From positions 1-31,423 of IMG/VR virus record IMGVR_UViG_3300049141_000034: a stretch of 31,423 bases of DNA; one strand, given 5' to 3'. Origin of the DNA: a virus (lineage: Duplodnaviria; Caudoviricetes). This document shows, piece by piece, positions 1 to 31,423 of the stretch; position 1 is the first letter of the stretch; the number at the start of each line of letters is the position of its first letter. A program made the position numbers and the translations under genes. The notes under the pieces were generated by a model that did not search any database, was not told where the DNA came from, and worked only from the letters and a program-made list of their open reading frames with translations.

Positions 1-193
1 CCCTGGGGGGATATCCCCCTCCCGCGATCTTCAGGGATCGGGGCCGTATAGCACCTGACTGTCTGTACGGGTTTTCAAGGCCCCCGGCCCATCCGCTTAC
101 ACACCGTGCCCGCGCTCGCCCCGGTGGCGCGCCCGGCCGGCGCACCCATCTGCCCCGCGCGCCCCGGAGGCGTGCCTGACCCTGGAGGTCGCC

Positions 194-628
194 ATGGGCA
201 CTCGAGGACCCATACCGGAGCGCTCTGAAGCGCGCCGCCGACGCAATAAGGACGATGGACCCAAGCTGGCGCAGGCCGCGGCCGGCCCGCCGACCGATCT
301 TCCAGAGCTGCCGGAGCCGGATCCGCTGTGGCATCAGATCGCCACCGACTGGTACCTGTCCCTGCAGGAGTCGGGGCAGGCCGCCTTCTACGAGCCGTCG
401 GACTGGGCGATGGCCCGGTACGCGGCGGAACTCATGTCCCGTGGTCTCGCCTCGGACCGCCCGCCGAATGGGCAGTACGTGTCCGCGCTCGACAGCGTGA
501 TGGCTCGCCTGCTCACCACGGAGGGGGACCGGCGTCGGGCGCGCATCGAACTGGAGCGGAAGTCGGCCGGGCCGAAGCTGGCGTCGGTGAAGCCGCTGGA
601 TGCCTACCGTGACCTCGCGGGTGGCTGA
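194..628 (+). CDS. terS: Terminase small subunit
   Basis: GGAGG RBS; MGTRGPIP..R N-terminus and WY..L..SGQA.FY.PSDW motif typical of actinophage TerS; directly upstream of TerL. Confidence 0.85.
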   Translation: MGTRGPIPERSEARRRRNKDDGPKLAQAAAGPPTDLPELPEPDPLWHQIATDWYLSLQESGQAAFYEPSDWAMARYAAELMSRGLASDRPPNGQYVSALDSVMARLLTTEGDRRRARIELERKSAGPKLASVKPLDAYRDLAGG

Positions 629-2348
629 CGAGGCGGTCCCGGAGGTCGTCGAGCCGTTCACGATCGGGCCGACGTGGAAGCGCGGCCCGGATGGGCGGTT
701 CATCCTGCCCGAGTACACGCTGGGCTGGCACTGTCTGGCGTGGACGGCGACCTACCTGCAGCACTACGTCGGCAAGGCGTGGCAGTACACCCCGGAGCAG
801 GCGCGCCTGACGCTGTGGTGGTACGCGATGGATCCGGTGACGAACCGGTTCCTGTGGCGGGACGGGGTGTTGCAGCGGCTGAAGGGCTGGGGCAAGGACC
901 CGGTGAAGGCGACCTGGGCTGCGTTCGAGTTCGTGGGCCCGTGCCGCTTCGGCGGGATCGCGGACGAGGGCAACGAGTGGGGGGTGCCAGCTGGTCAGCC
1001 GCTGGGTGTGCAGCATCCGGCGGCGTGGGTGCAGATCGCCGCGGTTTCTCAGGATCAGACCCGCAACACGATGACGCTCTTCCCGAGCATCTTCACGAAG
1101 CGGGCACTCGAGGAGTACCGGATCGACCTCGGCAAGGAGATCATCTACGCCGACAAGGGCCGGGCCCGGATTGAGGCGGTCACGTCCTCGCCGCGGACGC
1201 TGGAAGGCGGTAGGCCCACGTTCGTGTCGATGGGGGAGACGCACCACTGGGTGGAGTCGAACCAGGGGCACGAGATGGCGGCGGTCATCGAGCGCAACGC
1301 GACCAAGAGCGCTGACGGGCAGGCCAGGACGCTGGCGGACACGAACGCCTACGAGCCGGGCGAGGATTCGGTGGCGGAGCGGACCCGGGAGGCGTTCGAA
1401 GCGGCGGCGTCCGGTCGGGCTGCGGACACGGGCTTGTTCTACGACTCGCTGGAGGCTCCGGCTGAGGCGAAGCTGACCGAGGCGTGGATCGAGCCGACAT
1501 TGCGGGCGGTCCGCGGGGATTCGGTATGGCTGGACATCGAGCGGTTGAAGGCGTCGATCCTCGACGTCCGCAATCCGCCGTCGCGGTCGCGGCGCTTCTG
1601 GTTCAACCAGATCGTGGCGGCGGAGGACGCGTTTCTCGCGCCGTATGAGTGGGACGCCTGCCGCCGCGAGGGTGCCGGGCTGCAGCCGGGCGACGAGATA
1701 GTCCTGTTCTTCGACGGCTCCAAGTCGGACGACGCCACCGGCTTGGCCGCGTGCCGCATGTCGGACGGCTTCGTCACGGCGCTGGGTGTGTGGCAGCGGC
1801 CGGCGAACTGGCCGCAGGACGTGCCGTGGCGGGTGCCGCGCGAGGAGGTCGACGGCCTGGTGGACCAGGTGTTCGCCGACTACCGGCCGATCGCGTTCTT
1901 CGCCGACCCGGGCGCCGGCCACGACGATGCCGACGGCGAACGCTACTGGGACGGCTACATCGACGCCTGGGCGCAGCGGTATGGGAAGCGGCTGAAGCTG
2001 AAGGCGGTGGTGTCCGGCACGAACCGGCATGCGGTGCTGTGGGACATGCGAGACCGGCGCCGGCAGCAGGCGTTCACGGAGGCCGTGGATCGCTTCTACC
2101 GGGACGTCCTCGAGCGGCAGTTTGCCCATGACGGGCACAGGGTGCTGCGGCAGCACGTGGCGAACGCGCGGCGCCGCACGAACCAGTGGGGTTACACGAT
2201 CGGTAAGGAACACCGAGAGTCGGCACGCAAGGTCGACTTGGCGGTGTGCGCGATCGGGGCGCGGATGCTGCGTCGGATGATGCTCAACTCGACGGTCTGG
2301 GCGAAGCGTGGCCGGCCAGGTAAGGGAAGGGTGGTGGTGCTGCGATGA
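621..2348 (+). CDS. terL: Terminase large subunit (probable GTG start at 621; ORF open from 600)
   Basis: Walker A-like RLKGWGKD, VQIAAVSQDQT motif, RuvC-like nuclease FFDGSKSDDAT, C-terminal KVDLAV. Confidence 0.95.
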   Translation: MADEAVPEVVEPFTIGPTWKRGPDGRFILPEYTLGWHCLAWTATYLQHYVGKAWQYTPEQARLTLWWYAMDPVTNRFLWRDGVLQRLKGWGKDPVKATWAAFEFVGPCRFGGIADEGNEWGVPAGQPLGVQHPAAWVQIAAVSQDQTRNTMTLFPSIFTKRALEEYRIDLGKEIIYADKGRARIEAVTSSPRTLEGGRPTFVSMGETHHWVESNQGHEMAAVIERNATKSADGQARTLADTNAYEPGEDSVAERTREAFEAAASGRAADTGLFYDSLEAPAEAKLTEAWIEPTLRAVRGDSVWLDIERLKASILDVRNPPSRSRRFWFNQIVAAEDAFLAPYEWDACRREGAGLQPGDEIVLFFDGSKSDDATGLAACRMSDGFVTALGVWQRPANWPQDVPWRVPREEVDGLVDQVFADYRPIAFFADPGAGHDDADGERYWDGYIDAWAQRYGKRLKLKAVVSGTNRHAVLWDMRDRRRQQAFTEAVDRFYRDVLERQFAHDGHRVLRQHVANARRRTNQWGYTIGKEHRESARKVDLAVCAIGARMLRRMMLNSTVWAKRGRPGKGRVVVLR

Positions 2349-3778
2349 CCATGACCATCCCTGAACTGCCGCTGTTGTCGCTGTCGGACGACGAGCGGAA
2401 CCTGCTGACGGCGCTGCGCTCGGATCTGCTGTCGCATCGCTTCAAGCTGGAGCTGCTCGACAGCTACTTCAACGGCGAGCAGATCATCCGCGACCTGGGT
2501 ATCTCCATCCCTCCGCAGCTCAAGGGCCTGCACACGGTGATTGGCTGGCCGCGGATCGGTGTCGAGGCCCTTGAACAGCGCCTCGACCTCGAAGCGTTCC
2601 GCTGGGCAGATGGCTCGGCCCCGGACGATCTGGAGGAGATTGCCGAGTCGAACGACCTGTACGACGAGGCGTCGCTGGCGCACCTGGACGCGCTGACTTA
2701 CGGCCGCGAGTACGTTGCGGTCGGGTCCGGCGAAGAGGGCGATCCGCCGCTGATCACGTTCGAGTCGCCGTTGGACATGACGATGTTCTGGGATGCGCGC
2801 TTGCGGATCGCGACGGCGGCCCTCCGGGAGTCGGTCGAGGACGGGGTGCGGATCGCGACCCTGTATCTGCCGGATCAGACGGTGTACGCCGCCGAGGTGG
2901 ACGGGGGCTGGGAGGTCTTCGACCGGGACATCCACAACCTGGGCATGGTGCCGGTGCTGCGGATGGCGAACCGGCAGCGCACCGCGGACCGGATCGGGAA
3001 GTCGGAGATCACGCCGGAGGTCATGTCGATCACGGATGCGGCCTGCCGGCGCCTGATGGGCATCGAGGTGCAGGCCGAGTTCTTCGGCGCCCCGCAGCGC
3101 TACATCCTCGGCGCGTCGGAGTCGGCGTTCCAGGACGCAGAGGGTAACGCCAAGAGCGCCTGGGAGACGTACATCGGGCGTGTGCTGGCGCTGGAGCGGG
3201 ACGAGGACGGCAACGTTCCGACGGTGGGCGCGTTCACCGCCCACGACCCGTCCGGCCAAACAAAGATCATCGACTTGTATGCGCGGATCATGTCGTCGCA
3301 GCTGTCGGTGCCGCCCCACATGCTCGGCTACACCAGCGACAACCCGGCGTCGGCGGACGCGATCCGTTCCGCTGAGGGCGCGCTGGTCAAGAAGGCCGAG
3401 CGCAGGATCCGGCGCTTCAGCGCGACGCACCGGGACGCGATGCGGCTCGCGCTGTGGTTCCGTGACGGTGAGCCGCCGCCGAAGGAGCGCCGCATCGAAT
3501 GCGTGTGGCGCAACCCGGCAACACCGACGATTGCCGCCCAGACGGATGCCGCGGTGAAACTGGCCCAGGCCGGCATCATCCCGAAGGACTCGGATGTCCT
3601 GCTGGAGATGGCAGGCCTCACCGAGGAACAGCGCCGCCGAGTCGCGGCAGACCGGCGGAGGAACGCCGGCGCAGCGGCCAGCGGTCAGCTCATGGAGCGC
3701 CTGGCGGCCCTGAGTGACCAGAACGCCGAGCTCCCCGCTACTGCGGAGGTGACCGGTGGCGACAACGGTCTCGGATAG
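2345..3778 (+). CDS. Portal protein (SPP1 gp6-like)
   Basis: 477 aa following TerL; GWPRIGV, GKSEIT, AEFFGAPQRYILG and NPASADAI motifs. Confidence 0.93.
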   Translation: MTMTIPELPLLSLSDDERNLLTALRSDLLSHRFKLELLDSYFNGEQIIRDLGISIPPQLKGLHTVIGWPRIGVEALEQRLDLEAFRWADGSAPDDLEEIAESNDLYDEASLAHLDALTYGREYVAVGSGEEGDPPLITFESPLDMTMFWDARLRIATAALRESVEDGVRIATLYLPDQTVYAAEVDGGWEVFDRDIHNLGMVPVLRMANRQRTADRIGKSEITPEVMSITDAACRRLMGIEVQAEFFGAPQRYILGASESAFQDAEGNAKSAWETYIGRVLALERDEDGNVPTVGAFTAHDPSGQTKIIDLYARIMSSQLSVPPHMLGYTSDNPASADAIRSAEGALVKKAERRIRRFSATHRDAMRLALWFRDGEPPPKERRIECVWRNPATPTIAAQTDAAVKLAQAGIIPKDSDVLLEMAGLTEEQRRRVAADRRRNAGAAASGQLMERLAALSDQNAELPATAEVTGGDNGLG

Positions 3779-4535
3779 CGGAGAGGACGCCAACCGCTAC
3801 CGGGCCGCACAGATCGGGCTCACGCGGCTGCTGGTGCGGGATGTTCGCGACCTGCGACGGCTGATCCTGCCGTCGAGACTGCGCGAGAGCATCCCGGACT
3901 GGCTGACAGCGATGAACGCGGTGATCGAGCAGTACGCCCGCACCTCGGCTCTACTGGCCGCCGACTTTTACGACGGTCAGCGTGAGGCCGCCCGCGTGCC
4001 GGGGACGTTCACGGCCCCGCTGTCGGATCCGCCGCCGCCGGAGCAGACGGAGGCCTCGCTGCGCTGGGCCACGAAGGATCTGTGGCCGCGGGATCTGGAT
4101 GACCCTGCGACGACGGAGGCTCAGCGTCAGCCGATGGATGTGCGGCTGTCCGCGGCCGAGGTGAAGGCCGAGCAGGTGGCGCAGAAGCTCGTCACCGACA
4201 CCGGACGAGGCACTGTCCGGGAGGCGGTGCGGCAGGACCGACAGGCCACAGCCTGGGCGCGTTCGGCGGCGCGGGGCGCGTGCGCGTTCTGCAAGCTGCT
4301 GGCCGCCCGAGGAGCGGTGTACGAGAAGGACACGGCGGATTTCCGGGCGCACGACGGCTGTCACTGCGGCGTGGTCCCGGTGTTCAGGGGGCAGCGCTTC
4401 GAGCTGTCTCCGCATGCGCGTGAGTGGGAGCGCATCTACCGCGAGTACGCGGCAGGCCACTCCGGCGACCAGCTGCGCCTGTTTCGGCGGGCGCTCGCCG
4501 AGCACGACAGCAACCCGCTGCCGGGCTCGAACTGA
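3756..4535 (+). CDS. MuF-like minor capsid / head maturation protein
   Basis: Between portal and scaffold; ACAFCKLLAARG...HDGCHC Cys/His motif. Confidence 0.75.
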   Translation: MATTVSDSGEDANRYRAAQIGLTRLLVRDVRDLRRLILPSRLRESIPDWLTAMNAVIEQYARTSALLAADFYDGQREAARVPGTFTAPLSDPPPPEQTEASLRWATKDLWPRDLDDPATTEAQRQPMDVRLSAAEVKAEQVAQKLVTDTGRGTVREAVRQDRQATAWARSAARGACAFCKLLAARGAVYEKDTADFRAHDGCHCGVVPVFRGQRFELSPHAREWERIYREYAAGHSGDQLRLFRRALAEHDSNPLPGSN

Positions 4536-4593
4536 CCAACCCCCTGGCTGCCCTGGAGGCGGCCTTTCTCAGCCCCTGGAGGGCCACTTCACC

Positions 4594-5184
4594 ATGCCCG
4601 AGAACGAGGAAACCGAGCAGGTTGAGACGGAACCGCAGGAGTCCGCCACCGCCCTGGAGGCGGAGGGATCCGAAGAGGAGCCGTTCGACCGGAAGCGCGC
4701 CGAGGCCGCCCTCAAGAAGAAGAACTCCGAGGCGGAGAACCTGCGCAAGCGCCTGAGGGAACTGGAGCCTCTCGCGAAGAGGGCGAAGGAGCTGGAGGAC
4801 GCACAGAAGTCGGAGCAGGAGCGGCTCGCCGAGCAGCTCACCGCGGCGACGCAGCGTGTCCAGGTGTTCCAGCAGCGCGCGGTGCGCGCGGAGGTCCGGG
4901 CTCTGGCAGCGGACGGGTTCGCCGACCCGGACGACGCGCACGCCTTTCTGGACCTGGAGTCGTTCATCGCCGACGACGGCGACATCGACAGCGACGGCAT
5001 CCGTAAGGAACTCGCCGAACTCCTGAAGCGCAAGCCGCACCTGGCGAAGCCGGCCGACATGTCCCCGCGCGTTCCGAAGGCGGACCGCACACAAGGCTCC
5101 TCGGGCAACGGCAACCGAACCCCCAACGACCCGGGCGAGGAGTTCGCCGGGTTCATGAACCGGGCCCTCACACGGGGCCGCTGA
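4594..5184 (+). CDS. Capsid scaffolding protein
   Basis: ATG at 4594 after GGAGG; acidic N-terminus, coiled coil, KPHLA motif; precedes capsid. Confidence 0.85.
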   Translation: MPENEETEQVETEPQESATALEAEGSEEEPFDRKRAEAALKKKNSEAENLRKRLRELEPLAKRAKELEDAQKSEQERLAEQLTAATQRVQVFQQRAVRAEVRALAADGFADPDDAHAFLDLESFIADDGDIDSDGIRKELAELLKRKPHLAKPADMSPRVPKADRTQGSSGNGNRTPNDPGEEFAGFMNRALTRGR

Positions 5185-5199
5185 GAAAGGTAGCCCCCA

Positions 5200-6165
5200 A
5201 TGGTGGCAACGCCCCCCATCAAGCTCTCGGACGTCGACTCGACGTTCCTGCCGCCCACCCTGGTGGGCCCCATCTTCGAGAAGTCTGTCGAGGCCAGCGC
5301 GGTGATGTCGCTGGCAAAGCGGGTGCCGCTGTCGATGACCGCGCAGACCTCGGTGCCGGTGCCGCTGGACGTGCCGACCGCCGACTGGGTGTCCGAGGGC
5401 GGACGCAAGCCGATCTCGACTGGCGGCGTGGACGTCAAGCACATGAGCGGCAAGAAGATCGCTGTGCTCATCCCTGTGTCCATGGAGGTCGCCCAGTCCA
5501 ACGCGGCCGGCCTGTGGTCGCAGCTCCAGCGGGACCTCCCGACCGCCTTCGCCCGGGCCTTCGACCACGCGGCGATCCACGGCCTGACGATGAAGGGCGC
5601 CACCGGGCCCTTCGCGGACTTCCTCGGAGACACCTCCAAGGAGGTCGTCCTCGGCACCACCTCGCAGGCCAACGGCGGCATCTGGACCGACTTCGTCAAC
5701 GGCATGGAACTGCTGATCGACGACGACTGGGACTTTACCGGCACCGTCGCCGACAACCGCGTCAAGCCCAAGCTGCTCAAGGCCACCAGCACGACCGGTG
5801 AGCCGCTGTTCGTGGACACCCGATCCTCGGCAGCCACCAGCCCCGGCCAGGCGCTGCAGGGTGAGCTGCTCGGCGAGCCGCTGGCCTACTCGCGGAGCGT
5901 GTCGGGCAAGCAGCGCCGCCAGTCCACCTCCGTCGACTCGGGCCTGCGTGCGATCGGCGGCGACTGGTCCCAGGCTGCGTTCGGTGTCGGCATGGACATC
6001 ACGGTGAAGATCTCCCGCGACGCGACCTACATCGACGAGGACGGCGGCGTCCACTCGGCGTTCCAGGAGAACCTGGTGCTTCTCCTGGCGGAGGCCTACT
6101 ACGGCTTCGTCCTCGGCGACGAGGAGGCGTTCGTCAGGTACGTGGCGACCGCGGGAGCGTCGTGA
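5200..6165 (+). CDS. Major capsid protein (HK97 fold)
   Basis: 321 aa; ADWVSEG..KP, KKIAVLIPVS.E, GGDWSQ and FQENLV.L.AEA.YGF motifs. Confidence 0.93.
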   Translation: MVATPPIKLSDVDSTFLPPTLVGPIFEKSVEASAVMSLAKRVPLSMTAQTSVPVPLDVPTADWVSEGGRKPISTGGVDVKHMSGKKIAVLIPVSMEVAQSNAAGLWSQLQRDLPTAFARAFDHAAIHGLTMKGATGPFADFLGDTSKEVVLGTTSQANGGIWTDFVNGMELLIDDDWDFTGTVADNRVKPKLLKATSTTGEPLFVDTRSSAATSPGQALQGELLGEPLAYSRSVSGKQRRQSTSVDSGLRAIGGDWSQAAFGVGMDITVKISRDATYIDEDGGVHSAFQENLVLLLAEAYYGFVLGDEEAFVRYVATAGAS

Positions 6166-7196
6166 GCAAGCCACCGGCGGGTGGGGGCAGCCGGGCGACG
6201 GGGCTTCGGATCGTCGCCCGGCTGCACGCAGCCCCGCCCCGGCACAACGCCGGCGCCGAGTGGATGGCCTGGAGCATGTTCCGGGCCCTGGTGGACCGCG
6301 GCCATGACGTGTCGGTGTGGCTGTCCAGGTACTCGGGCGATCGCGACCCGTATGAGCTGCACGGCGTGCGGGTCATCCCGCTGGCGGCCCGCCTGGACTT
6401 CGCCTCACAGATCAAGTCCGCCGACGTGCTGGTGTCGCATCTGGAGAACGTGCCGTCCGTGGCGTCCCTGGCGCGCGGCTACGGCAAGCCGTTCGTGGCG
6501 ATCTGCCACAACACCTTCACGCCGACGTTCCGAAACATCGCCTCCGGCGGGTGCAGGCTCGCCGTGTACAACTCGCAGTGGATGGCCCGCGAGGCGGAGT
6601 TGTACTTCGCGGAGTACCCGAAGAGCGTGCGCCCGGCGGACAGTCTGATCGTGCGGCCCCCGGTGTTCGCCAGGGACTACGCGACGAGGCGGCGCGGCTC
6701 CCACATCACGCTCATCAACTGCAACGAGGCAAAGGGCGGTCAGCTGTTCCGCGAGCTGGCCAAGCGCATGCCGGACGCGAAGTTCCTCGCGGTGAAGGGC
6801 TCCTACGGGGAACAGGCCGACTACACCGGCCTGGACAACGTGGAGGTCGTCGAGCATGTCCCCGGCGACCAGATGCGGGAGCGGGTGTACGCCCGCACCA
6901 GGGTGCTGCTGATGCCGTCCAGCTACGAAAGCTGGGGCCGGGCGGGCGTGGAGGCCATGGCCTCCGGGATCCCCGTGGTCGCGCATCCCACGCCGGGCCT
7001 GTGCGAGTCCCTCGGCGAGGCAGGCATTTTCCTGGATCGGAGCGATCCGCAGGCGTGGGTGACGGTGCTCGGCAAGCTCGCCGAGGCGGACGAGTACCGG
7101 CTGGCGTCGAAGCGCGCGAAGGCACGGTCTACGGAACTGAACCCGACCGCCGAACTGGCCGCCTGGTGTGACGCCGTGGAGGCCCTGCGCACGTAG
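6162..7196 (+). CDS. Glycosyltransferase (GT-B fold, GT4-like)
   Basis: N-terminal HNAGAE...L..RGHDV and C-terminal LMPSSYESWGRAGVEAMASGIPVV (EX7E) signature; GTG overlaps the capsid TGA. Confidence 0.9.
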   Translation: MSKPPAGGGSRATGLRIVARLHAAPPRHNAGAEWMAWSMFRALVDRGHDVSVWLSRYSGDRDPYELHGVRVIPLAARLDFASQIKSADVLVSHLENVPSVASLARGYGKPFVAICHNTFTPTFRNIASGGCRLAVYNSQWMAREAELYFAEYPKSVRPADSLIVRPPVFARDYATRRRGSHITLINCNEAKGGQLFRELAKRMPDAKFLAVKGSYGEQADYTGLDNVEVVEHVPGDQMRERVYARTRVLLMPSSYESWGRAGVEAMASGIPVVAHPTPGLCESLGEAGIFLDRSDPQAWVTVLGKLAEADEYRLASKRAKARSTELNPTAELAAWCDAVEALRT

Positions 7197-7205
7197 GAGG
7201 CCGTC

Positions 7206-7622
7206 ATGCCGTTCGTTGCGCCAACCGCCGAACAACTCGGTCTGTTCCTGGACCTGTCGGAGATCAACGGGGACCGCGCTGATCTGCTCCTCGAGCAGGC
7301 GGTCGCCCTCTGTGAAACGGTGGTGAAGCCGCTGCCCGAGGGGGCGACCGCAGTTGTCCTGTCGGTAGCGGGGCGCGCCTACGTCAACCCGCAACAGGTC
7401 TCCTACGAGACCATCGGCCCCATGTCCGTCCAGCGACCCCAGGGCTCCGGCGGCCTGTACCTCACCAAGAGCGACAAGACCGCCCTGAAGTCCCTCGCGG
7501 GCCGCGGTGGAGCGTTCACGGTCGATCCGACGCCAGCTACCGCGGATCCGTCCCCGACCTATCCAATCGACGACGACTACGGGCCGCCGCTCGAATACGA
7601 ACCGGGCTGGGGGTGGGTGTAG
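7206..7622 (+). CDS. Head-to-tail adaptor
   Basis: AGGAGG RBS; RAYVNP...ETIGP.S...GLYLT motif; position. Confidence 0.8.
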   Translation: MPFVAPTAEQLGLFLDLSEINGDRADLLLEQAVALCETVVKPLPEGATAVVLSVAGRAYVNPQQVSYETIGPMSVQRPQGSGGLYLTKSDKTALKSLAGRGGAFTVDPTPATADPSPTYPIDDDYGPPLEYEPGWGWV

Positions 7623-7985
7623 GTGCCCGCCCCGTACCCGTTCGGGGAGACGGTGCGGATCCTGCGCACTGGCCCGTCGCCCGGCCGAGACGACCGCGGG
7701 CAGCCACTGCCGGGGCCGGACGAGTCGTTCGACGTCCCCGGCTGCGTCGTGACGCCCCGGGAGCAATCACCTCAGGTCGGCGGCTCGGACCAACAGGGGC
7801 GCGACACGGTCGTCGTCGGCTGGACGGTGTACGCGCCTGCGGGCACCGTGCTGCGCACAACAGACCGAGCCCGTGTTCGTGGCGTCGTCTGCGAGATCAC
7901 AGGCGAGCCGGGGGACTGGGGTCGCAATCCGTTCACCGGCACCCGGGGGCCGGTGCAGTTCGCGGCGGACCGGGTGACTGGCTAG
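7623..7985 (+). CDS. Head-to-tail stopper
   Basis: GETV.ILR...D..G, VYAP, DR..VRG and EITGEP.DW motifs; position. Confidence 0.75.
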   Translation: MPAPYPFGETVRILRTGPSPGRDDRGQPLPGPDESFDVPGCVVTPREQSPQVGGSDQQGRDTVVVGWTVYAPAGTVLRTTDRARVRGVVCEITGEPGDWGRNPFTGTRGPVQFAADRVTG

Positions 7986-8302
7986 CGGCGGCCTTGCTCG
8001 ACAGCGGCAATGAGCTTCTCCGCGGCGTTGTTGTGCTTGCGCCGGATGGACAGGCTGTGCGGGTCCTCGTAGGGCGGCCGCCCTCCCAGGAAGACGCCCC
8101 GCTTTTCGGTGGCCGGGAGGCTGCCGGGCAGCACGAACTGGACGTAGCCGTGGAAGAGCCAGTTGCCGGGCTTGAAGCGGGTTCCGGTGATGTCGGCTGC
8201 CCGGATCCGCACGGGTGCGGGCCGCTGTCCAGACGCCGTCTTCGTGATGGTGATCCATTCGCCGTCGAAGCTGACGGTGCCGAGTACGCCCTTGACGTCC
8301 AT
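7982..8302 (-). CDS. DUF4429-like (bacterial PH-like) protein, antisense insert in the structural operon
   Basis: GTVSFDGEWITI and FKP...GYVQF motifs; fills the gap between the stopper and the next gene; GGGGGG RBS. Confidence 0.7.
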   Translation of the reverse strand: MDVKGVLGTVSFDGEWITITKTASGQRPAPVRIRAADITGTRFKPGNWLFHGYVQFVLPGSLPATEKRGVFLGGRPPYEDPHSLSIRRKHNNAAEKLIAAVEQGRR

Positions 8303-8334
8303 GTCTACCCCCCAAGATGTGAGGAGTTGAGGGT

Positions 8335-8661
8335 ATGGCAGCGCGCTTCAAGATGTCCCGGAAAGGCGTGGGGCAGATGCTGCGGTCGGAGATGATCCGG
8401 GCCGACATGGTTCGCCGCGCCCACGAGATCGAGGCAGCCGCGGTCGCGATCTCCCCTGTCGGAGGCGGCAGTGATCCGCACCCGGGCCAGTACAAGTCGA
8501 GCTGGGGCGTGACCAGCACGAAGCGCGGCGGCAGACGGAGGGACCGGGCGACGGCGACGGTACGCAACACCGCCTACTACGCCCGCTGGGTGGAGTACGG
8601 CACTGAGCGCGTCCCCGCCCACCACGTGACCTTGCGGGCTGCTGCTGCCGGGGGCGGCTGA
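8335..8661 (+). CDS. Neck/tail completion protein (HK97 gp10-like)
   Basis: PGQYKSSW and YARWVEYGT motifs; position. Confidence 0.7.
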   Translation: MAARFKMSRKGVGQMLRSEMIRADMVRRAHEIEAAAVAISPVGGGSDPHPGQYKSSWGVTSTKRGGRRRDRATATVRNTAYYARWVEYGTERVPAHHVTLRAAAAGGG

Positions 8662-9059
8662 TGGCCCCGGTCGGCTCGGTCGACGTTGAGCTCGAGGTGA
8701 TGAAGTGGCTGCGGCCACGCCTCGACTCGGATGTCGTCGTGCGGGACGAACTCGACAACAACCTGCTCGACGAGCTGCCCACGGTGCAGGTGCAGCGGAT
8801 CCCGGCCGGCGGCGACGACGGCATCCGCCTCGACCGGGCATTCGTCGACATCGACGTATACGCGGCCACCCGAGCTGACGCGATCGCCCTGTCCGCGACG
8901 ATCCGCGGCCTGCTGCTCGGTGAACTGCGCGGCTCTGCCACGGACGTGGCTGTGTTCAGCCGAGTGGGCACGATCAGCCCACCCGCGATCCGCCCCTATG
9001 AAAACACCGGACTGCGCCGTGTCGGCGCCACCTACGAGATCTACAGCCACCCGGCCTGA
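8661..9059 (+). CDS. Tail terminator
   Basis: LPTVQVQRI.GG.D and VDIDVYA motifs; immediately before major tail. Confidence 0.75.
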   Translation: MAPVGSVDVELEVMKWLRPRLDSDVVVRDELDNNLLDELPTVQVQRIPAGGDDGIRLDRAFVDIDVYAATRADAIALSATIRGLLLGELRGSATDVAVFSRVGTISPPAIRPYENTGLRRVGATYEIYSHPA

Positions 9060-9131
9060 CCGGGGGCCGGGCCCGCGCCGGACCCTCACCACCCGCCCGA
9101 GCGCGGGCTCTTCCATGTCTGGAGACATCTC

Positions 9132-9719
9132 ATGGTCAACATCACCCGCGCCGCGGACCTGCTGGAGGTCGGCGCCAACGGCGGCGGATGGGTCGCCCCG
9201 ATCGGCACCGCCTCGCCCGGGGACCCGGAAGTCCAGCCGCTCTCACCGTGGCTGCCCCTCGGCGCCATCTCCGACGACGGCCTCGTCCAGGGATTCGAGG
9301 AGGACACCCAGTCCTTCACTCCGTGGGGCTACACCGCACCGATCCGCACCACCATCACGTCGTCGCTGCGCACGTTCGGCCTGACGGCCTGGGAGACGGG
9401 CCGCACCACGGTGCAGTCCCTGCAGTACCGCGTCGACGCCGCTGAACTCGCCCCCGCGGGCGGATTGACGAGCTTCGCCGAGACGGCCAGCCCGGTCCCG
9501 GACCGGCGCGCGTTCTGGTTCGTCGTCCTCGACGGCGACAACTTCCAGCGCGGCTTTTATGTGCCCGAAGGCGAGATCACCGAGCGCTCGGACGTCACGC
9601 ACAAGCAGGACGAGGTTGCGGGCTTCGAGTGGACGATCACCGCCTACCCGGACGCCGCCGGCAACACCGTCTACCACTTCGACCGCGTCCCGGCCACCGC
9701 CGCGTACACGGGGTCCTGA
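9132..9719 (+). CDS. Major tail (tube) protein
   Basis: APIGTA.P, LGAISDDG and WTITAYPD motifs; ends TGS. Confidence 0.9.
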   Translation: MVNITRAADLLEVGANGGGWVAPIGTASPGDPEVQPLSPWLPLGAISDDGLVQGFEEDTQSFTPWGYTAPIRTTITSSLRTFGLTAWETGRTTVQSLQYRVDAAELAPAGGLTSFAETASPVPDRRAFWFVVLDGDNFQRGFYVPEGEITERSDVTHKQDEVAGFEWTITAYPDAAGNTVYHFDRVPATAAYTGS

Positions 9720-9722
9720 GCT

Positions 9723-9770
9723 GGTGGGCGGGCCGCGATAGCCAGCCGGCGCGGGCCCGGCCCGCCCACC
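9723..9770 (+). terminator. 13-bp stem-loop after major tail gene (terminator/attenuator)
   Basis: GGTGGGCGGGCCG (9723-9735) and CGGCCCGCCCACC (9758-9770) are perfect reverse complements; 22-nt loop. Confidence 0.65.
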
Positions 9771-9810
9771 TTCACCCTGCCCGCGCCACAGAAAAAAGGA
9801 GGCCCGCGCC

Positions 9811-10200
9811 ATGGCCGCAAACCCCCGTACCGCCGCCCGCAAGGCGACGGCACGCACCCAGTCCCGCCGCACCGTCGAAGAGCCAGATGTTACGCCGGCA
9901 GAGGCCCAGGAGATCGAGGCCGAAGGGCACTACGTCACCGCGAACCTCGCCGGTGAGGACATCCAGATCATCCCCCCGGCGGCGTGGCGGACGTCGTGGC
10001 AGCGCATGCTCAACGAGGGCAATCTCGACGGGTTCGCCCAGAAGATCTTCCACCCCGACGACTACGAGCTGTACCTCGAGCTGGATCCCACCATCTTCGA
10101 GTTCATGACGTTCGTGGAAGACGCGGCCACCCGTTCCGGTGAGAGCCTGGGGAAATCCGATGGACCCGGTCCGTCGTCGAGGCGCACCCGGAGGCGGTAG
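9811..10200 (+). CDS. Tail assembly chaperone (G)
   Basis: AAGGAGG RBS; between major tail and tape measure; slippery GGGGAAA at 10149-10155. Confidence 0.85.
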   Translation: MAANPRTAARKATARTQSRRTVEEPDVTPAEAQEIEAEGHYVTANLAGEDIQIIPPAAWRTSWQRMLNEGNLDGFAQKIFHPDDYELYLELDPTIFEFMTFVEDAATRSGESLGKSDGPGPSSRRTRRR

Positions 10201-10607
10201 AGGCCGACCTGTGGCGCTACTACCAGCGCGACATCAGGGATGTGCACTGCGGGCGGATGACGTGGCGGCAACTGCGAGTACTGATCCAGCACCTGCCGCC
10301 CGAGTCGGCCACGTGGACGGCCCTGCGTAACGCGCTCAGCCCCGAGGAGATCGCCGAACAGGCGGAGCGCGGCGAGCCGGAGAGCGGCCAGTGGTCCCAG
10401 CTGGAGCAGCTCGTGGCCATGGTGGCGGACCGGGTGGCCCGCCTGGAGTGGGTGCTCTGGGTGGTGAACATCGAGCACAAGTCGAAGCGCCCCGACCCGC
10501 CTGAGCCGATCCGGCGACCGGGAGGCAAACCAGCGAAGAGAAAGGCGCGCCTGACCGAAGGCAGCGCCGACCGCCTGTTCCAACTGCTCAACGGGGGCGC
10601 CGCATAG
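10149..10607 (+). CDS. Tail assembly chaperone GT extension reached by -1 frameshift
   Basis: The -1 frame is open from 10143 to 10607 and reads EAVEADLWRYY...MTWRQLRVLIQHLPPESAT; TGA at 10140-10142 bounds the shift window. Confidence 0.82.
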   Translation, partial: GEIRWTRSVVEAHPEAVEADLWRYYQRDIRDVHCGRMTWRQLRVLIQHLPPESATWTALRNALSPEEIAEQAERGEPESGQWSQLEQLVAMVADRVARLEWVLWVVNIEHKSKRPDPPEPIRRPGGKPAKRKARLTEGSADRLFQLLNGGAA

Positions 10608-10626
10608 CGCGATGGAGGGAGGCTCC

Positions 10627-13600
10627 GTGGCCGCGATCAGCGTCGGATCCGTAGAGGTCGACGTCGTCCCGAACGCCCGCAACATCCGCCAGCGGCTGCA
10701 GCAGCAGATCATGCCTGCCGCGGACTCTGTGGGTGACGAGCTGGGCCGCGTCCTCGGCCGCTACGTCAGCCGGCACCTGGCCTCCGCGGTGGTCCAGGGC
10801 GTCACGAACGGAGGCCGGCAGGCTCAGGCGCCCGCCGCACGGCAGGGCCAGGCCACGGGCAGTACGTTCGCCCGCTCGTTCAAGAGCCGGCTCGAGGCTG
10901 CGATGGCGAGCCTGCCGGAGATCCGTCTCCGCGCAGACTCATCGGAGGCCGAGCGGGAGCTCTACCAGATCCGGGCGCAGATGCAGGCGCTGCGCGACGC
11001 CCGTATCGGCATCGACGTGTCGACGGAGACGGCGACGGCGGCGATGGCGCAGCTGCAGGCGCGTTTGGATCGCCTGTCGGCATCGGATGCGGATGTCGCG
11101 GTGCGGGTGGATGCAGCTGCGGCGTCGGCGCAACTGGCCGCGTTCAACGCCCAGGTGAACCAGTTGGACGGTCGGACCGCGGATGTGGACGTCGACGTCG
11201 ACACCCGTCCGGCCATCGCCGGGTTCTCAGCGCTGACGACGGCCGCCCTTGCGTTCGGTCCGGCGATCCTCCCCGTCCTGCCGGTCGTTGCGGCCGGCCT
11301 GGGTGCGATTGCTGCGGCGGGCGTGGCTGCGGGTGCCGGGCTGGGCGCGATCGGTCTGGTGGCGATTCCCGCGTTCAAGGGGATCGCGTCGACGCTGCAG
11401 GCGCAGAAGGCAGCCCAGGATTCGGCGACGAACGCGACGCTGCAGGGCGGCCAGGCCGCTTCGCAGGCGGCGTCGCGGGCGCTGCAGATGGAGTCGGCGC
11501 AGCAGGCGCTGGCGACGGCGCAGCGTAATGGCGCTCGACAGATCGCGCAGGCGCAGGCGCAGGTGACGCAGGCCCGTCGCGCGGCGGCGGACGCGGCTGT
11601 TCAGGCAGCTCAGCGCAACGCCGAGGCGGCCCGCAGGGTGGTCGACGCCGAGGAGTCCCTCGGGGACGCCCAGCGGGAGGCTCGGCGCGCCCAGGAAGAC
11701 CTGACGGCCGCCCGCCGCACGGCGGCGCAGGAGCTTCAGGATCTCAACTCCCGGCTGGCGAACGCGGCACTGTCGCAGCGGGACGCTGAGATCGCGCTGA
11801 AGGAGGCCACGCTCGAGCGCGACAAGGTGCTGAACAACGCCAATGCGACCGAGCTCGACAAGCAGAAGGCGCTGCTCCAGTACGACCAGGCTGTCCAGCG
11901 GTTGAAGGATCAGACGACCGAGACGGGCCGCCTGAAGAAGGAGACGGCCGCCGCGAACAAGGCGGGCATCGAGGGCACCGACACCTACAAGAACGCCCAG
12001 GAGCGTCTGGCTGAGGCGCAGCGCACTGTCGTCGATCGGCAGGAGGCGGTCCGGGACGCTCAGGTTCAGGCTGCCCGCACGCAGATGGAGACGGCCCGGC
12101 AGGTCGCGGATGCGCAGCAGCGTGTCAGCGAGGCGACCGCGAACGTGGCTGTGGCGCAGCAGAGCGCCGCGGAGTCGGTGGCGAGCGCCCAGCGACAGAT
12201 CCAGTCGGCGTCGCTGTCGGTAGCCGGAGGGGTGGACCAGGCAGCGATCGCGCAGGCCAAGTACCAGGCGGAGCTGGCGAAGCTCACTCCGGCCGCCCGG
12301 GCGACGATGACCGCGTACACGAACCTGCGGAGCGCGTTCGGTGCTTGGTCGCGGTCGCTGCAGCCGCAGGTGATGCCCATCTTCACCCGCGCCCTGGACG
12401 GCATGCGGCGGGCTCTGCCCGGCCTCACCCCGTTCGTGCTGAACGCGGCGGACGCCATCAGCGACCTGCAGGACCGGGCCTCGCAAGGGTTCAAGAAGCC
12501 GTGGTGGCAGGAGTTCAAGAAGGATTTGCAGGGCAGCGTCAAGCCTGCTCTCACGGGCCTGGGAGTGGCATTCGGCAACACCTTCAAGGGGATCGTGGGT
12601 GTTATCGGCGCGTTCCTGCCGCACATGGACGACATCAGCAGCCGCCTGCAGGGGGTCACAAAGCGGTTCGCCGACTGGGGCACGAGCCTGAAGGGATCGG
12701 CCGGCTTCGAGCGATTCCTGTCCTACGCCGCCGAGATGGCGCCCAGGGTGTGGGAGACGCTGAAGAAGGTGGCCGGTGCTGCCCTCGACATCGCCAAGGC
12801 CCTCGCCCCCGTGTCGGCGGTCGTGATGAAGGTGCTGGGGGCGGTCGCCGAGGGCATCGGGTTTGTCGCACAGAAGGCGCCCTGGCTGATCAAGGCCATC
12901 TGGGGCGTGATCGTCGTCTGGGGTGTCCTGAACGCGGTGATGAGCGCGAACCCGTTCGTCCTGATCGTCATCGGGGTGGCAGCTCTGGTCGCGGCGCTGG
13001 TGTACGCCTACTACAAGTTCGACTGGTTCCGAACGATCGTGCAGGCCATCGGCGACATCTTCGTCTGGCTGTGGCAGAAGATCATCAAGCCGTATGTCCA
13101 GTTCATGATCGCCTACTGGAAGATGGTCGGCCAGGTCGCGATGTGGCTGTGGCGAGAGGCGATCCGCCCTGCCATCAACCTCATCATCGGCGGCTTCAAG
13201 CTGTGGTGGGCCGCAGTGAAGCTGTACTTCAAGCTGGTCGGTGAAGCCATCGGCATCCTGGGCCGGTCGTTCACATTCCTGTGGACCGGCATCAAGGACG
13301 GCTTCCGTACCGGCTGGGACTGGGTGAAGCGATGGGTGCTCAACCCGATCGGCACCTTTTTTACGAAGACGATCCCCGGCTGGGCGACCACCTTCAAGGA
13401 CAAGGTCGTCGGAGCCTTCGATCTCGCCCGTGCGGGCATCAAGACCGCCTGGGACAAGATCAAGGGCATCGCCCGTCAGCCTGTCCAGTTCATAGTCGAC
13501 ACCGTCTACAACAAAGGCATCGTCGGCGTCTGGAACAAGGTCGCTTCGGCCTTCGGGGCGCCCAAGCTGAGCACCTACAAGTTCGCCTCCGGTGGCGTCA

Positions 13601-14781
13601 TGCCGGGCTACACGCCCGGCAAGGATGTGCACCGCTTCGTCTCGCCGACCGGCGGCCGGCTGGAGCTCAGCGGCGGCGAGGCCATCATGCGGCCGGAGTT
13701 CACCCGCGCCGTCGGCTCCGGGTTCGTGAACACCATGAACACGATCGCCAAGTCGCGGGGTGCACAGGGCATCAAGGCGGCTCTGGCACCGGCGCTCGGT
13801 GGCAACCCCATCACGGGCACGGACCGTTCGCTGCGGTACGCCAACGGCGGCGTCGTTCAGCGCTTCGCTGACGGCGGCATCTTCGGCTGGATCAAGTCTG
13901 CGGCGTCGGCGGCTGTGGGTGCCGGTTCAGCAGCCTGGAACAAGATCAAGGAGGGTGCGGGCTGGCTCAAGGACACCATCGAGGCGTCCGCCCGGGCCGG
14001 CGTGACGAACGTCGTCAACCCACTGCTGAAGAACTTCCCAGGCATGGACACCGGCTTCGGCAAGATGCTCCGCAGGATCCCTGATCGACTCATCGACGCG
14101 CTATTCAACTACGGCAAGGAAGCCGACAAGCGCGGAGGCGGCGGCATCGGCGGCCCGAAGATCCAGGCGGCGCTGCGCTGGGCGAAAACCCAGAACGGCC
14201 TGCCGTATCAGTGGGGCGGCAACGGCAGCCCCAGCTGGGACTGCAGCGGCTTCATGAGCGCCATCGAGTCCGTGATCCGCGGGCAGAAGCCGCACCGGCG
14301 CTGGAGCACGCACGCGTTCAACGGAGGGACGCCACCGGGCTGGGTGAAGAACGGAGCCTCCGCGTTCCGGGTCGGCATTACCCATGCCGGCGTCGGCCAC
14401 ACGGCGGGCACCCTCGGCAAGACCAAGGTGGAGTCGAGGGGCGGCGACGGCGTCGTCGTCGGCAGCCGCGCGCGCGGCTACAACGACAAGCTGTTCAGCT
14501 CCTGGTACGGCTTCATGCCGGGCAAGTACGACTCCGGCGGCTACATCCCGCCTGGGCTGAACCTCGTCTACAACGGCACCGGCCGACCGGAGCCCGTGTT
14601 CACGACCAGGCAAGCCAGCGCCCTAACGTCGCTGGCAGCGCGCGGCCCATCGGGGCCGATGAGCTTCGAGGGCGACCTCAGGCTCGACAGCGGCGAGTTC
14701 CTCGGCAAGGTCCGAGGTGAGGCAACCGCCGTCATGCAGCAAGGCCAGCGGGAACTCATGGCCGTCATCGACGCGAGCTGA
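10627..14781 (+). CDS. Tape measure protein with C-terminal NlpC/P60-like domain (GTG start at 10627 likely; ORF open from 10612)
   Basis: ~1385 aa Ala/Gln coiled coil, hydrophobic segments and Trp-periodic region; PYQWGG..SWDCSGF...GHT near the C-terminus. Confidence 0.93.
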   Translation: MAAISVGSVEVDVVPNARNIRQRLQQQIMPAADSVGDELGRVLGRYVSRHLASAVVQGVTNGGRQAQAPAARQGQATGSTFARSFKSRLEAAMASLPEIRLRADSSEAERELYQIRAQMQALRDARIGIDVSTETATAAMAQLQARLDRLSASDADVAVRVDAAAASAQLAAFNAQVNQLDGRTADVDVDVDTRPAIAGFSALTTAALAFGPAILPVLPVVAAGLGAIAAAGVAAGAGLGAIGLVAIPAFKGIASTLQAQKAAQDSATNATLQGGQAASQAASRALQMESAQQALATAQRNGARQIAQAQAQVTQARRAAADAAVQAAQRNAEAARRVVDAEESLGDAQREARRAQEDLTAARRTAAQELQDLNSRLANAALSQRDAEIALKEATLERDKVLNNANATELDKQKALLQYDQAVQRLKDQTTETGRLKKETAAANKAGIEGTDTYKNAQERLAEAQRTVVDRQEAVRDAQVQAARTQMETARQVADAQQRVSEATANVAVAQQSAAESVASAQRQIQSASLSVAGGVDQAAIAQAKYQAELAKLTPAARATMTAYTNLRSAFGAWSRSLQPQVMPIFTRALDGMRRALPGLTPFVLNAADAISDLQDRASQGFKKPWWQEFKKDLQGSVKPALTGLGVAFGNTFKGIVGVIGAFLPHMDDISSRLQGVTKRFADWGTSLKGSAGFERFLSYAAEMAPRVWETLKKVAGAALDIAKALAPVSAVVMKVLGAVAEGIGFVAQKAPWLIKAIWGVIVVWGVLNAVMSANPFVLIVIGVAALVAALVYAYYKFDWFRTIVQAIGDIFVWLWQKIIKPYVQFMIAYWKMVGQVAMWLWREAIRPAINLIIGGFKLWWAAVKLYFKLVGEAIGILGRSFTFLWTGIKDGFRTGWDWVKRWVLNPIGTFFTKTIPGWATTFKDKVVGAFDLARAGIKTAWDKIKGIARQPVQFIVDTVYNKGIVGVWNKVASAFGAPKLSTYKFASGGVMPGYTPGKDVHRFVSPTGGRLELSGGEAIMRPEFTRAVGSGFVNTMNTIAKSRGAQGIKAALAPALGGNPITGTDRSLRYANGGVVQRFADGGIFGWIKSAASAAVGAGSAAWNKIKEGAGWLKDTIEASARAGVTNVVNPLLKNFPGMDTGFGKMLRRIPDRLIDALFNYGKEADKRGGGGIGGPKIQAALRWAKTQNGLPYQWGGNGSPSWDCSGFMSAIESVIRGQKPHRRWSTHAFNGGTPPGWVKNGASAFRVGITHAGVGHTAGTLGKTKVESRGGDGVVVGSRARGYNDKLFSSWYGFMPGKYDSGGYIPPGLNLVYNGTGRPEPVFTTRQASALTSLAARGPSGPMSFEGDLRLDSGEFLGKVRGEATAVMQQGQRELMAVIDAS

Positions 14782-14792
14782 GGAGGTGCCTC

Positions 14793-17030
14793 TTGGCGAT
14801 CCCGGGGAACTTCCTCAGCTCGGCGACGGAGAGCATGGATCCGTCGATTTCCGGCTGGACGGCCAAGCTGAACTGCACGCTGTCGAAGGGCGGCGGTGGC
14901 CGGTCCGGCGACGGCTGTCTGACGTTGACGTCGGTGGCGGCGGGGGAGATGCAGGCCCGCACGGTCTCCTCGTACCCGGTGACGGCCGGGACGCTGTACG
15001 AGGCGTTCGCGGACGCGTCTGGGGCGACGGTGCCGGAGCGGATCGGCATCCGCTGGCTGTCGTCGACGGGCACCGAGGTGTCCGTCACGTGGTCGCTGAC
15101 GACGTCGGCGGCTTCGGCGTCGTGGCACCGGATCGCTGTGGCGGGCACCTGCCCGGCGGGGGCGACGCAGGCGCAGGTGCTGCTGTCGTCGATGACCCCG
15201 GGCGCGGGGGGCGTCAACTCGTTCTTCGAGAACGTCTACCTCGGGCCGCCCTTCAGGACGACCGGCAACATGTTCGACTTCAACACGGAGTCGATGGAGG
15301 TCGACGCGTCGGGCTGGACTGCCGACGTCAACTGCACGCTGGCCCGGCAGGTTCCGGCGATCACATGGTCGGTGGGCTGGTACTACGCGGGCGGCCACAC
15401 GATGGCGATGACCGTCACCGCATCCGGCAACGCCTCCATGCGGACGGTGGCCAGACCCTCTGTCACACCGGGCACCGAGTACCTGGCGTACATCTACCTC
15501 AACCCGCCCACGTCTGGCTCTACGGCGTGGATCGAGCTGCGCTTCTACGACGTGTCCAACGCGCAGATACAGGCGACCAGATCAACGCTGGCCGCCCCAG
15601 GGACTGGCTTCTACCGGCAGATCGTGACCGCGACTGCGCCTGCGGGGGCGGTCACCTGCGGTGTGTCAGTGGGTCTGGACAGTGCCACCGCCGGTCAGGT
15701 GCTGCGGGTGGATACGGCACTGGTGCGGGTGGCCCCGCAGCTGATCTCCGGAACGGTGCTGCCGTACACGGCGGGCTCGTTCGAGCAGGACACTGGCAGC
15801 TGGACGGTCCCGTCTGGTGTTGCCACCGTGGCCCGCTCGTCGCCGTGGGGGACCGCAGCCTATGTGGGCTCGTACAGCCTGGCGGTGTCGTCGTCGACGG
15901 CGACGTCGTCGACGCTGCGCTCGCCCATCACCAGCCTGCCTGCCGGTGCGGCCGGTCAGAACTGGCGTGGCTTCATCGTGGCCAAGCTGAACACTGGCTC
16001 GTACACGTCGCTGACGGTTCGGATCCGCTGGTACGACGCCTCCAACGTCGACCTGGGCGTGTCTACGGGCACCGCCTACACGGTGTCCGCCGGGTCGTGG
16101 GGCGCGATGCAGACCGATGCGGTGGCCCCGGCGAACGCGGCGAAAGCTGCCGTGGAGGTCGTTGCTTTGGCGTCCGCCGTGTCGTCGAGTTTCTGGATGG
16201 ACGCGGCCGGGCTGTGGCAGGCGCTGCCGCTGACGGATGTGGCCGAGCACGACGACGACGGCTACATCACGCTGACGCTGCGAGAGCTGACCGCAGGCCA
16301 GCTGATCACCGTGTACCGGGTGACGCCGGATGGCACCCGCACGCTGGTGCGCGGCGCGAATGGGCTGATCGACGAGGACACGATCGAGTCCGATCTCCTC
16401 GTCATCGAGGACCATGAGGCGCCGCTGGAGGTACCTGTCTGGTACCGGATCGAGCTGCGCACCTCTGCCGGGGCGACCCCGTCGACGCGGTCGTCGGCGA
16501 CGGTGACCCTCGACCTGGACGACGTCAACGAGGCCTGGCTGAAGGACCCGGGCTACCCGACCAGGAACACGCTGGTGATGGTGGCGCGGGCGCCGGACTG
16601 GCAACGCCCCATCGAGCAGGCCGCCTATGTGGTCCGCGGCCGACGCAACAAGGTGACCTTGTCCGGGGTGCGGCAGGGCCTTGAGGGTGAGCTGACCATC
16701 TACACGCGCTCCGACCAGGAGCGGGCCGATCTGCACACCCTGCTCAACTCCGGGAACGTCCTGCTGTGGCAGGCCGCGCCGGGCATGGGTGTGGACGACA
16801 TGTACGTCACCGTCGGGCAGATCACCGAGGCACGTGTGGGCGCGCTCGCCCAGGAGGAGTGGCGGCTGTGGACGCTGCCTCTCACCCAGGCGGACATGCC
16901 CGTCACGACCGGCGTGAACGGGGCGGCAGGCCGCACCTGGCAGGACGTGCTCGCTGAGTTCTCCACCTGGCAGGCAGTCCTCGACGCCTACGCCACCTGG
17001 GAGGACGTGTTCCTCAACCGGCGGAAGTGA
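14793..17030 (+). CDS. Minor tail protein, probably distal-tail-type with three carbohydrate-binding-like repeats
   Basis: TTG start after GAGGAGG; repeats GNFLSSATESMDPSISGWT, GNMFDFNTESMEVDASGWT and GTVLPYTAGSFEQDTGSWT; first gene after tape measure. Confidence 0.75.
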   Translation: MAIPGNFLSSATESMDPSISGWTAKLNCTLSKGGGGRSGDGCLTLTSVAAGEMQARTVSSYPVTAGTLYEAFADASGATVPERIGIRWLSSTGTEVSVTWSLTTSAASASWHRIAVAGTCPAGATQAQVLLSSMTPGAGGVNSFFENVYLGPPFRTTGNMFDFNTESMEVDASGWTADVNCTLARQVPAITWSVGWYYAGGHTMAMTVTASGNASMRTVARPSVTPGTEYLAYIYLNPPTSGSTAWIELRFYDVSNAQIQATRSTLAAPGTGFYRQIVTATAPAGAVTCGVSVGLDSATAGQVLRVDTALVRVAPQLISGTVLPYTAGSFEQDTGSWTVPSGVATVARSSPWGTAAYVGSYSLAVSSSTATSSTLRSPITSLPAGAAGQNWRGFIVAKLNTGSYTSLTVRIRWYDASNVDLGVSTGTAYTVSAGSWGAMQTDAVAPANAAKAAVEVVALASAVSSSFWMDAAGLWQALPLTDVAEHDDDGYITLTLRELTAGQLITVYRVTPDGTRTLVRGANGLIDEDTIESDLLVIEDHEAPLEVPVWYRIELRTSAGATPSTRSSATVTLDLDDVNEAWLKDPGYPTRNTLVMVARAPDWQRPIEQAAYVVRGRRNKVTLSGVRQGLEGELTIYTRSDQERADLHTLLNSGNVLLWQAAPGMGVDDMYVTVGQITEARVGALAQEEWRLWTLPLTQADMPVTTGVNGAAGRTWQDVLAEFSTWQAVLDAYATWEDVFLNRRK

Positions 17031-17036
17031 GGCGCG

Positions 17037-18128
17037 ATGTATCCCGTCTCCGACCGGTTCCTGAAGCACATCACCGAGTCCCATACGGTCGTCACGCAGG
17101 TGCAGTTGTTCCTGACGGACGGCAGCGTCGTCGACCTGCCGCACGAGGGCGGGTCGGTGACGGTGGACCGCGGGCAGGCCATCCGCCGCACCTGCTCCGT
17201 GACGGTCGCCGACCCGTCGCTGATCCCGCGCACGCCGACGGACCAACTCGCCGTGTACGGCGCGCAGCTGCGGATCAGCCGCGGCGTCGACTACGGCGAC
17301 GGCACACAAGAGCTCGTGCCGCTCGGCCTGTTCCGGCTCGACAGCGTCGAGGGCGACGTCAACGAAGGCCCCGTCACGCTGCAGGGCAAAGACCTGGCGG
17401 CGGTCATTCAGGACGACAAGCTCACCGCGGCGTTCAGCGTGACGGGCACCGTCGTCAGCGCCGTCACTTCGCTGATCCAACGCAGCCTGCCGTCCGTCGG
17501 GATCGTCTCCACCATCAGTGACGCCGCGATCGGGCGGCGCACCTTCGCGGTGGAGGCGGACCCATGGGCCGGCTGCCAGGAGATCGCCGCAGTCGCAGGC
17601 GCCGAGGTGTACTTCAGTGCTGACGGTACGCCGACGATCGCTGTCCTGCCCGACCTGCTGACGACACCCCCGGTGTGGGAGATCGCGGCGGGGGAGGGCG
17701 GCGCCTACATCCGAGCCACCCGCGGCATGACCTCCGACCGCGTCTGCAACGGCGTGCTGGCAAGGGGGGAGAACACCAGCGACAACGTGGCCCCGGTCTC
17801 CGCGCTGGTGGTGGACACGGACACATCGAGCCCCACCTACTGGGCCGGCCCCTACGGGCGCCGGCCCATGTACTACAGCTCGCCGACGCTCACCACGGTG
17901 GCCGCCTGCACGAACGCGGCCACGCTCAAGCTCGCGCAGGCGAAGGCCCCGAACGCGAGCGGAGACATCTCCAGCCTGCCCAACCCGGCGCTCGAGCCGG
18001 GAGATGTGATCCGGATCGTCCACCCGGACGGCAGCCGTGAACTCCAGCAGGTCGCCAGCCTCAGCGTGCCGCTCAGTGAGGGCGGCGACTTCCCCATCAC
18101 GACGATCTCGGCGAAGGAGGACGCGTGA
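17037..18128 (+). CDS. Minor tail / baseplate hub protein (DUF5047-like)
   Basis: MYPVSDRF, GSVTVDR..IRRTC, VPLGLFR and PNPALEPGD motifs. Confidence 0.75.
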   Translation: MYPVSDRFLKHITESHTVVTQVQLFLTDGSVVDLPHEGGSVTVDRGQAIRRTCSVTVADPSLIPRTPTDQLAVYGAQLRISRGVDYGDGTQELVPLGLFRLDSVEGDVNEGPVTLQGKDLAAVIQDDKLTAAFSVTGTVVSAVTSLIQRSLPSVGIVSTISDAAIGRRTFAVEADPWAGCQEIAAVAGAEVYFSADGTPTIAVLPDLLTTPPVWEIAAGEGGAYIRATRGMTSDRVCNGVLARGENTSDNVAPVSALVVDTDTSSPTYWAGPYGRRPMYYSSPTLTTVAACTNAATLKLAQAKAPNASGDISSLPNPALEPGDVIRIVHPDGSRELQQVASLSVPLSEGGDFPITTISAKEDA

Positions 18129-18859
18129 CGAAGTCCTCCCTCGGCACCCACCGCGACCTCGCCTGGGCGCTCAAGCAGCAGGCCCGCCGCACGGGGGAGC
18201 GGACACCGTCGGTGCGCGGCTCCGACTGGCAGATGGCCACCGTCACCACCGTCAACGCGGACGGCACCGTCGACACTGCGGACATCCCCGCCATCCGCTG
18301 CATGGAGACCTACCTGCAGCCCACCGTCGGGGACCTCATCTACATCACCCAGGAGAGCAGCGGAAACTGGGCGGCCTGGGGGCGGCCGAGTACCGGCGGG
18401 TTCGCGCTCGGCAGCACCGTGGTAGTCCGCAAGACGGCCAACACGAGCAGGGCGTCGACGACGTCGATTGCCGCGGACCCGCACCTCAGCATCAACGTGG
18501 TGGCGGGCACCTACCAGGTCCAAGCGCTCATCCTCTACGACGCCGACACCACCGGCGACCTCAAGCTCGGCTGGTTCGCCCCGGCGAGCACGACGGGCGC
18601 CTGGTGGCCTGGCGGCAGCGACGCCTCGAACACCACCTTCGCGGCCACCGCACGCTGGGGTGCTCTCGCCGATTTCAGCGTGTCCACGCTGCCCGTCGCG
18701 GGTGTCGGCGCCGGGAACGTCGTGGCCTGCATTCCGACGGGCACCGCGATCGTCACCGGTACCGGTCAGATCTCGCTCGCCTGGGCGCAGAACAACATCT
18801 CCGCCACGGCCACCGTCGTGCGCACCAACTCGTGGCTCCAGCTCAGGAGGATCGCCTGA
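18125..18859 (+). CDS. Minor tail protein
   Basis: N-terminal OB-like ATVTTVNADGTV..YLQPTVGD; beta-rich C-terminus; GTGA overlap with upstream gene. Confidence 0.65.
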   Translation: MTKSSLGTHRDLAWALKQQARRTGERTPSVRGSDWQMATVTTVNADGTVDTADIPAIRCMETYLQPTVGDLIYITQESSGNWAAWGRPSTGGFALGSTVVVRKTANTSRASTTSIAADPHLSINVVAGTYQVQALILYDADTTGDLKLGWFAPASTTGAWWPGGSDASNTTFAATARWGALADFSVSTLPVAGVGAGNVVACIPTGTAIVTGTGQISLAWAQNNISATATVVRTNSWLQLRRIA

Positions 18860-19461
18860 TGGCCGGTACCGATTCCTACGGTCAGGGCGTCGTTGTTGCC
18901 GCCCTGTCTGACGCGCCTAACGCGGAGGTACTCGCACGGAACCTGGCCGACGCGATCGTCCAGCTGACCGTCATGCGGTTCAACTCCGCGTCCGCCCGGG
19001 CGGCCACCATCACCTCTCCGCTTGAGGGCATGACGACGTGGCTGAAGGACACCAATCTGCTGTACACCTACGACGGCACGCAGTGGGTGGCGCAGCCGTC
19101 GCTCATCATGGACTGGACGCCCCTGTCGTCACTGGGCTCCTATGCGGGCGGTTTCTCCGCATCGACGCCGCCCCCGCGCATGCGCAAGTTGAGCGTGCTG
19201 GGCACGGAGGTGTGGGAGTACGAGGGCGCCATCGCCATCAGCTCCCTCGCCCCCAACGCGACCACGACCATGTTCACGTTCAACTCCGCCTACCGGCCGG
19301 TGACCGGCCGCACCTTCGCCACCGGCAGCAGCGGCCACTACGCAGCCCGCATCACCATCGCCTCATCCGGGACCCTCACCGTCTCCGTCCCCCTCGAAGC
19401 CGGCTCCGGCGTCGGCAAAGTCTGGCTCGACGGCATGCGCATCACCAACCCGGCCGCCTGA
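18859..19461 (+). CDS. Minor tail / fiber-like protein
   Basis: ATG overlaps upstream TGA after AGGAGG; RFNSASARAA...EGM..WL.DT..LYTYDGTQW motif; AYRP.T beta domain. Confidence 0.65.
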   Translation: MAGTDSYGQGVVVAALSDAPNAEVLARNLADAIVQLTVMRFNSASARAATITSPLEGMTTWLKDTNLLYTYDGTQWVAQPSLIMDWTPLSSLGSYAGGFSASTPPPRMRKLSVLGTEVWEYEGAIAISSLAPNATTTMFTFNSAYRPVTGRTFATGSSGHYAARITIASSGTLTVSVPLEAGSGVGKVWLDGMRITNPAA

Positions 19462-19482
19462 CCCGCCGCACAACCCGCCCGC

Positions 19483-19503
19483 GCCCCGGACCGGGGCCTT
19501 TTT
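19483..19503 (+). terminator. Intrinsic terminator-like hairpin after the tail genes
   Basis: GCCCCG-GAC-CGGGGC followed by CTTTTT. Confidence 0.55.
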
Positions 19504-19522
19504 CATGCCCCGAGGAGGGCAC

Positions 19523-20494
19523 ATGGCCTGGTGCCCGTTCGCCACGAGATACGAGCTGCAGCCCGAGAGCGACAGCCAGCCCGCGATCCGACCGACGCAG
19601 TTCATCGTCCACAGCATCATCGCCCCGTGGACTGCCAAGCGGACCTACGAGTACTGGCGCGACAGCACCAGCCTGGAATCGCACTTCGGCCTCGGCTACG
19701 CCGGAGACCTCGGCCAGTTCATCGGCACCGAGACGCGAGCGGACGCCAACGCGGGAGCCAACCGGCGCACCGACGGAACCGGCGCCGTCTCCTGCGAGAC
19801 CGCCTCCAACACCAAGGGCACCGACCCGTGGACGCCCGAGCAGGTCGAGATGCTCATCCGGCTCGGGGTGTGGCTGCATCAACGGCACGGCATCCCGCTG
19901 CGGATCTGCCGCACTCACGACGACCCAGGCTTCGGCTACCACCGGCTGTTCCCGCAGTGGTCGACGTCTGGCACCAGCTGCCCCGGCGACGTCCGGGTCC
20001 GCCAGTTCCGAGAGGTCGTGTTCCCGGGCATCGTCGCCCGTGCGGCCGGCGCTGCTCCGCCGCAGACCACCCCCAGCCCGACCGCTCCAGCGCCCGCTCA
20101 GGAGACCGACATGCCCAGCGTCCTCAACGAGGCCAACCCGATCGACGTTGAGCTCACCAGTGCGTGGCTGCCGCTGGCCTTCAAAGACGAGGGCGCCCTG
20201 CTCGCCGGCCCGGTCCCGGCCCTGAACCTGACCGTGCACCTGTACTTCGACACGGCGACCAGCCCGGACACGAAGGTGCAGGGCGTGTTCTACCTGACCA
20301 ACGCCGACGGCAGCAGCCCGTCGAACTCCCTGGTCATCGACAAGCGGGGCGGCGGCGGCCACCAGTTCACCCACAGCCAGCCGATCCCGGCGGGCAAGAA
20401 GCTGTGGTTCCAGGTCCGGGCCATCAGTCCTGACGGCAAGCCGGTCAAGCTCCTCCACCGTGTCGCCTCCGGCCCCTACTGGACCGCGTCGTGA
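19523..20494 (+). CDS. Endolysin, N-acetylmuramoyl-L-alanine amidase (Amidase_2-like) plus C-terminal domain
   Basis: GAGGAGG RBS; IVHS, ESHF, ADAN, GYHR and SCPG Zn-amidase motifs; Pro/Thr linker. Confidence 0.88.
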   Translation: MAWCPFATRYELQPESDSQPAIRPTQFIVHSIIAPWTAKRTYEYWRDSTSLESHFGLGYAGDLGQFIGTETRADANAGANRRTDGTGAVSCETASNTKGTDPWTPEQVEMLIRLGVWLHQRHGIPLRICRTHDDPGFGYHRLFPQWSTSGTSCPGDVRVRQFREVVFPGIVARAAGAAPPQTTPSPTAPAPAQETDMPSVLNEANPIDVELTSAWLPLAFKDEGALLAGPVPALNLTVHLYFDTATSPDTKVQGVFYLTNADGSSPSNSLVIDKRGGGGHQFTHSQPIPAGKKLWFQVRAISPDGKPVKLLHRVASGPYWTAS

Positions 20495-20688
20495 CGCTGT
20501 CCCCAAAGCGCGCCGCCGTCCTGCACTACGCCCTCGCCGCCACGTGGGCGCTGCTGCTCATCCCCACGCTGCTGTTCTGGAAGAACAGCGTCCTCTGGGT
20601 GGCCGCGATGAGTTTGTACGCAAATCTCGTCGGCCATCTGTCCGCGGCCAAAGCCAGCCGCGCCGAACAGGAAGCAGAGAAGCAATGA
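20491..20688 (+). CDS. Small membrane protein in lysis cassette
   Basis: 65 aa, two hydrophobic segments, overlaps both neighbours. Confidence 0.6.
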   Translation: MTLSPKRAAVLHYALAATWALLLIPTLLFWKNSVLWVAAMSLYANLVGHLSAAKASRAEQEAEKQ

Positions 20689-21032
20689 GAATCTTCGGCC
20701 GTGAGCCCGCGCTCATCATCGCCACGATCAGCGCAGCCCTGTCGCTGCTGGTCACCTTCCAGTTCGGTCTGTCTGCCGAGCAGGCTGGCGCGATCGTCGC
20801 CGTCATTTCCGCCGTGTTCGCCGCGGCCACGGCCGCGGTCACCCGGCCCATCGCACCCTCGGCGTTCACCGGTCTCGTCGCCGCGGTAGCCGCGCTCCTC
20901 GCCGCCTACGGGCTGGAGCTCGGGCCGGAGAAGATCGGCGCCCTCAACGCGGTCGTGCTCGCCGGGCTCGCCCTGCTGACCCGTGGCCAGGTGTCCCCGA
21001 CCAACCCGCCTGCCGGTCCGCGGGGCCTCTGA
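20685..21032 (+). CDS. Holin
   Basis: MRIFGREPAL start, four hydrophobic segments, RGQVSP C-terminal motif typical of actinophage holins. Confidence 0.75.
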   Translation: MRIFGREPALIIATISAALSLLVTFQFGLSAEQAGAIVAVISAVFAAATAAVTRPIAPSAFTGLVAAVAALLAAYGLELGPEKIGALNAVVLAGLALLTRGQVSPTNPPAGPRGL

Positions 21033-21044
21033 CAGGAGTAGCAC

Positions 21045-21395
21045 GTGCCCGACGAGCTGAGCGTCGGCGAACTCGGGCGCGCGGTCGCGGCTTTGCGCCA
21101 GGAGGTCCAGGCGATGGGGCAGGGCATCAACGCCCGCCTCGACAAGGTCGTCTCGACCGAGGTGTACACCCTCCAGTCCGCCTATACCGACCAGCGCATC
21201 AACCAGCTGGGCCAGGAACTCCAGAAGGCCAAGGACGCCAACGAGGCGCTGGAGAGCGCCTTTGAGCAGTACCAGCGCGATGAGCGGGACCGCCGTGAGC
21301 GTGAGCGGCAGGCCCGCCTGTACCAACTCATCGTGCCTGTGCTGCTGGGCCTGCTGTCGGTGGCTGTCGCAATCTGGGCGGTGGTGGCGAAGTGA
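21045..21395 (+). CDS. Coiled-coil protein with C-terminal membrane anchor (lysis cassette)
   Basis: AGGAG RBS; SVGELGR N-terminus, coiled coil, terminal TM helix. Confidence 0.65.
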
Positions 21396-22090
21396 CAGGC
21401 CTCCGCAAGAAGCGCCGCACGCTCCGCCTGCCGCGCGCCGAGTGGCTGGTCGGCCTGACCGCCTTGTTCGTCGTCGCGTTCCTGGGCTGGCTCGCCATCC
21501 AGGTCGTGCTGCTGTCGCACGACCTGCGCACCGCCAACCATGCCCGGGACGCCCTGGCCACCCAGGTGGAGCGCCTCGGCGGCACTCCGGTCGCCGGCCC
21601 GCCCGGCTCGCGGGGGGAACCGGGCGCTTCGGTGACCGGACCACCCGGGCCGCAGGGAGAGCCGGGCCCGTCAGGTGCACCTGGCCCCAGCGGGTCGCCA
21701 GGTAAGCCTGGCCGCGACGGAGACGACGGAGCGGATGGCACTTCGGCGACCGGGGCCCCGGGCGAACAGGGCCCGGCCGGAAGCCCCGGCGCCAACGGCG
21801 AAGCCGGACCGCCCGGACCAACCGGCCCGCAAGGGGAGGCGGGCCCCGCCGGACCACCCGGACCAGCCGGGCCGCAGGGCGAGCGCGGAGAGCAGGGCCC
21901 CGCAGGACCGGCAGGACCGGCACCCTCGAGCTGGACGTTCGAGTACCGGGGCGCAACCTACACCTGCACCCCGGACGGTGACGGCTCCACCAGCTACACC
22001 TGCCGCCAGACCGGCGGGGAGAACCCCGGGCCCGATGTGCCGGAGCCGCTCGCCGCGGGACTCGACCCGAGCCGCCGCCAATACCCGTAG
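21392..22090 (+). CDS. Membrane-anchored collagen-like (Gly-X-Y) protein
   Basis: N-terminal TM helix, long GPPG/GPQG/GEPG run, C-terminal YTC...YTC pair. Confidence 0.8.
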
Positions 22091-22099
22091 GAGTGCCAT

Positions 22100-22408
22100 A
22101 TGCCGGATCCGCGCCCAGTGGAGCCGCGCCGCATGAAGGGTGCCGCCGACGTCGACAGTCTCGTCGCCCTCGGCATGGAGGAAACCCCTCCCACGCCGAC
22201 GGCCGCCGCGCCGCCTGTGGTGGAGGCACCTCCCGCGCCGCCCCCGGCGCCAGACCCGGCAGACGAGGCCACCCTGCACAGCGCGCTCGCCGAGGCCGGA
22301 GTCAGCGTCGAGGCCGCCGACACCGCGGCGGTGCGGGTGCTCGCCGCGCTCGACAGTGAGACCGTCGAAGCTGTCGCACGCTGGGTGAAGAGCAAGAAGG
22401 TGAAGTGA
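22100..22408 (+). CDS. Hypothetical Pro/Ala-rich protein
   Basis: AGGAG RBS; continues the operon. Confidence 0.55.
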   Translation: MPDPRPVEPRRMKGAADVDSLVALGMEETPPTPTAAAPPVVEAPPAPPPAPDPADEATLHSALAEAGVSVEAADTAAVRVLAALDSETVEAVARWVKSKKVK

Positions 22409-22503
22409 TGGAAGAAGACCCCGACGACGAACCGCCGCTGTGGCTCAGCCCGTGGCCGTTCCGTGAACCGCCGCCCATGCCACCCGTCGACGACGAAGAC
22501 TGA
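22408..22503 (+). CDS. Small acidic peptide MEEDPDDEPPLWLSPWPFREPPPMPPVDDED
   Basis: ATG overlaps upstream TGA (TGATG); ends just before the terminator; too short for the ORF track. Confidence 0.45.
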   Translation: MEEDPDDEPPLWLSPWPFREPPPMPPVDDED

Positions 22504-22506
22504 CAA

Positions 22507-22539
22507 CGCCCCGCCCCTGCTTCGTGCAGGGGCGGGGCG
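22507..22539. terminator. Bidirectional terminator ending the late operon
   Basis: CGCCCCGCCCCTGC-TTCGT-GCAGGGGCGGGGCG, 14-bp stem between convergent genes. Confidence 0.8.
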
Positions 22540-22555
22540 CTTCGTCGTACCTGGG

Positions 22556-23179
22556 TCAGCCCGTGATGTCACCCTCGAACTCAGGGAAGTCCAGGCTGAA
22601 GTCCTCGCTCATACGCTGCACCGTCACCACGATCTTCTTCCCGTATCCGGTCTCCAGCGTGTTGTCGTGGTTCTTCACCACGGTCACGCCCGAGGCGAGC
22701 CGGCCTTCGAGTGGCTCCGACCCCTTGGAGAAGATGGTGGCCGCCGCCTCGCCACCCTTCGTGGCGCCCTCGACGATGAGCGACAGGTCGTCCAGGGCGA
22801 CTGGCGCCTTCGCCGTGTTCTGGATTTTCAGGCTGATCCGGAAGTCCGTCATGCCGGGCTCCGCCGACTCGAGTAGCTCCTTGTCGTAGTCGGTGAACCG
22901 CTTCGCGTCGACGACGGTGACCTTCAGCCCGTCGGGCCACGTGTACGTCTCGCCGAACTTCAGGCCCGTCGTCTTGGCGCCGTCGTCCTCGCTCGGCTCG
23001 TTGGCGCACTTCTCCATGTACTCGGCCTGGCTGAGCGTCCGGCTTGTGCAGTCGACGCTCTCGGACGCGGCTAGCGTCGGCTTCGTCTCGGCGGTCGCCT
23101 CGTCTTTGCCGCTACCGCCGCATGCTGTGAGCGCGGCGAGGAGCAGGGCGGCGGTGGCCGCAGTGGTGCGGATGCGCAT
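22556..23179 (-). CDS. Secreted lipoprotein (DUF4352-like Ig fold)
   Basis: Signal peptide with lipobox LTAC; LKFGETYTWPDGLKVTV and ISLKIQN motifs. Confidence 0.75.
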   Translation of the reverse strand: MRIRTTAATAALLLAALTACGGSGKDEATAETKPTLAASESVDCTSRTLSQAEYMEKCANEPSEDDGAKTTGLKFGETYTWPDGLKVTVVDAKRFTDYDKELLESAEPGMTDFRISLKIQNTAKAPVALDDLSLIVEGATKGGEAAATIFSKGSEPLEGRLASGVTVVKNHDNTLETGYGKKIVVTVQRMSEDFSLDFPEFEGDITG

Positions 23180-23276
23180 GTGTCCCCCACAGGTTGAACG
23201 TCCAAGCACCGTAGAGCACACGCGCCCACCGGGTGACCATCCGTCACCGAGCCGTGACACGACGGGGGACGCCCAG

Positions 23277-23304
23277 GCTCTCGATAACATGCCATATCGC
23301 GGGC
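23277..23304. other. Candidate tyrosine-recombinase core site
   Basis: GCTCTCGATA-ACATGCCA-TATCGCGGGC: 8/10 inverted arms around an asymmetric 8-bp spacer. Confidence 0.35.
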
Positions 23305-23305
23305 G

Positions 23306-23593
23306 TTATTTGGGCTGATTGTCCGACTCTCCGTCGGCCCGCTTGCCGGTGGTCCGCCCCTCGGCGATCTGCTGAGCGCGCGCCCTGCTGATGCCGAGTT
23401 CGGCGGCAACCTGCGCATGACTGAGCCCGTCGTCGCGCATCTCCTGGACGGCGCTATGCCGGATCTCGCGCAGCCATTTCTGAAGCTCGGGGATCGCCTG
23501 CAAGGCGGTGCTGACGTCCTTCGCTCGACGGGTCGCGTCACCTTGCTCGGCGAGGTGCTTCAGGTTCTCGAAGGGGCTCGGCGGTGTGGTCAT
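23306..23593 (-). CDS. Small HTH regulator (sigma-70 region 4-like), probably leaderless
   Basis: GLSHAQVAAELGISRARAQQI HTH; -10-like TACACT 6 nt upstream of ATG on the minus strand. Confidence 0.75.
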   Translation of the reverse strand: MTTPPSPFENLKHLAEQGDATRRAKDVSTALQAIPELQKWLREIRHSAVQEMRDDGLSHAQVAAELGISRARAQQIAEGRTTGKRADGESDNQPK

Positions 23594-23614
23594 GGAATCA
23601 GTGTAGGGGGAGGG

Positions 23615-23644
23615 TTGACATGTCGTAAGGGGTCCCCTTACATT
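23615..23644 (+). promoter_or_regulatory. Housekeeping-sigma promoter with overlapping palindromic operator
   Basis: TTGACA-N18-TACATT; palindrome GTAAGGGG-T-CCCCTTAC at 23625-23641. Confidence 0.75.
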
Positions 23645-23650
23645 GGATGT

Positions 23651-23894
23651 GTCGGGGGAACCCGGCAACAACTCCACAGAGAGCGGACACTCCGAGGAGC
23701 AGCTACGGAGGGGAACGGGCCGGGGCAACCCGGTACATGACCTCCAACCGAAAACCGCGTCAGGCGGAATAAGGGCTGCGAACGCGTTGGGCTTAGACCT
23801 ATCGACGGGGTCAGACCCCGGCTGTAAATGGCGAAGTACCCGAGGCCTTCCCGCGAGGATGGACGGACGACTCGGTACCCCCGCTCTCTGTGGA
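23651..23894 (+). ncRNA. Candidate structured ncRNA or long structured leader
   Basis: Perfect 14-bp closing stem 23673-23686/23881-23894; several hairpins including GNRA loops; directly downstream of the promoter; no credible ORF. Confidence 0.55.
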
Positions 23895-23923
23895 ACCACG
23901 ACAAGGCCAGCAGAGGGGGCGAG

Positions 23924-24316
23924 ATGTCGACCACGTACACGGTGAAGTGCCGCCGGTGCAACGGGACCGGCGTCTGGACCGGATGGACCCCTGCCGGGCG
24001 CGGTGGTGAGTGCTTCGGCTGCGACGGGACCGGACTCAAGGTCATCACCCGCTACACGGCAGCCGAGAAGGCCGCGATCCAGGAGCGCACGCAGCGCCGC
24101 TCTCGCTCCCTGAAGCTCATCAGCGCCCGCGCCCGCGAACTGGGCACTGCCGCCAAGGACCCCGAGCTGATGTGGGACGCGGAGTACGGCTTCGCGGCTC
24201 TCGAGAGCAGGGAGCCGGAGCGGTTCGGCGCGATGCTCTCTGCCCTCGAATCTGGCCGCCTCGACGACGTCATCCGCGCGCTGGCTGACTACTACCGCAA
24301 CCCCAAGGGGAGCTGA
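23924..24316 (+). CDS. Protein with DnaJ-type zinc-finger motifs
   Basis: GAGGGGG RBS; CRRCNGTG...CFGCDGTG. Confidence 0.7.
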   Translation: MSTTYTVKCRRCNGTGVWTGWTPAGRGGECFGCDGTGLKVITRYTAAEKAAIQERTQRRSRSLKLISARARELGTAAKDPELMWDAEYGFAALESREPERFGAMLSALESGRLDDVIRALADYYRNPKGS

Positions 24317-24318
24317 CC

Positions 24319-24540
24319 ATGGCCGCCAAGAAGCGCACCCTCCGCCGCGACAGCCTCAAGTTCGGCTACGTCACCAGCGACGGCCGCTACGAGATCACAC
24401 CCCTCTACGGCTTGAGTATCCGAGGTGGATCCGTTAGCCGCCCCACCGGGTGGCGCCTGAAGGACCGCCAGGGCGAGTACGAGAACCGCTACGAACTGTC
24501 CCTCTCCCGCATTCGCGAGATCCTCAAGGAGCGCCCGTGA
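24319..24540 (+). CDS. Hypothetical protein
   Basis: GGGGAG RBS; operon continuity. Confidence 0.6.
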   Translation: MAAKKRTLRRDSLKFGYVTSDGRYEITPLYGLSIRGGSVSRPTGWRLKDRQGEYENRYELSLSRIREILKERP

Positions 24541-24749
24541 CCAGCAAGCGCCGCTACTACGTCGACTTCGAGCACGGCTCCCTGCCGATGATCCTGCCCG
24601 TCGAACCCGGCGACGAGGACTACGAGTACGCCGAAACCACCCTCGCTGCCGCAAAGAAGAAGGCCATCAAAAGCATGCGGGACAAGATCGGCAGTCTGCG
24701 CGAGGCCATCAAGGACGTGCGTCAGTCCCGCGCCGCGGACTTCAACTGA
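24537..24749 (+). CDS. Hypothetical protein
   Basis: AAGGAG RBS, GTGA overlap; ends before a hairpin. Confidence 0.6.
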   Translation: MTSKRRYYVDFEHGSLPMILPVEPGDEDYEYAETTLAAAKKKAIKSMRDKIGSLREAIKDVRQSRAADFN

Positions 24750-24762
24750 TGGCTCCCAAAGT

Positions 24763-24801
24763 GGCGATGCCCCGCCTGAGGAAAGCAGGCGGGGCATCGC
24801 C
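24763..24801 (+). terminator. Terminator-like hairpin
   Basis: GGCGATGCCCCGCCTG / CAGGCGGGGCATCGCC, 16-bp perfect stem. Confidence 0.7.
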
Positions 24802-24837
24802 CGTACCGTACCTGAACGAACAGCCATGGAGGACATC

Positions 24838-24993
24838 GTGAACCAGCCCCAGAACGACCTGCCCGACTGCGACCGCTGCGACGACACCCAGCTGGACCAC
24901 GACGCCTACATTCCCCACGAGACCGAGCACGGTACCGCCTACCGGCACGCGCCCTGCCGCGACTGCCAGCCCGAGGTGGAGGAGTCGGCGTGA
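24838..24993 (+). CDS. Small CxxC-CxxC zinc-binding protein (51 aa)
   Basis: GGAGG RBS and GTG; CDRC...CRDC; its stop overlaps the recombinase start (GTGA). Confidence 0.6.
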   Translation: MNQPQNDLPDCDRCDDTQLDHDAYIPHETEHGTAYRHAPCRDCQPEVEESA

Positions 24994-26009
24994 CCGACCT
25001 CGTCCCCCACCAGCCGGACGCCACCCCCGCCGTCTACGACGCTGCGACGCTCGCCGTCCTCGCCGCCATGGAAGAGGCAGCCGAGAAGCACCTCGACGCC
25101 ATCCGCCCCCACAACACGAAGCGCGGCTACGCCAACGACTGGGCACTGTGGGAGGAGTTCCACGACTGGCTCGCTGAGCGGACAGGCAGCCGCCTGCCGT
25201 CGACCGCCGTCACCCGGGGAACGCTCGTCGGGTTCGTCGTCTGGCTCGACACCATCAAGCTCGCCGCGCCCAACAGCATCGACCGCAGGATCACCGGCGT
25301 CACCGTCACCGCTCGCAACGAACACGGCGCTGAAGTCCCCAAGGCCGCCACCGTCGCAGCACGACAAGCCCTCAAGCCACTGAAGAACGACCCCGAACGC
25401 ATGGCGCGCGGGCGAGGCAAGGCAGCAGCCGTCACCCCCGAACAGCTCCGCCAGATGAACGCCGCCGTCGCCGACGGACTCACCGGACTCCGCGACCGCG
25501 CCCTCTGGCTCATGGCCTTCGCCATTGCCGGACGCTCCGCCGAAGTCGCCGCCCTGCGTGCCGACACCATCGTCCACGTCAGCCAGGGCCTCGAAGTCCA
25601 CGTCCCTGCCGTCAAGGGGAGGCCGCCCCGGGACGTCGTCGTTGGCTACGGCCGCAACCCCGACACCTGCCCCGTCCGCGCCTGGCTCACCTGGCGCGCC
25701 GCCGCAGGCATCACCAGCGGACCCGCCTTCCTACCCATCACCGTCCACGGCCGCCTCGGCGACCACGCCCTCTCCCCGGAAGCCGTCCGCGAGATCATCG
25801 CCCGCAACGCCGAACGCGCCGGACTCTCCGTCCGCCTCACCGGGCACAGCATGCGGGCCGGCTTCATCACGACCTCTCGCCGGGCTGGGAAGCGTGAGGA
25901 GAAGATCCGCGAACAGTCCGGCCACGCCGAGAACAGCCCAGCCTTCTGGGGCTACATCCGCGAAGCCGACAAGTGGACCGACGCCGCCAGCGAGGACATC
26001 GGCCTGTAG
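24990..26009 (+). CDS. Cre-like tyrosine recombinase (second recombinase)
   Basis: NTKRGY..DW N-domain; RDRAL...GRSAEV, VKG, GHSMRAG, SGH and GY catalytic set; no evident arm-binding domain. Confidence 0.88.
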   Translation: MTDLVPHQPDATPAVYDAATLAVLAAMEEAAEKHLDAIRPHNTKRGYANDWALWEEFHDWLAERTGSRLPSTAVTRGTLVGFVVWLDTIKLAAPNSIDRRITGVTVTARNEHGAEVPKAATVAARQALKPLKNDPERMARGRGKAAAVTPEQLRQMNAAVADGLTGLRDRALWLMAFAIAGRSAEVAALRADTIVHVSQGLEVHVPAVKGRPPRDVVVGYGRNPDTCPVRAWLTWRAAAGITSGPAFLPITVHGRLGDHALSPEAVREIIARNAERAGLSVRLTGHSMRAGFITTSRRAGKREEKIREQSGHAENSPAFWGYIREADKWTDAASEDIGL

Positions 26010-26207
26010 CCACCCGCCGCAACTTCCCGTGGCCGATACCTATCGCTGTGGCTGGTTGTGGTGCATGGTGTTCGCACGGGTTCCGCTTCACCCCCGGGTG
26101 GTTCCCTCTCGGGCCCTGCCGTTCGCTGCGAGCGGTAGGGCCCGCCGCTCCTCCCGGCTCCCCACGGGAGGCTCTGCGGCTGCCCGCGTCCCGGCTTGCC
26201 CCAGAAT

Positions 26208-26223
26208 TCGAACACGCGCTCTA
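26208..26223 (+). promoter_or_regulatory. Degenerate actinobacterial SOS box
   Basis: TCGAAC-ACGC-GCTCTA versus consensus TCGAAC-N4-GTTCGA; immediately upstream of the mini-LexA gene. Confidence 0.45.
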
Positions 26224-26231
26224 CTGGGGGC

Positions 26232-26456
26232 ATGGCAAGACCTCGCACCGAGCACCTCACCCCAACCCAGGAACGCATCCTCGCCTACATCCGGCAGTCC
26301 ATCGCCGACCGCGGCGAGGCACCCACCCTCGAGGAGATCGGCGCCGAGATGGGCCTGGGCAGTCGCAGCGCGGTGCACTACCAGCTGGAGCAGATGCAGC
26401 GGAAGGGCGCCATCACCCGCCAGCCGCACCGGTCGCGCGGGATCCGGCTCGCATGA
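26232..26456 (+). CDS. LexA N-terminal DNA-binding-domain-only protein
   Basis: LTPTQERILAYI...RGEAPTLEEIG..GL.S.SAVHYQL..M..KG.I.R.P..SRGI; no peptidase domain. Confidence 0.8.
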   Translation: MARPRTEHLTPTQERILAYIRQSIADRGEAPTLEEIGAEMGLGSRSAVHYQLEQMQRKGAITRQPHRSRGIRLA

Positions 26457-26647
26457 ACCCCGCCCGCTACCACCTCACCCTCGCCTCGGCCGGCCGCCCG
26501 ACCATGCACGGTTGGTGGGCGTCAGAGAAGACAGCGCGCGACAAGCTCACCGACTGGATTGGCCTCAGCAAGGGGCCCGGCGCCCGCGTCACCCTCGTCG
26601 ACGAGGAGACCGGCACCGTGCTGACGACCTGGCCGGAAGAGTCGTGA
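26453..26647 (+). CDS. Hypothetical protein
   Basis: ATGA overlap; RYHLTL...MHGWW...ARVTLVDEETG..L.TWP. Confidence 0.6.
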   Translation: MNPARYHLTLASAGRPTMHGWWASEKTARDKLTDWIGLSKGPGARVTLVDEETGTVLTTWPEES

Positions 26648-26667
26648 CCGTCTGCCATGCTGGCGCG

Positions 26668-26793
26668 ATGAACGACGAGACGCCGCAGCCGGACGACGAC
26701 TTCCCCGACGTGATGGCCGACGAGTGCGAGATGCCCACCGTCGGCGACTACCGCCTCTCGACACGCCCCGGCACTGTCAGTGGCGGCTCGTAG
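26668..26793 (+). CDS. Possible small acidic peptide
   Basis: ATG after a CATGCT -10-like hexamer (possibly leaderless); weak support. Confidence 0.25.
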   Translation: MNDETPQPDDDFPDVMADECEMPTVGDYRLSTRPGTVSGGS

Positions 26794-26796
26794 AGT
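26775..26796 (+). promoter_or_regulatory. PafBC/RecA-NDp-like promoter
   Basis: TGTCAG-N10-TAGAGT. Confidence 0.5.
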
Positions 26797-26841
26797 GGCC
26801 GGACAACACAAGCCCTTCTAGCAAGGGTCTGCACTGCTGGT

Positions 26842-26871
26842 CGCCCCGCCCGTACAGCGCCGGACGGGGCG
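26842..26871. terminator. Terminator hairpin between convergent units
   Basis: CGCCCCGCCCG...CGGACGGGGCG. Confidence 0.6.
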
Positions 26872-26887
26872 CGCTGCTGTCAGGCCC

Positions 26888-27064
26888 CTACGCGGCCGTC
26901 GTGACGTCCCCCTGCTCCACCCTCCGCAGCTCGGCCAGCAGCCGCCGGTACTCCTCCCGCTGGTCATCCGTCAGCCGCGCATCCCGGTGCGCGAACAGCG
27001 CGCGGATCGCCGCGTTCAGCTCATCGGCAGACCGCGGCACGTCCGGCGGGGGAGAGGTGGACAT
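26888..27064 (-). CDS. Small helical protein (58 aa), leaderless
   Basis: MSTSPPPDVPRSADELNAAIRALF...EEYRRLLAE...VTTAA; ATG 7 nt after TAGACT. Confidence 0.6.
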   Translation of the reverse strand: MSTSPPPDVPRSADELNAAIRALFAHRDARLTDDQREEYRRLLAELRRVEQGDVTTAA

Positions 27065-27071
27065 GGCGGCC

Positions 27072-27093
27072 AGTCTAGGAGTCGGGTCTGACA
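27072..27093 (-). promoter_or_regulatory. PafBC/RecA-NDp-like promoter
   Basis: TGTCAG-N10-TAGACT on the minus strand, followed by a leaderless ATG. Confidence 0.55.
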
Positions 27094-27098
27094 GCGGG

Positions 27099-27359
27099 CT
27101 ATGAGCTGGGCGGCTGCCCCACGTAGGTGCCGCGGCCCTGCACCGTCCACACCGCGCCCTCCTCGGCGAGCACAGCGATCGCGCGCCGCACAGTCGACCG
27201 GGCCAGCCCGTACTCCTGCACCAGCCGCGTCTCGCTGGCGATCGGCCGACCCTCCGCCCAGTCCCCGCGCGCGATCCGCGCCTTGAGGATCTCGGCGAGC
27301 TGCCGGTACGGCGTCACGGGGCCCTCGTGGTCGATCTCAGCGTCAGGATCAGCGGCCAT
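27099..27359 (-). CDS. GntR-family winged-HTH regulator (DNA-binding domain only)
   Basis: YRQLAEIL..RI..G...PIASE..L...YGLARSTVRRAI..L..EG.V...GRGTYV. Confidence 0.88.
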   Translation of the reverse strand: MAADPDAEIDHEGPVTPYRQLAEILKARIARGDWAEGRPIASETRLVQEYGLARSTVRRAIAVLAEEGAVWTVQGRGTYVGQPPSS

Positions 27360-27517
27360 GATCCGAAGCTAGACAGGCCCCTACAGGGCAGCATCTTCAG
27401 CTACGTATCGATACGTTGCGAGACAGGGCGATACAAGTGGGTATCGTGAAATTGCACAGACCCCCGCGACCGCGCGACCGGCCCGGGGGCATGGCCCACG
27501 CTGCAAGGAGCGTCGAC

Positions 27518-27760
27518 GTGGACGAGCCTACGAACCTCCCGCCCCCGCCGAGAAGTTACCCGCCGCGGCCCCTTGTCGCCGCCGCCAGCCGCCTCAGCCC
27601 CCTCCAGCAGGCCTACAGCGACTACACCCGACACGCCAGCAGTTGCCTCGTCTGCCGCGACGTCGACGCCGGCCCGTGCCCGAGCGCGGAGCGGCTGTGG
27701 AAGGCGTACCGGGCGATAGGCGACGACGCCTGCGGTCAGGTAGCCGACGGGGCCCGGTGA
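27518..27760 (+). CDS. Small Cys/His protein divergent from GntR
   Basis: AAGGAG RBS and GTG; H...C..C.......C motif. Confidence 0.55.
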   Translation: MDEPTNLPPPPRSYPPRPLVAAASRLSPLQQAYSDYTRHASSCLVCRDVDAGPCPSAERLWKAYRAIGDDACGQVADGAR

Positions 27761-27918
27761 GCCCCGGCGTAACCGGTCGTCCGACCGGTTACCTGAAGGA
27801 ACGTTTGGCCAGTGCTTGACCTGCGGTTATGAAACCGTTCCCACTGCACACAAGTCCCTTACATATATGCGAGACGCATCTTGCGGTGATCGTGTGCGCG
27901 TAGTTGTCTGTTGACAAG

Positions 27919-28164
27919 TCAGGGCGGCCAGTTGAGGAGGTCGGACACCGGTATGCCAATGACGCGGGCAATGCGGAGCAGGGTGTCGAGGGTCGGGTTA
28001 GCCTCGCCGGCCTCGATCTGCTGATAGAAGGCCCGGTTCAGCGGCACCGCAAGGAAGACTCGTTCCTGAGTGAGGTCGTGGTCTAAGCGGGCCTCGCGGA
28101 TGCACCTGCCGATACGTCGGCGCTCTTGGCGGAGCCAGTCGTCGTCGGGCGGGTCGGTTTGCAC
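27919..28164 (-). CDS. XRE-family HTH regulator
   Basis: IREARL...LTQE...YQQIEAGEANPTLDTLLRIARVIG; GTG start at 28164. Confidence 0.85.
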   Translation of the reverse strand: MQTDPPDDDWLRQERRRIGRCIREARLDHDLTQERVFLAVPLNRAFYQQIEAGEANPTLDTLLRIARVIGIPVSDLLNWPP

Positions 28165-28188
28165 TCGACAAACGCTCTGACCTGCATG

Positions 28189-28210
28189 ATCATAAGTCAG
28201 CCTGCTGACA
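28189..28210 (-). promoter_or_regulatory. PafBC/RecA-NDp-like promoter for the XRE gene
   Basis: TGTCAG-N10-TATGAT on the minus strand. Confidence 0.5.
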
Positions 28211-28315
28211 GCAGGCTTTCTGTGATCTTGATCGCCAGCCCTGGATGGCGCGGTGAGGGCTCCAGCCCTGCGGCGACCTGGCATATGCCGCAGGGCTCGA
28301 TGTAGTGTCCAGGAA

Positions 28316-28331
28316 TCGAACACATGTTCAC
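28316..28331 (+). promoter_or_regulatory. SOS (LexA) box
   Basis: TCGAAC-ACAT-GTTCAC just downstream of -10-like TAGTGT (28303-28308). Confidence 0.65.
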
Positions 28332-28433
28332 CCAAAGGGGTGAACCGCCAGATGGGCCTGCGTGCTCCTCATCAAAGCGGGCACCAGCGCAACACCCCCC
28401 ACGCACCCAGCCGGCCGCACCATGGGAGAGAGC

Positions 28434-28673
28434 ATGAACCGCGAGCAGGTCCTCAACCTGTACGACTGGGCGCCAGGGGTCTGCTTCAGGCACCCCTCCA
28501 GAGGCCAGGTGCAGACGACCGTCGTCGGCGTCATCCACCCGCAGGCCGACGGCGAGCGCGAGGTGCGCGGCTGCGAGGAATGCGTCATCACCATGGAGGA
28601 CGTAAGGCGTGAGGCGGCGGCCCGGTCGGGGAGCGAGTACACGCCGGGACACCTCGGCAAGTGCTTGGGGTAG
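28434..28673 (+). CDS. Small putative Zn-binding protein
   Basis: GGGAGAG RBS; CFRH...CEEC motif. Confidence 0.55.
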   Translation: MNREQVLNLYDWAPGVCFRHPSRGQVQTTVVGVIHPQADGEREVRGCEECVITMEDVRREAAARSGSEYTPGHLGKCLG

Positions 28674-28713
28674 GGCATTCCGCCAGGTCGCCAGCGGTCC
28701 CCAGGGCGGAATC

Positions 28714-28732
28714 CTGGGGAGCATCTGGGGAG
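28714..28732 (+). repeat. Integrase arm-type site (left arm)
   Basis: CTGGGGAGCATCTGGGGAG, 18/19 identical to 29058-29076. Confidence 0.65.
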
Positions 28733-28861
28733 TGGGGTTGACAGGGGGAGTGAACGGGGAGAACTAGAAGCGCCATTCGGTACCACCCGACACCATTCAC
28801 GGCCACCCAAAACCACCAGTTCAGAGGCGCAGGGGAGCGGTCGAGCGTCATCGCCGCAGAC

Positions 28862-28972
28862 CGCACGGCACTCGCCTGGCAGAACACCGCCTACAACCAA
28901 CCGCCGCACCCGAGCTTCTTCATCGGCAACGGGATGCCGACGGCACCCAGGCCGACCGTCTACACCCCGTGA
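28862..28972 (+). other. attP region: 3' fragment of a host rhamnogalacturonan lyase (PL11, YesW/YesX-like) gene
   Basis: Translates RTALAWQNTAYNQPPHPSFFIGNGMPTAPRPTVYTP*, the PL11 C-terminal motif; no start codon; between arm repeats next to the integrase. Confidence 0.8.
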
Positions 28973-29003
28973 GCTGGGCAAACAGCCTCAGCGACTGAGT
29001 TAC

Positions 29004-29040
29004 TGAAGTGGCCACTCCGCAGGTGCGGGCGGCCACTTCA
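29004..29040. terminator. Bidirectional terminator between the replacement gene end and the integrase
   Basis: TGAAGTGGCC...GGCCACTTCA stem. Confidence 0.7.
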
Positions 29041-30390
29041 CTCATGATCATTCAGTGCTGGGGAGGATCTGGGGAGATCCATTTCAGGAGACTCCGCTTC
29101 GGGCCCGGCGAGCTCGCCGGCCATGAAGCGGCCGATCGCCGAACGCCCCCTTGCCCCGGACTTCGGCATGAAGTGCACGTAAGTCCGCAGCGTGAACGCC
29201 GGATCGTGATGCCCGAGCCAGGCAGCCAACTGCGTAATGCTCTCACCCTCGGCCAGGACGACGCTAGCGAAGGTGTGGCGCAGCACATGGAAGCCGAACT
29301 GACGCGGCATGTCCCACTCCTCCTTGCGCCACGGCTTCGCTCCACGCTTCGGCTCCACCCAGGTAACCTCGGGCGGCTCGATCAGGCCGACGTCCCTCAG
29401 CGCGGGCTTCCACTGCCGGTCGTTGAAGGTGTCGCGAGTGACCGCGCCGCCGTTCACGCCATTGGTGAACTGAGTGGTGACCAGCAGGCGCACCGTCTTC
29501 GGTGGCCTTTCCTGCCAGGACAGGTTGGGCCGGTCCGGATCTACCCAGGGCAATGTCACTTCGACAGTGGCGAATCGGTTGGCGTGCTCCTTGATGGCCT
29601 CGGCGAGTTCGGGCGCACAGGGCGCGACGCGCTCCTTGTTGCCCTTCGGCGGGCCGAACGCGAACCGGCCCTTCACTTTGATGATCTGCCGGACCACGTT
29701 GATGTCCTCGCCGTCGACATCGTCCGGAGAGAAGGCGAACGCCTCGCCTTGCCGCAGGCCGGCGCCGACCGCCAGGTCAGCCAGAATCCGGTACCGCTCC
29801 GGCAGCGCCAGCCGCACGGCCCGCACCGTCTCCTGACTCCAGGCGAGTGCCTTCGACTTGGGCAGGCGCGGGGCCTTCAGGTCGTCATCCCGGAAAGGGT
29901 TGGCCGCGATGCGCTTCGCCTTGTGGGCGGCCTGCAGGATGGTCGAGAAGTGGGCGCGGGTGACAACGAGGGTTCCGACGTCGATGTCCTGCTCGGCGCG
30001 CGTCTGCCAGGCACGGATCTCCTCGAAGCCGATCCGGTTCAATGGCAGCGATCCGACGTGAGGCAGGATGTGGTTGGAGACCTTCGACCACACGGACGCG
30101 CGCGTTGTCGGAGGGTACCGGGTAGTCGGCCACCAGTACTGGTGGACGTAGTCGGAGAGGCTGATCGAGCCGTCGCGCGGGTCATACCACTCGCCCCGGC
30201 CGCTGTCGGTCTGGGCGTCGGCGAGCCACTTCTTTGCGAGAGTCAGCTTGCCGTCGGGGAATGAGCGGGATCGCACGCCGGGGATGCCGGTGACCTTGTA
30301 CCGCTTCCCCTGCCCGTGCCGTTCGGTGGGGATGTTGCGCTTGCCGTCCGGACCCTTCTTGTACCAGCGGTCCTCGATGTATCCCGGCAC
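29038..30390 (-). CDS. int: Tyrosine integrase
   Basis: GTG start; YIEDRW arm-binding N-terminus; AGLRQGEA, PKG, FHVLRHTFAS, LGH and TLRTYVH motifs. Confidence 0.95.
   Translation of the reverse strand: MPGYIEDRWYKKGPDGKRNIPTERHGQGKRYKVTGIPGVRSRSFPDGKLTLAKKWLADAQTDSGRGEWYDPRDGSISLSDYVHQYWWPTTRYPPTTRASVWSKVSNHILPHVGSLPLNRIGFEEIRAWQTRAEQDIDVGTLVVTRAHFSTILQAAHKAKRIAANPFRDDDLKAPRLPKSKALAWSQETVRAVRLALPERYRILADLAVGAGLRQGEAFAFSPDDVDGEDINVVRQIIKVKGRFAFGPPKGNKERVAPCAPELAEAIKEHANRFATVEVTLPWVDPDRPNLSWQERPPKTVRLLVTTQFTNGVNGGAVTRDTFNDRQWKPALRDVGLIEPPEVTWVEPKRGAKPWRKEEWDMPRQFGFHVLRHTFASVVLAEGESITQLAAWLGHHDPAFTLRTYVHFMPKSGARGRSAIGRFMAGELAGPEAESPEMDLPRSSPALNDHE
29058..29076 (+). repeat. Integrase arm-type site (right arm), inside the int 3' end
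   Basis: CTGGGGAGGATCTGGGGAG. Confidence 0.65.
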
Positions 30391-30406
30391 GGCCGCCCCC
30401 GTTCGT

Positions 30407-30850
30407 TCAGATGTGGCTTGGCTCGGGAGGACTATTGTCGATGATCTCCCCCTCGTAGAGCTGGAACCACTGGCCACCGGCAAGGAAGTCGCGGGTGGTT
30501 GGGTTCATGGCGGCGGCGAAGCCGGCCGTGTCCAAAGTGGGGTCGATGTAGACGGTGACGAGGCCCTTGCGTTCTTCGACGCAGGCGCCGTCGGGCTCCT
30601 TCATCTCGAGCAGGTACTCGATCCGAAGGGGGCGATCCGGAGTATCGCGGGAGACGATCTCGTCCTTCCACAACTGGAACCAATGGGCGGAGGACATGAG
30701 TCGCTCGATCTCGATGTTCAGCTGCCGCACCACGTCGGCGAGCGGCTGGGTCTTGTCCAGGCGGACCCGTATCTGTCCGCGGTCTTCGTCGATCTTCGCA
30801 AGTCTGCCCGGCGGCAGGTCAGTAACGGCTTCGTAGGTGACGTCCAGCAT
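30407..30850 (-). CDS. Hypothetical protein with internal duplication, between repressor and int
   Basis: Two halves ending WFQLWKDEI and WFQLYEGEI. Confidence 0.7.
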   Translation of the reverse strand: MLDVTYEAVTDLPPGRLAKIDEDRGQIRVRLDKTQPLADVVRQLNIEIERLMSSAHWFQLWKDEIVSRDTPDRPLRIEYLLEMKEPDGACVEERKGLVTVYIDPTLDTAGFAAAMNPTTRDFLAGGQWFQLYEGEIIDNSPPEPSHI

Positions 30851-31007
30851 CCGTCCTCCCCATGTGCAACGGTGCACTCCGAGCCAGTTCGGCCTGAAGT
30901 GCACTGTTGGTGAAGGGTACGTCTACTGAGAGTCGTCAACAACCCGCTACGGAATTGTCTACTTACGGACATTCGCGATCGGGTGACCCGCATCGCGGGG
31001 CGGCCTG

Positions 31008-31421
31008 CTACTCGTCGGCCTCACGCTTGGCGCGCTCCTCGGCCTCGATCATGTAGCGCCACCGCATCAGCTCCGCCCTCGACTTGCCCGCGAGGTGGCC
31101 GACGATGATGCGGACTTCCTCGTCGTAGCCCGCAAGCTCGGTCGCCTCGTACTGAAGCCACTGCTTGGCGGCAGCTTCCTGGATGCGCCGGTACGGCTTG
31201 TTCAAGGCGGCGGCCAGGGCGCGCATCTGGATGGGGTCGGGCGGGCTGGCTGGCGGGTTCTTGACCAGCTTCTGAAAGTACTGCCAGGAGATGGCGTCCC
31301 CGGTCTCCGGGTCGACGGCGCGTTCGCCGAGGCGGCGCAGGGAGATGCCTGTGTCGAGTGTGTCCTGAACGAGTTGGGAAAGCGCGCCCAGGGGGGAGGT
31401 GGGCGCGGCGGACTCGACGTC
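31008..31421 (-). CDS. Probable immunity repressor (XRE-like), 5' end beyond the window
   Basis: Frame open to the window edge: LSQLV...GISLRRLGERAVDPETG..ISWQYFQKL...MRALAAAL; co-oriented upstream of int. Confidence 0.7.
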   Translation of the reverse strand, partial: DVESAAPTSPLGALSQLVQDTLDTGISLRRLGERAVDPETGDAISWQYFQKLVKNPPASPPDPIQMRALAAALNKPYRRIQEAAAKQWLQYEATELAGYDEEVRIIVGHLAGKSRAELMRWRYMIEAEERAKREADE

Positions 31422-31423
31422 GG

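Follow-up and report, generated by a model that had tools for sequence, protein, structure and literature searches.

Genomic setting of the RNA locus

Is the intricately folded stretch of about 220 bases at the head of a small phage operon a leader of the gene behind it, a ribozyme, or an RNA gene in its own right? The window, i.e. the whole stretch of DNA analysed here (31,423 nt), is a linear IMG/VR entry (record IMGVR_UViG_3300049141_000034) which is about 50% complete, carries phage genes for terminase, portal, capsid, tail, endolysin, holin and integrase, and has its relatives from Streptomyces. The lysis genes and the integrase lie on either side of the RNA locus, which is surrounded by the following features:

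23306..23593, minus strand: small HTH DNA-binding gene (PHROG 686 HTH, E 2.4e-9), divergent from the RNA
23615..23644, plus strand: sigma-70-type promoter TTGACA-N18-TACATT, single site in 23200-25100 (0.1 expected)
23625..23641, no strand: 17-bp palindrome in the spacer between the -35 and -10 boxes, retained in those HTH loci that were read
23924..24316, plus strand: first operon gene, 130 aa, two CxxC motifs
24319..24749, plus strand: two small genes, 73 and 70 aa, then a 14-bp hairpin at 24765-24799
24990..26009, plus strand: Cre-like tyrosine recombinase gene (PF00589, E 9e-8), a neighbour without link to the RNA

The promoter, which the initial annotation had placed before the RNA, is thus the lone sigma-70-like site of this region. 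Homologues of the HTH gene adjoin the same promoter and palindrome; the palindrome is likely to be an operator, and the HTH gene product is a likely repressor of the RNA operon. HTH gene, promoter and palindrome together form a conserved cargo slot (window 23306-23644; loci L002-L009, L011-L013 and L019), the first gene of which is a different one in nearly every locus read. The head strand of the RNA cassette described below is present in four of 13 HTH-gene loci and in none of the remaining nine, eight of which were read and all have a protein gene directly after the promoter (the count leaves out the weak matches L010 and L014-L017 and takes the G703 copies once). The RNA is an optional cargo of this slot. 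In genome G703 the same HTH-RNA operon occurs in three contigs (L201-L203; C1 8507063, C2 838202 and C4 58539); these copies show no difference over at least 6 kb and, in the two larger contigs, lie near the ends.

A module of the RNA with the three small proteins, next to a Cre-like recombinase, had also been envisaged. The comparison of neighbourhoods did not uphold it, as the neighbours in the window are without a constant link to the RNA: the gene downstream differs among members, the recombinase occurs without the RNA in L002, L003 and L006, and the RNA without the recombinase in the DNA fetched for L011 and L019. The first operon protein has no relative among the viral contigs searched, and a distant relative of its gene sits after an RNA of another class (class III, see below) in L030 (E 3e-6); this gene is not an obligate partner of the RNA.

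A structured non-coding RNA

The window RNA has no match among the Rfam families; in the scan which had been proposed for it, the whole window gave no match at gathering scores and one chance match (E 6.4) around the RNA. GC content by codon position is 0.63/0.64/0.64 in the RNA region versus 0.83-0.89 at the third positions of the neighbour genes, hence the third-position GC bias expected of a protein-coding region is absent. The minimum free energy of the region is -117.5 kcal/mol (z -3.28), and none of 200 shuffles was as stable. Homologues with compensatory changes, lack of codon bias and lack of an Rfam match give good support to the first claim made for this locus, that a conserved non-coding structured RNA heads an accessory operon. 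Its parts, in the nomenclature used here, are:

23651..23666, plus strand: 5' hairpin just past the predicted transcription start, near-identical in L004, L011 and L019
23670..23686, plus strand: cassette head and 5' strand of P1, pairing from 23673
23692..23696, plus strand: 5' strand of P2, pairs with 23871-23875 (24 of 25 cells paired in five members, two-sided changes, probability 0.99)
23697..23784, plus strand: class I core, with a conserved ACG at its 3' end
23699-23703/23775-23779, plus strand: P3, closes a three-way junction
23707-23711/23741-23745, plus strand: P4, leads into P5
23719-23734, plus strand: P5, GNRA-capped
23755-23767, plus strand: P6, preceded by a 2-bp P3b and an A-rich internal loop
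23785..23870, plus strand: variable 3' domain, not alignable between members, with a hairpin at 23806-23820
23881..23894, plus strand: 3' strand of P1, next start codon 30 nt on

Several helices of the initial annotation recur in this model. The 5' hairpin with its GGAA loop and the perfect 14-bp closing stem (23673-23686/23881-23894) were found where it had drawn them. The window has no other perfect inverted repeat of at least 14 bp with a loop of 50-300 nt, and of its 100 Markov resamples 93 contain none. The GCCGGG-GCAA-CCCGGT and CCGC-GTCAG-GCGG hairpins reach pair probabilities of 0.89-1.0, the CGGGGT/ACCCCG hairpin 0.81-1.0. The CTCCG/CGGAG and GTACCCGAG/CTCGGTAC helices found no support: their probability is about 0, and P2 and P4, which covary, occupy their strands. 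A related contig (run X2) carries G23844A, which would weaken a helix of the earlier proposal. Pseudoknot or alternative pairings of the types CGCGT/ACGCG, CCAAC/GTTGG and TAAG/CTTA involve strands that are held by covarying helices and likewise lack support; ViennaRNA scores no pseudoknots, and its zero for these pairings is therefore no test of them. A pairing of the CCAAC/GTTGG type was compared with 500 shuffles in each of the eight class I members; it is only marginally better than these in the window (26/500) and in L027 (9/500), and no better in the other six (55-481/500).

One closing stem with three classes of interior

Using the head motif and a protein frequently encoded downstream as search keys, we found 18 stem-closed cassettes (that of the window and 17 more), distributed over 16 loci of actinomycete phages, prophages or metagenomes. 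In each of the 18 a near-identical head strand is paired with a tail, and the interiors are of three classes. The searches yielded 2 of 2, L011, two cassettes in 401 genomes, 6 of 28 viral loci and one of 81 metagenome loci, and further L157, L158, L161, L164 and L180; some of these records repeat. Class I has eight members including the window, class II six (151-156 nt) and class III four (209-284 nt). In class II, 11 of 48 predicted pairs show two-sided changes, and two invariant complementary loops are present, without covariation. The members of class III were aligned and folded singly, and this is the least secure of the groupings. The split into classes is based on local alignment scores, on the search with a class I model and on differing predicted folds; the alignment scores cannot prove the interiors to be non-homologous, because distant class I members also score at background.

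The interiors appear in exchange for each other within the same frame. Locus L004 shares promoter, hairpin and stem arms with the window but has a different interior, and a soil contig (independent run X2, record 9) matches the window up to position 23685, from where on its interior is of class III. Furthermore, cassettes occur in tandem, III followed by II in L019 and I followed by II in L011, each unit with a stem of its own. All 18 cassettes are oriented in the sense of the downstream gene, the start codon of which is found 27-33 nt past the last stem in 16 out of 16 loci (L030 has in addition a candidate start at 21 nt).

Blastn of the window RNA against GenBank phages and plasmids returned chance matches only, and a blastn search of 301 genomes at E 0.05 gave noise. 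In metagenomes 80 of 81 head matches were without a closing arm, and a scan for head plus tail at variable gap returned 39 loci, among them four known cassette loci and no new one. The comparison with sequencing runs covered three of 23. Contigs of one RNA sequencing run cover the RNA; since they also span the divergent HTH gene they may derive from DNA.

Likeness of the stem to ribosomal leader-trailer helices

In 17 of 17 cassettes the 5' strand of the first eight P1 pairs is the same, two of them having a single A-C mismatch (L161 has a variant head), whereas the later pairs covary; such a pattern suggests a recognition that is aware of sequence. By our own count P1 comprises 13-21 pairs in 16 cassettes and eight in L180, and in class II it runs on into the next helix. 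The cassette head reads AACTCCACAG, that of L161 AACTGAACAGTGGA. In the rRNA operon L150 the leader strands of 16S and 23S rRNA start with AACTCAACAG and AACTGCACAG and pair with the respective trailers. The cassettes thus resemble the rrn operons of Streptomyces in that complementary flanks surround a large folded RNA, with a head near-identical to the start of the 16S/23S leader strands, and in that units stand in tandem with a helix for each, as for 16S and 23S. They differ in being encoded by phages or mobile elements, in enclosing non-ribosomal RNAs of 150-280 nt and in their shorter stem.

The excerpts of PMC10250234 and PMC8632103 describe leader-trailer helices as targets of RNase III which are needed for rRNA folding in E. 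coli. For S. coelicolor PMC4681348 goes no further than suggesting RNase III cleavage at a single site of the 16S trailer; the partner cut was not seen, and the site has no assigned place within the helix compared here. The boxA core of rrn operons (consensus as in the excerpt of PMC13753749) is absent before the cassette heads, where 2-4 of 12 letters match the L150 leader (17 cassettes tested, L052 left out). Of the rRNA signal, then, the cassettes retain the helix but lack the part that loads Nus factors.

The head is also found without a closing arm (twice in L028, and in L166, L168 and L169) and can therefore work single-stranded. In genome G002 a boxA resembling that of rrn operons, together with the leader-strand motif, stands in leaders other than those of rRNA (L169 about 390-415, L166 about 723, L168 about 641). 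Its letters agree with the host rRNA leader in 12 of 12 positions in L169 and in 10 of 12 in L166; these sites are possibly Nus-loading sites borrowed by mobile elements. In L028 (minus strand, 2795 and 1514; G032:C205), an integrative-looking element, both heads lack a tail; each stands just before a ribosome-binding site and is preceded by a GC-rich hairpin whose loop is GCAAAG or CCAAAG.

Fold and covariation of class I

In the class I fold P1 and P2 are followed by a GAG linker and by P3, and the two arms of the three-way junction are formed by P4 leading into P5 and by P3b, the A-rich internal loop and P6. A GNRA tetraloop caps the P5 arm and an ACG follows P3 in eight out of eight members; the A-rich internal loop we take to be of the UAA/GAN type. 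A helix P7 in the variable 3' domain was tried and has probability 0 in the window; it is at best tentative.

In the covariation check on homologues, which had been recommended at the outset, two-sided changes were found in the core helices. In five members placed by hand, with offsets of our own choice, 203 of 206 cells pair. In a MAFFT alignment of four members 6 of 17 pairs show two-sided changes, a number reached by none of 500 shuffles, and slid controls pair in 24-42%; as the members are few and related, such shuffle counts are not to be read as probabilities. With all eight members 15 of 17 core pairs show two-sided changes, in an alignment that was fitted to the model and therefore leans towards it. 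A model built from four members returned the held-out L161, L164 and L011 as the top three non-training matches in 67 kb (E about 1e-3) and L158 with E 0.11, these members having been picked by eye ahead of the test. The same model had no match in the rRNA operon L150 and none wholly inside a class II or III interior; one match (E 0.68) overlaps the head of L030. A covariance-model search of 151 genomes found none, a result that carries no weight as the known G703 copies were missed as well; a pattern search for the class I core gave three matches, all by chance.

Comparison with known RNAs

To our knowledge GOLLD, ROOL and raiA each represent a single family and not several folds exchanged within one carrier stem. 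The cassettes share with them that they are compact multi-junction RNAs with closing stems, likely tertiary contacts and unknown function, as set out in the excerpts of PMC12968392 and PMC12286853, but none of the respective Rfam models matches a cassette. A loose resemblance to the raiA-motif RNA had been noted at the outset. Size, a closing P1 and the stretch UUAGAC in the window would fit a diverged raiA, and a P1 formed by the 5' and 3' ends is indeed present, as judged by the pairing of the two ends, which is a generic feature. However, with RF03072 (gathering score 101.3 bits) no candidate appeared in the record at E up to 10. The linker UUAGA(C/A)GUAA between PK1 and P6, given as conserved in the excerpt of PMC12968392, occurs in none of the eight class I members (0/5 and 0/3), the window holding only its first six letters, and a raiA-like 20-mer had no match in viral contigs. 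Finally, no conserved pseudoknot like PK1 or PK2 was seen when the main candidate pairing was followed through the eight members, the strands being part of covarying nested helices. With model, linker and pseudoknot all failing, descent from raiA is hardly credible.

Among the ribozyme and riboswitch models of Rfam 15 nothing came near the gathering score over the cassettes scanned (L180 left out). Resemblances to the SAM, glycine, lysine, cobalamin and c-di-GMP riboswitches, to SRP, RNase P and group II introns were considered and dropped, as the stretches concerned are not kept in homologues and have no support from Rfam. In the prophage-like region G007:C9 (L027) an operon headed by a class I RNA contains three type II hammerheads (2023-2086, 2271-2336 and 2773-2836), each located after a stop codon and just before the ribosome-binding site of the next gene. 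The cassettes have in common with such hammerheads between phage genes (RF02276) this operon and a position just upstream of ribosome-binding sites, but are 2.5-4 times longer and without the hammerhead core.

Operons that open with structured RNA units followed directly by a small gene are also known from the RNA arrays of type III toxin-antitoxin systems, from put of phage HK022 and from the Bacillus EAR element. In contrast to these, the tandem units in our loci are different folds rather than repeats of one, and the downstream gene is exchangeable. The Rfam antitoxin and antiterminator models gave no match to the cassettes, and no Pfam toxin family was found for the first operon gene of the window or for the common partner protein. 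EAR is named also in the excerpt of PMC8632103.

In the literature searched, which is thin in subscription journals, these RNAs are not described. PMC11109978 names several Streptomyces motifs in its main text, but these are different ones. PMC10690425 reports RNA candidates of 29-151 nt from IMG/VR; six of our contig identifiers are absent from the portion of its files searched, and a fragment of these RNAs could be listed there. The window RNA is thus, judged by comparison, a conserved RNA of an apparently undescribed cassette system.

Possible function and alternative explanations

What the comparison of loci establishes is a structure with compensatory changes, a shared stem, three classes of interior, tandem arrays and the likeness of the stem to rRNA helices. 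The explanation we favour, which in our estimate has about an even chance of being correct, is that the cassettes are non-coding RNA genes whose products are predicted to be excised by the host RNase III at the rRNA-like stem and to work in trans, where they would probably bind proteins as decoys or scaffolds. The optional slot and the separate stems of the tandem units point to products rather than to a regulatory leader. In such a scheme the divergent HTH protein would leave its operator and transcription start from the promoter; head and tail would pair co-transcriptionally into the stem; and RNase III would cut it, freeing a folded RNA of about 190 bases; the transcript of the first gene would thereby acquire a new 5' end a short distance upstream of its ribosome-binding site. 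Contacts of GNRA and A-rich loops may then bring about tertiary folding, and the freed RNA would bind proteins in trans as a decoy or scaffold for the phage.

Unlikely, but the most serious of the alternatives, is a leader that acts in cis, be it an antiterminator like nut, put or EAR, a sensor of a ligand or protein, or a structure stabilising the mRNA. The cassette is always first in its operon, and the constant distance from stem to start codon, together with the heads that occur alone after hairpins and in leaders of mobile elements (there with the boxA of L169 and L166), keeps such a reading alive. An alternative pairing of the 3' strand of P4 is also possible in the window and in L027; however, it is missing in six of eight members, as boxA is missing from the cassettes. 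Moreover, the same promoter drives genes without any RNA in nine of 13 loci, three folds and tandem pairs precede the same gene family, and the ribosome-binding site lies outside the stem. We consider it improbable that the operon transcript is processed by the RNA itself as a ribozyme of a new class, through self-cleavage or another catalytic activity. The three hammerheads of the G007 operon, each just before a ribosome-binding site, keep this idea alive, and the GNRA loops of all eight class I members and their conserved A-rich junctions are in line with it, features that are found in large ribozymes as well. Yet no ribozyme model matches any cassette scanned, hammerhead-like patterns were seen downstream in one of the 11 loci checked, and self-cleavage has no need for a shared terminal stem that is constrained in sequence.

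Similarly improbable is an RNA-protein module with the small helical protein that carries the signature GG-x-A-T/S-x-x-Q-K (L019 3406-3726 and relatives, 68 of them), either as a system like type III toxin-antitoxin or with this protein binding the shared stem. This family is strongly associated with the cassettes: in 11 of 16 loci, spread over the three classes, its gene comes immediately after the cassette or array, and eight of nine loci found by the protein profile have a cassette; five of these eight were already in the query alignment, which leaves three of four among the new ones. But the gene is absent from the window's record, itself about half complete, and from the DNA fetched for L004, L152, L030 and L202, and in L159 it is present without the RNA. 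The protein has a confident structure model (pLDDT 84), but only a weak hint to DUF3072, no fold match in the PDB at E 0.001 or better and Atlas matches under 0.9. Very improbable, finally, is an explanation at the DNA level, in which the cassette would be a mobile unit bounded by inverted repeats or a site at which the neighbouring tyrosine recombinase acts. Inverted arms do flank exchangeable interiors, and the swap point lies at the end of the 5' arm. Against this stand the uniform orientation of all 18 cassettes relative to the downstream gene, interiors which covary with G-U pairs and GNRA loops, and a recombinase unlinked to the RNA; the swapping would be accounted for by homologous exchange between the shared arms.

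If the cassettes are trans-acting RNA genes, as we favour, a role in the conflict between phage and host or between phages can be suggested from their position in an optional slot that otherwise holds small uncharacterised genes; this is the least certain part of our interpretation. A more far-reaching version is conceivable but on balance doubtful: that actinomycete phages and phage-plasmids carry at least three unrelated, tertiary-folded RNA machines within one stem mimicking an rRNA helix, swap and stack them by recombination at the shared arms, and have them released by the rRNA processing of the host as trans-acting anti-defence decoys, scaffolds or ribozymes.

Implications

These results add three candidate classes of large phage RNA, the class of the window with clear covariation. 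In the literature searched there is no report of an architecture in which one presumed processing stem holds interchangeable RNA folds and such units are stacked in arrays. The novelty rests on this architecture and on the failed searches, not on a function. That the outer stem is a carrier common to three classes of RNA was missed by the initial annotation. If the stem is a carrier processed by the host, phages would borrow the route of rRNA maturation in order to deploy RNA cargo in the way they deploy small accessory proteins. Natural variants of the same promoter slot hold no RNA, one class or two, and hence offer a direct handle on the role of large structured phage RNAs; the head motif can serve as a key in the search for further classes.

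Two other features of this prophage may be mentioned. It possesses two tyrosine recombinases, the Cre-like one in the accessory region (24990-26009), the gene of which is cut short in L003, and the integrase (29038-30483). In addition, a gene with a glycosyltransferase-like stretch (6162-7196) is located between the genes for the capsid and the head-tail adaptor (PHROG 2170).
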